Assembly (NCBI RefSeq): GCF_028641065.1
Contig: NC_073392.1
Coordinates: 24,800,001-24,864,000, forward strand
DNA length: 64,000 nt
Direction: 5' to 3'
Source of the DNA: Leucoraja erinacea
Lineage: Eukaryota
Part shown: positions 1 to 64,000 of the stretch, one piece after another
Numbering within the stretch: position 1 is the first letter of the stretch
How the letters are laid out: every line of letters begins with the position of its first letter
The notes under the pieces: generated by a model
Databases searched by the model: none
What the model was told of the DNA's origin: nothing
Seen by the model: the letters and a program-made list of their open reading frames with translations, nothing else
Position numbers and translations under genes: made by a program

Positions 1-394
1 ATGTCGTTTAACCCCTTCGGAGAGGGGGAGCGTGGGTGTGGGAGTGGGTGCGGGAGTGGGCTCTGTGCAATTGCAATGGGTGGGTTTGTGAAGTGAGATA
101 GAAATAATATTGAATTATTGTTCATAAAAGAACGACGTCTGTCCGCTATTGAGTTGCCAGAATTCTAGATTAATTAATTGGCAGAATAGTTAACAATTTA
201 TACAAAGTTTATACAGCCTGCGCTTCATTCGCTTTTTCTTTATCACGAATGACCTTTGATAAATCCCACGATTCCTTGCCTTGTTCGGAATACCGAACTC
301 GCTTATGAAAGACGTAATCTCCGGCTTAAAGTGGAAGATGGCCAAAGGGGAGTCAATTTCAACGAGATCAAAGACAACTCACGGTAAAAATATC

Positions 395-405
395 TTTAAT
401 TTAAT
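395..405 (-). terminator. Candidate CHCHD4 polyadenylation signal (overlapping ATTAAA x2)
   Basis: Plus-strand tttaatttaat; the first poly(A)-like hexamers I found downstream of the stop on the gene strand. Confidence 0.4.
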
Positions 406-1321
406 AGAATGTGATTCGTTTGCCCTGTTGTGGGGAAGGGGCTAGTCACACAGGGTAGCAGCCATCAGTGCAGGTTGGGTGTAGAGTGGCTTCACCCTTG
501 CACGGACAGCACCCCTTCGCCCAAATCAGTGTAGACCCGGTCCTCACTGGACACACGGAGCAAAGCAAGTGCTCAGCATGTAAAGAACAGCAAGACCATC
601 CCCTCCCAACCTTGAGGGAGTCAACCAGCTTCCTCTACACACCTTATCCTTGGGCTCTGCATGGGCACAAGGAAAACACAAAACAACACAAAGTGCTGAG
701 TAACTTGGCGGGTTAGGCAGCATCTCTGGAGAATGTGGATAGGTGACGATTCAGATCAAGGCCCTAAAATCAGTCTGAAGAAGGGTCTCGACCTAAAACG
801 TCTCCATGTTCTCCACAGCTGCGGCCTGACCTGCTTTGTTTGTTTGTCTTTTTGCACAAAGTCTGCGAGCATTGCCACTTTTCATTTCACTGCACATCTC
901 GTATGTGTGTGTGACGAATAAACTTGACTTGACTTAGTTACTCCAGCATTGTCTTTCTGGGCCTTATATACAAACTAATCACTTGTACAAAGCATAAGGC
1001 CAAATGCGCTGGAATAACAGCAGGTCAGACAGCATCTCTGGAGAACTTCAGACTGATTTCATGGCCACCATCCAAAACATCACCTATCTACATTCTCCAG
1101 ACATGCTGCTTGACCCGCCGAGTTACTTCAGCACTTTGTGTATTAACCAGCATCTGTAGTTCTGTGTTTCTACACAGGGGAAGCCCTCATGGCCCCTACA
1201 ACGAAAGCCAAGGCTGTGCTGCTGAGGTGTGGCTGGGCTGAGGAGCAGGTGGAGGGGGGGGGAAGGGGAAGGGGGGGGGAAGGAGGAGAAAAACCAAGGA
1301 GCCCTCCCCTCCCCACCCCAC

Positions 1322-1623
1322 CTATGAGCTGGATCCCTGAGTCTGGGCGAGGGGTGCATCTTGCGGTGGGAGGTCACTCAGCGGCTCCTGATCCGCCGGG
1401 TCTTGCCCCTCGCCCTCTTCATCCTGAGGGTAGAGGTCGGGGTATCGCTGCATGCACTCCTGCATGGTGCGGAACTGGTCCAGACATTCCGAGCCCTTCA
1501 CCTCACCCATGCTGTGGTGGAAGCAGGAGAAGGCGGACTTGAACTGCTCCCCGCACGGCCCACTCGCCATCCCCCCTAGGCACGGGCAGTTCCAGTTGAT
1601 GTCACCGTTCGGCAAGATCAGAC
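1322..1623 (-). CDS. CHCHD4: CHCHD4 exon 3 (CPC + CX9C domain, stop TAG)
   Basis: tttgcag|GT CTG ATC TTG CCG; stop at 1322-1324. Confidence 0.96.
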
Positions 1624-4600
1624 CTGCAAACACAGCGAGGAAGCACGTCAGCAGCTTGAGCGGTAGCACAGCCTCAAGGGGTGAATGGCTTCTTCCTGCC
1701 ATCACATGGGGAGGGCTGGGGAAAAACAGAGGCTTGGGGGGGGGCGAAGGACAAGACTAATAATGGTTTATTATGTTGAGTTCTGGTCACCCCAGAAGAG
1801 GAAGATGTGGAGAGGGTGCAGAGGTTTACATAGAACGTAGTACAATACAGCACAGGAACAGGCTTTTCGGTCCTCAATGTCTGTGACAAACATGATGCCA
1901 AGTTAAATTAATCTTGGAAACCACAGCACTAGGGGAAAACCCACGCGGTCACAAGGAGAACATACAAACTCTGTACAGACAGCATCCAAGAAAAGGATCA
2001 AACCCAGGTCTCTGGCGATGTGAGGCAGCAGCTCCACCTGCTGTGCCATGCTAGAGTTGAGACATAGAGGTGTACAGCACGGAAACAGGCCCTTCTGCCC
2101 ACCATGTCCATGCTGTTCAAGTTGCCATACGGGGCTCGTCCCATTTGCCTACATTTGGCCCATATCCCTCTAAACCCTTCCTATCCATATATCTGTCCAA
2201 ATGTCATTAACATATCATCATTGTAACTGTTTCTGTAGCTTCCTCTGGCAGCTCGTTCCAGATACAGACTACTCTTCGATTGAAAAACGTGTCTGAGGTC
2301 CCTCTTAAATCTCTCCCATCTCACCTCTCACCTTAAGCCTGTGCACTCTAGTTTTAGAATCCTCTACCCTGGGAAAAAGACTATGAGCGTGACTACACAT
2401 TAGGGGGAATTTACAGAGGGCCAATTACCTACAAATTGATCTGGATGATACTGCAGCTACACTAATAGAATCAACAAGGAGAGTGAACCCGGAGACATCA
2501 TGAAATCAGTGCGGAAATAGCGAGAAAGTTACCTCATGGGTAAATATCTCCAGCTTCTGGTTAATGTAACTGTTCAATGTTTCATTCTCGATGTGACGAG
2601 ACATAGTATAACTCTATGACATGTGCCCAAATGTGATGGAGTCATATAGCATGGAAATCGGCCACTTGGCCCACCGCGTCCATACTGACCAGCGGACATC
2701 CATCCATAATAATCTCATCTTCCAGCTCTTAGTTGTGGTTCTCCATGCCTTGGCGATGAAGTGCTGGCCTACACACATCTAAAACACTGTCAGCCACTCT
2801 GCTCCCACCTCACTCTCTGGCCAGGTGTTCCAGGTACTTACCACTCGCTGGGTGAAGGTGGTCAGATCTAGCACCTTGTTTGGGTCTTGCTGATGTTTCA
2901 TGTTCCCAGGGTTTGTAACTGGGACATGCAGGCAAAGTTTTCCACTTGATGCCCTTTGACTTCAGGTCTTCTCAAGGCTTTAGTGCCATCATTGGTGCCT
3001 ATCTTGCTCAAAGGAGGTGGCGTGAATGCTGAAAGTTCCAGGATATTGCTCCAAGAGTTCCTCGGGTGAGCAACACAGATCTAACCACCTTTAGCTCATA
3101 CGTTCATGTTATAGGGGCAGAATGAGGTCATTCGGCCCATTCAATCGTGGTTGATCTATCTTTCCCTCTCAACCCCATTTTCCTGCCTTCTCCCCATAAT
3201 CTTTGACACCCTTACTAGACAGGAACACATCAATCTCTGCTTTAAAAATACCCAATGACCTGGTCTCCACAGCAATGAATTCCACAGATTCACCACCCTC
3301 TGATTAAAGAAATTCCTCCTCATCCCTCCTTTCTAAAGGTACGTTCTTTTATTCTGAGGCTGTGCCCTTTGGTCCTAGACTCTTCCACTGGCAGAAACAT
3401 TCTCTCCACATCTACTCTATCCAGGCCTTTCATTTTTTGGTAAATTTAAATGAGCTTCTCTCTTATTCTTCTAAACTCCAGCGAGTACAGGACCAGTGTC
3501 GGCAAATGCACTTCAAACATGCTAGCGGTTGCAATGATCACCCATAGACCATGTGAGGAGGTCGAACAGAAGAGACCTGTTCCATTCACTATTCTGTCGA
3601 GATTAACACTGATGACAATCTACAACTGAACTGCATCATTCATACAACACAGGACCAGCACATCCTGTTGCTATCGCCACCCAAATCTTCCCCGCCTCCC
3701 CAACCTTCAATGGCATCAACAACAACCACCTGCCTTTAGTCATGGAGCCGTACAGCACGGAAACAGGCCCTTCGGCCCACCTGGTCCATGCTGATCAAGT
3801 TGGTGCACTGGTCTAGTCCCATTTGCCTGCATTTGGCCCATAGCCCTTAAACTCTTCCTATCCTATTTTTTGCACAAAGTCCGCGAGCAGTGCTACTTTC
3901 ATTTCACATCTCGTATGTGTATGTGACGAATAAACTTGACTTGACTATCCATGTATCTGTCTGAATGTCTGTTAAAATTTGTTATGGTGTCTGTAAAGCT
4001 TCCTCGGGCAGCTGGTTTCAGATACGGACTAACCTCTGAGTGTAATGGTTGCTCCCGAGGTCTTTCTTATATATCTCCCCTTCCACCATAAGTCTGGCCC
4101 TCAAGTTTTAGAATCCTCTACCATGGGGGAAAAGACTGTGAGTGTTTACTTTATCCGTGCCCCTCATGATCTTGTACACCTCAATGACGTCACCCCTCAG
4201 CCTCCTACGCTTAATAGAAAGAGTTTATGACACCCTTAAATGAGAACAAACATCCCAAAATGTGACAGAGGCATGCAAGGACATTGGTCAAGGTGACCAA
4301 ATAACACAGTCAAAGTTGAGGTTTTTTAGGCACATCCTCAAAGTAAGGCGGCGAAGAAAGCTTAGGAATTCCAGAGATTAAGGTATATAAAATGATGAGA
4401 GGCATAGATAGGGTGGACAGTCACTACCTTTTGCCCCAGGATGGAAACATCAAATACTAGAGGGCATAGCTTTCAGGTGAGGGTGGCAATGTTTAAAGGA
4501 AATGTGCGAGGTAAGATTTATTTTCACACATATGGTGGTGGGGGCCTGGAACCCAATGGCCAGAGTTGGTGGTGGAGGCAGATACGATAGTGGTGATAGT

Positions 4601-7600
4601 TGGATAGGCACGTGAATGTGCTAGGAATTGAAGGGTATTGATTATGTGCAAGCAGAGGATATTAGTTTAACGGCATCAAGTTCAGTCGGGCTGGTTTAGT
4701 TTAGTTTAGAAGAACAGCACACAAACAGGCCTATTTTTCCCCACCGCATCCACGCTGACCAACAAACACCCATACACTAGCTCCATCCTACGCACTTGGG
4801 ACAAATTACAGAAGCCAATTAACCTACACACCAGCACGTCTTTAGGATGTGTGAGGCACCCGGACACAGGGAGAACGCACAAACTCCGTACAAAAAGCAC
4901 CCGAGATCAGGATCAAACCCAGGTCCCTAGGGCTGTGAGGCAGCAACTCTACATCGGTTCCTCCTCTTTTTTCTCAATTTCCCAATAGCATACAACCTCT
5001 AAAAAGTTCACTTAGTAGGACCCATTGAATGTTATGCATATTCAGACAATATATAACACCATATCTAAAAGTAGTGCGTAACTTGTTCTTAATCTTGTGC
5101 TGTACTGTTCTGTGTTCTGTGAAACCCCATTTGGCGTGGGCTTGGCCATTACCTGTGGGACGGGACGGAGATAGGGAATTCACTGGGACGTAGAAAGGAT
5201 TGGCTGGTCGTGGTTGCAGAGGAAGGTGATCCCAAGATCGGTGAACTGTCACACATCACCAACAACTCACCCTGATCCTCGTAGGGGTCATTGGGGTCAT
5301 CCGCTATCAACTCAGCACTGCTGGGCGCCTCATGATCCTCTTTGGTGACGAAGATGATCCTGTCTTTGCCTGAAAGCCAAAAGAAGATGCAGGTGATGTA
5401 AAACATGATGTAAAAAATGGTCAATAGTTCTTTATCGTCATATGTACAGACGTACAGTGAAACTCTTTATTCCATGCAGTTCAGTAAAGTATTGCCATAC
5501 CCAAGCACAATCCCTGTTTAATACAAATTGTATACAGATAGCCCACTAGTACGCATGCAAGAGGTGCCAGGTTCTAGTGCCATTTTCGAGCTCCAGTCTA
5601 CCGGAGCGGCGCCCGATCCAGACGAGCCCCCGGCTGCTGCAGGGCCTCCAGCAGTCTCCTCCGTCTGGATTGTGTATAATCATGAGGGGACACACCACAG
5701 TGCAACACACAGGTGCTTCTCAGAGTTAAAATGTAAGACCAAGCAACTGCAGATGTTGCTTTATACCAAAGATAAACACAAGGTGCTGGAATAACTCAGG
5801 TCAGGCAGCATAGACACAAAATTCCGGAGTAACTCAGCGGGACAGGCAGCATCTCTGGAAGGAAAGAAGGGGTGACGTTTCGAGTCGAGAACCTTCTTCA
5901 AATTCCTTCTATCCAGAGATGCTGCCTGTCCCGCTGAGTTACTCCAGCATTTTGTGTCTACTTTCGGTTTAAACCAGCATCTGCCATTCCTTCCTCCACA
6001 CAGCTTAGTCGGCATCTCTGGAAAGCATGGACAGGTGACCTTTCGGGTCGGGTTACTTCTTCAGGGGGGGGGGGGGGAATAAGCTGGAAGTGAGAAAGGT
6101 CTGGACAAATCTGCGTATCAGGAAACCCCCTCACCCGAGGTCACCTGTTGCTGGGCCATGATTTGTCCAGCCCTGTCGCGCTTCTAGTTTCCCCCCTGCA
6201 ATCAGAATGTAGAAGAGTCACGACCGAAAACGTCACCCACCCATTTTCTCCAGAGATGCTGCCTAACATGTTGTTTTACTGCAGGATTTCATATCTATCA
6301 TGTCAGATTTAACTCCATTTGTCATCCCTTGGGCCAATCCTGGGAGAAAACTGAACAAGAGAGGTGGGCAGAGGACAAAGCCTGACAATATCATGGCTGA
6401 TCAGCCCCAGATGTCAACTCCTCTTCGGCACCAGTTTCACACAGCTTTCAGCTTTCCAAGCATGGCCAGCATTACTTCCTTGTGTTCACTATCAACACCC
6501 ATTCACAACGGCTAAGCATTCCACTCACTTTAACCCTTTAATCACCTTGACTTGCCACCCCTCTGCACCTGCACCTGCTTACATTACACTGCCCCTTCCT
6601 CCCGAAGTGTCGCTATCTATTTATTCACATTTACCCATTTCCACAAGGCTGTGATTTCCTGGAGATAGATACAAAGTGCTGGAGTAACTCAGCGAGTCAG
6701 ATGATGTTTCAGGTCAGGACCTTTCATTGGACTGAAAGTCCACTCCCATCTACTGTGTTTTCATGGATCCTGTTCCTGCCCTGTGTCTTATTTATTGCTT
6801 TGTCATATTTAATCGCAAGCGGTCTTTCCTGTGCTGCACTTTAGATATGTCACAGAATTGAGGTTATTTGTCCCATTAATTCTATTCTGTGGAATGAGCT
6901 ATCTGCAGGAGAGGTGGAGGCAGATACCATTACAACATTTAATAAACTTTTGGACAGGTGCATGGATAGGAAAGGTTTAGAGGGATATGGGCCAAACACT
7001 AGCAGGTGGGACTAGCATTCCCTATAGTTCTTGATTCTCATACACTGGGGGGAAAAAACTGGCTATCTAACATTTCTATATCTCTCATAATTTTATACAC
7101 CTTCAGTGAGAATAAGCACACCCTGCCCAATTTCTCCCCCCAACCCACGAATCACGCTACCCAACATCTCCCATGTCACAAATAACTTCACCCCCAAGTG
7201 TCTCCCTCCCTCTTCTTTCCCTCTCCCACACCTGCACACCCCCCCCCATCTTCCCCTTCCCTCATGTCTTCCTCCCCGTCAACCCCCTTCCTCCCTCATG
7301 TCAACCATCCGCATGTCTCTGGTACCCCTCCTCCCTCCCTCAGGTACCCCCCTCTCATGCACCCCCCCCATGTATCCCCCTCTCATGCACCCCCCTCTCT
7401 CATGTCTCATGCACCCCCCTCTCTCATGTACCCCCTCTCTCATGTATCCCCCTCTCTCATGTATCCCCCTCTCATGTACCCCTCTCTCAGGTACCCCCCT
7501 CTCTCATGCACCCCCCTATCATGTATCCCCCTCTCTCATGCACCCCCCTATCATGTATCCCCCTCTCATGCACCCCCCTCTCTCATGTATCCCCCCCTCT

Positions 7601-7911
7601 TGTCTACCCCTTCCCTCATGTACCCGCCCTCTCATGTATCCCCCTCTCTCATGTACCCCCCTCATGTATCCCTCTCTCATGTATCCCCCCCTCATGCACC
7701 CCCCTCTCTCATGTATCCCCCCCCCTACCCCTCTCTCATGTATCCCCCTCTCTCATGTACCCCCCTCTCTCATGTACCCCCCCCCCCCCTCTCATGTATC
7801 CCCCCCCCTCATGTATCCCCCTCATCATACCCCCTCTCCCTCGTTCCCTTAGTTCCCCAAGTTCCCTCGTGTCCATGCCCCCCACTCACCCTGCTGCCGG
7901 CAGTGGGACAT
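1322..7911 (-). CDS. CHCHD4: CHCHD4/MIA40 mitochondrial intermembrane-space oxidoreductase, 3 coding exons (7890-7911, 5271-5369, 1322-1623), 140 aa
   Basis: Spliced translation [21 protein letters not shown]...[38 protein letters not shown]...[20 protein letters not shown] contains the CPC motif and twin CX9C. Exons of 22+99+302 nt join in frame with GT-AG introns. Confidence 0.97.
4695..4950 (-). mobile_element. tRNA-derived V-SINE (HE1-like)
   Basis: Reverse complement of the GAGTTGCTGCCTCACAG...GGAGTTTGTGCGTTCTCCC core seen in many copies. Confidence 0.75.
5271..5369 (-). CDS. CHCHD4: CHCHD4 exon 2
   Basis: ttcag|GC AAA GAC AGG ... CAG G|gtgagt; [33 protein letters not shown]. Confidence 0.96.
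5812..5998. mobile_element. Penelope-derived short element, fold-back arrangement
   Basis: GGAGTAACTCAGCGGGACAGGCAGCATCTCTGGA followed by its reverse complement. Confidence 0.75.
7290..7830. repeat. C-rich minisatellite, ~15-18 bp unit CCCCCTCTCTCATG(T/C)A, in CHCHD4 intron 1
   Basis: Roughly 30 tandem degenerate copies visible; source of the spurious Pro-rich ORFs. Confidence 0.93.
7890..7911 (-). CDS. CHCHD4: CHCHD4 exon 1 coding part
   Basis: ATG TCC CAC TGC CGG CAG CAG G|gtgagt, matching the vertebrate MSYCRQEG N-terminus. Confidence 0.92.
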
Positions 7912-7914
7912 TTC

Positions 7915-8110
7915 TCCTCCGTGCGCGCACACGCGCCAAGACCTCTCACCCCGCGCGCATCACGCACGCGGCCAACCAATGGCGGTCGACGGACGGCCCG
8001 ACCAATGGGAAGCGGCTTCGGCGGGGGCGCGTGCACGAGCGCCAGATCCCCGGGGATCTCCCATGCGCGCGCGCGCGCGCCATCCTTCAAACACTGCTGC
8101 ATCGCCGGCA
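7915..8110 (-). promoter_or_regulatory. CHCHD4 CpG-rich promoter (CCAAT boxes, GC boxes, NRF1-like GCGC motifs)
   Basis: CCAAT at ~7976 and ~8002, GGCGGGGGCG, (GC)8 at 8065-8080, dense CpG directly upstream of the ATG. Confidence 0.75.
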
Positions 8111-8679
8111 CAAAATATGCAGCGTGAATAAAAGAATGCAGAGCATGCTTCATGCTCGGAATTACAGCAAGTGTGAGCAGGCCATTCAGCCCCTTGTCTC
8201 CGTGCACACCCTCTGTCCTCACTCTCTCTCCCAGTCAATTCTCCCTCTTTGACAGACAGAAGTCAAGTGTTTAAAATGCACCAGGTATGAAATTCTTACT
8301 TGCTGCAGCTTAACAGGTCCGCAAACACAATAACACAAATTATGTGTGGGAAGGAACTGCACATGCTGGTTTAAACCGAAGATAAACACAAAAATCTGGA
8401 GTAACTCAGTGGGACAAGCAGCATTTCTGGAGAGAAGGAATGGGTGACGTTTCGGGTCGAGACCCTTCTTCGGATTACACACGGATGACTTTATCTTGCA
8501 CTAAACATTATTCCCTTATCATGTATCGATACACTGAGGATGGGTCGATAGTAATGTATAGTCTTTCCACTGACTAGATGTCACGCAACAAAAGCTTTTC
8601 ACTGTACCTCGCTACATGTGACAAAAAATTAAACTAAACTATACAAGAAAACAATAATCTAAAATAAAAGGTCATCACC

Positions 8680-9180
8680 TTTCTAAAAGTACATCCTTTT
8701 ATTCTGAGGCTATGACCTCTGGTCCTAGATTCTCCCACTAACGGAAACATCCTCTCCACATTCACTCTATGGAGGCCTCCCGCGATTCTGTAAGTTTCAA
8801 TTAGATCCTTCTAAACTCCAGCGAGTACAGGGCTAGTGCCAACAAACACTCGGCACAGGTTAACCCAATCATTCCTGGAATAATTCTTGTAAACCTCCTC
8901 TGGACCCTCTCTAACGCCGATACATCCTTCCTCAGATATGGGTCCCAAAACTGCTCACAATACTCCAAGTGCGGTCTGACCAGTGCCTTATAATGCCTCA
9001 TTCAGCATTACATCCCTATTTTTATATTCTGGTCCTCTTTAAATAAATGCTAGCATTGTATATGCCTTCCTTAATACTGATTTCCCTTGCAAATTATCTT
9101 GTTGGGAATCTGTACCAGCACTCACAAGCAAAGATCTTATAGTGGAGCTATAAGATCTTTGCTCACAAGTCCCTTTGCAG
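8680..9180 (-). mobile_element. CR1 LINE ORF2 3' fragment
   Basis: [41 protein letters not shown], typical CR1 RT C-terminus. Confidence 0.9.
9129..9161. mobile_element. 33-bp TIR-TIR remnant of P-like transposon with 8-bp TSD CTCACAAG
   Basis: ctcacaag|CAAAGATCTTATAG tggag CTATAAGATCTTTG|ctcacaag. Confidence 0.85.
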
Positions 9181-9719
9181 CAATGTTGTCCAGAGATGCT
9201 GTCTGACCTGCTGAGTTACCACAGCACTTTGTGACCTTTCAGTTTGTTAAATGTTAATGGTTTATTTTGGAAGACATAGAGGTAGACCATTATAGTCACA
9301 AAGTGCTGGAGTAACTCAGCGAGTCAGGCAACATCCCTGGAGAACGCGGATAGGTGACATTTCGGGTCGGGACCCTTCTTCAGACGATAGTATTATCTCA
9401 TTTAACTGTATAGCATGTAAACAAAAGTTTTCACTGTAACGCGTGACATTAATCATAAACCAAAATCCCCAAATACTTCAGTTAATATCTCCATATGAAG
9501 GGATCATAGCCTAAAAAAATAACTCTCTCCACTCTTGCTGAGAGTTTACATTTTCAGTGTTTATTTCAGATTTCCAACAGCTGTATTTGTATTTACTTTC
9601 TAATTACTTTCCTTGTATGGTTAATTTGTTACACTGTGTAATAAAATCAGCATTAGAGAATATCTTGACCTTTGTGCATTTAATATTGACAAAAGAAACT
9701 CTCAGCCTCCCTCCTGGCA

Positions 9720-9898
9720 ATGGACTTCCGGTTACTCCCCGTGTCCCGGGACTACAGCCCCCAGGATGCAGTGCGCTGCGGCTGGCCTTACGCATGCGTG
9801 GTAGTGCATCCAGTCCGAGGAGGCCGGTAGTTGGGGTCGGCTGGCGGGAGCAAAGATCCTCTATAATCTTTGGGCGGGAGGTCTGGGGCTGGGTGGCG
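9720..9898 (+). promoter_or_regulatory. TMEM43 promoter/5'UTR: ETS/GABP site, ZNF143 (SBS) site, NRF1-like site
   Basis: ACTTCCGGT 9724-9732; ACTACAGCCCCCAGGATGCA 9751-9770; ACGCATGCGT 9791-9800. Confidence 0.75.
9851..9872. mobile_element. 22-bp TIR-TIR remnant of P-like transposon with 8-bp TSD GGCGGGAG
   Basis: ggcgggag|CAAAGATCCT CTATAATCTTTG|ggcgggag. Confidence 0.8.
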
Positions 9899-9913
9899 AT
9901 GGCCAGACCACAG
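9899..9913 (+). CDS. TMEM43: TMEM43 exon 1 coding part (MARPQ)
   Basis: gcgATGG Kozak context; CAG|gttaga; phase 0 matches exon 2. Confidence 0.8.
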
Positions 9914-12900
9914 GTTAGACGGGCCGGGGTGGAGAGGTGGGCTGGGGATAAGGAATTGTTCCTTCCTTCCATAGTTAGTTAGTTAGTAAGTAAGGGAGGT
10001 GGGAGGGGGAAGAAGATGCGAGGGAAAGAGGACGGTGTGAGGCAGGGAGGGAGGGAGGGGGTGGTGGAGTGGGGGTCATGAGGTGGTTAATGAAGGGAGG
10101 GGGGGTTCTTGGTCCTCCAAAATATTCCAACTGGAATTTAAACTGGAGGTGGTGAAGGGAGGGCTTAAGCCAGAAAGGGTTATTGGGAAGAAAGAGCTAC
10201 TATAAATTTAGTTGCATCTGGTTGGGTAACTATAGTTGGGTGGAGATTATTCCATGCTTTAATTGTGCGGGGGGAAGAACGAATTGCTGTACACATCTGT
10301 CTTTGTAGCTGGGATCACAAATTGGATCGAATACCCTCGTCTGTTCCTAATTGGTTTGGGTTTGGTTTGGGGGTGGGGGCAGGATGAGGGGGCTGTGGAC
10401 TGTGTGAAGGAGGGATGACTGTGTGTGGGGAGGCTTGGTGGAGTTGGGAGAGGGGGTGATACAGTTGGGTATCGTCTGCGACTATTCTGACACAGCTAAT
10501 CCTGGCCAATCCCTCAGTTGTACGAAAAAAGCTCCCAGTGATTCCAGCCTTCCAATGACAGGGAGAAATTGCTTTCTAAAGATGTGTAGAAAGGAACTGC
10601 AGATGCTGGCTTATACCAAAGATAGACACAAAGTGCTGGAGTAACACAGCGGGTCAGGCAACATCTCTGGGGGAAAAAGGATAGGTGAGGTTTCAGATTG
10701 GGACCCTTCTTCAGACTGAAAGTAGAGGGCTGGGAACTGGAGGAAAGAAAAGGCCAGAATCCCTGCAATGTTCTGGCCTTTTCTAACCTCCGGTTCCCTT
10801 TCCTCTACGTTCAGTCTGAAGAAGGGACCCGACACAAAACGTTGCCCATCCATGTTCTCCAGAGATGCTGCCTGACCCGCTGAGTTTCTTCAGCACTTGC
10901 TTTCTATAATCGTTTGTGCTTTCATTTGTCTAGATGACTCGTGTTGAAGGTTTTGATTGCTGATGTGATTTATTTGAATCGTTCTCACCTTGCAGTTGGC
11001 AGAAGACATGGGCACGGATGAACATGTGAGGGTCACATCTCAGAAGAAACCAGGCTTCCTGGATCGTCTCGGCGAGACCACGGGGGGAATGCTGGTGGGA
11101 TTGGCAGCCTTCCTGCTCTCCTTCTACCTCCTCTTCACAAATGAAGTAAGAGTTTGGTTGAGGGCTAATCTCTAATCCATGTGCGGTGCTCTGTGTGGGG
11201 CACATTACAGTTCCTTGTGCTTATTCTACCCAAAGCAGAAAGTCCAGGAGTCGTCACCTCGAACGATGCCGAGAGTAGAGGGGATTTAAATCTCATACGC
11301 ACCAGGACTGGACCTGGGCAGTGTTCACCACTTTTGTAATCTACTTTGTTCCAGGGTGTTTGAGTTGACGAACCAGGCCCTGATGCAACCAGCCAATGTG
11401 CTCCACACCGTCTGTGTATCTTACCATCTCTTCACTTCTCATTTTATTTATTGTTGCCTGTATCATTAATGCACGTAGTTAAGGGGCCCCATATCTGAGG
11501 AAGGATATGGTGGCATTGGAAAGGGTCCAGAGGAGCTTTACGAGAATTATACCGGGGATGATTGGGTTAGCGTGTGAGGAGCATTTGTCGGCTCTGGGCC
11601 TGTATTCGCCGGAGTTTAAAAGGATGAGAGAGTTTCTCATTGCAATATTGAACAATGAGAGGCCTCGTGGATTGAATGTGGAGAGGATGTTTTCACTAGT
11701 GGGAGAATCTCAGACCAGAGGGTACAGCCTCAGAATAAAAGGATGTACCTTTAGAATGGAGATGAGGATTATTTTAGTAAGAGTGGGGAATTTAGGTAAA
11801 ATTGTAAATTGTCCCTAGCGTGTAGGATAGTGCTAGTATATTTGTACGCGTGATTCCTAGATGGCACGGACTCGGTGGTCCGAAGGGCCTGTTTCTGTGT
11901 TATTTCTAAAGTAATGTCTAAAGTCAAACAATTTTGATTTAATCTCCTGGTGTATCATGTCAACAAACAAATCTGTTGTCCATTTGGGAAGGGCTGGGCC
12001 ATTTATTGTGCTGAAGTAGCTATCTAAATGCAAGGACTTAGTGCTGGGTGCATGAGCTTTCTCTATTGCAGTGATGTCTTAGATGTGTCTGCTCTCCACA
12101 CAGGGAAGGTGTGTGCGGACACAGAAGTCCCTGGACGAGGGCCTCTCCCTCGTTGTCCACTTGAACGATATCTATAGCCCAACGCCGCTGAATGACGGGA
12201 AGCTGGTGCACTTGATTGGACCTCTCATGACGACACAGGTGAGTGGCCACCATTCTGTCCCCTGCGACTGATGGTTCGAATCCCAGACAGGATGGGGGTG
12301 GTATTCAGATAAGTGGAACAGATGCATGTTCCGAGGGCGTGTAGAGTAATGTAATGTTTGTCATGTCCCCCCTGGTTATCAGGGCTACACTGTTCTTATT
12401 CCTCAGGCATCTTCATGCCTGACCTCAACCTCTCACCCAAGTTCAACAGCCGCAGTCGAGACTCCAGTTGTGCCAGAGGCAAGTCTATCGACCTCTGAAC
12501 AGCCCACACTGATTCCTGGTTTAGTTCAGAGAAACAGCACAGCAACAGGCCCTTCGACCTACCGAGTCCATGCCGACCACCCTAGTTCACACTAGTTCTG
12601 TGTTATCCCACTTTCTCATCCATTCTCTACGCACTGGGTGTGTAGGAAGGAATTGCAGATAGACACAAAAAGCTGGAGCAACTCAGCGGGACAGGCAGCA
12701 ACCCTAGATAGGTATGGGTGATGTTTCTGGTCGAGGCCCTTCAGACTGAGAGTCGGAAGATGAAGACACCAAGATGAGGATGGTAAGGTGTGAAAAAAGG
12801 ACATCAAAGGAGATGGCGATCAAGGAAAATTTAGAATAGATCATTGTTGCCTTGGAGAAGTTGACAACGAAGCATGCAGAAAAAATTTAATCAGGCTGAC

Positions 12901-15498
12901 AGACTGGTCAGAGAACTGGGAAGAGGGAGGGAGGGAGAGAGAGAGAGAGAGAGAGAGGGGGGGAAAGCAAGGGTTACTTGAAATTAGAGAAGTCAATACT
13001 CAAACCGCTGGGGTGAAGCTGCCCAAGGCAACTCGGTGACCCCTGACTTTAATCGCTCCTGTCAGCGGTCATGCCGTAGGCTTTCTAAACTCTGGGCTCC
13101 GGTTATCCTTCCCTAATCCTCTCTCTTGCGCTCCTCGATTGAGATGTTCCTTAAAGCCCAGAGACACAAAGGACAGCAGATGCTGTAGCTAGTGTTATAG
13201 GCAACATCCCACTGAGTGGGATAGGCAACATCCCACAGGTCAGGACTCTTCTTCAGACTGGGTTTTTTAGATTAGATAAGTGTTAGTTCAGATAGGCATC
13301 CTTGTTGGCATGGACAAGGTGGGCCGAAGGGCCAGTTCTGTTGCTGTACTGCTTTATGTTGTTAAGGGCCTGTCCCACTTGCGCAACCTTTACAGGCTGT
13401 TGAAAATTCAGCGGTGACCAGAAAGACGCTACGACTCTTTGGAGACCTCTCACGACCATAGGAGACCTCTCACGACCATGCAGCCTAATCTGTTCACAGT
13501 TCCAGGTGCTGTGTAAATGCAGAGTGTTGTCACTCAGTGAATCTTGCTTTGTAGACTGTAATCCAAGTCGTTCCAGCAAGATGTCTTCCTGACGGCCGTT
13601 GTGTTTCTTTCTCCGCAGCCCCTTTACGATCCAAACTACGGCATCTCGCTCCACGTGGTGAAGCTGCAGCGGCGGGTCGAGATGTACCAGTGGGTGGAAT
13701 ATGGCGACTCGAGGTTGGTAGGTGGGGGAGGGGGCGATCGGTGACGGGTGGGGAGAGCGGGGGTGATGGGCGGGGTCTGTGACGCGAGGCTTCCACTGCA
13801 CCAGCTGGGGGTGCAGTGGGAGGGCAGGGGCGGGCTGATCAGTTTGAGTACTAAACGCATCGTTCATACTCCAGGCAGTCGTAGGGCACTCTCCACCCAA
13901 TCAGATGTGGTGACTTTGTGCGTGGGAAATCGTGTCACTAATCTGCGTGTCTTTGAAGGATTGATGTGGGCAAGACAGTATTTACGTGGACTTCACCAAG
14001 TGCTGTGCTAGAATGTAGAACAAAGATCAAAACTGCACAGCCTTCGGCCCATAATGTCAATATAAACTACTCATCTGCATTGTTTGATGTTCCTCAGAAG
14101 TTGTTCTTATTATTGCCACATGCATTAAGGTACAGCGAACAACTGTACTGCGTCCTATCCAGATAAAGACTTCAAGAGAGTTTATTGTCATGTGTCCCTG
14201 ATAGGACAACAACATTCTTGCTTTGCTTTAGCACACCAGAACATAGTAGTACCCATACATGAATATAATCATATCTATCTATCTAAAGGATCTATCTATA
14301 AGAACATAGAAAACAGCGTAGGAACATGCCCAGATCCCTCCCTCCAGCTTTACATTTCACTCCTCATCTGACACCCTTTTGTCTCTTTTTCATCTCCAGC
14401 CTTTGTCACTTACTTCACCCATCTGCCTAACACCCCTCACCTGTATCCACCTATCACTCACCAGCCTCTTTGTTTCCCCTCCCCACCTCATTAACAGCTT
14501 TCCTCCCCCACTACTCCATCAGCCTGAAGAAAGGCTCCAACCCGAAACGCCGTCTGTCCATTCCCTCCACAGATGCTGCCTGACCCGCTAAGTTCCCCCA
14601 GCACTTTGTGTTTAGCCCACACGCGAGTGGAAAAAGAAAGGAAACAGTACAGTTTAAAGTTAGAGCAGCAGGGAAAGTGCAGGTTTTAAAAAAAAGTGTA
14701 GGGGGGGGCGTGTAAGGTAGATTGGGTGATCGGGAATGCATCCTTAGCTTAAGATGTTTTGGTTTTATAACTTGGAGATCCCAGGTGAGAGCTGAGTTTT
14801 AATCACTCCAATTTTATCCTAGGGATTACGAAGAGAATGGTGAAAAGAAGACAGAGACCCGCTATTCGTACGGTAAGTCCCATTTTCTCTGGCTTATGGG
14901 ACGTGGGCAATGGCTGAAGGGCGAGAGCTGACTGACCGATGAGTGGGGTGGCTGTTTCAGAGGGCAGTTCAAGATCTGCCTTGAAGCTGTGGCCTGGAGT
15001 CACATACACTGGCCCTGGTTAGGAGACACAAGGCATTTACAGTGGCACAGTGGCGTTGCGGCAGAGCTGCTGCCTCACAGACCCAGTTTCAATCCTAACT
15101 ACGAGTGCTGTGTCTGTGGAGTTTGCACGTTCTCTCTGTGACCGCCTGGGTTTTCTACGGGTGCTCTGGATTCCTCCCACATCCAAAAGATGGGTAGGTA
15201 GGTCTGTAGGTTAATTGGCTTCTATCAATTGTCCCTCGAGTGTTGGATAGTGCTGGTATATGGGTGATTGCTGGCGGTGCAGACTTGGTGAGGCCCTGGT
15301 CTGGTGTCACGTACTTCAGGTGAGGATGGCAGATTTCTTCCCTGGGAGACATCAGCAAACCAGATGGATTTGCAAAACAATCGTGCAGTTTCATAATCAC
15401 CCCGTTTACTCCTCACCTCTAGCCTCTGTCACTATCTCCACCCATTACGGTATGAGCATTGAATCCTCTAATTTCGTAATACCCTCTCTAAACCTCCC

Positions 15499-15535
<37 letters not shown>

Positions 15536-17353
15536 ACTCTTTCCGTTATCTCACCCCAACCCACATCCTGGTGTACACGCAACTCCCCCGCCATTCCCAC
15601 CACGAGCCACCATGTTCTTTTCCCCTCCTATGTACGCTCATTTCCCCATCCAGAATCCCGTTTCCTTTTACCCCCCCCCCCTTCCACCCATATCGCTCCC
15701 TCCTGCTTTACGTTTCACTCCCCATCGTCTCTCCTTATCTGACACCCTTTTGTCTTTTTACTTCCATCCTTTGCCTGTCCAGGCTCTCCACAGATGCTGC
15801 TTGACCCGTTGAGTTCCGCCAGCACTTTGTGTTCCGCTCAAGATCCCTGCGTTTGCAGTTCCTTGTGTCTCTCCACTATCTCTTGTCCTCTTCTCTTGTT
15901 CTTCAGATACCGAGTGGAAGTCTGAGGTTGTCAGCAGTAGGAACTTTGATCGGGAAGTTGGACACAAGAATCCAAGGTAAGGATGTGGTACATTTAGTTT
16001 AAGTAATTAGATTTGAGTATAGCAATGGGAAGGTCATGTTGCAGTTGTATAGGACAATGCTGAGGACACATTTTAGAGTATTGTGCTCAGTTTTGGGCAC
16101 CACAGATGTTTCGGAAGGAACTGCAGATGCTGGTGTTGCTTGAAAGAGTGCAGAGAAGATTTATCAGGATGTTGCCAGGACCCGAGGGCCTGAGCAATAG
16201 GGAGAGGTTGAGCAGCTTAGGACTATTCCCCAGAGCACAGGAGGATGAGGGGTGATCTTATAGAGGTGTATAAAATCATGAAGGGAATAGATCGGTAAAA
16301 GTCTCATAGGGGAATCGAGAACTAGAGGACATAGGTTTAAGGTGAGGGTGGAGAAATATTTAATTGGAACCCGAAGGGTAACAAAGGGTGGTGGGTGTAT
16401 GGAACGAGGTAGTTGAGGCAGGTAGTATCGCAGCATTTAAGAAACATTTAGACAGGTACACAGATAGGATAGATATAGAGGGATATGGGCCAAGCGCAGG
16501 CAGGTGGGACTAGTGTAGATGGAGCATGTTGGTCGGTGTGGGCAAGTTGGGCCGAAGGGCCTGTTTCCACATTAAGACTGTGATTCCATGACTAATAGAA
16601 GCTGTGTTGAGTGATGGGACCAGTTGACCAAAATAGTGGAGAGTTGGACAACCCAACACTGGGAATCTTGCAAGTTCCCAATCCTTGGGTACAGTGAGTC
16701 CCCCGAAGTGACATCTCTCCCTGACCAGTGATGGTGTGAGGATGGACGTAACAAGCTGGAAGTTCCCTGGACATTCAGAAAGCTGGAGGAGAACTTGTGG
16801 TGTTCAAGACTCGGCTGTGGGGTGTTAAATTAAAGTAACGGGTAGAAGGTATAGGAAGGATGTGACCACAAAATGTAATTGCTGCACAGGGTAGAGGATT
16901 CTAAAGGTAAGAGGGCACAGTTTTAGACTTTGGCGAAACAGCACACAGAGCCTGCGCTGACCAGTGATCACGTGGTGCACTAGCACTATCCTACACACAC
17001 CGGGGGCAATTTACTACAAACCTGCATGTCTGGGATGTGGGAGGAAACTGGAACACCCAGAGAAAACTCATGTGGTCACAGGGAGAACATGCAAACTCCA
17101 TACAGACAGCCCCCGTAGCCAGGATCGAACCTGGGTCTTTGGCGTCACTGCGCTGCCCTGAAGTGCAAGTTGATAAGTTCAGGGTGTTGATGGCTGTCTT
17201 TTCATCAGCTGTCGACCACAAAACCCTTTGGTTGTTCTTCCCCTCCCAGTTCCATGGCCGTTGAATCGCTCACAGTGGTGGCTCCTGTCGTTAACCTGGG
17301 CAACTTCTACCTCTCCAAAGGTGAGCACTGTTCTAATTCTGGTGACGAAAGCA

Positions 17354-17386
<33 letters not shown>

Positions 17387-20261
17387 GGAAGTCTAGGAAA
17401 TGGAGCAAAATCTGGTCACAGACCGGGAGGGAGGGTGCAAGGTTTAGGAATGGTGGCACAAGAACTGTAGGAAAGCAGGAGTAGGCCCATCAAGCCTGCC
17501 CGGTCCATCACTGGTACTGACCTCCCTACCGTCAAAGGCATCTACAGGAGGCGCTGCCTCAGAAAGGCAGCCGGCATCATCACAGACCCACACCATCCTG
17601 GCCACGCTCTCATCTCGCTGCTACCGTCGGGAAGAAGGTACAGGAGCCTGAAAACCGTGACCTCCAGGTTGAAGAACAGGTGGGGCTTGGGCAAGTTGGG
17701 CCTGTTTCCATGTTGTGTGATTCTATAACAGGGTTCCTGCAACTGACAGCCACCCATTGTACTTCACACTAACCACAACTCTATCTTGGCAACGAACCAC
17801 TATGGACTTTGCACTACTGAACCGTCCTCTCACTAACCAGAGAGCGGTGCTGATCTCCCAGCTACCTCACTGGAGATCTTTGAACTCCTTTAATCGGACA
17901 TTGTCTTGCACTAAATATTGCAGCCTTTAGTCTTTACCTGTACACTGTGGAAGGTTTGATTGTATTAATGTATTCAAAACCATTCATTGAATTGATTAAA
18001 AGATACAACACGGAAAAAGGCCCTTCGGCCCACTGAGTCCATGCTGACTACATCGATCTGTGTGATACAATCATATATAGTCTTTTCTTTGACTGGATAG
18101 TCAAGTCAAGTCACATTTATTTATATAGCACATTTAAAAAACAACTCTCGTTGGATAAAGTGCTTTACATTTGTTATAAGAATAGCATAAACAAACAAAC
18201 TACATACATATAGCCCTGGCTCAGTGGACGTCAGGAAAGGCTTGGGAATATAGATAAGTTTTTAGTCTTGACTTAAAGGAGTCGATGGAGGGGGCAGCTC
18301 TGATGGGAAAGGGGATGCTGTTCCACAGTCTAGGAGCTGCAACCGCAAAGGCACGGTCGCCCCTAAGCTTATGCCTAGATCGCGGGATATTCAGCAGCCC
18401 CAAGTCGGTCGATCTGGGGGACCTGGAGGATAGCACGCAACAAAATATTTTCACTGTACACATGACAATAATAAACTAAACACTGTTGTTGCTCTATGTA
18501 CTTTGATTTTTGTACGATCATAGTCTGGTTTACTGATAATTTAAAATATATATTTGTTGAATTGCTGCAATTAATGTGCCTGCAAATCTGCGGGAGCAAG
18601 TAAGAATTCCATTGTTCTGGTCTGTTAAATAGATGGTTCAACTCTCTTCTTGTTACCTTTCAGGACTAATTGAGAAAATTCAGAGCTTTAAGAAGATGCC
18701 ACTGAGCAAGTTTGAGGCCCCCCATGCGGATATCACTGTGCTGGATGATTACTTCTACCACAGCAGAAACCCCAGGAGCCCAGAGGTAAGCAGCTAATCG
18801 CTCTGGCACGCACCGCGAATGGGGGACAATGCCCTGTTGACGGGATCTCACTGTACCTGTGTTGGGGCCGCTGCCTCACAGCGCCAGTGACCTGGGTTTC
18901 GATCCTGACCTCGGGTGCTGTCTGTGTGTGGAGTTTGCACGTTCCCCTCTGACTGCGTGGGTTTCCTCCGGGTGATCCGGTTTCCTCCCACATCCCACGC
19001 CCCATGTGTGAGGGGAGTGGATGAGAAAGTGGGATAACATAACAGCAGTGATATACGGGTGACACATGGTCGGCGTGGACTCGGGGGGGGGGGGGGGGGG
19101 GGGGGGGCCTGTTTCCATGCTGTATCTTTCAATCAATATGATGTTTTTGAAAAGACCATCCCTATATCCACCTCTGACTGCCCATGACCCTGCCTGCCAC
19201 TTGTGGCAGCAATCTTGGTGAAAGTCAGCTGTGGGCTCATTGAAGGCTGGCATGGATTTGAAGGGCTGCATGATCTCTGTCTGCTCCCAAGCTAAGAGGC
19301 TGTCGACAACTTGGATGCAGTTTGTGGTGTGGGGAAGCTGCCTAACGTGCGGGGGGGGGGGGGGGGGGACCTCTGCTTGGGGAGCGAGTGGGGACGGGGC
19401 AGTGAGGGAGGGCAGGAGAGTGAGGGGGAAGTGCGAGGGGGGGGGGACGGGTGGTGGAAGCTTGGTCAGGAGGGGAGACGTGGTGGTGGGATGATCAGTG
19501 CCATCTGCTGCAAACTGCTGCTCTCCTTTCCCCAGGTTGGGGATGTCCGTGTGTCCTTCCATTACGCAGGGCTGAGCGGTCAGTGGTCTTTCCTGGGACC
19601 GCCCTACACGGTAAGCCTGACTATGAACCTCCCCCATCCTCCGTATGCCCCTCCCTCCCCCGTGTCTCTCTCCCTATCCCTCCCCCCCCCCCCCCCCCCC
19701 CCGTATCTCTCTTCCCCCCCCCCCCCGTGTATGTGTGTCTCTCTCCCCGTTTGTGTGTCTCTCTCCATGTCGCTGTCTCTCTCCCTCCCCGTGTGTCTCC
19801 CTCCTCGTGTGTGTCTCTCCCTCTACCCCCCCCCCCCCCCCCCCCCGTCATTCTCTCTCCCCCCTTGTCTCTCTCTCCCCCCTTGTCTCTCTCTCCCCCC
19901 TTGTCTCTCTCTCCCCCCTTGTGTCTCTCTCTCCCCCTGAACCGTGGCCTGAGTGTTGTTGTGTGTGTGTACTTGTCCACAGGTGACGGTAGTGGCTCGC
20001 CAGCAGACCAACGCTCTGGCCGCCTACTCCACGCGGGCGGGGAACCATCTGGAAATCCTGTACGAGGAGCAGCTCTCAGCCACGGTCAGTGAAAGCACGG
20101 TTACCGGCCCTGTCATGCGTGTGTGTGTGTGTGTGTGTGTGCCACCGGCGGCAGAACCCCCCCACCACCCCAGCTCTCCTCCCCATCCCCAACCCTCCCC
20201 TCCATCACTGACTCCCCCCCGTCACTGTCTCCATCTACCCCTCATCACCATCCCCTCGTGT

Positions 20262-20305
<44 letters not shown>

Positions 20306-22328
20306 TGGCAGGGCTAAACCATGTGGGGGGGGGGGGGGGGGAAGAGAGAGTCATATCGTAGCGTCACACAGCACGGAAACAGACACTTCAGCCCAACTCG
20401 TCCATGAAATCCAAGATGCCCCATCTATACTCATCCCACCTGCCTGCATTTGCCACGTATCCTTCTAAACATTTCCTATCCATTTACTTGTCCAAGTGTC
20501 TTTTGAATGCTGTGATAGTATCTGCCACAACTACCGCTTCTGGCAGCTTGTTCCATACACCCACCACCCTCCACCCTCCACCCTCTGTGTGAAACAGTTG
20601 CCTATCAGGTTCCTATTACATCTTTCCCCTCTCACCTTAAACCGATGTCCTCTGGTTCTTGATTCCCGTAACCTGGGTAACAGACTGTGCATTATTTCCC
20701 CTATCTATTCCCCTCATTAATTTATAAACATTGATCACGTCACCCCCGGCCTCCTTTCCCAGTTTAATGACGGTTCCTGTATCAGCTCTACACTGAGCTG
20801 CATATGTGGTTTGACCAATGTCGAGTACAGCTTAGTGTAATTTGGAGATACAGTGTGGAAACAAGCACCGACCCACCGAGTCCACGCTGACCAACGACAC
20901 CCCATACACGAGCGCTGTCCTACACACTAGGGACCATCTAGAGGCTCCCTGCGCTGGGCTGTGTGACTCTCTCTCTCTCTCTGTGTTGCAGGAGGTGTTT
21001 GAGAGGGAACACGCGGCCAACTCCACGCTGACCTGGGCACTGCGAATCGCCGGCTGGCTGCTCATGTTCGTCGGCCTCAAGCTGATGGTCCGTATCCTGC
21101 ACACTCTGGGTGAGTCTCTCCCTCTCGCCTAGGGTCTCGACCCCAAAAGTCACCCATTCCTTCTCTCCAGAAATGCTGCCTGTCCCGCTGAGTTCCTCGA
21201 GCTCTTTGTGTCTATCTTCTATGCCTCTCATAATTTTATATACTTCTAACAAGTCTCGCCTCAACATCTGACGTTCCAGAGATACAATTAATCTCTTGCT
21301 CAGTTAAACACAGTGCAGGAGGCGGCGGCTCTGAGCACTGGACCTTGTCCCGGCATTTACTGAGACTGGCAATCAGCATTACTGCAGTGCTGGGTGTCAG
21401 GGAGGAGCACAAATCTCTGGAAACTCAGCAGGTCAGGCAGCATCTATGGGGAGAGAAAGGGTGAACGTTTCAGGATGCAGATTCCCCACCAGATTAAGGA
21501 AGGAGAACAATTTCTGACCTGAACATGATGCCAAAAGCAACTCTTATCTACCTGCACATAATTCATATCCCTCCACTCCCTGCATGTCCAGGTACATAGA
21601 TAGGATAGGTTTAGATGGATACGGGCCACACACTTCCGACCTAAAAGCCTCTTCTGAGAAAAAATAGTTTTGTTGCAGAGATCCTTCCATAAGCTAGGGT
21701 ACTGTCTGATTCACCTCTACCCCATTGTGGACTTGTCTCTATAACTGATGTATTACTATGCACTCTGTATCTTCCCCTTTGCTGTACCTATTGTACTTGG
21801 GTTTGGCTTGATTGTTTATATGTATACTATTATCTGATCCATTTTGATAGCATGCAAATCAAAACTTTCCACTGTACCTCAGTACACGAGACAATGATAA
21901 ACCTAAACCTTCAGACATTCCTGGAACTGCAGATACTGATTTATACCAAAGATAGCACTTCAGCACTTTGTAACTATCTTCAGGTTTGTAGGTTAATGTG
22001 CTTCTGTACATTGTCCCTAAAGTGTAGGTAGAACTAGTGTACAGGGTGATCATTGGTCGGTGCGGGCTGCAGGGCCTGTTTGCAGCTGTAACTAAACTAA
22101 ACCCTTCTCTGTATCTGCTCCCTTGCAGTGGACTGGCTGCCGATTGTCCGTGACCTGGTCAGCCTGGGCCTGACGGTCTTTGCACTGTGCGTGGCCACCT
22201 CGCTGAGCTTGCTGACGGTGGCCGTGGGCTGGGTCTTCTACCGACCGCTGCTGGCTCTGCTGTTGACGTTGCTGGCTCTCCTCCCCATGCTGATGGCGAA
22301 AGCCCGTGACCGGCCCAAGACCTTGTGA
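9899..22328 (+). CDS. TMEM43: TMEM43/LUMA inner nuclear membrane protein, 12 coding exons, 400 aa
   Basis: Exons of 15,150,135,95,50,70,71,122,75,102,118,200 nt sum to 1203 nt in frame. Motifs [60 protein letters not shown]. Confidence 0.97.
10106..10370 (-). mobile_element. LINE RT C-terminal fragment (CR1/L2 group, Daphne/Crack-like)
   Basis: Minus-strand translation [33 protein letters not shown] with a 1-nt slip in a C run. Confidence 0.7.
10584..10900. mobile_element. Penelope-derived fold-back element (~130-bp arms)
   Basis: ~10630-10759 is the reverse complement of ~10771-10899. Confidence 0.8.
10996..11145 (+). CDS. TMEM43: TMEM43 exon 2
   Basis: tgcag|TTG ... AAT GAA|gtaaga. Confidence 0.95.
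11488..11770 (+). mobile_element. CR1 LINE fragment
   Basis: [20 protein letters not shown]...RGYSLRIKG. Confidence 0.88.
12104..12238 (+). CDS. TMEM43: TMEM43 exon 3
   Basis: cacag|GGA AGG ... ACA CAG|gtgagt; [18 protein letters not shown]. Confidence 0.95.
12640..13031 (-). mobile_element. Penelope-like element 3' end
   Basis: Same endonuclease C-terminal tail ([14 protein letters not shown]) and 3' repeat as 52450-53050. Confidence 0.75.
13365..13480 (+). mobile_element. PIF/Harbinger MITE fragment
   Basis: TTA|AGGGCCTGTCCCACTT terminus as at 42681; 20-bp tandem GGAGACCTCTCACGACCAT. Confidence 0.55.
13619..13713 (+). CDS. TMEM43: TMEM43 exon 4
   Basis: cgcag|CCC CTT TAC GAT ... TCG AG|gttggt; [28 protein letters not shown]. 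Confidence 0.95.
14823..14872 (+). CDS. TMEM43: TMEM43 exon 5
   Basis: cctag|G GAT TAC ... TAC G|gtaagt; [16 protein letters not shown]. Confidence 0.95.
15042..15295 (+). mobile_element. tRNA-derived V-SINE (HE1-like)
   Basis: Degenerate Pol III A/B boxes followed by the V-domain GGAGTTTGCACGTTCTC...GGGTTTTC...TTCCTCCCACATCC. Confidence 0.8.
15907..15976 (+). CDS. TMEM43: TMEM43 exon 6
   Basis: ttcag|AT ACC GAG TGG ... CCA AG|gtaagg; [22 protein letters not shown]. Confidence 0.95.
16030..16590 (+). mobile_element. CR1 LINE 3' end
   Basis: Degenerate RT tail and 3' UTR ending GGGCCGAAGGGCCTGTTTCC. Confidence 0.85.
17250..17320 (+). CDS. TMEM43: TMEM43 exon 7
   Basis: cccag|T TCC ATG ... 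AAA G|gtgagc; [12 protein letters not shown]. Confidence 0.95.
17510..17680 (+). mobile_element. Rex1/Babar LINE 3' fragment (related copies ~24480-24700, 35870-36050, 51055-51180)
   Basis: [34 protein letters not shown]. Confidence 0.85.
18101..18427 (-). mobile_element. L2 LINE 3' end with (TTGAC)n tail and GGATAG TSD
   Basis: [47 protein letters not shown]; GGATAG at 18095-18100 and 18428-18433. Confidence 0.9.
18664..18785 (+). CDS. TMEM43: TMEM43 exon 8
   Basis: ttcag|GA CTA ATT ... CCA GAG|gtaagc; [13 protein letters not shown]. Confidence 0.95.
19536..19610 (+). CDS. TMEM43: TMEM43 exon 9
   Basis: cccag|GTT GGG GAT ... TAC ACG|gtaagc; [15 protein letters not shown]. Confidence 0.95.
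19850..19940. repeat. 18-bp tandem repeat (CTCTCTCCCCCCTTGTCT) x4
   Basis: Directly visible in TMEM43 intron 9. Confidence 0.85.
19983..20084 (+). CDS. TMEM43: TMEM43 exon 10
   Basis: cacag|GTG ACG GTA ... GCC ACG|gtcagt; VTVVARQ. Confidence 0.95.
20992..21109 (+). CDS. TMEM43: TMEM43 exon 11
   Basis: tgcag|GAG GTG TTT ... CTG G|gtgagt; [16 protein letters not shown]. Confidence 0.95.
22129..22328 (+). CDS. TMEM43: TMEM43 exon 12 (last two TM helices, stop TGA)
   Basis: tgcag|TG GAC TGG ... ACC TTG TGA. Confidence 0.95.
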
Positions 22329-22881
22329 GCCCAGCAGCGGTCACTGGCCCGTGGGTCTGCCCACCTCCACCGTGCAGTGTCTCACAGACCCACGGGTCTG
22401 GTCTACCAACGCACTTTCTCTGCTGCCGTGTCTATTACGGGCCCACTGTTCCCATCCAGCTACACATCTCCACTGTGCCGTCTCCTCCATCACAGATTTG
22501 TGAGTCTGGCCCACACACACACACCTCCACCATGCAGTGTCCATCACTGGGCCACAGTCCCATCCGCCTACATATCTCCACTGCTGTCGTTTCCTCTGCC
22601 ACCGGGTGATCCCGGTAAACCACTATACCAAGAAAACCTACAACAGTCCCCCTACCTTGAAGCCCCTCGCCCATATTCAGTGGCGAAGGGGTCAGGACTG
22701 ATCTATGCTGACCAGGACCACGGGCACCTGTTGTTGTTGTACCGCCGGCTACCAATGTCCCGGTGACCATCTCACTCACGATGCAGGGCAGCTGCCGAGA
22801 GTTTGGCACCGTTTGCTTCTTCATTCGCGTTCCAGTTCTACGAGGGGTTGGGATATTATGGGCAACTTTTCTTAAGAAAAA

Positions 22882-22887
22882 AATAAA
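22882..22887 (+). terminator. TMEM43 poly(A) signal AATAAA
   Basis: AATAAA ~550 nt after the stop, followed by GT-rich sequence. Confidence 0.65.
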
Positions 22888-23477
22888 ACAATCAATGTAT
22901 TGCCGGGTGATCATTGTTGACGGCCGCATTTAAGATGCACTGGTGTTTCACATCCAGAAACCCCTGCTGCATGGCAGCGTGGGGTCACCACCCAGACGAT
23001 CCACGGGACCACTAGTACCCCGCACCCAGCTGAGTTCTGGGATACGAGCAGAGGACAATGTACTGGAGGAACTCGGATAAAGTCAAGACTCGGTCTCTTT
23101 TTCCCAGGCTAGAGGAATCAAGAATCAGGGACAGAGGTTTATGATGAGAGGGGAAAGATTTAACAGGAACCCAAGGGGCATCTTTTGCCACACAGCGGGT
23201 GGTGAGCACATGCACAGAGATGCTGGAGGTGATACAATTAATTTAAAAGACACACTTGGACAGGTACGTGGATAGGATAGGAATGGAGGGATATGGGCTG
23301 AATGGGGCATCTTGGTCAGCATGGAAGAGTTGGGCAGAAGGGCCTGTTTCTGTGCTGTATGACTTGTTGGAAGAGAGATTTCAGTCATGTGGATACGACC
23401 CACCCTCTCCCCCCCCCCCCCCCCTCCGGTCGACCTTGCATCTAATTAAAGTCCAACGCGCTTTAATATGGATCAAC

Positions 23478-23483
23478 TTTATT
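23478..23483 (-). terminator. XPC poly(A) signal AATAAA
   Basis: Plus-strand TTTATT ~390 nt downstream of the XPC stop. Confidence 0.65.
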
Positions 23484-23868
23484 TTTTTCTTGCAATAGTA
23501 AAAAACATGTTTTGAACCAACTGCTGATTTTTGCAGTGAGCTGGTAAGTCAAGCAGCCTGGGGTGTGAGAGAGTGATGGGTGGGGATCCTTGCAGGAGAG
23601 GTGGTGCCCCTCTCCCAGCAAGGTGGGAATGCTGGGCTGAGGGTCCGCCCCAATGCCCCTCAGGGAGGGCAACGCACAGATCCATCCACCATGCGCAGCC
23701 CCTGCCCTGGGATCCCCACAGGCAGGGAAGGTGGCCAGAGGCCCGGTGTGACTACGGTGACCTCAGCCGCACGCTCCAGCGGGAAGAGGCATTCCGATGC
23801 TGGGAATTTCTGGGACGTCGCCAGGCAGTGGCCTTGAATAGATCGGGGTGTCTCCCCTCCTCTCCGGC

Positions 23869-24057
23869 TCACAGCTTCTCAAATGGGAAGAGGTGCTTCT
23901 CCTCGCCTCGTTTCAGCTTGCGGCCCTCCCTCCTCTCCCCACCCTGTCGGTTGAGGGGCCAGGAAGAGGCGGCGTCCGTGACTGGCGTCGGTTCACTGGG
24001 ACCCTCCTCTTCAGAGCAGCCTGCTTCTCCCGTCCCAGAGTCCACACGGCCACTCTC
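23869..24057 (-). CDS. XPC: XPC exon 16 (stop TGA)
   Basis: ttcag|GAG AGT GGC ... ASSWPLNR...HLFPFEKL*. Confidence 0.93.
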   Translation of the reverse strand, partial: ESGRVDSGTGEAGCSEEEGPSEPTPVTDAASSWPLNRQGGERREGRKLKRGEEKHLFPFEKL

Positions 24058-27000
24058 CTGAATGAGAAAGCAGAAACAAACACTATCAGTACTTGCATCT
24101 GTTTCTGAGCAAGGGACGGGGAAGAATTTTCTTCCCACTTTTATTTATCCAGCTACACACAAAGTGGTGGAGGAACTCAGCAGGTCAGGTAGCATTTGTA
24201 GGTGGAAATGGACAGATGACTTTTCAGGTCAGGACCCTCATTCAGATTGAGGGATCAGGTTTCCAAACCTATATCGTGTGTGTGTGGGGGGGGGGGGGGG
24301 GGGGGTAAGTGATATTTGGATACAGGTGAAGGGGGGTGATTGGGAGATGGGTGGAGTAAGTGACAAATGCTAGAAGTAAAAAGAAGACAGAAGGATGTCG
24401 GATAAGGAGAGAATAGGAGAAGAGAAATGCAAAGCCAGGAGGGAGTGTTATGGATGGAATGGGAGAGGGGTGACTAGAGAGAGTTGTGGACACTGCCCGG
24501 TCCATCATCGTAGGTACTGACCTCCCCACCATCGAAGGGATCTACAGGTGCTGCTGCCTCACATAGGTAGCCGGCATCATCACGTACCAACACCACCATG
24601 GCCACGCTCTCATCTCGCTGCCACCATCGGGAAGAAGGTACAGGAGCCTGAAAACCGTGACCTCCGGGTACAGGAACATCTTCTTCCCAGCAACCACTTG
24701 AACACTGCACAACACTAACCTCAGCAACTGTGATCTTCTGTGGACTGTGTCTTTGGCCAAATAAATGGGATGGGGAGTAGGGGCCAGAGGTGGACATGGG
24801 GGTGCAACGGCCGGAGGGGTTACAGAGATGGGGAGGGGTGCAGGGGGTTACAGACACTGGGGGTGTGGTCTGGAATGGCATTCACTATGGTGTGAGTGCA
24901 CTGGCAGGTGGGGGCTGGGTGGGAGACGGTACCTGGTTGCCGTATCGAGCTCTCAGTCGGTCTCTGATGAGCAGTCCCTTCACCAGCAGCTTCCAGTTGC
25001 CCAGCACTCGCTTCTCCCGCTTCTACACGGCAAACACAGGGAACACCGTCACACCGCAGGAACATCTTTAGATCTTAGAGATACGGCACGGAAACAGGCC
25101 CCCTGGTCCACTGAGTCCGCACCGACCAGCGATCACCCCGTACATTGGCATTATCCTCCCGCACACCAGGTACATTAGAGGTGGTGCAGCGGTAGAGCTG
25201 TTGTTTTACGGCGCCAGGGACCTGGTTTCGATCCTGACTATGGGAGCTGTCTGTACAGAGTTTGCACGTTCTCCCTGTGACCGTGTGGGTTTTTCCCAGG
25301 TGCTCTGGTTTCCTCCCACATCCTAAAGACTGCAGGTGTGTCGGTCAATTGGTCTTGTTGAAACTGTAAATATTCCCCCCGTTACGTGTTTAGGATAGTG
25401 CTAGTGTACGGGTGGTCGGAGCGGACTTGGCGGACCAATGGGCCTGTTGCCGCAGGCAGCATCCCTAGTCGGGATCAAACCCAGGTCTCTGGCACTGTAA
25501 GGTAGAGACTATCATGACACCACTGTGCTGCAGCAAGTAATATGGGTCTATGGGTTTCTGAGCCATCATTGTCCTCGGCCGCTCGTTTTGCCACCACCAG
25601 TCCGTTTGCTCAGAACACTCACCTGCTCCTCCCGCTTGGCCATCTCCGCCTCTTGCTGCTCACATGCTGTCTTCAGGATGTCCACATGTTCCTCACACAC
25701 CACGTAGCCGTCCATTCTGTCCAAGAACAACACGCATGTCAGATTCCTCCAACCTCCCTAGCCCACATACACACTGTGGCACAGCGGGTAGAGCTGCTGC
25801 CTCACAGTGCCAGAGACCCGTGTTCGATCCTGACTGTGTGGAGTGTGGTGTGTACGATTCCCCTGTGACTATGAGGTTCCACTGGGTGCACAGGTTTCCT
25901 CCCACATCCCAAAGACGTGCAGGTTTCTAGGTTAATTGGCCCTCTAAATTGCCGCAAGTAAGTTGGGAATCGATGAGAAAGTAAGATAACATGGACGAGT
26001 CTGAACATGTGATTGATAGTCACAGAGGCATGGTAATCACTGGATAATCTGCACTTCAGTCTGAAGAAGGGTCCCGATCTGAAACGTCATCTATCCATGT
26101 TCTCCAGAGATGAACGGGTGATCGATGGTCAGCATAGACTCAGTGGGCCGAAGGGCCTGTTTCCGCGCTGTAAAATCTAAACTAAGCTTCACACAGAGAC
26201 CCCTTGTCCTAGATTCTCCCACGAGAGGAACAACCTCTCCCCATCCACCCTGTCCACATCCCTCAGTCAGCGAGTTGTACAGCAGAGCAACAGGCCCTTT
26301 GGCCCACCATGTTGATGCTGTCTATACCAATCCTCCTTGGAACTGGACAGTGTGAAGATGGTCAGCCTGAGGGAGTTGTGCTCGGGGTTGCCCCTGGACT
26401 CCCTGCCTCCCAACAGTGGGAGGAGCAGCCATGTGTCCCATGCCCCCATTCATACCCCACCCCTACCCCCCCCCCCCCACCCATTCATCCCCCAGGGCCA
26501 CAGGCGAGTAGAAGGGGGAGAGGGAAGAAACCATTGGAGAGAGAGAGTGGAAATCAGTGGGGAGAGGGTCCGTGAGGAGAGGGTGGAGCAATGTGGGAGA
26601 TTCAGTGGGGAGGGGGAGGGGGTTAGGTGGGAATGGGAATGGGGGGGGGGGGGGGGGGGGGGAAGGAAGAGGCAGAAGAGGGGAGAGGGAATTTCTGGCA
26701 AGGGGAGGGGAAAGAAGGGGTCAGTGGGAGAGGGGAGGGGAAGATAAGGATGGTAGAGGGAGCCATACATTGGGTGTGAGTGGCCGCAGTGGAAGTCGAA
26801 GCCGGTCACGGCAGCGGCACAGTCGATGTCCAGCTTGCGGGCCACGCGGTTGAGGTTGGGCAGCCGGACGTGCCGGCAGCCCAGTGGCAGCATGCAGCTT
26901 CTGAACAGGTAGACGTTGCCAAACTCATTCCGCGGCACCTGTACACAGATAGAGGCCCGTCACAACACGGTACGGAGAGCCCCACGCTGAGGGAGGGGGT

Positions 27001-30000
27001 ACAGAGGGAGGGGGGTACAGAGGAGGGGGGGGTACTGAGGGGGGGGGGGCTGTACTGAGGGAGGGGCGGTACAGAGGGAGGGGGTACAGAGGGAGGGCTG
27101 CGTTGTGGGATGGGCGGTACTGAGGGAACACCTTCCCCACCCCTGGCTTACCTTCCCGTCCCTGGCGCAGGGGGGTTGATAAACCTCTGTCTGCCACCAT
27201 CCGAACAGCCCAAGATCGCCCTGGTCGCGGGTTTCCCAGTTGGCAGCCCGTGCCTGGCGCGCCCGGTTAGACTGGCTCTTCACCATCTGTAGGGACCACA
27301 ACATCACCGAGCCTTAGCAGCACCGTGTGGAGAGCCGCTGCCTCTGGTGCTGAGACAGTGGGTTCTCCCGGCTGCACCGCCGTGCTGCCCTTGTTCATGT
27401 TGTCACTGTTCCTGCCAACACCACCACCACCTCTGGCAGATTACTCCAGATACCAACTATTCTGGATGTGAAAAAATAACCCCTTAACCCTCCTCCCTCT
27501 CACCTTGGTCCTACATCCTCTAGACTTTGCTTTGGGCTTTGTAGATACAGCATGGAAACAGGCCCTTCGGCCCACCAGGTCCTCCTTGACTAACGATCAC
27601 CCCATACACTAACACTATCCTACACACAAAGGACAATTTTATAATTTTACCGAAGCCAATAAACCTACAAGGCCACACGTCTCCGAGATATGTACACATC
27701 TATTGTGTCCACTTAGAAACATAGACCTCTATCTAAGTCTGAAGAAGGGTTTCGGCCCGAAACGTTGCCTATTTCCTTCGCTCCATAGATGCTGCTGCAC
27801 CCGCTGAGTTTCTCCAGCTTTTCTGTGTGACCTCTATCTAAGCTCTAGACCCCTAGAGCTCTATCTAACTCTCTCTTAAATCCATCCAGTGATTTGGCCT
27901 CCACTGCCCTCTGTGGCAGGGAATTCCACAAATTCACAACTCTCTAGGGGGAAAAAAAGTTTTTTCTCAACTCGGTCTTAAATGGCCTCCCCTTTATTCT
28001 CAGACTGTGGCCCCTGGTTCTGGACTCGCCCAACATTGGGAAAATGTTTCCTGCATCTAGCTTCTGGTCATGCAGCTACAAGAAGGGTGTGATGAGGTGA
28101 GAGATGGTGCAGAGAAGATTCACCGGGACTGGAGGGCTTGAGTTATCAGGAGGGACTGGGGCTGATTTCCCTGGAATGCAAGAGACTGAGTGATGAAATG
28201 ACAGTAGTATATAAAATTGGGATGGGCATGAATAGTTTTCTTAACAAGTGTCTGGGGGGCTATGGATGGAATATGCTGGTAGGTGAACTGCAGTGGGTCA
28301 AGACCGCTGGGTAGACTGGATTTAATGTGTTCCATAACTAGCCTCTCAAAACATTTCATGATGGTGGATGTCAAGGCCACTGGATGGTAGTCGTTTAGGC
28401 AAGAGGTCTTGTTATTCTTCGGCAGGTGGATACCTCAGAACGGAGTAGGGAGAGATTAAAGATGTCCGCGAATACTCCCGCTAGCTGGTCCGCGCGGCTA
28501 CGAAGGACACGGCCAGGAACTCCGTCTGGGCCAGTTGCTTTTCACGGGTAGCTCAAGCCCACAAGACCAGGTAGCATCCTGGTGAATCTCTTCTGCACCT
28601 TATCCAACATAATGTCATCCTTATGTGTATGATGGGAACTGCAGATGCTGGTTTCCACTAAAGATAGACAAAGTGCTGGAGTAAATCAGCGGGTCAGGCA
28701 GCATCTCTGGGTCGAGACCCTTCTTCAGACCCTTCAGGCCTCAACCCGAAACAACACTTATTCCTTTCCACTAGAAATGCAGACAGACCCGCTGATTTAT
28801 TCCAGCATTTTATGACTATCTCCTTAATGACATCCTTAGCCGGGCAACCAGAACATGAACCACAACAATGAAATTCATACTGGCTGCAACTTTACTGACA
28901 CATCCAATGCAACAACAAATGTCCAACAGATGTATGCATGTGTGTAATAATAGTAAATATCAGCTCCCACCTTGCAGGGCACCTCACCCTCTCTCACCAC
29001 GCGCGCCTCCTTCAGCCAAGTGTCTTTGGAATGGAGCACGTGTACGCAGTCCCTGAAACAGGCGGAGCACACGTATATAACAGCCGTGTCCGCGCATCCT
29101 CACGCGTGTGGAGTTATCTGCATGAAAGTGCTCAGTGCACGAGACGGACTCTAAACCAGAAAACCCTGCGCTTGGAGTTTGAGGCAGTGGGGATGTCACG
29201 GTGCGGAGGGAGCAGACACAGAGCTGTACAGTGAGGTACACTGACCTGCCGGCCACTCCCAGCCTCAACAGTGAGAGTGGGGAGAGAGGGCAGCGGGAGA
29301 GAGAGAGAGAGAGGTGGGCACTGGAGGAGCGGGGAGAGAGAGGAGGGGGAGTATTGTGCTGAATGTTGGGAATGGGGGCAGTGGGGGGAGGTGAAGGGGA
29401 GGGAGTTGAAGCTGAGTTAAATGCAGAAGGTGAGTGGGGGGGAGGGAGTAGGTGGAAGGAAAGTGGGGTGGAGGAGGGGTGGCAAAGCAGGGAGGGAGCA
29501 AAAGAGAATGTGAGATGGAGCAGGGGGGGTGGGGAGAGTGGGGAGTGGGAGTGGGAAGGGGTTGGGATGAGAGGTGGGTGGGGTGAGGAGGGAATAGTGA
29601 GGGGGTTGGTTGAAGAGTTGGGAATGGAAGAATGGGGCCAGAGGGAGCGGGAGGAGCGGTGGGTGGGGAGAGGGGGAGAGGGGAAATTGGAGAGAGGGGG
29701 AACAGGCACACTGATGCCCGGTGAACACACTCTGCAGCGTCATCACCACTCATGGATCCCACCCCCACCCAACGGGGATCTCTTGCCCACAGACCCCCCC
29801 CCCCCCCCCCCCCCAACCGCGGGGTTTTCCTGCCCATGGACTACCTGTGGGCCCTCGAGGGGTGAGTGGCTGGCCTGACTCGGGCCACGGGCGGGTGGGG
29901 AGAGCACACACTCACCGGGAGTAGACGGGCTCCTTCCTGCAGTAGCCGAGGATGGCGGCAGTGGGTGGGTGGATGGTCTCGTACTTGAGGAGGTGTCGCT

Positions 30001-33000
30001 GCAGCACGTACAGGGGGTGGTCTTTGTAGCCGGCGATGGAGGTGGGCAGAGCCTGGTCCATCAGCTTAGCGCGAAGCTGGTGGAGCAGAAGTGAGAGGTC
30101 AGCACCGGGTTTCACACCACCGACCAGCAACTGCATTGCCTTCTCTCCAGCATTAACCACGAAGCTGAATACTCTCCCACACAGTTTAGTTTACTATTGT
30201 CATGTGTACCGAGGTACAGTGAAAGGTTTTTTGTTGCGTGCTATATTGTCAGTGAAAAGACAATACAAGATTAAAATCAGGCCCTTCGGCCCAACATGCC
30301 CCGTCTACATAAGTCCCACCTGCACATATTTATCACTCTAAACCTTTCCTATCCATGCATCTGTCCAGATGTTTTTTTAAACGCTGTGATAGTACCTGCC
30401 TCAGGTGGGACGCGTGTCGATGGGGCATCTTGGTCGTCGTGGGCAAGTTGGGAGGAAGGACCTGTTCAGAGTCCACACTGTATTACTACGTTTGTCTGAA
30501 GATGGGCCATGCGAGGAGAGGGTCGAAAGTTTGCGGGATGGAGGTGACGGCTGCCACAGGCCTTTATGGTCAGCTGCAGCTGGGACTGTGAAATGCTGCT
30601 AAACCTGGCAACTAAATCTTGCATATGGACTCAGTGGGCTGTTTCTTTGCATTGTGTGTTAACCGGGGATTTACATGTCCGGCAATAAGCTCACTGATCT
30701 ACGTGCAAAATAAAGAATCTCACTGTATTATGGTCCACGTGATAATGAAGGAACCATTGGCCCATTGGCCTGTCGAATGCCCACATCCGTCCCAATCCAT
30801 CAACATTATTGAATCATTGACCTGCTGAATGCCATCGACCCATTCATTGATTCCTTCCTTATTGGTGAACAAACGCATGACGAAAATAGATCGGGCAGAT
30901 GCACAAAGTCTTATTCTCAAAGTAGGGGAATCGAGAACCAGCAGACATAGGTTTAAAGAGAGGGGGGGAAAGATTTTAAGAGGAATCTGAGGGATAACTT
31001 TTTTTACACAAAGGTAACAAGCTGCTGAAGGAGGTAGTTGAGGCAGGTACTATCGCAACGTTTAAGAAACATTTAGACAGGTACATGGATTTAGTGGGAT
31101 ATGTGATACGCAGGCTGGTGGGGCTAGTGTAGATGGGGCGTCGGTCAGCATGGGCAAGTTGGGCCTGTTTCAATGACTATTGACCCATTGAATACCATTA
31201 ATGGATCAATGGATCTCCGAAGATCATTGACCCATTGACCCTCTGAATGCCCACCTACCTCGCGATCCTCCAGCATGTCCCGCTGAGTGAAGGTGCTCCT
31301 GTAGGGCGACAGAGTCTGATCCCACCAGACGGCGTCCACACGGATCTTCCTTGTGGCCGTCATCCACGCAGTGTCGTACCTCTGGGTCACGTCCCGGACG
31401 CAGCCCTGCCCGTCGAAGCCCACGATGTAGCGGAGCGGCTTGGTGGCGTGCCGGACGCAGAGCTCCAGCCGGTCCACGGCGCTGTGTACACAGTCCACCG
31501 CCACCCACCTCTTCTCCACCTCCAGGAAGACCTCCACCCACTGATCCGAAGGAGTGGCGCGCGCTGGCACCTCAACCGCTGGCCCCACGACTCCGTCGCT
31601 GGGCTTCTGCCGGCCCGAAGATCTCCCCTTGGCCTTGTTCTTCACCGGGTTCCTCTCGAAGTCTTCATCCTCACTCATCTCCGAGCTCCTTCCCGACACA
31701 CCGCGCTCTTCCCGGCCTCGTGACACGCTTCCCTCGCCCCCTGCCGAGTAACTGCTGGAATTCTCACTCTCCGAGTCGCTTTCATCGGTCGCCTCCCTGT
31801 ACGAGATCTTCGAGGCAACCCGTCTCTGCCGCTGGTTCTTCGCCCTCGCATTCGCCGGGTTTCTTCGCCGCTCATCTTCCTCGAATCCCGACTCGCCCGA
31901 GGCTTCTGTACACTCGACCTTCCGACCTCTCCCTCCGTGAACCGCGGCCGAGGCTCTGGCCCTTCTAGACCCCTCCCGTCTCTCTGTCTTCTCCCCCGCT
32001 TCCCTCTCGCCCTCACGCTTGCCGCCTGCTTTTCCGGCAGCTGCTCCAGGTTTAGCCCGGGGCGTCGAGGTGGGAGTGTCCTTGACTTCAGATCTTCGTC
32101 TTCTTGGGGTCTTCTGCAGGAGGAGAAGGAGAAGGAGACTGTTATCTCAAGGGTCACGGTGTTAAGACTGAGCTCAACAGTGGCACAGTGGCGCAGCGGG
32201 TAGAGCCGCCGCCTCACCGCTCCAGGGTCCCGGGTTCAATCCTGAGCTCTGGTGCTGTCTGTATGGAGTTTGCACCTTTCTCCCTGTGACCGCGTGGGTT
32301 TTTTGCTCCGGTTTCCTGCTACATCCTAAAGACCTGCGGGGTTTGTAGGTTAATTGGCCCTCTGTAAATTGCCCCTAGGGTGTAATGGGAGGGGGGGTGA
32401 ATGGGAGGGGAGGGGGGGTGAATTGGAAGGGGGGTGATTCAGGGGGGGGGGGGGTGAATAGTGAATAGGAGGGTACCTTTGGTTGCACCACGGACTTTGG
32501 TTTTGCACTATTATGATTACCTAGTATTACTGATTATTAATTTAATGTATTATTATAATATATTTATCTGTGTGTGATTGTGTTTACGGGTCTGTTACGT
32601 TGCAGTAAGTTACAATCCCATTGTTCCTTTGCCATGACAGATTCAGGAACAGTTTCTTCCTAGCAGTTATCAGGCAAATAAACTGTCCTCTCACCAACCA
32701 GAGAGCAGTCCTGACCTCCCATCTACCTCATCGGACACCCTCACACTATCTTTAATCAGCTTTTACTGGACTTTACCTTGCACTTGACATGACTTTCTTT
32801 ATCCTGTATCTGTACACTGTGGACAGCTCGATTATAATTCTGTATAGTCTTTCTGCTGACTGGATAGAATACAACAAAAGGCTTTTCACTGACAATAAAC
32901 TAAACCAAACTAAATTAATTAAATTAATCCTAGATTAGTTTAAAACTAAACTAAACACACTCTGGCCTGCTGGAACAGTGATGTATTGGGCCACAGACCA

Positions 33001-36000
33001 AGTGCTGGACACTGTAACGTGCTGGCATTCTCTTCCCATGCTCTGGTTGTGAAGGGCAGGGAGGGGAGAGAGACGTGTCTTACCGCCTTGGTGCTCTCCT
33101 TGAGTGGGATGGGTTGCAGCGAGACGACCAGGCGGGCAGAGAGGGCCAGCGCACACACCGTGATCAGGAACAGCTGTGAATGCAAGAGACCGCGGTGAGG
33201 GAGCACAGCACACAGGGTGGGGGACAGACAGACTCTGCACCCAATCCCACCCTTAACCAATGTCCCGGAGGAGCAGAGGGGGAGAACGGGAGGGAGAGGG
33301 GCTGAGAAGGATGAGGGCGAAGAGTAAAACAGAGGACTGAGACACCAGGAACTGCAGGTGCTGGAATCTTCAGCAAAATATAAAGCGCTGGAGGAACTCA
33401 GCAGGTCAGGCAGCATCTGCGGAGGGAATAGACAGGTGACAATTTGGGATTTGGGCCGGGACCTTTCTTCAGACTGATTGAGTAGGGGGGGGGGGGGAGA
33501 AGGCTGGAAAAGAGAGGGGGGGAAACAGAAAAAAGCCTGGCAAGTGATAGGTGGATACAGGGGAGGGAGGTGATTAGCAGATGGGTGGAGTAAGTGACAA
33601 AGGCTAGAGGTGAAAATGAGTCAAAAGGGTGTCAGATACGGAGAGAGAGAAGAGGAGATATATCAGTGAAAGGGTATGGGGGGGGGGGGGATGGGGTTCC
33701 GGTTTGTTTGGGTCTGGACCGCTCTGCCGGGGGTGGCGGAGGCAGATACGAGAGCGGCATTTGAGAGACTTTGAGATAGGCTCATGGATGTGCCGGAAAT
33801 TGTGGTATCTGCATTATGTGCAGGCAGATAAGAGTTGGACTAGGCATCATGTTTGGCACGGACAATGTGGGCCGAAGGGCCTGTTCCTGTGCTGTACTGT
33901 ACTGTTGCATGGTCTAAATTCTAAAAAGGACAGGGGGGGGGGGGTGGGGGATGATAAACAGCAAAAGGAAAATGTTGGAAACACTCAGCTGGTCAGGCAG
34001 CGTGTGTGGGGGTGGGTGAGAGAGACCGTGTCAATGTTCCAGCTCGGGCTGTGCCATGTTGAGTGTTGCCAGCAGCGGGGACGCGGGCGGTGGGTTTGGT
34101 GACTGGCGACACGTACGTGAACCAGCTCCTCTGCCGTCCCCGCGGAACGGCGGGCAAGACCACGCTGCAGCCGCTCACTCAGCTGCTCCGAGTCACCCCG
34201 AGGCAGAGAGACAGGTCCAACACAAACGCCGACTCAAACCTGCAGACGGGACGGAGGGCCTGGGGTTAGTGGGTGGCATTGTACACGGGGACCCCAGCCA
34301 CACTCCCACCCACCCACACTCTGACCCATCCACACACCCAGCCACAGACCCACCCACTCACACTCTGACCCATCCACTCACCCAGCCACAGACCCACCCA
34401 CCCACACACACACGCACACTCTGACCCATCCATAGACCCACACTCCCACAGGCCCACCCGCCCACAGTCCCGCCCAGCCACAGACACACACCTCTGACAC
34501 ACCCACCAACTGACTCACTCACTGACCCAGCCACCCACAGAACAAGCCAGACTCAGGTGTACGCAAGGAACTGCAGGCGTGGAGTCTTGAGCAACACACT
34601 AAGTGCTGGAGGAAATCAGTGTGTCAGGCAGAATTTGTGGGGTTTTTTTAAACAAAAAAATGGTTTATTGAACTAGTCCAACACTGATTTTCCAGCAACT
34701 GGTGGTTTGGCTTCGCCTTTCATCCGGACAAAATTATGAGAACGAGCTTGAATTGCCCCCCTAGAAGTCTCCCCGAAAATGGGAATGGGAAGGGGACTTA
34801 AAATGTTTGGTGACTGGGACATCACATAGGGCAAGGTGGACTGAGCGCAGGTGTTCAGCGAAACAGAAACAAAATATTTATAACAAATAAATATCAAATC
34901 ACTACATAACCATCCCGATTGTGGATCCACTCCATCCCCTGTAGTGCCCTGCAGTCCTGGAATGCCATCACCATGCCAGTGGGAGCCCTGGACATTTGGG
35001 TAAGGACAGGGGGGGGTGAGGAAGGGGGGAGGTGTCAAGATCCATAGGGGACTGAAACAAGCCCTTTGGCTCAATTCATCCATGCCGACCAAAGTGACCC
35101 ATCTAAGCCACTACCATTTGCCTGCGTTTGGCCCATATCGCTCTAAACCTTTCCTATCCACCTGTCCAAATGTCTTTTAAATGCTGTAATAGTACCTGCC
35201 TCAACTACCTCCTCTGGAGGCTCATTCCATACACCCATCACGCTCTGTGTGTGAAGGTTGCCCCTAAGGTTCCCATTAAATATTTCCCCTCTCACCTTAA
35301 ACCGATGTCCTCTGGTTCTGGATTCCCCACTCTGGGTAAAAGACTCTGTGCATCCACCCAATCTATTCCCCTCGTGATATTTGACACCTCTATAAGATCA
35401 CCCCTCATCCAAGGAATAAAGCCCTAGCCTGCCCAACGTCCCCTGTAGCTCATGCCCTCGGGTCCAGGCGACATCCTGGTAAATCCTCCTTGCATCCTTT
35501 CCAGCTTGACGACATCCTTCCTACAGTAGGGCGCCCAGAACCGAGCACAGTGCTGCAAATGCGGCCTCACCAGCTTACCACGCCAGCACCTTGTTGAGGT
35601 ACGGGAGGTCCACTTGCCCGGCCACAACACCAGCAATCTCCGTGGGCAACAAGGACAAAGCCACCGCCCGCAGCTCTGGCTGGTTGCAGGTCCTGCTCCG
35701 GAACATTCCGTTAGCCAGCAGGCAGAGGAGGTGCGTCTGTAGTTGGGGAGAAACACGCTGTAACACATAGACTGAATGTAGAAAGCAAAACGGTTTGTCA
35801 TTTATTGTAATGGTATTGATTATATCGGTTATTGACACATCTCAGATGCCCAGGAACAAAGGAAACTACAGAAAGTGCCCGGTCCATCACAAGTACTGAC
35901 CTACAGGAGTAACTGGGGAACTACAGGAGGCGCTGCCTCAAAAAGCTGCCGGCATCATCAAAGACCCACAACACCCTGACCATGCTCTCGTCTCACTGTT

Positions 36001-39000
36001 ACCATCAGGAAGACGGTACAGGAGCCTGAAAACTGTGATCTCCGGGTTCAAGATATGGGCCAAACGCAAGCAGTTGGGATATCAACCTGGAAAGGGCGCA
36101 CAGAAGATTTACGAGGATGTGGCCGGGACTCAAGGGCCTCAGCTACAGGGAGAGGTTGGACAGGCTAGGACTCTACTCCTTGGAGCACAGAAGGATGAGG
36201 GGTGATCTCATAGAGGTTTTGCAAAATCGTGAGGGGAATAGATCGGGTAAACAAACAGTCTCTTGCCCAGAGTAGGGGAATCGAAAAGCAGAGAACATAG
36301 GTTTAAGGTGAGGAGGGAAAGATTTAATAGGAACCTGAGAGGTAACGTTTTTTATACAAAGGGTAGTGGGTGTATGGAACGAGCTGCTAGAGTAGGTAGT
36401 TGAGGCAGGTACTAACGCAACATTTAAGAAACGTTTAGACAAGTACGTGGATAGGAAAGGATTGGAGGGATATTGGCCCTCACAGGCAGGCGGGACTAGT
36501 GTAGATGGGATATGTTGGTCGTTGTGGACAGGTTGGGCTGAAGGGCCTGTTTCCAGGCTGTATGTCTCTGTGACTCCAAGTAAGAATCTGATTGTTCTGT
36601 TGCCGGTACACGTGACAATCAAACACTCGACGTTTCTTGAGGGATCAGCTGAGGTACACGAAGTGATTAACACCCTTGCTGTTCCTTGAAGCTGTTCCCC
36701 ACTCCCTGGCACCAAACCCCCAGTCAATGCCCAATGTCCACATTCACAGGACCATAGAGTCATACAGTGTGGAAACAGGCCCTTTGGCCCAAACTGCACA
36801 TGCCGACCAACATGGTTCTTAAAAGTTGCGATAGTGCCTGCCTCAACTACCTCCTCCGGTAGCCCGTTCTATACATCCACCACCCTCTGTGTAAAAAAAG
36901 TTACCCCTCAGGTTCCTATTAAATCTTTCCCTCCTCGTCTTAAACCTATGTTCTCTGCTTTTCGATTCCCCTACTCTGGGCAAGAGACTGTGTGTCCGAT
37001 CTATTCCCCTCACGATTTTGCAAAACCTCTATAAGATCACCCCTCACCCTTCTGCGCTCCAAGGAGTAGAGTCCTAGCCTGTCCGGCCTCTCCCTATAGC
37101 ACAGACCCTCGAGTCCTGGTAAATCTTCTCTGCACCCTTTCCTGCTTGACAACATCTTTCCTATAAAATGGTGCCCAAAACTGAACACAATACTCTAAAT
37201 GTGGCCTGACCAACGTTTTATATAACTGCAGCATGAAATCCCAATTTCTACACTCAATACCCTGACTGATGAAGGCCAATGTGCCAAAACCCTTCTTGAT
37301 CAACCTATCGACCTGTGGTGCCACTTTCAGGGAACTATGTACCTGGGGAACACAAAAATGCTGGAGAAACTCAGCGGGGCAGCAGCATCTATGGAGCAAA
37401 TGAAATAGGCAACGTTTCGGGCCGAAACCTTTCTCCAGCATTGTTGTGTACTTTCAATTTTTCAGCATCTGCAGTTCCTTCTTAAAAACTATGTACCTGC
37501 ACTCCTAGATCCCTCTGCTCTACACCACTCCCCATTGCTCTACCATTCTCCGTGTTAGTTCAAGAAGCTTTTGTTCCAAACCTTGTGGATGTCCACACGG
37601 AGTTGCCGGCTGAAACGGTTTATCGCTCGGCGCAGGTAGGACTCAAACTCAGCCTCCATCTTCTCTCTGTGGAGCGGGGAACAGGAGGTGAGCAGCCCAG
37701 AGCGTGGATTGGATTTAAAATTTGATTTATACAAGCAATGGATTGGATGGCTTGTAGATAGTACTTTCAAAAACTTCAACCACAAGAACCTTTTAAAACC
37801 TTGTCATTGTTGTGATGCAAGTTCCCACACACGGCAAAGCAGGGATTATCTGTTGACATCAGAGTGGTCGAAGTAAGCATCGCCCTCAGAAGCATCTTTA
37901 ACCAAGGCCTCCCACATTGCAGTGGTCCCTCAGCACCGCCCCTCCCTCAGTACCGTCCCTCTTCCCATGGCGCTCCCTAGTAACTCACGGACCTGCTCTT
38001 CCTCTCCTTGGCACGCAGTGGAGTTTCAATCTCAATCTCCAGTGGTTGCTCCGGGAGGGAGGGTTCTGGAAGTGGCGGAGGTTCTTCTGGATCCTCGAGC
38101 AGCTCTGTCAGGAGAGGATGAGGACATTAAAACTGGCACTGGCATTGTTGGCATCACTCACCCACCCACCCGGCAATACCCAGTAGCTTGAAATCAGGAG
38201 CATACGAGTAGGACACAGAGTGAAGCTCCCTCTACACCGTCCCATCACACACTCCCGGGATCAGACACATAGTGAAGATCCCCCCAGGATGAAAGTGAAG
38301 CTGAGTGAATGATTGGCCATGATTTGGTTGATAACTGAAGCAGGCACGAAGGGCCGAATGGCCTACAGCCACTCCCGTTAGGTGGGTATCAGCTGGGTGT
38401 TGTGTTTCACCGCTGGGCATTCCTCGCTGCCTGGCAACTCACCTTCCACCTCCTGCCACTCTTCTTCGCTTTCCTCCGTTGTATTCTCTGTCTCCTTCTC
38501 ATGGCCTGTCAAACTGGCATAGGGGAGATGTTAGACACACAGTGCCACAGTACAGAAACAGACCCTTCGGCCCAACATGTCTATGCTAAACTCGTTTGCT
38601 CCATATCTCTCTAACCTTTCTTATCCATGTACCCATCCAATTGTTATTTTACCTCCCGCAAACCACTTCCTTTGGCAGCTCAAAAGGACACAGAGTGCTG
38701 GAGTAACTCAGCAGCTCAGGCAGCATCTCCGGAGAACATGGATAGGTGACGTTTCAGGTTGAGACCCATCTTCTGGAAGCTCGTTCCATATACCCACTGC
38801 GACAAAAAATCCCTATTAAATATTTCCCCTCTCATCTTAAATCTATGCCCTATAGGTCTTGAATCCCGTAACCCGTATTACAACACTAATGGTTTGGGAA
38901 CGTGTTTCCTGTGATAGATAGAGTCATAGAGCAGAGAAACAGGCCCTTCGGCTCAACTTGTCTATAACGACCAAGATACTCCATCTATGGCAGTCCCACC

Positions 39001-42000
39001 TGTCCATGTTTGGCTCATATCCCTCTAAACCGTTTCTATCCATGTTTCTGTCCAACTGTTTTTCAAATGTTGTTATTGTACCTGCCTCAACTTCTTCCTC
39101 TGACAGCTTGTTCCATATACACACCACCCTGTATGTGAAAATGTTCCTGTTAAAACCTTTCCAATCTCACCTTAAACCTATGTACTCTGGTTATTCATTC
39201 CCCTACTCTGGGTGAAAGACTTCATGCATTCACCCTATCTATTCCTCATGATTTTATACACCTCTCTATAAGATCACCCCTCATCCTCTTGCGTTCCAAG
39301 GAATAAACTCCTCACCTGTCCAACCTCTCCCTATTGCTCAGCCTCTTGTATCCTGGCAATATCCTCGTGAAACGTTTCTGCACTTGTTGCAACTTAATGA
39401 CATCCTTCATGGAGCAGGTGACCATAGCTAGGACAACCCCGTTTTTTTAAAGAGATACAGCATGGAAACAGGCCTTCGACCCTGTGAATCCGTGCTGACC
39501 ATTGATCACCCGTACATTAGTTCTGTCCTACACATTACTGACTATTTACAGAAGCCAATTAACCTGCATACCTGCAAACCACCTACAAGATGTCTTTGGA
39601 GTGTGGGAGGAAACTGAGGCACCCGGAGGAATCCTATACGGTCACAGGGAGACGTGCAAACTCTGTACAGGCAGCGACCATAATCAGGATCGAACCTGGA
39701 TCTCTGGTACTAAACGGCAGCAACTCTACCGCTGCGCAGTTGTGCCTCCAACCTTGTTCTTTGTTCATCATTGGTGCCAAGCTCCCAGTAAACAAAAGGT
39801 GTCTGCAGAGACTCAATCTCTCTGTTTCCGAGTTGCTCAAAGTTCTGGCCTAATGTCCGGTCAAGTGTCCCACACACGAGGGACAATTTACAATTTTTAC
39901 CAAAGCCAATTAACCTACAAACCTAGGATAGACACACATTGCTGGAGTAATTCAGCAGGACAAGCAGCATCTCTGGAGAGAAGGAATGGTGACGTTTTGG
40001 GTCGAGACCCTTCTTTAGACTTCTTTATTTACTCCAGCATTGTGTGTCTATCTTTGGTTTAAACCAGCATCTGCAGTTCTTTCTTACACATTTAACCTAC
40101 AAACCTAAACAGAAACATAGAAAATAGGTGCAGGAGGAGGCCATTCGGCCCTTTGTGCCAGCACCGCCATACATTGTGATCATGGCTGATTATCCACAAT
40201 CAGTAACCCGTGCCTGGCTTCTCCCCATACCCCTTGATTCCGCCAGCCCCAAGAGCTTTGTTATACGTCTTTGGAGTGCAGGAGGAAGCATGAGGAAGCT
40301 GAAGCTCCCTGAGAAAACATACGCAGTCAAAAGGCGAATGTACAAACTCTGCACAGGCAGCACCATTAATCAAAATCGAACCCAGGTCTCTACCACTGTG
40401 AGGTAGCAACTACTGCTGAGCCACTGTGCCGCCCTCATCTGATCTGTTTGGTTAGCATGCAAAACAAAGCTTTTCACTATACCTCGGTACACATGGCAAC
40501 AACCAACCTATACCTACCTCACCATCCCTCATCATAATCTAACCATCTCACAGACTGAAGCCTACCTTGCCACAGTTCCTCTGCCTCCTGCTCTGTCCCC
40601 CGCTCCCTCCTTCACCACAGAAGTTCCTCTCTTCCCTCCGCCCTCTGATGATTTTCTCTTCGCCGTCTTCTTGTGCTGTGCTCCCTTCCCACAGACCTTT
40701 GGCTTCAACTGAGGCTTTTCCGGCTCGAAGTCCTGACTATCGTCACCTGTTCATTGGGAGCAGAAGGAAGAAGCATCAGAACAGGAAAAATATCAGCTGT
40801 TTTATTCTTTGGCAATAGTGGTCTCATAGTCAAGGTACTGTTAAGTGTAATTTGTTGTGTTGTTGTATTAGACATTAGAGATACAGCATGAAACAGGCCC
40901 TCAGCCCACCCCATACACTAGCACAATCCTGCACACTGGGGACAAGTTGCAATGTACAGAAGTCAACTAACATACAAACCCTTACGTCTTTGCAGTCTGG
41001 GAGGAAACTGCAGCATCTGTCAAGTCAAGTCAAGTTTATTCGTCACATACACATACGAGATGTCCAGTGAAATAAAAAGTGGCAATGCCCGCGGACTTTG
41101 TGCAAAAAACAAACAAACAAACTACAAACAGAATGGAACAGAATCACATATTCTTTTACATATTAAATATTGCGGGCGGAAGGAAAAAGGGGAAAAAAAC
41201 AGCAATTTAAAAAAAAAACAGTAGACCCACTGGAGAAGACCCACGCGGTCATGGGGAGAACGTGCAAACTCCATATAGCCAGCACCCCTAGTCAAGATCG
41301 AACGCAGGTCTCTGACGCTGCAAGGCAGCAACTCTACCGCTGCACCACTGTGCTGCCCAAATAATGTGTCTATAATGCTGCAGCGTCAGAATTTTACATG
41401 TGCTGGTCATGGTGCATATGGCAAACACACAACTCCTAACTTTACTCCACAGACTACAGGTAGAGAATTCCAAAGATTCACCACCCTCTGAGTGAAGATA
41501 TGTCTCCTCATCTCAGTCCTGAATGGCAGATCATTATTTTCCGACTGTTAGCTTTGGTCCAAGACCAGTCACCATCACAGCTGTTGAGACGGTTAAGAAT
41601 TTTGTAAATGTTACTGAGACCACAACTGTACACAACACTGCAGGTGTATTTGCCACCATGGCTCGGTATAAACACCTCCTCCTTCCTGTCACCAAACCAT
41701 CTCATACACATACCCCGTTGCCTCTTAACCATTTTCTGCACCTGCACATTAGCCTTTGGTGACATTTAAACAAGGACATTCCCTTCATCACAAAAATGTT
41801 TTTCCTGAAATCAAATCCCAGATTTCCTGGAATTTGATGGTATTTCCTGAAATTTTCAAAATGCTTCCTGCGTGCTATTTGTTGGGTTTTTTTTGTGGGC
41901 ACACGTTAAAAACACAAAGAAGAACAAGGCAAAACAGATCTATGTAACTACACCGTATCTGCCTGTTTCTGTTTCTCACTTGTTCAGTGTTATGAAAGGT

Positions 42001-44450
42001 AGCTTTTGTTATCTTCGTTTTTTCAACCTGCTCTCATGTGTCTCAGTCTCTGCTCTCTCTCCCTCCCTCTCTTCGTCTCTCCATCCCTCTCCCCCCCTCT
42101 CCCCATCCCACTCTCCATCCCTCTCTCCCTCCCTCCCACTCACCCTCTCTCTCACCCTCCCTCCCCTCTCTCTCCACCTCCCTCCCCCTTTCCCTCCCTC
42201 TCTCTTCCTCACTTTTTTTTCCCCTCCCTCCCTCTCTTCTCCCTCTCTCCCTTCCTCCTTGTCCCTCACTCCCTCACCTCTCCAACCTCTCCATCCCTCC
42301 CTCTCTGCCCCTTGAATCCACCCACCTTTCTGCAAAATCAAGGCCAATCCCAATATAACTGCAATCCCACTGGTAACCTTTCACCCCTAGGCTTATCCAG
42401 AATTCTACCACTGCCTGAAAAATAATCAAAGGCTCAACTTCCACTGAGAAAGAGAATTCCAAAGACTCATTGTTATACGAGAATTTTTTCGAACAGTCTG
42501 TGACCCATAGCGCTGTGGCCATAGCGCTATGTGTAAAGCCCATAGCACTCCAGCCAGTAGCGCTACATTTAGAACCCATAGGACTGCAGCCTACAGCTCT
42601 TTGTTTAAATTCCCACGCGTTAAACTGACAGCGCTCTGTTTAAACCTTTGAGCGCCAAACTGGCAGTGCTGTGTGTATTAAGGGCCTGTCCCATTTAGGT
42701 GACTTTTTAGGCGAGTGCAGGAGACTCTGCACTCGCCTCATGATCGCCACATGTTTGCTGGTGGTCTCTGGTGAGTCGCCTTCATGGTCGAGAGGAGTTC
42801 CCGCATTCTGGGAACTAGTCGTGGCCTCAGTATGGTCGCAGCAAATTTTTCAACATGTTGAAAATTTTTCTGAGACCAAAAATTGGTCGCCATGGAGAAA
42901 ATCGATACTTTTGTAGTCGTAGGTGCAGTGGTAGTGGGGTTGCCATGTAGCCGAAGGTAGTCGAGGTAGCCGTAGGTAGTTTTAGCTAATCTCTTTTGCT
43001 GACCAGGCATTTTTATTGGGTCATTGGGGAAAACAAACATAAGCACAAGTTTTCAGAACCAAGGAAACCTGACCAGTAATGTTAAATGCCAGCTAAACTA
43101 TACAGCTGTGTATCTCTGGCTTATTAAAAGTTGTCTGGCTTCTTAAATGTGTCTCCACTCCTTCCACCCCCCTTTCTCCCCCCCCCCCCCCCAGCTCTTT
43201 TAAAGGACTTACTGTACACTGTGCTAGCCGTCTTTAATCTTTCTGTTCATCGCAGTGTGTGTCTGTATCACCTTGGCTTTGCACCATGTGAATTTCAGAC
43301 AGCGCTCCCCCGCTTTACCTGGCCCCCGTCTTTGCGATGTGTTTGAACTTGTGTGTGTGTGAGTGTTCCGCTCTGACGGTCACCGTTCCAGCGTGAAGGT
43401 CGCAGGCAAGTCCGCTGAAAAGTCACCTAAGTGGGGCAGGCCCGTTACCTTTACACTCTTTCGCGGGCCAGAAATCGGAAATTTCCCGAAATTGTTCAAT
43501 TTCCCTAAAATTGCCCGAAGACAACCAGAATTTCGGGTAATTTCCTTCAAAGTGGAAACACTGACTGGACAATCCTCCCTTAAACTAGATTACAGTCCCC
43601 ATCTTCCAACCTACCTCTTTGGGAACTTGCATTGTACCCTGGTATTTTTATCTTTACATTAACTTTTGTACCCTTCTGTATAAGTTCATGTGTCATAAGA
43701 GCAGAATTTGGCCATTCGGTCCATCGAGTCTACTCTGTCATTCACTCATGGCTGATCTATCCTTCCCTCCCAACCCCATTCTCCTACCTCTTCCCGTAAG
43801 TTTTGACACCATTATTGATCTTTTTAATTTATTGTATTGATTATTATTTTTTTATTTGTGTTATCGCTTTAATTGGCCTGTTAAGCTGCAGCAAGTAAGA
43901 ATTTCATTGTTCTGCTGTGGGTGCATATGACGATTAAACATTCCTGATTCTTGAAACCATCTCCAACCAGTAAATAGATACTGCTGAACTACTGAAATAC
44001 AGTAGAAACAAAGAACTGCAGATGCTGGTTTATACCAAAGATAGATACAAAGCTGGAGTAATTCAGCAGTTCAGGCAGCATCTCTGCAGACAAAGGATGG
44101 GTGACGTTTCAGATCTGGTCCCTTCTTCTTCTGACTGAAAAGAGAGAGTGGGGCGGGGGATGAAGAAGGATTCAAATGGTACAATAGTTCAGGCATCTGT
44201 TCTTCCCGATGATGCAGTGGCTTTACTTCCAGCTGCACAGAAATCGATGGAATGTTAGACATTTTGAACTGTGTACTACAAAGTTAATGAAAGAAAAGTA
44301 ACTTTTAGGTTAGTTACCAGGATGCTGGTGATTTGCAGATTTTGCACTCTTCGCTGAACACCCTTCGGCCCGTTGAGTTCTGCACTCCCCTTTCACTCTT
44401 TTTCTGTGATTCTGGGCTGGAGACTGAGTTGACACTTTCCTCTTGGCCAT
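23869..44450 (-). CDS. XPC: XPC (Rad4 family) DNA-damage recognition factor, 16 exons; ~908 aa if the 2-nt surplus in exon 7 is removed, otherwise truncated at 266 aa
   Basis: Motifs [107 protein letters not shown]-terminal HLFPFEKL. Confidence 0.96.
24933..25022 (-). CDS. XPC: XPC exon 15 (centrin-binding helix)
   Basis: tgtag|AAG CGG ... AAC CAG|gtaccg; [27 protein letters not shown]. Confidence 0.95.
25623..25716 (-). CDS. XPC: XPC exon 14
   Basis: gacag|A ATG GAC GGC TAC ... GAG CAG|gtgagt; DGYVVCEE. Confidence 0.94.
25771..26186 (+). mobile_element. V-SINE with nested Penelope-derived fragment
   Basis: A/B boxes and V-domain; CTGAAGAAGGG...GAAACGTC insert at ~26057-26111. Confidence 0.8.
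26769..26938 (-). CDS. XPC: XPC exon 13 (BHD3)
   Basis: tacag|GTG CCG CGG ... CCA AT|gtatgg. Confidence 0.95.
27152..27286 (-). CDS. XPC: XPC exon 12
   Basis: tacag|ATG GTG AAG ... GGG AAG|gtaagc. Confidence 0.95.
27738..27828 (+). mobile_element. Penelope-derived ~90-bp insertion with 14-bp direct repeat and hammerhead-like core
   Basis: GACCTCTATCTAAG at 27724-27737 and 27829-27842. Confidence 0.8.
27739..27766 (+). ncRNA. Minimal hammerhead ribozyme-like motif
   Basis: CUGAAGA-a-GGGU(UUCG)GCCC-GAAA-CG-UU; cleavage activity untested. Confidence 0.55.
28250..28560 (-). mobile_element. Rex1/Babar RT fragment
   Basis: [32 protein letters not shown]. Confidence 0.85.
28971..29052 (-). CDS. 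XPC: XPC exon 11
   Basis: ttcag|G GAC TGC ... TGC AAG|gtggga. Confidence 0.95.
29916..30076 (-). CDS. XPC: XPC exon 10 (BHD1)
   Basis: accag|CTT CGC ... TCC CG|gtgagt. Confidence 0.95.
31259..32113 (-). CDS. XPC: XPC exon 9 (855 nt; disordered insert plus second half of the transglutaminase-like domain)
   Basis: tgcag|AAG ACC CCA ... CGC GAG|gtaggt; open throughout; [20 protein letters not shown]. Confidence 0.94.
32180..32385 (+). mobile_element. V-SINE (HE1-like)
   Basis: GTGGCGCAGCGGG..GGGTTCAATCC Pol III boxes plus V-domain. Confidence 0.8.
33084..33173 (-). CDS. XPC: XPC exon 8
   Basis: cacag|CTG TTC CTG ... AAG GCG|gtaaga. Confidence 0.94.
34117..34239 (-). CDS. XPC: XPC exon 7 (123 nt, 2 nt too long for its flanking phases)
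   Basis: tgcag|G TTT GAG ... GAG CTG GTT CAC|gtacgt; the 5' part (WFESAFVLD) and 3' part (AEELVH) lie in different frames. Confidence 0.88.
34290..34540. repeat. CA/CCCA-rich degenerate minisatellite upstream of the XPC exon 7 acceptor
   Basis: Repeated CACACTCTGACCCATCCAC / CCCAGCCACAGACCCAC units. Confidence 0.8.
35050..35572 (-). mobile_element. CR1 LINE 3' end abutting the XPC exon 6 donor
   Basis: [28 protein letters not shown] begins ~6 nt into the intron. Confidence 0.88.
35579..35736 (-). CDS. XPC: XPC exon 6
   Basis: tacag|ACG CAC CTC ... GCG TG|gtaagc. Confidence 0.95.
36085..36570 (+). mobile_element. CR1 LINE 3' end
   Basis: Degenerate RT tail plus CR1 3' UTR. Confidence 0.85.
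36755..37345 (-). mobile_element. CR1 LINE 3' end
   Basis: [29 protein letters not shown]. Confidence 0.88.
37582..37666 (-). CDS. XPC: XPC exon 5
   Basis: cacag|A GAG AAG ... CAC AAG|gtttgg; [13 protein letters not shown]. Confidence 0.95.
37993..38104 (-). CDS. XPC: XPC exon 4
   Basis: gacag|AG CTG ... AGC AG|gtccgt; [13 protein letters not shown]. Confidence 0.9.
38443..38513 (-). CDS. XPC: XPC exon 3 (acidic string [11 protein letters not shown])
   Basis: gccag|T TTG ACA ... GTG GAA G|gtgagt; phase-compatible with exons 2 and 4. Confidence 0.85.
40566..40746 (-). CDS. XPC: XPC exon 2
   Basis: aacag|GT GAC GAT ... GCA AG|gtaggc; open frame [12 protein letters not shown]. Confidence 0.8.
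42681..43444. mobile_element. PIF/Harbinger non-autonomous element (764 bp), ~27-bp TIRs, TTA TSD
   Basis: tta|AGGGCCTGTCCCATTTAGGTGACTTTT ... AAAAGTCACCTAAGTGGGGCAGGCCCG|tta. Confidence 0.88.
44318..44450 (-). CDS. XPC: XPC exon 1 coding part
   Basis: gagATGG; MAKRKVSTQ... CCT G|gtaact; 133 nt, phase 1. Confidence 0.82.
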
Positions 44451-44879
44451 CTCCGAGGCTCATGCAAATTCGGATAGGATGCAGTGTATGGATCGCAGCT
44501 TCTTATAATACCTTCCGCAAGGACTTGTGCAAACTGAGGGATACCACCTCTGTGTTGTAAACTGCAACAGCGGGCAGGGTCCTCCGGGCATGCGCAGCGC
44601 AGCGCGGCGTCCTCCCGGCCTCTGGGGGGCGCTCTGCGGGGAGGACGGGCGGCCTCAGCCGCATGGTGAAAAACGCTGCGAATTAACGGGGAGAACTTCG
44701 TTGTTGAACTCCGCGTCGATACCCGGCCCCGGGGGAGGGACGGGGCGGCCGGGAGGGCGAGGCCGGACGGGAGGGCGAGGCCGGACTTTGCGAGGCTTTA
44801 AGTCGCGGCTCCCGCCCGAAGGGACGAGACTGCGCATGCGCGGAGAGAGTCTCGCGCGAGTTGCCCCGGGAGACGGAGA
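44451..44879. promoter_or_regulatory. XPC/LSM3 bidirectional CpG-island promoter
   Basis: Divergent ATGs 430 bp apart; NRF1 palindrome TGCGCATGCGC 44831-44841; GCATGCGCA ~44588; GC boxes; 18-bp direct repeat GGGAGGGCGAGGCCGGAC x2. Confidence 0.85.
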
Positions 44880-44900
44880 ATGGCGGAGGAGGTGGAGCAG
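44880..44900 (+). CDS. LSM3: LSM3 exon 1 coding part
   Basis: ATG GCG GAG GAG GTG GAG CAG|gtgagg. Confidence 0.92.
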
Positions 44901-47900
44901 GTGAGGGGGAGGGGGACACACATGGTGGAGGGACAGAGGCGTGATGGGGGGAGAGAGGGAGGATGACGGAGGGAGAGGGGAGAGGACGAGTAAGAGAGTG
45001 AGGGAAGGACGGTGGATGATGGGGGAGGGTGAGGAGTGGGTGGAGAGGGGTGAGGGTGATGAGAGTAGGGAGGGGGGGATAGAGGGGGTGTGTTAGTGAG
45101 GGAGGCCAGGGTGAGATAGAGGGTGGGGAGTGGGAGGCTGAAGAAGTGAGGGTTGAGTTTGATGGTGGGGAGGAGTGAGGGATAAGGGACAGGAGTGAAG
45201 GGGTGAGTAGGGGAAAGAGTGTGTGTGTGTATGGGGGGGGGGGGGAGTAAGGGATGTATGGGGGACTAAGAGGGGGGAGTATGGAGAAGGTGATGGGGGT
45301 GAGGACAAGTGGGAAGGGGGGGCAGGAAGATAGGAAGGTGGCCTGAAGACTGCAACAACCAGGTTCAGGAATAGCTACTTCCCCACAGCCAGCAGGCTAT
45401 TAAACCTGGCTCGGACAAAACTGATTATTAATAACCATTTTCTGTTATTTGCACTTTATCATTTTATTTATTCATGTGTGTATATATTTATATCATGGTA
45501 TATGGACACACTTATCTGTTTTGTAGTAAATGCCTACTATGTTCTGTGTGCTGAAGCAAAGCAAGAATTTCATTGTCCTATACAGGGACACATGACAATA
45601 AACTCACTTGAACTTGAGATAGGGAGGGGGTAAACTAGGGAAGGGGGAGGGGGAGGGAGGACCAGTAAGGAGGGAGTGGGTGAGTGTGAAGAGGGGGTGA
45701 GGTGAGCAGGAGGGGCTAAGGGGTGAGGCAGGGAGTGAGTGTGGGAGGGTGAGAGGTGTGATAGAGGTGAGGGAGGCTGGGGAGGGGGAATGGGGAAGGA
45801 GAGGAGGAAGGAGCGGGACAGAAGGGGGGGAGGGGGAGCGATGGGGCGATGAAGGCATGAGGATGGGTGTTGAGCGAGTTAGGAGACAAGGTGGGAGTGG
45901 GAGGAAGAGGTACCAGGCAAACTAACGTCGTCAAAGGCTGACAACCCAGGGACCTGATGTTAAGATCTATGATCTTAAGGAAATGGCTTCAGAGAGAGAA
46001 GGGCTGGTTTGTAATCTATTAAAATTCTTCAGGATCTGGAGAAATCTCAGAGATGGGAAAATCACAAGGGAAAAGTCTCTACTCAAGAGAGGAGACAAAC
46101 TGAGCGGGAGTTAAGCCAATTAACCCAATGACTGGAAAAGTAGTGGAATTCATTAAGAAAATAATGGGACATTCAGAAAGTGGTACGACATTGGAGAAGT
46201 CCGCATGATTTTATGAAAAGGGAATCGTGCAAACATCTTTATCCTATTACATCCTCGAAGAAATAGATTATTGATTAATATGTGTAACAAATGTTATGGG
46301 GAGCAGGCAGGTGAATGTGGCTGAGAGGAAAAGACAGATCAGACATTATTGAATGGCAGAGTAGACTTGATGGGCCAAATGGCAATAGACAATAGGTGCT
46401 GGAGTAGGCCATTCGGCCCTTCGAGCCAGCACCGCCATTCAATGTGATCATGGCTGATCATCCCCGTTCCTGCCTTCTCCCCATATCCCCTGACCCCACA
46501 ATATTTAAGAGCCCTATCTAGCTCTCTTGAAAGTATCCAGAGAACTGGCCTCCACCGCCCTCTGAGGCAGAGAATTCCACAGACTCACAACTCTCTGTGA
46601 GGAAAAAGCCTCCTCTTCTCCGTCTAAATGGTTTACCCCTTGTTCTTAAACTGTGGCCCCTGGTTCTGGTATCCCCCAACATCGGGAACATGTTTCCTGC
46701 CTCTAGCATGTCCAAACACTTAACAATCTTATATGTTTCAATAAGATACCCTCTCATCCTTCTAAACTCCATAGTGTACAAGCCCAGCCACTCCAATCTC
46801 TCAGCATATGACAGTCCCGCCATCCCAAGAATTAACCTCGTAAGCCTACGCTGCACTCCCTCAATAGCAAGAATGTTCTTCCTCAAATTAGGGGACCAAA
46901 ACTGCACACAATACTCCATGTGTGGTCTCACTAGGGCCCTGTACAACTGCAGAAGAACCTCTTTGCTCCTATACTCAACTCCTCTTGTTATGAAGGCCAA
47001 CATGCAATTCGCTTTCTTCACTGCCTGCTATACCTGCATGCTTACTTTCATAGACTGATGAACAAGGACCCCCAGATCCCGTTGTACTTTCCCTTTTCCC
47101 AACTTGACACCATTTAGATAGTAATCTGCCTTCCTGTTTTTGATACCAAATGGATAACACCACATTTATCCACATTAAACTTAATCTGCCATGCATCTGC
47201 CCACTCATCCAACCTGTCCAAGTCACCCTGCATTCTCATAGCATCCTCCTCCCAGTTCAAAAATGTGTCTAGAAATGGGATTTTGTGACCCAAGTCACCA
47301 AACTACATGAAATCTTCACATATTGTGTAAAATAAATTATATAAATCACCCCTGAAACTCGATATGAAGAAGACTTTTTTATTAAATTAGAGAAAACCCG
47401 GACAATTTTCGGGTAATTTTTAGTCCAATCAAAGCACGTTTAACATTGAGTTGTCTGCCAGTTGGCCAATCACGCGCTTTGTTTCAGGCTAGCACACAAA
47501 ATGGCTACGGGGGCTTCACAGATGCCTATTTTACTGGAGATTCAGATTTGTTGTTCTGTGGAATAAATGTCGTGGAAAGTTGCAGCAGGTAATTTTATTT
47601 AGTGGGAAAAGCATTAAAAAGGCTGAAGAAAGTGCTGCGAAGTGGATTAAAGTGCAAGAAAGCCTTGAAAGCAAAGTCCCTGCTGAGGTCCTGGAACACA
47701 AAGATTTAGACAGCCAGGGACCAACTATAACTAAAAGGTAAAATCTAAAGTCTGAATTTATGAAAATCTATCTGTGAAGCCCCCTTAGCCATTTTGTGTG
47801 CTAGCCTGAAACAAAGCGCGTGATTGGCCAACTGGCAGACAACTCAATGTTAAACGTGCTTTGATTGGACTAAAAATTACCCGAAAATTGTCCGGGTTTT

Positions 47901-50900
47901 CTCTAATTTAATAAAAAAGTCTTCTTCATATCGAGTTTAAGGGGTGATTTATATAATTTTTTTTTTACACAATATGTGAAGATTTCATGTAGTTTGGTGA
48001 CTTGGGTCACAAAATCCCATTTCTAGACACATTTTTGATCCTCGGCCCACAGCCTATAATGGCCTACTTCTGCTCCAATGACTTAGAACTTAATTGTGGG
48101 CAAATGGAATATAACATGGCATCTTTGAATGTTATTCAATTTGGAAGGAAATTTGAAAAGGCGAATACATGTGGCAATACTACAAATCTGTAGTATAACG
48201 TGATCTGGGGGAGGTGGGGTTCTGATGTATGAACTACAAAGGATTGGTATGCCAGTATAGCAAATTATTAGTATAGAAATAATTAATGAAATGTTGCAAT
48301 GGATTATCTCTTGAATGTGATGGGTGGGTGGAAAATGAGGTCCAAGGCCACAATCGCTGTCCCTGGAGGAGAGTAGGTGAGAGCAGAGGTATGGGAAATA
48401 GACAAGGTGTAACCGAGGCTCTGTCAATTATAGAGGGAAGCGTTCCCATTGTGGATGGTTCAAGGATCAGGGCACAGATTTAAAAATAAGGCCAAAGGGA
48501 GATGTGAGGAAACACGCGTAAGGCAATAACTTCGTAAGTCATAAGAGCAGAATTAGGCCATTTGGCTCATCAAATCTACTCTGCCATTCAATCATGGCTG
48601 TTTTACCTTTCCCACTCTACCCCATTCTCCTGCCTTCTCCCCCTAAATCTTGACACCTTTGCTAATCAAGAATCTTCATTCTTCTTCTTCTTCTACTTCT
48701 TCTTTGGAGTTTTACGGCAGCCGGCATCCACAATGTTGCATTGCTGCCACCTTCTGGCTTCATTCCACGGTACTCATGTCTTTACATTATATCCTTTTTA
48801 TAAGCCCAGAGGCCCTCAAGAAATCAAACAACAACTTTATTCCTTTTCCTTTCCCTCCACACTCTAGAATGTTCTTTACTGATATTTCTGTCAATCCAAT
48901 TTTCCTCATTTCAATGATCATCAGTCCTCTTTCTGTCTCGTATCTCCTACATGCAATTAGGGCATGCTGAACTGTTACTGGCTGATGGCATTCCTCACAG
49001 AGCCCAGTAGGGTGTTTTCCCAATATTTTTAATGTGCTGTTCAGGTGAGTGTGTCCTATCCTCAATCTTGTTAATACTACCTGTTAAGAATCTTCATTCT
49101 CTGCCAATTAGCTCAATTAATCTGAAGCTAATTGAGTTTATCATGATTTACAAATGGGGATTAATAAGAGTTGAGGGGAAAGGAATCTGCAAAGGTATGT
49201 ATAAAGAGTCTGTATTGCTCTGCCGAATGTAAACGCACGGAACTACAGATGCTGGTTTACAAAGAAAGACAGGAAAATTGGATATCTTGGTATATTACAC
49301 TGGAAGGAAACTGAGAAGGGTGAAGTGTAATGGAAAAGAAGACACATACAAGAGTGCTGGAGTAACTCAGTGGGCCAGACAGCATCTCTGAGGCAATGTT
49401 TTGTGTCTGGGCCTTCAGATTGTGGTAGGGAGGGGGGGGAAGAAAGCTTGGAAGAGAGGTGGGGCAGGACAAAGTCTGGTAAGTGATGGGTGGATACAGG
49501 TGAGGAAGAGGGTGGAATTTGATGAGAAGAAGACAGAAGGTTGTGAGATGAGGTGAGAAGATATGTGAAATGTGGGGATATAGGTGGGAGGGGAAAGGGC
49601 TGTTGTTGGTTAGTTACCTAAAATTGGAGAATCCAAATCTTTATACCATAGGGTAGTAAGGTACCCTAGCGGAATATGAGATGCTGTTCCTTCAGTTTGC
49701 TTGTGGCTTCACTCTGGCAATGGAGGAGGCCGAGAACAGAAAGGTCCTGGGCCACATTCATTACTTCCGACACAAACCATTCCCTCACTATGTACTTTCC
49801 CCAGCAACCACGGGAGATGTAGTGCCCATACATCCTCCCTCTCATCCATTCAGGGACTCCTGCAATCCTTCCAGGTGAGACAGAGGTTCACATGCACTCC
49901 TCCAACCTCACCCACTGCATTTGATGCTCCCAATGTGGCCTCCTTTTTCTCAGCATGACAAAGCATAGACAAGGTGACAGTTTTGTCAAACGCTTGCGAT
50001 CAGTCGACCAAAGCCTGGTGGATCTCCAGGTTGTTGACTATTTTATCTCCCTTTCCATTCCCATACCAACCTTTCTGAGTTACTCCAGCATTCTATGTCT
50101 TTACTTGCTCTGTAGAATGTCATTAGCTTGGACAGTGGCCACCATCTGCAATAGTTCGGTGACATTCTACAGTTAAAGTATATTCTATCCTTAATAAATC
50201 TGGATCAGTTGTAGCTAAGTAAAATGTAAGGAGCAAAAGAGGCCATATGTCCTAGTATGTTCAGTGCTACCTCGCTCAGAGTGTTTTCCTTCACAGTTCT
50301 CGGCTTGCTATTGTGACTCCGCATAGTTTTTCTCCAAGTACATATCCACTTGGTTTTTTTAAATTACTGTGGCAATTGTTTCAATCACACTTTCAGAGAC
50401 GACCCGAAATGTCGACTATCCATGTTGCCTGAGATGCTGCTTAACCCGCTGAGTTACTCCAGCACTTCATGTTTTTTGAACTTGAATAGATCCTTGTATG
50501 TAGACATATCCCTTGGTACTTCACAAGAACATTATCAAATATCCCACAACTTTCTTAACGGATTTAACAACCTGTCACTTTCAAAGATATATGAATAAAC
50601 ATGTTCACAGTCCCTCTACTCTTGCTGTCCTTCAGTACCATTATCATTTGGATTATACTGCTTTACAATGTCATCTCCCAAAGAACATTACTTAACAACT
50701 TTCTGCATTAACTTGCATTCTCCCATGAGTCTACAGCTCATTATGCTCGGCATTATTTGCTGCATTGCCAAGCTTTGCACCTCACTTCAAAGATGGCGCT
50801 CCCTTTAGTTATTGTTTTTAGTTATTGTTGAAAAAATATAAATAAATCCCTGGAGATCAAGTGTCAAGAGTGTTTTATTGTCATATGTCCCAGATAGAAC

Positions 50901-53900
50901 AATGAAATTCTTACTTGCTGCAGCACAACAGAATATATAAACATAGTACACAGTAAACAATATAATAAACAAAAAAAAAAGTTCAGTGTGTCTATATAGA
51001 CACACTCACAAGTACACACACACACACACACACACACGCACGCATACATAACCTGGACGTTGCAGTTTTCAGGCTACTGTACCTTCTTCCTGATGGCAGG
51101 GGTGAAATGAGTGTGTGGCCAGGATGGTGTGGGTCTCTGATGATGCTGGCTGCCTTTTTGAGGCAGCGACTCTGATTAATCCCAGTGCATATGTTTGGCT
51201 ACTCAGTGTGTCATTGATCTCTTAATTAAAAACTTTCATTGCCTCATCGGACATTGCCTCATAAGGACGCCCAAACTGTGGGGTAGTCCAGGTCTGGTCT
51301 AACCCGACAACGTGGCAAGATGGTCTTGCAACTGTCTTGCAACTGCACTGCTACACCCTTGCAAATAAGCTAACATGCCATTTGCTTTCTGTTTGTTACC
51401 ATCTCATATTGAGTCTTGCAGCACAGAAACGGGCCCTTTGTCCCAATTTATCTATGCTGACCAAGATGCCCATCTAATCTAGTCCCATTTGCCTGTTTGG
51501 CCCATAATCCTCTAAACCTTACCTTTCCATGTTCCTGTTCAAGTATCTTTTAAATGTTGTTACAGTACCTACATCAACTATTTCCTCTGGCAGCTCGTTC
51601 TATTTCCCCTGTGAAAAGTTGCCTATTGGGTTTGTTTTAAATCTTTCCCCTCTCACCTTAAACCTATGTCCTTAGTTCTTGATTCCCCTACCCTGGAAAA
51701 AAAGACTCTGCGTTCATCTTCTCTATTCACTTTGTGATTTTATACACCTCTAATACACCTTTTATACACCTTGTATCCTTCTCTACACTCTTTCAAGCTC
51801 AGAGGCATCTTTCATACAACAGGGTGATTAAAACTGAATGCAGTATTCCAAATGCAGCCTCACCAATGAACTGTACAACTGTAACATTCCAACTTCTATA
51901 TTCAATAGAATCTGAAGAAGGGTCTTGACCCAAAACGTCACCCATTCCTTCACTCCAGAGATGCTGCCTGTCCCGCTGAGTAACTCCAGCTCTATCTTCT
52001 ATATTCAATTTCCTGACTGATTATGTTACATTTCTACTTTCATGAACCAGCACAAGATGCTTCTTTTATTTTTTTTATTTCCACCAAAAGTAATAACCTC
52101 CCATTTCTTGTCTGCCATCTCCTTGCCTAATCTATATTCCTTTACATCTTCCTCAAAGCATGCTTTCCCTCTCAGCTTTGTATTGGAGGTAAATCGAGAC
52201 ATGTTACACTCCCTGTTCAATTTGGCAGTGATTCGTGTAAATTGTCTCGAACTACTGGCCTGGTACTAGATCCTTCTGGCACGTACCTACTTGCCAACAT
52301 GAAAAATACACTTTATTTCCATGTTGGTTTCTAGCTTGTCATCTAACCACTTAAATATTTTAATGCTAATCCCGTGAGTCTTTATTTTACTTGGCAACCT
52401 TTTGTGCGATCTTTATCAAATGCCTTTTGGAAAACCTTGATAGCCTTTCAACCAGTGTTAGGAAGAACTGCAGATGCTGGTTTAAACCGGACAGATACAA
52501 AAAGCTGGAGTAACAGTGGGTCAGGCCTTTGGAGAAAAGGAATAGGTGACGTTTTTAAGTCAAGATCCTTTTTGGACTGAGAGTCAGGGGAAAGGGGAAT
52601 GAGAGATATAAACGGTACTTAGGAGAAATGAATGGAAGATATGCAGAAAGCAACGATAAGGACATGTGGGGTGCAAAATAGGCCATTTTTGGCTATGGGA
52701 TAGGTTATAGTGAGTATGCAGACAGGAACTCGCACAGGACAACAGTAAAACTAGTACGACAACTTGGTTGGGGAGGGACGGGGAGAGAGGGGGTGCAGGT
52801 GTTACTTGAAGTTAGATAAATCAATATTTATACTGATGGGTTGTAAGCTGCCCAAGCGAAATATGAGGTGCTGTTCCTCCAATTTCCATTTGGCCTCACT
52901 CTGACAATGGAGGAGGCCCAGGGCAGAAATGTTAGTATGGGAAGGGGAGTAGGTGTTTGGTAACCAGGAAATCGCGTAGGCCGTGGGGGACTGAGCGAAG
53001 GTGTTCAGTGAAGCGATCGTAGAGTCTGTGCTTGGTCTCGCCGACATCTACCCTGCTGGTATACATCCTCAAAAAGAAAAGCTTGGATATATCAGATGCT
53101 GTTTCCTAGTGATATGTATATAATTGCTTTTTATCTGTGTGTGATTACATTCATGGGCCTGTTAAGCTACAGCAAGCAATAATTTCTTTGTTCTGGTGTT
53201 GGTACATAAACATTTGGCTCCTTTCAAAAACCATGTTGACTTCCTATTCATGGTAGGATATTCTGAATGTCTTTTAGCAGTTTCCTGATAACTTATGTTA
53301 GTCTATAGTTAATAATTATCTGTCATGAGACTCTTGGCTTCCCCATGCTTTCAGGTATATGGTGAAAATGTTGTAAATTGGCCGTTCATATTTAAAACAA
53401 CCGTGCATCATGGGACCTGCCCCTGTGGCTCAATATTTGTGTTGAATATGATGTCATGCTAAACTAATCTCCCCTGCTTGTACGTGATCCTTATTCCTCC
53501 ATTCCCTACATACCCACATGCCTGTCCAAAAATCGCTTGGACTCCATCATCGTAACTGCCTCCACCACCACCACCACCCATCTTTTTTAAATGTTGCCCC
53601 TCCCACCTTAAAGCTTTTCCCTCTAGTCTGTAACATTTCCATCCTGGGAGAAAAGGTTCTGCCCCTATCTATACCCCTCATAATTTTATATACTTCTATC
53701 AGGTCTCTCTTCAGCCTCTGATGCTCCAGAGAAAACCTAACTTAGTTTAACCTACCTAATTTACCAAACTTATTTTAACCAACTTGCAATGGAATTCAGT
53801 AAATTGCATCCCATCCAATCAGTTTTCTGAACCATCTTACCCCTGTCCTTCCAAAAATACATTTAATTTACTGCCAGCCCTATCACCTCTTCTGCCGATT

Positions 53901-56900
53901 CCTTGCAATCATGTTTAGTTCCTGGCAGGATGAGCTATTCCATGGAAGAATCTTTTACCAGTTGCCTTTAATTTTATGACACATGTCACTTGCCCTTTGT
54001 TGCAATCCCTTGCTTGTTCTGTTTCTTAATCAGTGTTCCCAACTTGTTTCAGGCATTGTACTTTATTAGCACCTTGGTAGATTTACCATACCAGTTCTGT
54101 CCCTGGGTGATCTGTCTGCTTCATGCAGCCTTGTAGTCGGTTACTGCCCTGACTTGCACGCTCTGTAAGTTTTAAACATGGCATATTCATTGCCGGTGAC
54201 ATTATTTCCGACAACGTAAATCATGTTTTGCTTTTTGACCTTGGACTATTTTAATAGAGAGTTAATGTGTGCTATATTTACCTGAACAATTTTACCTGCA
54301 CAACAAAAAACAAAATCAATAAAACACCACATGTTGCAACAACGATATATAAAATCATTAAGATACATCAGGAACTGTTTCAAATAGATTATATTTTAAC
54401 ATGTTTTACTGTTTAAGTCATCTTCCACACATATAAATGCTTGTTTAATGTCGCAGCTTTTTCTTCCTCATTACCCACATTAATTGTGCTACATTTTTAC
54501 ATTTTGCCTAAAATAATACTTATTTATCTGCTTTTATGTTTCTTGATAATTTGCTTTCCTACTTTTTGCCAAGACTAATTTGGTTGAATCAGTGGTGATG
54601 AGTAATGTTCTGTGATTCATAATCAGCCAGTATCTGTCAGAAATCAAATGTATTTTAAAAAGCTGCTGTGTTCTTTCACTTTTCTGTTTTCTTTCTTTTT
54701 TTTTTTTTTTTTTCTGACTTTAATCGCCCTAACTTTGAAAGCAGCACCTTTGATTACAGGCACTATATTCTGGAATTCCCTCTCAGACTTTACCTCCTGT
54801 TCAATTCACTCAAGGTGCAATAAAGTGCTATCTCTTTGACAAACTTGGTCATCTAGACAAATATCTTTTTTTGCTTCCCACTGTTGAATATTATTTGCTC
54901 ATACTCTTGTGAAGTGCATCGGATGTTTTCCTGTGTTAAGTTGTACAAATACAGATTGTTAATTCCAGGCTTTCTAGGCAAACACTACATCAAATCTCCC
55001 TAGATTACATATGCAGAGCAGCTTTGTGGCATGTCAGTGGGGATCAAGGATGGTGTGCCAGTGACCCTTGCAACTTTCTTTCTCTCGTCATATCGTTTAA
55101 AAAAGATGAGGAAACAAATTAAGACCTCTGGTTCAATGAACAGAGTCATAGAGTTATACAGCACGGAAGCAGGCCATTCGGCCCACCTTGGCATACTGGA
55201 CTAGTTTCATTCGCCTGCATTTGGCCCATATCCCTCTAAACCTTTCCCATCCATATAGCTGCTCATTTGTCTTTTAAAAGTCCCAATTGCATCCAATTCT
55301 ATGACTTCACCTGGCAACTCATTCCAGAGGACCTCAGAGGGTAGTTCCTATCTGGAACCTGCTGCCAGAATAAGCCATAGACTTGGATACAATTATTTTT
55401 AAAAGATATTTGGATGGATATATAGATGAGAATGGTTCAGAGTGAAATGGGCCAAATGAGACTAACTAATCTGCCAACTTGGTTGGCATGGACACGGTGC
55501 ACTGAAAGGCCTGGTTCCATGCTGTACAACTCTTTTACTCATAAAACAATTGCCCCTGAAGTCCCTATTAAATCTCTCCCATCTCATCTTAACCCTATGC
55601 CCTTTAGTTTTAGAATCCTCTGCCCCTGGAAAAAGACTGAGTGTTCACTTTATTCTGGAAAGGGCTGTAATTTTTTTAAAATCCTGCTCTTGGAAGCAGA
55701 GTTAAAATAAATATAGGGAGAAAAGGCACTGACTCAGACATTAGCCCAAACCGTGATTTAATAGAGTGTATCTGGAGCATGTAAGATTACCAAATCTCTC
55801 TTGCGTCACCCTCCTTCAGGACTGCATGCCAATCACTTCTCGAAAGTAGTGCAGGTGACTTTCAATTATTAAACATTGCAGATGGTGCCCGTTCTATTAC
55901 CAGAAGCTGTGTTGTGTGACAGATCCCGCAGAGTATTAATTCCCTTTGTATTTGCAGTGGATCCAGTTACTAAGAATGAGATTGATCAGGTAGAGAGGTT
56001 GTTTCTAAATATAACACTTCCTGGGCTGTAATGGTATTGACCAGTTTGTGTGTCATGACACCACATCAATTGAATTGACTTGAGGTAATCTGTAAATGGG
56101 ATTTTGCAGTGCAATGTAGTAAATATTCAGATAGGTGCTGCTGCATATTGCATGCCGGTTATAGTTTTTAAATGTGCTCACGAGATGGTGCTGCAGACTC
56201 AAAATGTAACAGCAGGTTACACAGAGAGTCATACAGCACGGAAACAAGTCATTTGGCCCATTTAAGCTTATCCATTTGCTTCCCTTTGGCCCATATCCCT
56301 TCCATGTATCCACCTCCTCCTCACCCCACACCACGTCCAAGTGTTTTAAAAAATGTTGTTATAGTACCTGCCTCGACTACCTTTTTGGCAGCTCTTTCCA
56401 TATACCCACCGCCCTGCGGGGGGGAAAAGTCCCTATTGAATCCTGCCCCCCTCACCTTAAACCTGCATCCTCTAGCTCTCGATTCTCTCACACTTGGTCA
56501 AATACTCTGTGCATTGACCCTATATATTTGCCTAACGATTTTATAGACCTCTATAAGATTACCCCTCAGCATGCTCTGCTCCAGATACAACAATTTTTGG
56601 AACCACGGTCTGAAGAAGGGTTCCATCCTGAAACGTTGCATTTCCCCCCCCCCCCCCCCCCCATTCAGCTGTTTGTATTTTGCTCAGAATTCCCACATTT
56701 ACTACCTATTGACTTCATTTATATGGCAGTTCATCGCTAGGAATCAAACAACTGGGAATGAATGTCAGCAACCTGGAAGCTGTAGCCTTACAGTGTCAGT
56801 AGGAAGGGAAGCCATATCATTGTTTCCTTGACCGTGGTGTAGCTATTTTGTAAAAATGTTGATTATCTGTCCGTTCGATGGAAGTTTTGGGTGGGGCTGT

Positions 56901-59614
56901 TCCCCGCTCCCCCATTAGGATGAGTCACCATCAGAGGTAGTTGACGCAGGAACAATAACAACATTTAAAAGACATTTGGACAGGTACATGGATAGGAGGG
57001 GTTTGGAGGGATATGGCCAAATGTCAAATGGGACTAGCTTAGATGGGACATCTTGGTCAGCATGGACAAACATTGAACAGTACTGGAACAGGACCTTGAG
57101 CACACAATGTTTGTGTGATCATGACGCCCAGTCCATCTTTTATCTGCCTATACATAATCGAATCCTGCCGTTCCATGTGTATCCGTGTATCTATCTAAGA
57201 TTGCTTAAATTCCACCATCATAAATGCCATCACCCCCACCCCTAGCAGCGCATTCCAGGCACCCACCACCGCTATGTAATAAAACAGTTTTAAAACATTC
57301 CCACCACATCCACCTTAAACTTCGCCCTCTCACCTCGGAGCTGTGCCCTCTAGTTTTAATATTTCCATTCTGAACAACAGGTTCTGACTGGTTATCCTAA
57401 TCTATGCCTCTCAATTCTGTCAGGTCTTCCCGCAACCTCAGGCGTTCCAGTGAAAACAATCCCAGTCTGTGCAACCTCGCCCTTTAGCTAATACTACATA
57501 ATTCATGGATCATTCCGGTAAACCTTCTCCCCACGCCTTCTAAAGCTAAGAAGAAAGGGGGGGGGGGGCGGGGGGTGGTTAATCCTTATCAAGAAAAGAT
57601 TGGTAGTAAAACTACTTTCATTGAGATTGGGATAAACATGTCTGAAAACTAGAACAAGGGAACAATTTCCGAGATTTGGTACTGAATAATGAGCCATATT
57701 CTATGCAATGGCTGTTGAGCATTTATTGGATGACAATCATTATATGATAAGCTTGACTGGGATTATAGTACCTAATATAGTTTTGGAAAAGGAGATATTG
57801 AAAACATTTAGTAAAAATCTAGAAAATACACTAATTGCTGGAGTAACTCAGTGAGTCAGGATTTAAACATCAGTCTGAAGAAAGGCCCCGAGCTGAAATG
57901 TGGCCTTTCCATGGCATCCAGAAATGCTGCCTGACCTGCTTTTACTCTAGTGCTTTGTGTCTAGTTTTGTAAACCAGCATCTGCAGTTCCTTGTATAATC
58001 ATAGTAAGTATCTAGGTTTGATAAAGATGGCATTCATTCAACATACTTAGTCTCTCTACAGTGAATTTGTTAAGTCCATTAATGGTGCCGCCACTCTAGC
58101 GCCTAATAAAAATAATTTACTTTGATACAGAGCCAGATTGTATCTATAAAGAGCAAAGTTCTAATATCCAGAAATTCCTTGAATAACCTGTGTGCAATAT
58201 AAAGACCAAAATAGTAGGTTATTTGTAGGGAAATGTGAAGAAACTCTCAATTGATATTCAAGTCAGCAAGGAATTATAATAGAAAGGGCAGGAGGGATGG
58301 CACATGTGCGATCTTGCCCCTCTGAATTTACCTCCAGTACCTTGACTTGGATTATAGTACCTAAGGGTTTATAGGACGTTATGGTGGGTGCATTAAGTGG
58401 CTAAATGGCCTGATTTTCCTCAGAGTTCCAAACTCAAGCTGAACCAGACTCTGTGCGCTGGTGTCCTGGTGTTCCACATCAGTTACCCCCTATTCTCTCC
58501 CCACCATGAGCATCATGTTTCCAACTGCATATCTTCTCAAAACCACCAGATAATTTCCACCTCCTGCCCGAAGCCCTTGATCTACGTTGTTATTGCCCAC
58601 TATTCTCATCTGGCAACCTTCTTGCATGTCATGTTATAGTTCATCCAGAGCTTTGTGACGAACCCTACTCCACTACGGTCATAAATCACCCTGTGTTTGT
58701 TGACTTGCTTTTGATTAAAATATTCTCGTATTGTGCGCTCATCTTTCAACGCTCTTGTGCTTGTTCCAGGCCCACATAAATCTGGGAAATTTGTGCCCTT
58801 CCAGTTCTGGCTTCTCGTGTATCCTTGATTTCCTTCATGTCATTGTATCTTCAGCTGCTGACACTATACACATGTCCCAAATCATTTCTATGCATGTGCA
58901 TCTTTAAATTGGTTTCTGGGATGTTTGTCATAGTGTCATACAGCATGGAAACGGGCCTTTCAGCCCAACTTGTCCATTATCACCCAGATGCCCCATCTAT
59001 GCTAGTGCCATTTGCCCGCATTTAGCCTATATCCCTCTCAAAACTTTCCTATCCATGTACCTGTCCAAATGTCTTTTTAATGCTGTTACAGTGTCAGCCT
59101 CAAGTACCCCCTCTGGCAGCTCGTTCCATATACCAACCGCAGTCTGAGTGAAAAAGTTGCCCCTCAGTTTCAAAATAAATCTTTCCCCTCTCACAAACCT
59201 ATGTCCTCTTTTTTTAAATTTCCCTGCGTAAAAGGCGATGCATTCACCCTATCTATGCCCCTCATGATTTTATACATCCCTATAAAATCCAAATTCTATT
59301 TTAACATCACTCCTCTAAAGTGGCCTGGAAAGATTTATAAGCATTGTGTAAAAATAGATTGTTATTTCAATATATTCTCATATTCCTAATCTATTTTTCC
59401 ATAAACGTTTTAATGAAAACTATGTGACTTCTCTGTAGCTAAAGATGTCAGATCCTATGCTTGCCTTGTGATAAGGTTCTGGTTTCTGCTCTTTCCACCT
59501 TAGCCCCAAACTACCAACACCGTTGAGGAGCCTCTCGACTTGATCAGGCTTAGTCTGGATGAGCGGATTTACGTGAAGATGAGGAACGATCGAGAGCTTC
59601 GCGGCAGACTACAC
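44880..59614 (+). CDS. LSM3: LSM3 U6 snRNA-associated Sm-like protein, exons 1-2 (partial; continues beyond window)
   Basis: MAEEVEQ|[37 protein letters not shown]. Confidence 0.96.
46384..47258 (-). mobile_element. Relatively young 5'-truncated CR1 LINE
   Basis: [43 protein letters not shown]...; 3' tail ATTGTCTATT. Confidence 0.93.
47257..48038. mobile_element. Fold-back / long-TIR element: ~267-bp inverted arms around a ~246-bp spacer
   Basis: 47257-47523 is the reverse complement of 47770-48038 with only a few differences. Confidence 0.88.
48683..49085 (-). mobile_element. 5'-truncated I-group (Nimb-like) LINE with (GAA)n tail and 15-bp TSD
   Basis: [10 protein letters not shown]...[19 protein letters not shown] (CCHC knuckle); AAGAATCTTCATTCT at 48668-48682 and 49086-49100. 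Confidence 0.88.
49235..50105. mobile_element. Penelope-like element with internal inversion (GIY-YIG remnants on both strands)
   Basis: Plus strand [11 protein letters not shown]...[22 protein letters not shown]; minus strand [10 protein letters not shown]... Confidence 0.75.
52450..53050 (-). mobile_element. Penelope-like element 3' end (GIY-YIG C-terminus plus terminal repeat)
   Basis: [19 protein letters not shown] ... [39 protein letters not shown]. Confidence 0.88.
59504..59614 (+). CDS. LSM3: LSM3 exon 2
   Basis: cttag|CCC CAA ACT ... CTA CAC|gtgggt; 111 nt. Confidence 0.96.
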
Positions 59615-59909
59615 GTGGGTAGCCAGTTGAACTTTTTTAATGTTGAGAACAATTTGGTTCTTTACAGGTTGTCAGTCTGTAGTGATTGGCATACTGCAGG
59701 GATTACTACTTGGCCCCCAGTTATTCTTGTTCCATATCGATAATTTGGCTGAGGAATCAATACATCAGACGGAGGCACAAGGATGCTGGAATCCCAAGTA
59801 AAAATCAAAGTGCTGGAGGAATACAGCGGGACAGGCAGCATCTGTAAAGGGAAATGGAGAGGTGACGTTTCTGGTCGGGATCCTTACTCATATTCTTGTC
59901 GTCTATGGT

Positions 59910-60205
59910 CACACAGTGGTGCAGCGATAGAGTGGCTGCCTTACAGCTCCGGAGATCCGACTACGGACGTTGTCTGTGCGGAGTTTGTACGTTTTTCCTA
60001 AGACCGCGTGGGTTTTCTCCGGGTGTTCAGGTTTCTTCCCACGCTCCAAAGACATGCAGGTTTGTAGGTTAATTGGCTTCGGTAAAAATTGTAAATTGTC
60101 CCTAGTTTGTAGGATAGAACTAGTGTATGGGGTGATCGTTGATTGTGGAGAACTTGATGGCCAAAGGGCTTGTTTCCACGCTGTAATTTCTAAATCTAAA
60201 CTAAA
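59910..60205 (+). mobile_element. V-SINE (HE1-like)
   Basis: tRNA-like head, V-domain, TAAATCTAAACTAAA tail. Confidence 0.8.
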
Positions 60206-61540
60206 TCTTTGCAAGTTGTTGCTGATATTAATCTAGATGTGATTGAAAAGGGGATGTGAAGAAGCTTTAAGGGAATCTGAAAACATGGCACTGTATTGTG
60301 GAGAAGATGTGATCACCAGTTTGTGAGACAAAACAGAAAAGCTGAGTCATTTCTAAATGGTGAGAGATTGGGAAGGATTGCTGTCAAGGGGACCTGGGAC
60401 TACTTGTAATTAGATTGCTCATAACTAGCATGCATGTGGAGCAAGTGAGTAGGAAGGCCAGTGGAGTGTTGACATTTAATATGAGGATTTCAGTACAGGA
60501 GCAAAGATGTCTTATTGCAGTTGTCCAGTGCTTGGTGATGCCACGCTAGTAGTATTGAGTATAGTCTTGGTCTCTCTCTGAAAACAGGATACACCTGCAG
60601 ATTGCAGTGAAGACTTTGGTTGATAAAGATGACATAAACACAAAAAAAACAGAATATGCTGGCAGGTCAGGTGACAGGATCTTGCACCTGTAAAAAGTAA
60701 CCATGTTTATTTCTCCACAGATGCGACTTGACCTGCTGAGTGTTTCCAGCATTCTCATTTATCCACTGCATAAGCTGAAAGAACCATACAGCATGGAAAC
60801 AGGCCCTTTGGCCTAAATCGTTCATGCCTACATAGGTGTCGCATCTAAGCTAGTCCCACCTGCCCACTTTTGGCCCATAGCGCTCTAAACCTTTCCTATC
60901 CGTGTACCAAGTGTCCTTTAAATATTGTTATTGTACCTGCCTCAGCCACTTCATCGAGCAGCTTAATCCATAAACCCACCGCCTTTGGATGAAAACGTTG
61001 CCCCTGTTAAATCCTTTTCTCTCACCTTAAAATTTGTATTGTGTTCCAACTTGCGCTAGTGTGGGTTTGCACCATACTTTGGTGGTTAATATCTGAACTC
61101 ATAATCCAGTGAATGTAGGTTTGGGTATCTGCATAGTACATCATAAAAGGCCCATTAAGTTGTTAGTGTCTTCCAGGAACACAAACATGTAATCATTAAT
61201 AAAAACATAACATGCTGGAAAAACACAGCAGGTCATCTACAGAAATATCTCAGATCAAAGACCCTTCAGAACAGGGAAAGAGGAATAACATGTGTTTTTG
61301 GTTGCAGAAAGGATATGAAAAGGTCAAAGAGTGAGGCCAGGTTTGCTCAGTTTGCAGAGCTGTGAGGTTATTAGATTAATTACGGGCAGCTACAGGGTTG
61401 GAGACAGAGAACACTGAGAAAGGGACATGTGAAACCAGTCGGAGTTCTTGCTGAGAACTGAACCCAGAAGGTGGTTGTTGGGAGATGTCCAACAGAACAG
61501 TATCTGTGGAGAGAGCAATACTGTACTAATATTACTGATG

Positions 61541-61757
61541 TCTAAGAAGGAACTGCAGATGCTGGACAATCGAAGGTAGACAAAAATGCTGGAGAAGCTC
61601 AGCGGGTGAGGCAGCATCTATGGAGGGAAGGAAATGGACGACTTTTCGGGTCGAGACCCTTCAGTCTGAAGAAGGATCTCGACCCAAAACGTCGCCTATT
61701 TCCTTCGCTCCATAGATGTTGCCTCGCCCGCTGAGTTTCTCCAGCATTTTTGTCTAC
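61541..61757. mobile_element. Penelope-derived fold-back insertion with 15-bp direct repeat
   Basis: CTAATATTACTGATG at 61526-61540 and 61758-61772; internal arms inverted about ~61665. Confidence 0.85.
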
Positions 61758-62014
61758 CTAATATTACTGATGGATAACCTTGCAGCAGAACCGAATCCAA
61801 CCTGGCCTATATGCGATTGCAATCACTTGCCAGTTACATTGACACTTAAGTTACTCTAAAGTGGACTTGCAAACCACTTCACCTCGTGCAAATAGGAGGG
61901 TAACGTGGAACAAAGAAATATGTTGCTGGAGGAACTGAAACAACCCTTTTCCCTCCACAGATGCTGTTTTCCTCAATGAGTTCCTCCAGCACTTTGTTTT
62001 TTTTATTGCACACA

Positions 62015-62420
62015 GTTCAGTTCAGTTTTTATTTGTCATATGCAGGTTAACATAGGGTCAACGGTACAATGAAATGTTTTTGACAAGACAACAATGATAA
62101 TACACGGATAAAATTAAGGTTAAAACATTAGTAGATAAGACATTGGTAGATAAAAGACAATAATAAATAAAATAATCAACATATATGATGTATTTATGAG
62201 TTCAGAAGCCTGATGGCATGATGATAAAAACTGTTCTTAAGTCTGGTGGTACGTGCAGCCATGCTCCTATATCTTCTCCCTGATGGTAACAAGGAGAACA
62301 GTCTGCGTGCTGGGTGGCTGTGGTCCTTGATGATGCTGTGTGCCTTCTGCAGGCACCGCCTGTGGAAAATATCCTGAATGGCCGGAAGACAGTTGCCAGT
62401 GATGTGCTGTGCCACATTCA
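62015..62420 (-). mobile_element. Rex1/Babar LINE 3' end
   Basis: [46 protein letters not shown]; (CTGAA)n tail. Confidence 0.88.
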
Positions 62421-62438
62421 GGCATTTGCAGTCTTGTG

Positions 62439-63978
62439 CAAAGATCCAAGATAGGCTACTCCTGCTAAATGCAATGGACTGACGTGTAGTACGCTATGGA
62501 GGGGATCATGGGCATTTTTCCACGCCCATTTTAGCAACCTGAGCCTACCTAACCCGACCCGACTCGCACTGTAATCAATGTTGCGGGGCAACAGTTTGTG
62601 TGGGTCAGATTCATAAATCTGTCAGTTCAAACTTCTTGTCAAGAATAAAATTTGATTCTGGTAATTGTCTTTTTTAATGTTTTTTAAATCATTTCTTTTT
62701 AAATGGCTCACAAGCAGTGTTTGAGTTGATTTTGTAGTAACCGGAACCGACCCGACTCGCAGGGTGATTGACAGGGGGGGACTTTTTGTGCGTGATTATA
62801 GGGTTAGATTCATAATTCTGTTAGTTCATAATTCTGTTGATTCTTGTTAAAGAATAAAATGTTTGTAAACACACATACATGAAAATTATATAAATGTATA
62901 TAACACACACAATTATATTTCTTCTAATCCAATAATGAACTTTATTTCAGACTAGACAAGGGACATTAAATAAGAAACATTGTAAATAAGAAACATTGTA
63001 AACCTCCCTGCAACTTCACACACACTAGGCCTTATCCCCCCCGGCACTCTCTCGCCTGCCCCCTTACTACAATGTCCCCCCTCCTATGCCCCTCTCCTCG
63101 CCGCCCCGGGCCCCGCACTCTCTCTCCTCGCTGCCCCGGACCCCGCACTCCTTTCTCCCCGCTCTCCTCTCCTCGCTGCCCCGGACCCCGCACTCCCTCT
63201 CCCCGCTGCCCCGGACCCCACACTCCCTCTCCCCGCTGCCCCGGACCCCGCCCTCCCTCTCCCCGCTCCCCCGGACCCCGCACTCTCTCTCCCCGCTGCC
63301 CCGGGCCCCGCACTCCTTCTACCCGCTTCCTCGCTGCCCCGCACCACGCACTCTCTCTCCCCGCTGCCCCGGGCCCCGCCCTCCTTCTCCCCGCTGCCCC
63401 GCACTCTCTCTCCCCGCTGCCCCGGACCCCGCCCTCCTTCTCCCCGCTGTCCCCCTCTCTCTCCCCCCTCCCCCGGCTCCGCACTCCCTCTCCCCGCTGC
63501 CCCGGACCCCACACTCCCTCTCCCCGCTGCCCCGCACACCCGCACTCTCTCTCCCCGCTGCCCCGCTCTCTCTCTCCCCGCTGCCCCCGGCCCCGCCCCC
63601 TCTCTCCCCGCAGCCCCGCGCCCCGCGCTCCCTCTCCCCGCTGCCCCGCACCCCGCACTCTCTCTCCCCGCTGCCCCGCACCCCGCACTCTCTCTCTCTC
63701 CCCGCTGCCCTGGACCCCGCACTCTCTCTCTCCCCGCTGCCCCGGACCCCGCACTCTCTCTCCCCGCTGCCCCGGGCCCCGCACTCCTTCTACCCGCTGC
63801 GGATCCAATCTTTGGCCGGAAGCAAGAAGGCGGGAGCAAGAAAGCGGAGCAAGATAGCGGACCAAGATGGCGGAGTCAGGTTGCTAAAATGTGTCCTATA
63901 ATCACCCATGAATCCGCCCATGAGCGTACCTCACGTTTGCGTGAGAGTAACCCATCTTGCTCCGCTATAGGATCTTTG
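62439..63978. mobile_element. Non-autonomous DNA transposon, P-element-like (1540 bp, 8-bp TSD GTCTTGTG)
   Basis: gtcttgtg|CAAAGATCC ... GGATCTTTG|gtcttgtg; perfect 16-bp subterminal inverted repeats at 62527-62542 and 63876-63891. Confidence 0.88.
63085..63800. repeat. GC-rich ~30-bp minisatellite (CCCCGCACTCCCTCTCCCCGCTGCCCCGGA) inside the P-like element
   Basis: More than 20 degenerate tandem copies; source of spurious repetitive ORFs. Confidence 0.93.
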
Positions 63979-64000
63979 GTCTTGTGTGTCTCCGTTGGAC

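What the first reader, a model, noticed from the sequence alone, without database searches (positions are those of the whole stretch)
9121..9169. P-element-type excision footprint: two TIR stubs joined between an 8-bp TSD
Seen: ctcacaag|CAAAGATCTTATAG-tggag-CTATAAGATCTTTG|ctcacaag. The 33-bp insert is ~18-20 nt of the left TIR and ~13-15 nt of the right TIR of the family at 62439-63978 (CAAAGATCCTATAGCGGAGCAAGAT), joined at a GC microhomology. Removing it and one TSD copy restores the surrounding CR1. Established: Drosophila P transposase cuts with a 17-nt stagger, and end-joining leaves ~15-18 bp of each TIR between the 8-bp TSDs; hAT excision does not normally leave TIR stubs. Inference: germ-line P/THAP9-type excision happened in this vertebrate lineage.
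Basis: partly seen in the sequence, partly recalled or inferred. Interest (0 to 1): 0.82.

Follow-up and report, generated by a model that had tools for sequence, protein, structure and literature searches.

The report
Transposon excision scars in a skate
Two tiny inserts upstream of the skate TMEM43 gene are leftover end-pieces of a cut-and-paste transposon; their shape matches the scars fruit-fly P elements leave on excision, but the enzyme that made them was not identified.

Summary
At 9121-9169 a 33-bp insert sits between two perfect copies of CTCACAAG. It has 14-nt perfect inverted arms around TGGAG. Its arms are the outer 15-20 nt of the ends of the 1540-bp element at 62439-63978.

A second scar of the same family (22 bp, repeat GGCGGGAG) lies at 9843-9880. 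Unbiased window scans find only these two small inserts plus the full element.

- **Scar 1:** contigs from two related organisms carry it.
- **Scar 2:** its 30 nt are exactly absent from the RefSeq TMEM43 proteins of Rhinoraja longicauda and Leucoraja erinacea. They are present in two transcript-derived skate proteins, so it is a true insertion-derived structure.

The anatomy matches published Drosophila P-element repair junctions: intact duplications, 7-20 nt of each end, and a 0-2 nt microhomology or short insertion.

The P/THAP9 assignment itself is not shown. No transposase was linked to these ends. CAAAG termini and the target sites also fit hAT. One stub matches 20 nt, more than 17.

First readers noted similar scars on other pieces of this genome; those notes are unchecked.

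Verdict: real excision or deletion scars. P-type staggered cutting is the best but unproven mechanism (about 0.55).

The parts
9121..9128 (.). Left copy of the 8-bp target-site duplication of scar 1 (CTCACAAG)
   Evidence: Read directly; perfect repeat of 9162-9169.
9129..9161 (.). Scar 1: a 33-bp remnant. The left end-stub is 14-20 nt and the right end-stub is 13-15 nt, joined at a 2-nt GC overlap. It could also be read as 17 nt + AG + 14 nt.
   Evidence: Contigs of organisms B (8971-9212, 0 gaps) and D (8988-9153, 0 gaps) carry it.
9162..9169 (.). Right copy of the duplication of scar 1
9843..9850 (.). Left copy of the 8-bp duplication of scar 2 (GGCGGGAG)
9851..9872 (.). Scar 2: a 22-bp remnant. 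A 10-nt left stub is followed either by a 12-nt right stub lacking 2 nt, or by a 5-nt insert that copies the end plus a 7-nt right stub.
   Evidence: Scar 2 plus one repeat copy (30 nt, 10 codons) is exactly absent from proteins P0200 and P0156 and present in P0206 and P0207.
9873..9880 (.). Right copy of the duplication of scar 2
62431..62438 (.). Left copy of the 8-bp duplication (GTCTTGTG) of the full element
62439..63978 (.). Non-autonomous 1540-bp member of the family. It has imperfect inverted ends of about 110 bp, the left end lacks 11 nt, the interior is a roughly 700-bp minisatellite, and there is no coding capacity.
63821..63875 (+). Four tandem 13-mers (AGCAAGAAAGCGG-like). They are related to a unit inside the terminal repeat but in the opposite orientation, and are candidate transposase-binding repeats (inference).
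   Evidence: The degenerate motif occurs 4 times in the window, all here.
63979..63986 (.). Right copy of the duplication of the full element

Best explanation
Two copies of a cut-and-paste transposon family inserted independently in the promoter-proximal region of TMEM43 in a skate ancestor. The family has CAAAGATC... ends and makes an 8-bp target duplication. Each copy was later cut out in the germ line. The transposase cut the transferred strand at the element boundary and the other strand well inside the terminal repeat, about 17 nt in, as P-element transposase does. Each flank therefore kept a single-stranded tail made of end sequence. End joining trimmed and joined the two tails, leaving 7-20 nt of each end between the two intact duplication copies.

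**Shown:** the anatomy, the family relation, the specificity in the window, the sharing of the scars by relatives, and the empty ancestral site for scar 2.

**Inferred:** that loss happened by transposase excision, that the cut was staggered, and that the enzyme is P/THAP9-type.
For: 1. Both small inserts carry perfect 8-bp duplications and consist only of outer end sequence of the family.
2. Size-unbiased scans of the window find family members of 22, 33 and 1540 bp and nothing between 34 and 1539 bp. Breakpoints therefore cluster at the ends, which random internal deletion would not give.
3. Stub lengths, the 0-2 nt microhomology and a possible 2-5 nt insertion that copies nearby end sequence fall into the junction classes sequenced after Drosophila P{wa} excision (PMC2895639, Table 2 and text passages).
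4. P transposase is the characterised enzyme with both an 8-bp duplication and a 17-nt stagger (PMC7776569 and PMC10983969 passages).
5. MULE excision is described as resembling hAT, Transib and V(D)J recombination (PMC5499845, title and start of abstract in the search listing). That these routes cut through hairpins on the flanks, leaving no end sequence, is recalled.
6. A rice survey of 94 excisions describes duplication-only footprints, flank deletions and filler, not end stubs (PMC4423477 passages).
7. Scar 2 plus one duplication copy is exactly absent from the TMEM43 proteins of Rhinoraja longicauda (another family) and RefSeq Leucoraja erinacea. None of the 9 equivalent 30-nt removals has canonical splice ends.
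8. The two scars differ at end position 9 (T in both stubs of scar 1, C in scar 2), so they come from different source copies.
9. Unchecked notes of this scan report P-like THAP transposons and similar 17-36 bp scars elsewhere in the same genome. These are leads only.
Against: - No transposase was linked to these ends. The full copy is non-coding.
- The termini share only CA with Drosophila P (CATGATG...) and zebrafish Pdre2 (CATACC...).
- CAAAG fits the hAT terminal consensus YARNG. The three duplications match the hAT pattern nTnnnnAn at 4 of 6 key positions. Both consensuses are recalled, not tested.
- The left stub of scar 1 matches the end for 20 nt, which needs a 2-3 nt insertion that happens to copy the end, or a stagger longer than 17.
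- Only two scars were examined.
- No allele with a full element at either site was seen.
- Zebrafish THAP9 excision assays were reported to give larger flanking deletions rather than neat stubs (PMC10983969 section 6). Their junction sequences are in supplementary figures that I could not see.
Confidence: 0.55

Rival explanations
1. The family is hAT-like, or another superfamily that cuts at the element boundary. The remnants arose by host repair rather than by cut geometry. Possible routes are abortive gap repair from the sister chromatid with very short synthesis tracts, processing of a hairpin or cruciform formed by the ~110-bp inverted ends followed by end joining, or replication slippage across that hairpin.
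For: - The 8-bp duplication, CAAAG termini and target-site pattern fit hAT (consensus recalled).
- The full copy has long inverted ends that could fold back.
- The left stub of 20 nt is not limited to 17.
- P-like and non-P families both produce internally deleted copies (PMC7776569 passages).
Against: - Both remnants keep 20 nt or less per side, and nothing of intermediate size is present in the window.
- Junction microhomology is only 0-2 nt, which is weak for slippage. Slippage would more readily use the 8-bp duplications and give precise loss.
- Repair-synthesis tracts of under 20 nt on both sides, twice, are not what I recall from Drosophila gap-repair work.
Confidence: 0.25
2. The family belongs to an uncharacterised superfamily with 8-bp duplications (for example Zisupton, Novosib or Merlin-like; named from recall). 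Its transposase also cuts deep inside the terminal repeat, independently of P elements.
For: The scar anatomy demands a break inside the ends. The termini are unlike known P ends.
Against: There is no positive evidence. Notes of the scan report P-like THAP elements in the same genome (unchecked).
Confidence: 0.1
3. The 22-33 bp palindromes are themselves mobile micro-elements that inserted as such and made their own duplications. No larger element ever sat at these sites.
For: - Only empty and scar states were seen at scar 2, never a full element.
- A first-reader note elsewhere proposes this reading (unchecked).
Against: - The two inserts differ in length, junction and end variant, so they are not copies of one element.
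- They lack the subterminal repeats of the family.
- DNA of 22 bp is too short to pair its two ends in a transposase complex (inference).
Confidence: 0.03
4. Chance resemblance or assembly artefact.
For: None found.
Against: - Shuffle controls argue against chance.
- Contigs from independent runs of other organisms carry scar 1.
- Transcript-derived proteins carry scar 2.
Confidence: 0.01

Closest known systems
Drosophila melanogaster P-element donor-site footprints (P{wa} repair junctions, PMC2895639; 17-nt stagger, PMC7776569)
   Same: Both 8-bp duplication copies are intact. Between them lie only outer terminal-repeat bases from both ends, joined at a 1-3 nt microhomology, bluntly, or with a few inserted bases that copy nearby sequence. 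Total length is about 20-35 bp.
   Different: The end sequence is unrelated (CAAAGATC... versus CATGATG...). One stub matches 20 nt rather than 17 or fewer. The transposase is unknown. The scars are fixed in a vertebrate germ line and shared between species, rather than recovered in a laboratory cross.
Zebrafish Pdre2 / zfTHAP9 (PMC10983969)
   Same: A vertebrate P-type transposon with 8-bp duplications and internally deleted copies; the transposase is active in excision assays.
   Different: Pdre2 has 13-bp ends (CATACCTGTCAAC) plus distant 12-bp subterminal repeats. The text I read reports larger flank deletions after excision, not end stubs. Natural excision scars are not described in the passages and section 6 that I read.
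hAT elements (Ac, Hermes, Tol2)
   Same: An 8-bp duplication, short termini fitting YARNG, and subterminal short repeats (recalled).
   Different: hAT excision goes through hairpins on the flanking DNA and leaves altered duplications without end sequence. This mechanism is recalled. PMC5499845 (title and start of abstract) says only that MULE transposition resembles hAT, Transib and V(D)J recombination.
Galileo and other long-end members of the P superfamily (PMC3688188)
   Same: Long, internally repetitive inverted ends with repeated short motifs that bind the THAP domain.
   Different: Binding here is untested, and the ends of the skate copy are only about 110 bp and imperfect.
Nearly precise excision of Tn10 (recalled, no call)
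   Same: A short remnant made of the two inverted ends is left at the donor site.
   Different: It is bacterial and transposase-independent, and it uses long direct repeats inside the ends. The skate junctions have only 0-2 nt of homology.

Membership tests
P superfamily (P element / THAP9-type transposon) | 7-8 bp target-site duplication | tested here: met
   3 of 3 family members in the window have perfect 8-bp duplications.
P superfamily (P element / THAP9-type transposon) | Transposase with an N-terminal THAP domain and a P-type RNase-H-like catalytic domain encoded between the same ends | not testable with these tools
A metagenome scan for the end gave 0 matches.
P superfamily (P element / THAP9-type transposon) | Cleavage about 17 nt inside the terminal repeat, so that donor scars keep 17 nt or less of each end | tested here: inconclusive
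   Scar 2 stubs are about 10 nt and 7-12 nt. The right stub of scar 1 is at most 15 nt. The left stub of scar 1 matches 20 nt, so 2-3 nt must be an insertion or the stagger is longer.
P superfamily (P element / THAP9-type transposon) | Termini resembling known P ends (CATG... / CATAC...) | tested here: not met
   CAAAGATCC shares only CA with the Drosophila P and Pdre2 ends quoted. This is a resemblance criterion, not a strict defining feature.
hAT superfamily | 8-bp duplication and termini fitting YARNG (consensus recalled) | tested here: met
   CAAAG fits; 8-bp duplications.
hAT superfamily | Target pattern nTnnnnAn (recalled) | tested here: inconclusive
   CTCACAAG matches 2 of 2 key positions, GGCGGGAG 1 of 2 and GTCTTGTG 1 of 2, which is 4 of 6 key positions from three sites.
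hAT superfamily | Excision through flank hairpins, leaving no element sequence at the donor site | tested here: not met
   Both scars consist of end sequence. A hAT origin would need a separate repair-based route.
Mobile micro-MITE | Several copies with the same internal sequence at different loci | tested here: not met
   The 2 small inserts in the window differ in length, junction and end variant. The genome-wide test was not possible.
Slippage-type nearly precise excision | Junction at a direct repeat of several nt shared by the two ends | tested here: not met
   The overlap is 2 nt in scar 1 and 0-2 nt in scar 2.

The most novel reading that the evidence does not exclude
Skates carried a P/THAP9-type transposon family that was mobile in the germ line. 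Its transposase cut about 17 nt inside the ends, as in Drosophila. The genome would then hold a natural archive of vertebrate P-type excision events: fixed scars concentrated near promoters. One of them adds ten in-frame codons to a TMEM43 isoform and may still be present/absent-polymorphic in little skate. This would be the first in-vivo record of the cleavage geometry of a vertebrate P-type transposase.
Probability: 0.5. Interest if true: 0.7.

Novelty: new member of a known kind. Interest (0 to 1): 0.55.

Why it matters
P-element transposase stands out among the eukaryotic cut-and-paste enzymes described in the papers read here for its 17-nt staggered cut. Its vertebrate relatives (THAP9, zebrafish Pdre) have so far been studied only in cell assays.

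If these skate scars were made by such an enzyme, they show that the stagger is conserved in vertebrates. They would also show that P-type elements moved in and out of cartilaginous-fish germ lines. A simple sequence signature would then allow excision events to be counted and dated genome-wide.

The scars also show how transposon traffic leaves small permanent insertions in promoters and coding sequence. Here one adds 10 codons to a TMEM43 N-terminal extension.

Tried and rejected
**Restoring the host repeat at scar 1.** Only one divergent paralogue (63% identity) reached 8 nt past the restored junction. MAFFT with the insert left in was uninformative. I leave the CR1 claim as weakly supported.

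**Alleles in relatives by reads.** The stretch is so repeat-rich that only a few pieces were listed.
- Scar 1 is carried by contigs of organisms B and D.
- For scar 2, a D contig spans 9359-9906 with 24 gap letters. That is fewer than 30, so the insert is not wholly absent. About 13 inserted letters are unplaced.
- B contigs stop at 9838 and start at 9873, with 42 unaligned letters.
- For organisms C and E, no listed piece covers either scar.

**An ORF across scar 2 as a protein query.** 36 candidates shared words with it; none scored.

**Orthologous DNA through TMEM43 proteins.** Only protein-level evidence was obtained.

**THAP exon in the inverted ends.** None is seen in six frames. An outward 'SCSAIGS' reading is taken as chance.

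**Pfam on the four long ORFs of the element.** 0 families. These ORFs run through a minisatellite.

**Searches for the end sequence elsewhere.**
- Metagenome scan: 0 matches.
- Paper search for the 14-nt end: 1 paper, an unrelated primer.
- Scan notes by sequence: blank.
- Paper searches for P-type elements or excision scars in sharks and skates listed no paper describing them. That is a statement about those four searches only.

**Other 8-bp-duplication families as a control for scars.** 13,209 repeat pairs were examined and gave 5 hits. Two are this family. Two have a palindromic 'duplication' that is probably part of the inverted repeat. One looks like chance. No control family was therefore available.

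**Supplements.** The junction sequences of zebrafish THAP9 excision (supplementary figures cited in PMC10983969 section 6) could bear on whether vertebrate P-type excision leaves end stubs.

Full report
**What is in the sequence.** The finding is exactly as described. CTCACAAG lies at 9121-9128. A 33-bp insert, CAAAGATCTTATAG-TGGAG-CTATAAGATCTTTG, lies at 9129-9161. CTCACAAG is repeated at 9162-9169. Its right end, read inward, is CAAAGATCCTATAGCGGAGCAAGAT....

An ungapped comparison with that end gives these matches:
- The left side of the insert matches for 20 nt, with two C>T differences.
- The right side matches for 15 nt, with one C>T difference.
- The two matches overlap by the dinucleotide GC.

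Both stubs carry T at end position 9 where the full copy has C. The source element was therefore a variant of the family, not this copy.

**More than chance, and not alone.** Listing every CAAAGATC or GATCTTTG site showed a second structure. GGCGGGAG lies at 9843-9850, CAAAGATCCTCTATAATCTTTG (22 bp) at 9851-9872, and GGCGGGAG at 9873-9880.

Three scans of the whole window, made without regard to size or family, return only this family:
- N8-CAAAG...CTTTG-N8 at 10-5000 bp gave 3 hits (22, 33 and 1540 bp) against 0 in an offset control.
- Any perfect 8-mer repeat around a 10-60 bp insert with 6-nt inverted termini gave 2 hits, against 1 in total over 20 shuffles.
- A relaxed version (CARAG/CTYTG termini, up to 2 mismatches in the repeat, 10-80 bp) gave the same 2 hits. 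Fifty shuffles gave a mean of 0.1 and a maximum of 2.
- The 25-nt end with up to 3 mismatches has 2 matches, and 0 of 100 shuffles had any.

**The parent family.** The full copy has imperfect inverted ends of about 110 bp. Its left end lacks 11 nt (positions 10-20) relative to the right end. Four tandem 13-mers lie at 63821-63875, related to a unit inside the terminal repeat. A minisatellite of about 700 bp fills the interior. The four long ORFs through it match no Pfam family. No THAP-like exon is readable in the arms. The window therefore holds no coding partner.

**Which genome.** A follow-up note of this scan on another piece of the same genome calls it little skate (s1-141732). I tested this through TMEM43, exon by exon, and built no joined-exon model.
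- One open segment holding one exon found a sturgeon TMEM43.
- That protein led to the sawfish protein and then to a skate cluster.
- tblastn of the Leucoraja erinacea protein P0200 on the window gives 100% identity in 4 exon-sized pieces. It gives 88-98% where the pieces run past exon borders.
- Amblyraja radiata and Rhinoraja longicauda score lower.

The window is little skate or a very close relative.

**Evidence from relatives.** Reads were laid once, on 8000-11000, for four organisms other than the best holder.
- Scar 1: a contig of organism B covers 8971-9212 with 0 gaps. A contig of organism D covers 8988-9153 with 0 gaps. Scar 1 is therefore shared and presumably fixed.
- Scar 2: a D contig spans 9359-9906 with 24 gap letters. 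That is fewer than the 30 that an empty site would need. About 13 inserted letters are unplaced.
- Scar 2 in organism B: contigs stop at 9838 and resume exactly at 9873, with 42 unaligned letters. That locus differs in a way I could not read.
- For organisms C and E, no listed piece covers either scar.

Proteins gave a cleaner answer for scar 2. The reading frame from the ATG at 9794 runs through the scar. The scar plus one repeat copy is 30 nt, or ten in-frame codons (QRSSIIFGRE). I read 11 of the 13 cluster members; P0199 and P0201 were not read. Four of the 11 cover the site:
- P0206 and P0207 are transcript-derived proteins from unnamed Logan assemblies. Each differs from P0200 at three residues. 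Both carry the ten residues identically.
- P0200 (RefSeq little skate isoform X1) and P0156 (Rhinoraja longicauda, family Arhynchobatidae, flagged low quality) lack exactly these ten.

Nine equivalent 30-nt removals reproduce the P0200 peptide, and none has GT-AG, GC-AG or AT-AC ends. A spliced-out micro-intron is therefore unlikely.

The outgroup thus shows the empty ancestral site with a single repeat copy. Scar 2 is a true insertion-derived structure. Little skate data may hold both states. I cannot say whether that reflects polymorphism, a later precise loss between the 8-bp repeats, or a model artefact. No allele with a full element was seen at either site.

**How it most likely arose.** In the window the family's members are 22, 33 and 1540 bp, with nothing between. 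Whatever removed the interiors acted within 20 nt of both ends, twice. Random internal deletion does not do that.

Among characterised eukaryotic cut-and-paste enzymes, P-element transposase combines an 8-bp duplication with a 17-nt staggered cut inside the terminal repeat (PMC7776569 and PMC10983969, passages). Sequenced germ-line repair junctions after P{wa} excision have the same layout as the skate scars. Both duplication copies are kept. Up to 17 nt of each end remains, joined at 1-3 nt microhomologies, bluntly, or with a few inserted bases copied from nearby sequence (PMC2895639, Table 2 and text passages).

On that model the two scars read as follows:
- Scar 1 is either 18-20 + 13-15 nt joined at GC, or 17 nt + AG + 14 nt.
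- Scar 2 is either 10 nt + a CTATA insert copied from the end + 7 nt, or 10 + 12 nt with a 2-nt loss.

By contrast, MULE transposition is reported to resemble hAT, Transib and V(D)J recombination (PMC5499845, title and start of abstract in the search listing). From recall, those routes cut through hairpins on the flanks, which leaves no element sequence. A survey of 94 excisions in rice describes duplication-only footprints, flank deletions and filler, not end stubs (PMC4423477, passages). The two scars have different end variants, so they record two independent insertions close to the TMEM43 start. That fits a promoter-proximal target preference, but such a preference is not specific to P elements.

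**Why the P assignment is still open.**
- No transposase is tied to these ends.
- The termini share only CA with Drosophila P and zebrafish Pdre2.
- CAAAG fits the recalled hAT terminal consensus. The three duplications match the recalled hAT target pattern at 4 of 6 key positions.
- The left stub of scar 1 exceeds 17 nt.
- Zebrafish THAP9 assays were reported to give larger flank deletions (PMC10983969 section 6).

Rivals therefore remain:
- Repair-based loss in a non-P family, through abortive gap repair, hairpin processing of the long inverted ends, or slippage. The 0-2 nt microhomology and the absence of intermediate sizes argue against it.
- An uncharacterised superfamily with its own deep cut.
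- Self-mobile micro-palindromes, least likely, because the two inserts share no junction.

Notes from other first readers report similar 17-36 bp scars, one 'perfect 17+17', and P-like THAP elements on other pieces of this genome. I could not see their sequences and use them only as leads.

**What could not be done.**

**Verdict.** There are two scars, a family link, sharing by relatives, and an empty ancestral site for scar 2. They are real remnants of transposon insertions whose interiors were lost at the ends. P-type staggered excision followed by end joining is the best-fitting mechanism (about 0.55). Membership in the P superfamily is untested. This is a new case of a known kind of event and not a new kind of system. 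It is moderately interesting, and more so if the coding partner proves to be THAP9-type.

Noticed in passing
window 9794-9916: Scar 2 plus one repeat copy adds ten in-frame codons (QRSSIIFGRE) to the N-terminal extension of a TMEM43 isoform. Two transcript-derived skate proteins (P0206, P0207) carry them. RefSeq little skate isoform X1 (P0200) and Rhinoraja longicauda (P0156) lack exactly them. This may be a presence/absence polymorphism or a later precise loss between the 8-bp repeats.
   Followed up: partly
window 62439-62470: The left end of the full element lacks 11 nt (positions 10-20 of the end). This deletion spans the position where a P-type enzyme would cut the non-transferred strand. 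It could be the repair scar of a one-ended cleavage, but that is speculative.
   Followed up: no
window 9838-9873 in organism B (run X3), and 9359-9906 in organism D (run X16): Organism B contigs stop at 9838 and resume exactly at the right repeat copy (9873), with 42 unaligned letters. The organism D contig has about 13 unplaced inserted letters. The locus of scar 2 may differ between relatives, but the letters were not shown.
   Followed up: partly
window 63092-63800: A minisatellite of about 700 bp (30-bp C-rich unit, about 23 copies) fills the interior of the non-autonomous element and produces spurious ORFs of 250-277 codons on both strands.
   Followed up: yes
window 36218-37024 and 47462-47831: Two other elements have perfect inverted ends of 20 nt or more, plus a palindromic 8-mer that is probably part of the repeat. 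Their interiors are 791 and 354 bp. The family is unknown.
   Followed up: no
window 13197-13245: A 15-nt direct repeat (TAGGCAACATCCCAC) is separated by 9 nt that include its own reverse complement. This looks like a small snap-back duplication inside SINE-like sequence in a TMEM43 intron.
   Followed up: no
window 8200-9400 and 10100-10900: Extremely high contig depth in all four laid runs (up to 10^7 summed word depth) marks very abundant short repeats shared by these skates. They swamped the read tables.
   Followed up: no

Follow-up and report, generated by a model that had tools for sequence, protein, structure and literature searches.

A two-base frameshift in exon 7 of the little skate XPC gene: a probable consensus error in the assembly

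We find that the frameshift in exon 7 of the XPC gene in the assembly of the skate Leucoraja erinacea is very likely a residual consensus error, in which a short CT run carries two extra bases, and that the animal's own XPC is likely to be intact, with a 121-nt exon 7 and a protein of 908 aa. We reach this reading because none of the four public contigs that extend across the site contains the extra bases. A preliminary description of this locus had left the choice between a null allele and an assembly slip; the slip is supported by these four contigs, and a null allele, with loss of the nucleotide excision repair (NER) sensor, is not. The discrepancy in frame is already flagged and corrected in the public annotation, and there is nothing new in the gene itself.

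The XPC gene and its exon 7

The window (the whole stretch of 64,000 nt that was analysed, positions 24800001-24864000 of the assembly sequence) contains XPC on the minus strand, in 16 coding exons between 23869 and 44450, which we placed against the RefSeq protein XP_055503902.1 (908 aa). Exons 1 to 5 (44450-44318, 40746-40566, 38513-38443, 38104-37993 and 37666-37582) match this protein exactly, as do the large exon 9 (32113-31259) and exons 10 to 16 (30076-29916, 29052-28971, 27286-27152, 26938-26769, 25716-25623, 25022-24933 and 24057-23869). Between them lie exon 6 (35736-35579, 158 nt), which ends in phase 2, exon 7 (34239-34117), which is 123 nt long in the assembly, and exon 8 (33173-33084, 90 nt), which is in phase 0. 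Each of the 16 exons was placed behind an AG acceptor, and each of the 15 introns begins with GT. Exons 1-6 together (740 nt, phase 2) give the first 246 residues of XP_055503902.1, and exons 8-16, read in phase 0, give its last 621 residues exactly.

On sequence grounds the gene is an XPC/Rad4 orthologue, with both its domain order and its best full-length match to vertebrate XPC supporting this assignment. Four Pfam domains of XP_055503902.1 (PF03835, PF10403, PF10404 and PF10405) score above their cut-offs at residues 508-801, with Rad4 at 508-604 and BHD1, BHD2 and BHD3 at 611-801. Human XPC is the best PDB match (9xyu_H/8ebs_H, phmmer E 2e-223), and the alignment is ungapped through the exon 5-8 region. 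A protein search with exon 9 as query returned XPC proteins with skates and rays on top, and the cluster of the top match (37 members) includes XP_055503902.1 and the XPC of Amblyraja radiata, in which exon 7 is open. The exon-7 pattern is present in 104 of the 116 XPC proteins compared, with a length of 40 residues in 102, 39 in one and 41 in one; the earlier identification of the gene, and of a 40-residue length for this exon, was thus right. XPC, together with RAD23 and centrin, binds damaged DNA and recruits TFIIH, as is established in mammals and yeast, and is the usual damage sensor of global-genome NER.

Two TMEM43 exon pieces (PF07787; 20836-22328, plus strand) lie tail to tail with XPC, approximately 1.5 kb from its stop codon, a neighbourhood that we take to be the same in the human genome. 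At the end of the window, the sequence at 62970-63901 is repetitive and rich in GC and has long open frames on either strand; it looks more like a tandem repeat than like a gene.

Exon 7 is 123 nt long where the frame needs 121, and the joined coding sequence (2,729 nt) is not a multiple of three. The shifted frame reads 20 residues and then meets a TGA at 34181-34179 (minus strand; codon 267), which lies 1,739 nt ahead of the last exon junction and is met in no other frame than the shifted one of the assembly. This stop would delete all four Pfam domains and, at such a distance from the last junction, would likely lead to degradation of the message; if real, it would make the allele a null. 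Within the exon is a plus-strand AGAGAGA run (7 nt, 34205-34211), and XP_055503902.1 is reproduced only by 2-nt removals between 34213 and 34204. The phases of the flanking exons, the position of the stop and the return to a 121-nt exon on removal of one CT from the run all hold as the preliminary description gave them, and its observation that the other 15 exons are open is borne out by their exact match to RefSeq. No second lesion was found among these 15 exons, and all introns are GT-AG; nor was a second intact XPC copy found in the assembly, which the exon-7 region matches only once. In intron 6, a degenerate tandem repeat (34293-34482; period 44, approximately 3.6 copies, 85% matches) lies a short way upstream of the acceptor of exon 7 and may hamper read mapping and polishing nearby.

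The RefSeq record is entitled 'LOW QUALITY PROTEIN: DNA repair protein complementing XP-C cells' [Leucoraja erinacea], and its protein reads through the site, being identical to the window in the 15 open exons and, once 2 nt are taken out of the run, in exon 7. This label, known here by record name and sequence, marks a correction and is not proof of error. As described in the Merfin preprint (10.1101/2021.07.16.452324), it denotes a frame-breaking indel marked for correction; an assembly may have as many as 1 in 10 of its genes corrected in this way and still be accepted, and almost all rejected assemblies derive from ONT or CLR reads. False frameshifts are likewise documented in vertebrate assemblies ('False gene and chromosome losses', 10.1101/2021.04.09.438906). 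Such errors are common enough for the prior to have favoured an assembly error already. One published little skate assembly, not necessarily the present one, used PacBio CLR reads with two rounds of Racon and one Illumina round; the single specimen behind it had a heterozygosity of 1.56% (PMC10115646).

Public contigs across the site

A search with the exon-9 sequence listed 24 sequencing runs, eight of which were compared at the site, with four of these covering the exon-7 run. Two bases at 34204 are absent from all four covering contigs (three samples and three studies, under the same organism label), and exon 7 is 121 nt long in each. The contig comparison reports the place (34204) and number (two) of the absent bases rather than their letters; most simply, the extra bases in the AG/CT run (34204-34211) are one AG unit, and the protein is the same under the neighbouring alternative. 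Reads and transcripts free of the extra CT had been named in advance as the observation that would count against a null allele, and this is what is seen at contig level. The evidence at the site consists of contigs, one per DNA run and at a depth below 10, and contigs collapse variants, such that they show the presence of the intact form and not the absence of another. At 88% likeness, no contig of runs X14 and X17, from two other organisms, fell on exon 7, and both runs are hence uninformative; the raw-read run X23, approximately 1% of which was sampled, gave four reads on exon 8 but left exon 7 uncovered.

Two of the covering contigs come from DNA runs of a single sample, S1 (X1, depth 6.88; X2, depth 8.5), and each spans the whole of exon 7 without the two bases. 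They differ at 34191 (plus strand; Ser/Pro at residue 263), 14-20 nt from the AG run, where X1 has A, as in the window, and X2 has G. Contigs of this type are built at a word size of about 31 letters; position 34191 and the run fit within one such word, so that either path ought to represent a haplotype that is locally real. Both haplotypes of S1 appear to lack the insertion, provided that S1 is one diploid animal.

The flag on sample S1 marks it only as a possible origin of the assembled DNA, a status supported by its share of 104 sampled exon-9 words (1.00 in X1 and 0.97 in X2, compared with 0.46-0.79 in ten runs from other samples with the same organism label). Moreover, residue N435 of the window is D in all ten Logan proteins that span it, N435 itself occurring only in the window and in the RefSeq form. 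Word shares and the N435 pattern both fit S1 as the source of the assembly, and we infer that S1 is the animal behind it, and a single diploid. Across intron 7 (33972-34095), the X1 contig has four substitutions (34059, 34074, 34088 and 34095) and extra gaps, and the X2 contig matches the window, from which S1 looks heterozygous here.

The other two covering contigs are presumed to be RNA, as is that of a third run, X3; none of the three is on record as RNA, and the contigs do skip the 943-nt intron, joining 33173 to 34117 in three of three runs (X3, X7 and X10). In X7 (study P3), a 3,990-nt contig joins exon 8 directly to exon 7 and lacks the two bases, with 122 letters set against 124 window positions. 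The X10 contig (study P5) also lacks two bases at the run, and both reach the ordinary acceptor end of exon 7 (34239-34240); the X3 contig covers just 24 nt of the exon and stops short of the run. A G>C change at 34210, found in the X10 contig only, turns Ser 257 into Cys in the open frame. Nonsense-mediated decay would likely deplete a null transcript, and RNA contigs consequently under-report a null allele.

Logan proteins, which are transcript-type data, make up 13 of the 15 listed among the 37 cluster members, and all ten that span exon 7 are open there, in a set that is biased to long open frames and for which the organism of each protein is not given. Compared with XP_055503902.1, the 13 proteins show 4-14 residue differences each, with S263P, A233T, R322G, T332A, A578P and M608L recurring, a level of variation that suggests either high coding polymorphism or a mixture of close species.

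Alternative explanations for the extra bases

An alternative reading is that the sequenced skate carries a real, rare XPC null in the heterozygous state, produced by a recent CT slippage, with the assembly having taken that haplotype and the mRNA being degraded. We consider this very unlikely, and it is equally doubtful that such an allele segregates at low frequency in this wild, bottom-dwelling fish. Slippage is indeed plausible at a dinucleotide run such as this one, the proteins compared show the gene to be very polymorphic, and contigs, which are what covers the site in place of raw reads, can hide one allele. However, both bases at 34191 occur in S1 without the extra bases, and one diploid has no third haplotype; the heterozygous null consequently requires that S1 be pooled or come from another animal, or that the path of a contig be mixed within 20 nt. 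In addition, a shifted head or tail occurs in none of the 116 XPC proteins compared, in a search that is biased to long proteins (its threshold of at least 504 aa places the 266-aa truncated product outside its reach). Were the null instead fixed across the species, XPC would be a young unitary pseudogene, which we regard as extremely improbable. The assembly's own sequence is what speaks for it, together with the single match of the region in the genome and the lack of a second intact copy among the matches found there, yet the open form is present in three samples from three studies with the same organism label and in the 3,990-nt spliced contig, and the rest of the gene is without lesion. 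The covering DNA and presumed RNA contigs rule out a fixed loss, unless all runs are mislabelled. Indeed, neither a null nor a pseudogene is indicated when the lesion is found in 0/4 covering contigs, and an intact spliced transcript is represented by the X7 contig and by the spanning Logan proteins.

It is also extremely improbable that the insertion is real and is bypassed, with the frame restored by alternative splicing, slippage or RNA editing. Several splice forms would indeed be open on paper. The preliminary description had proposed joint skipping of exons 6 and 7 as the sole rescue, and that form is open (815 aa), but skipping of exons 6, 7 and 8 (785 aa) is open too, as are the forms that use a donor at 34230, 34224 or 34197 or an acceptor at 34177, which lacks a pyrimidine tract; it was correct that acceptors yielding an exon 7 of 116 or 143 nt do not restore the frame. 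The open alternative forms would all lose conserved residues, and the contigs of the runs compared contain none of them; in these contigs, the ordinary donor at 34117 is used in all three presumed RNA runs and the ordinary acceptor end is reached in the two that extend to it. Above all, the DNA contigs themselves lack the extra bases, so there is nothing to bypass. On the contigs, the exon frames and the single genome match, we rejected rescue by splicing or editing, and likewise a second copy of the gene.

A consensus error, by comparison, involves a short indel in a simple repeat of an otherwise intact gene, as is typical of false frameshifts, and neither DNA run of S1, the possible source, contains the indel. 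Under this explanation, noisy long reads would have over-counted one repeat unit in the CT run and polishing would have failed to remove it, with the heterozygous base 14-20 nt away perhaps helping the error to persist. The intact protein would then serve as the usual damage sensor of global-genome NER.

Significance and comparison with known systems

The case matters only as a caution. At 34204-34211 the assembly would mislead gene-loss screens and the design of CRISPR guides or primers, and other single short frameshifts in the skate genome should be checked on read data before losses are called. A vertebrate XPC loss, if real, would have been surprising, and homozygous skates would offer a natural model of xeroderma pigmentosum group C if the null allele were true; the present data do not support such a loss, and the titles and abstract openings of the literature searched contain no report of XPC loss in fishes or elasmobranchs.

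The closest parallels are the published false frameshifts of the Merfin and 'False gene and chromosome losses' studies, which, from what those accounts describe, likewise combine a short indel, an intact gene, absence from short-read-type data and a low-quality flag, although they rested on raw read pile-ups or k-mer counts, whereas the case of skate XPC rests on contigs. With regard to the gene, the skate sequence has the Rad4 transglutaminase-like domain and BHD1-3 of vertebrate XPC (human) and yeast Rad4, and with two bases removed its exon-7 segment has the 40 residues seen in 102 of the 104 matching proteins. Once these two bases are discounted, the skate protein differs from other vertebrate XPC only by the usual low-complexity divergence of the N-terminal and exon-9 regions.

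What the first reader, a model, noticed from the sequence alone, without database searches (positions are those of the whole stretch)
62431..63986. P-element-like non-autonomous transposon in a vertebrate: parent family of the footprints
Seen: 8-bp TSD GTCTTGTG at 62431-62438 and 63979-63986. The right TIR reads CAAAGATCCTATAGCGGAGCAAGATGGGTTACTC; the left is similar but lacks 11 nt. A perfect 16-bp internal inverted repeat CATTTTAGCAACCTGA lies 87-88 bp from each end, with an extra AGCGGAGCAAGAT copy and a YY1-like CAAGATGGCGG near the right end. No transposase ORF. Established: CA-starting ~30-bp TIRs, 8-bp TSDs and subterminal inverted repeats are P-superfamily hallmarks; vertebrate examples are few (zebrafish Pdre, domesticated THAP9). 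Inference: a P-type system of elements plus excision scars, three traces in 64 kb, has been prolific in this lineage. The damaged left TIR may explain why this copy stayed.
Basis: partly seen in the sequence, partly recalled or inferred. Interest (0 to 1): 0.8.

Follow-up and report, generated by a model that had tools for sequence, protein, structure and literature searches.

The report
Skate P transposons leave excision scars
This is a young, gene-less copy of a P-type jumping gene in a skate, whose relatives in the same genome carry a P transposase gene, and whose thousands of short leftover scars suggest that the enzyme likely cuts 20 or 18 bases inside the ends instead of the fruit fly's 17.

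Summary
In detail: a 1,540-bp element between two GTCTTGTG repeats, left end lacking 11 nt, no transposase.

P-superfamily membership is now tested, not guessed. Elements with these ends in the same genome (little skate by an identical named protein) carry THAP plus P transposase domains. One copy of a sister family (A) has an uninterrupted 882-aa three-exon frame with the catalytic D/D/E, and one of its splice joints appears in 3 of 3 probable RNA runs laid.

The window copy lies in reverse orientation. It belongs to a young non-autonomous family (B) with a variable minisatellite core.

The main new point is the scars. An end-to-end pattern gives 4,248 matches (control 7); perhaps 60-75% are independent. 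Scar stubs stop at nt 20 in family B (22 of 1,352 stubs that reach nt 19 reach nt 22) and at nt 18 in family A. Both stops fall just before the same AAGAT motif. Inferred: a long staggered cut set by that motif, not the 17 nt of Drosophila.

Not shown: current activity, the cut itself, an intact family B transposase, or absence from Dfam/Repbase.

The parts
62431..62438 (+). Left copy of the 8-bp target site duplication GTCTTGTG
62439..62461 (+). Damaged terminal inverted repeat (the element's 3' end relative to the transposase of its relatives). TIR nt 10-20 are missing; the junction at 62447/62448 coincides with the inferred nick position
   Evidence: nick position inferred
62447..63019 (-). 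3' subterminal region, 75-97% identical in pieces to the DNA downstream of the transposase frame in family B elements (L058, L059, L072, L111)
62527..62542 (+). 16-bp subterminal inverted repeat, left arm (offset 98-99 in intact copies)
63091..63800 (+). C-rich minisatellite core (30-bp unit, about 22 copies at 63157-63800); likely accounts for most of the length range of copies, 902-1,974 bp
63819..63871 (+). Four 13-bp tandem copies resembling the inner TIR motif; candidate transposase-binding array (inferred)
63831..63978 (-). 5' end region, 93% identical over 148 bp to the 5' end of the THAP/transposase-bearing element L072, where the THAP ATG follows about 215 bp from the end
63876..63891 (-). 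16-bp subterminal inverted repeat, right arm (offset 87)
63945..63978 (-). Intact 34-bp terminal inverted repeat (5' end); predicted nick on the non-transferred strand between TIR nt 20 and 21 (63959/63958)
   Evidence: nick inferred
63979..63986 (+). Right copy of the target site duplication
9121..9169 (.). Family B scar: 33 bp of two TIR stubs (20 + 15 nt, 2-nt overlap) between CTCACAAG duplications
9843..9880 (.). Second scar: 22 bp with a family A-type stub, between GGCGGGAG duplications

Best explanation
The element is a gene-less member of a young P-superfamily transposon family whose ends match those of P-transposase-bearing elements in the same genome, and the thousands of TSD-flanked 20-40 bp two-stub sequences are likely its excision scars, left by a staggered cut predicted to be 20 nt long (18 nt in the sister family). 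Shown: ends, TSDs, transposase domains, splice joint, scar structure and stub limits. Inferred from Drosophila P biochemistry, in five steps. (1) A THAP transposase supplied in trans binds the subterminal repeats. (2) It cuts the transferred strand at the terminus and nicks the other strand just before AAGAT. (3) The element leaves and inserts with an 8-bp duplication at GTnnnnAC-like sites. (4) The two 3' overhangs left on the chromosome are trimmed and end-joined, mostly through 2-3 nt microhomology (28-, 33- and 38-mers), sometimes flush (40-mer) or with short inserts that look templated. (5) AAGAT after the nick repeats TIR nt 3-7, so the overhang's ATCTT could fold back and pair with the new 5' end, as the transferred strand does in the Drosophila structure. 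The looped-out part would then be free to vary, giving 18 or 20 nt. The window copy's 11-nt deletion ends at that same position and may be a half-finished cut that was repaired badly.
For: Transposase link: PF21787 gives 40 matches in the genome. PF21787/21788/21789 hit 4 of 4 transposase frames scanned, PF12017 1 of 4; THAP hits L055. The only PDB hit is Drosophila P transposase 6P5A, E=1.3e-42, with D/D/E aligned. TSD-matched elements holding transposase sequence: L111 (family B; THAP exon plus start of the core) and C956 and C1676 (family A). The C1305 copy reads 882 aa over three exons. The splice joint is in 3 of 3 probable RNA runs (3 studies) and 0 of 1 DNA run. Youth: 40 of 40 scored copies are 99-100% identical over about 514 bp. 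Scars: 4,248 vs control 7; 38 of 47 sampled have a TSD with at most 1 mismatch. Family B stubs: 1,352 reach nt 19, 22 reach nt 22. In the first 100 rows, counted by eye, 91 reach nt 20, 7 nt 21 and 4 nt 22. Among 58 stubs of 29 independent scars the mode is 20 (15) and none lies at 21-24. Family A: 24 of 34 stubs end at nt 18, 2 at nt 19, none longer; 0 of the first 100 rows continue GCAA. Flush 20+20 joins with their own TSDs: L084, L094, L223. TSD profile from 87 distinct sites: G 0.52, T 0.75 ... A 0.75, C 0.52.
Against: No cut was measured; the limit is read from repair products. Both stubs end in GC, a self-complementary microhomology that could attract joins. Scar counts are inflated: 14 of 47 sampled fall in 4 clusters carried by other repeats or by the element's own ends, and only 29 of 47 were unique with a good TSD. 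The 18/20 hybrid scars are one event carried by a repeat in 8 of 8 checked, so they do not show one enzyme cutting both lengths. One family B stub scored 25 by my lenient rule (L131; 21 when read strictly). About 9 of the 22 long-stub cases run on into the element. No uninterrupted family B transposase was found among the copies fetched: the best has a stop inside, and the others examined are cut short or deleted. None of the 882-aa-type copies was found with both ends: C1305 has only a 5' TIR, and C956 has both ends but a frameshift in exon 2. The RNA label of the runs is a guess by the tool. The fold-back pairing is inferred from sequence alone.
Confidence: 0.74

Rival explanations
1. P family and excision scars as above, but the true overhang is longer than 20/18 nt or is one fixed length, and repair simply prefers to join at the terminal GC microhomology, so the apparent limit is a repair artefact.
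For: A 2-nt overlap is the commonest junction (10 of 29 independent scars). Both families have GC right before AAGAT. A second peak at nt 15 also sits on a GC.
Against: Many stubs pass the nt-15 GC but almost none pass the nt-20 GC. An overhang of 22-25 nt would offer a better 2-5 nt match (AAGAT with ATCTT), yet that product appears in only 2 of the 22 long cases, both inside complex scars. Flush 20+20 joins need no microhomology (L084, L094, L223). A fixed 20-nt ruler would leave GCAA stubs in family A; there are 0 of 100 rows. A 21/19-nt cut with the last A trimmed is less well excluded.
Confidence: 0.15
2. The short units are not scars but ultra-short mobile elements, or products of transposase-independent hairpin deletion between the TIRs.
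For: Identical 28-, 33-, 34- and 38-mers recur with different TSDs. Every scar keeps both termini and the TSD, as an insertion would.
Against: They lack the inner TIR and all subterminal repeats. Junctions are very varied and include inserts. Hairpin deletion gives no reason to stop at nt 20 or 18 when the TIRs match to about nt 34. Retention of both TSD copies with TIR stubs is what a long staggered cut predicts.
Confidence: 0.08
3. The element belongs to another superfamily with 8-bp TSDs (hAT), and the P transposase link is coincidental.
For: 8-bp TSDs and a GTnnnnAC target are shared with hobo and Hermes (table passage in PMC2577343).
Against: The same TIRs and subterminal DNA bound THAP plus P transposase sequence with matching TSDs. 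I did not search for hAT transposases with these ends.
Confidence: 0.02

Closest known systems
Drosophila melanogaster P element (transposase PDB 6P5A)
   Same: THAP, HTH, split RNase H with GTP-binding insertion. D/D/E and most listed GTP-contact residues align (against residues named in PMC7776569). TIRs of about 30 bp, subterminal inverted repeats, 8-bp TSD, GT...AC target edges, internally deleted copies, a long stagger. The 3' end spacing is 12 bp longer than the 5' (99 vs 87 here; 21 vs 9 bp spacer in PMC7776569), though the features measured are not the same.
   Different: Inferred stagger of 20 and 18 nt rather than 17. Three exons with a GC-AG second intron, against four exons (PMC3698922). 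The non-autonomous family has a minisatellite core. Thousands of scars are retained in the genome.
Zebrafish Pdre2 / zfTHAP9
   Same: Vertebrate P-type element with TIRs, subterminal repeats, 8-bp TSD and deleted copies (10.1101/2024.03.22.586318, passages).
   Different: Pdre2 has 13-bp TIRs of unrelated sequence and about 50 copies, and its enzyme excises but was not seen to integrate. Here TIRs are about 34 bp and copies are 99-100% identical. No protein named THAP9 is among the 120 listed of 342 hits, most of which are unnamed; the named species are gastropods at 35-40%. THAP9 and Pdre were not in my tree.
Human THAP9 (domesticated)
   Same: P-type transposase domains.
   Different: THAP9 has no TIRs or deleted copies (PMC7776569); these transposases sit inside mobile ends and are multi-copy.
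BuT5 MITE and its P partner in repleta-group Drosophila
   Same: A roughly 1-kb non-coding element sharing only its ends with a P element (PMC3698922, passages).
   Different: BuT5 has 3-bp TIRs and an insect host; the word 'footprint' does not occur in that paper's main text.

Membership tests
P superfamily | Autonomous relatives encode a P-type RNase H transposase with GTP-binding insertion | tested here: met
   Pfam PF21787/21788/21789 in 4 of 4 transposase frames; 6P5A E=1.3e-42
P superfamily | N-terminal THAP (C2CH) domain | tested here: met
   PF05485 on L055, E=5e-9; CxxxxC and CxxH motifs in the C1305 frame
P superfamily | Catalytic D/D/E triad | tested here: met
   Aligned to 6P5A; motifs at residues 314, 403 and 630 of the 882-aa frame
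P superfamily | Transposase lies between the same ends as the window element | tested here: met
   L111 with matching TSD holds the THAP exon and start of the core; L072 ends 93% and 97% identical to the window's. L072's own flanking 8-mers do not match.
P superfamily | 8-bp TSD with palindromic GT...AC preference | tested here: met
   shared with hAT, so not discriminating
P superfamily | Terminal inverted repeats of about 30 bp plus subterminal inverted repeats | tested here: met
Drosophila-type P chemistry | 17-nt staggered cleavage | tested here: not met
   Indirect only: stubs reach nt 20 (family B) and nt 18 (family A), which a 17-nt overhang cannot leave. It works like P, with a longer inferred stagger.
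Drosophila-type P chemistry | GTP-dependent cleavage and integration | not testable with these tools
   Residues conserved; no assay
THAP9 / Pdre lineage | Groups with vertebrate THAP9 in a tree, or is syntenic with it | not tested
   No THAP9 sequence was on hand; none named among 120 listed hits; the tree lacks it
MITE (non-autonomous miniature element) | No coding capacity, high copy number, homogeneous size | tested here: inconclusive
   Non-coding and numerous, but 902-1,974 bp in 12 copies
hAT | hAT transposase inside the ends | not tested
   No hAT search was run; a P transposase was found there instead

The most novel reading that the evidence does not exclude
A skate carries a still-active, spliced and expressed P transposon lineage separate from THAP9/Pdre, and its thousands of natural scars show that P transposases place the inner nick at a sequence motif that lets the overhang fold back, so the famous 17-nt stagger is a family-specific length (18 and 20 nt here), not a fixed ruler.
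Probability: 0.45. Interest if true: 0.82.

Novelty: new variant of a known kind. Interest (0 to 1): 0.67.

Why it matters
The review PMC7776569 states that the order and mechanism of P strand cleavage are not known and treats the 17-nt stagger as the hallmark. Two sister families with 18- and 20-nt stubs ending at one motif give a direct swap experiment: move the motif and see whether the nick moves. The only TIR-bounded vertebrate P enzyme I found tested, from zebrafish, excised but did not integrate. An uninterrupted, spliced skate transposase with 99-100% identical passengers is a candidate for a fully mobile vertebrate P system. The scars are also a large natural sample of germ-line end-joining in a cartilaginous fish.

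Tried and rejected
Complete family B element with an uninterrupted transposase: not found among the loci fetched; these were not all of the 53 candidates.

Hybrid 18/20 scars as proof that one enzyme cuts both lengths: rejected; 8 of 8 checked share one flank.

4,248 as a count of events: rejected; it includes repeat-borne copies and a 17-bp palindrome inside the element's own 5' region.

16-nt and 19-nt end variants (C12, C1177, C1021): seen, their scars not tested.

Ends shortened before AAGAT: 8 matches, all on one strand, so probably undercounted. The pattern forced the breakpoint, so it has no control and is not used as evidence.

Empty-site test at the window locus with 4 runs: inconclusive; the flanks are repetitive, and depth is not copy number.

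No run on record as RNA was listed; the runs used are guessed RNA.

The tree is the quick version; the careful search did not finish.

Literature: three searches returned 0 papers (P element, cartilaginous fish, DNA transposon, skate; P element, excision, footprints, 17 bp, end joining; P superfamily, transposons, shark, Repbase). Listings showed no title on skate or shark P elements. 'P element' occurs 0 times in the main text of PMC10115646 and of PMC4350176; their figures and supplements were not seen and may list a DNA/P family. Four primary Drosophila papers were not held. Dfam and Repbase could not be searched. Earlier scan findings: none returned.

Full report
Observation. The sequence shows GTCTTGTG at 62431-62438 and 63979-63986 around a 1,540-bp element. 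The right end is a 34-bp TIR; the left end has TIR nt 1-9 and then resumes at nt 21. A perfect 16-bp inverted repeat lies at 62527-62542 and 63876-63891, and four 13-bp copies resembling the inner TIR motif lie at 63819-63871. The core is a C-rich minisatellite with a 30-bp unit, and no frame inside resembles a transposase. Two TSD-flanked scars lie at 9129-9161 and 9851-9872.

Host. A window exon is 100% identical to an NCBI protein named MIA40-like of Leucoraja erinacea, the little skate; the next hits are sharks at 76-78%. The genome is 2.19 Gb.

Family. The exact 27-nt end pattern has 190 matches against 0 for the control. The left 522 bp gave 2,115 first-look candidates, not a copy number; the 40 scored are 99-100% identical to the window copy. 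All 11 other copies fetched have both ends and 8-bp TSDs (9 exact, 2 with one mismatch), and all have an intact left TIR. The 12 copies span 902-1,974 bp, and their left 580 bp are 95.9-99.8% identical pairwise, mean 98.5%. These 12 are the best hits, so they overstate the family's youth.

Transposase. PF21787 gave 40 listed matches from 53 candidates. They include two groups, about 70-85% identical in protein. Family A ends have 18 nt before AAGAT; family B ends, like the window's, have 20 nt. Four of four transposase frames scanned hit the RNase H N, GTP-binding and RNase H C models; the fifth frame scanned was a LINE reverse transcriptase. THAP hits L055. The single PDB match is Drosophila P transposase 6P5A at E=1.3e-42, with the three acidic residues aligned (residue names from PMC7776569 section 8, read whole).

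Link to the window element. Its right 148 bp are 93% identical to the 5' end of L072, and its left end is 97% identical over 102 bp to L072's 3' end; L072 carries THAP exons and the C-terminal half of the transposase. So the window copy lies in reverse orientation. L072's flanking 8-mers do not match, but L111 (2,677 bp, THAP exon and start of the core) has matching TSDs, as do the family A elements on C956 and C1676.

Intactness and expression. The C1305 family A copy has its ATG 100 bp from the TIR, a GT-AG intron, a GC-AG intron and an 882-aa frame. Exons 2 and 3 are also open in C1087, C154 and C1296. These unplaced copies are 98-100% alike and share flanks, so they are not independent insertions. 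No 3' TIR was found for C1305 within the DNA fetched. The second intron is skipped in contigs of 3 of 3 runs guessed to be RNA (three studies) and in 0 of 1 DNA run. No uninterrupted family B transposase was found; the best has one stop inside. Whether family B was moved by its own enzyme or by family A's is open.

Relatives. Of 342 protein hits, 120 were listed. The five closest (57-80%) are unnamed. The named species are gastropods at 35-40%, and none is named THAP9. In a quick tree of 32 rows the skate sequences group with five unnamed proteins (support 99), away from the named gastropod ones. THAP9 and Pdre were not included, so a separate origin is suggested, not shown.

Scars. The pattern of two 8-nt termini facing each other within 30 nt gives 4,248 matches against 7 for the control. 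Of the first 50 listed I examined 47; the other three lie together inside one element end (L217) and were left out. 38 of 47 have a TSD with at most one mismatch. 14 of 47 fall in 4 clusters sharing a flank, and 29 of 47 are unique with a good TSD. Independent events are therefore more likely about 2,600-3,000, an extrapolation from one chromosome arm. With 14-nt stubs required there are 813 matches of 28-40 nt and 110 of 41-70 nt; in the 50 listed the longer ones are mostly short stubs plus inserts that repeat stub sequence.

Stub limit. In family B, 1,352 scar ends reach nt 19 but 22 reach nt 22, 1.6%; both counts include repeat-borne copies. In the first 100 rows, counted by eye, 91 reach nt 20, 7 nt 21 and 4 nt 22. 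About 9 of the 22 run on into the element and look like ordinary deletions or aborted gap repair. Among 58 stubs of 29 independent scars, 15 end at nt 20, 9 at nt 15, none at 21-24, and one scores 25 only under my one-mismatch rule. In family A (443 ends), 24 of 34 stubs from 17 independent scars end at nt 18, 2 at nt 19 and none later; the hybrid cluster was left out. None of the first 100 rows continues GCAA. In both families the stop is the base before AAGAT.

Mechanism. Drosophila P transposase cuts at the 3' terminus and 17 bp inside on the other strand; donor breaks are repaired by recombination or end joining (PMC7776569 section 7, read whole). The donor then holds TIR-derived 3' overhangs (my deduction), and joining them keeps both TSD copies and two stubs no longer than the stagger, which is the structure seen here. 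I infer staggers of 20 and 18 nt. The GC microhomology at the stub ends is the main worry. But stubs often pass the GC at nt 15 and almost never the one at nt 20; a longer overhang would offer a better AAGAT/ATCTT match that is seen in 2 of 22 long cases; and flush 20+20 joins exist with their own TSDs (L084, L094, L223). In the Drosophila structure the transferred strand loops out and doubles back to pair with the 5' part of the other strand, with nt -14 to -18 disordered. Here AAGAT after the nick repeats TIR nt 3-7, so the same fold-back is possible with a loop of free length. This step is inference from sequence. The window's deletion (nt 10-20, or 9-19 given a shared C) abuts the predicted nick, which fits a repaired single-end cut; this is one case.

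Target. 87 distinct TSDs, symmetrised, give G 0.52 and T 0.75 at positions 1-2 and A 0.75 and C 0.52 at 7-8. This resembles the core of the Drosophila motif, but also hobo and Hermes (PMC2577343, two passages).

Comparison and novelty. P elements are known in vertebrates from zebrafish Pdre2 (13-bp TIRs, excision only; bioRxiv 10.1101/2024.03.22.586318, passages) and domesticated THAP9 (PMC7776569, passages). P-driven non-coding elements are known from BuT5 (PMC3698922, passages). Ten literature searches and word searches in PMC10115646, PMC4350176 and PMC10824691 showed no description of skate P elements or of other stagger lengths. The library lacks most subscription papers, supplements were not read, and Dfam and Repbase were not available, so an automated DNA/P entry may exist. 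That Drosophila excision leaves TIR stubs is recalled; the primary papers were not held.

Verdict. The element alone is a new member of a known kind. The family-specific, motif-anchored scar limit and the uninterrupted spliced transposase make the system a new variant with a clear experiment. Interest 0.67.

Noticed in passing
L044:4374-6572 (G000:C3): A 733-aa open P transposase frame, about 67% identical to family A, with no THAP exon or 5' end found in 30 kb and one end-like motif 4.3 kb downstream. Fifteen of 15 listed unnamed 677-aa proteins match it at 98.4-99.7%. Possibly a stationary or domesticated copy.
   Followed up: partly
L217; intron 1 of family A copies (L043, L045, L061, L076): Scars are stacked inside the elements' own ends and introns (three within about 100 bp in L217; a 17-bp one fixed in the 5' region of many family B copies), as if the family repeatedly inserts into itself.
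   Followed up: partly
L012-L022: The subterminal repeat lies 12 bp further from the 3' end than from the 5' end (99 vs 87), the same difference as the 21 vs 9 bp spacers of Drosophila P.
   Followed up: no
L103, L104, L107: Three 3'-type ends share the same 5-nt shorter TIR (15 nt before AAGAT) with different flanking 8-mers: either repeated slippage or a mobile short variant.
   Followed up: no
L068, L069, L073, L074: Further end variants with 19 nt and 16 nt before AAGAT next to transposase sequence; their scars were not examined.
   Followed up: no
L112:3982-4397: In run X6 the right-flank contig starts inside the TSD and differs by 4 letters and 4 gaps, whereas runs X5 and X10 bridge the element end; a weak hint that this insertion is absent in that organism.
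   Followed up: no
window 1325-1624 (-) and 31148-32146 (-): Exons of a MIA40/CHCHD4-like gene and of an XPC/Rad4-like gene (PF03835); the two scars at 9.1 and 9.9 kb lie between them.
   Followed up: partly
L045-L050: Near-identical family A transposase copies on six unplaced contigs share downstream flanks and look like a segmental array.
   Followed up: no
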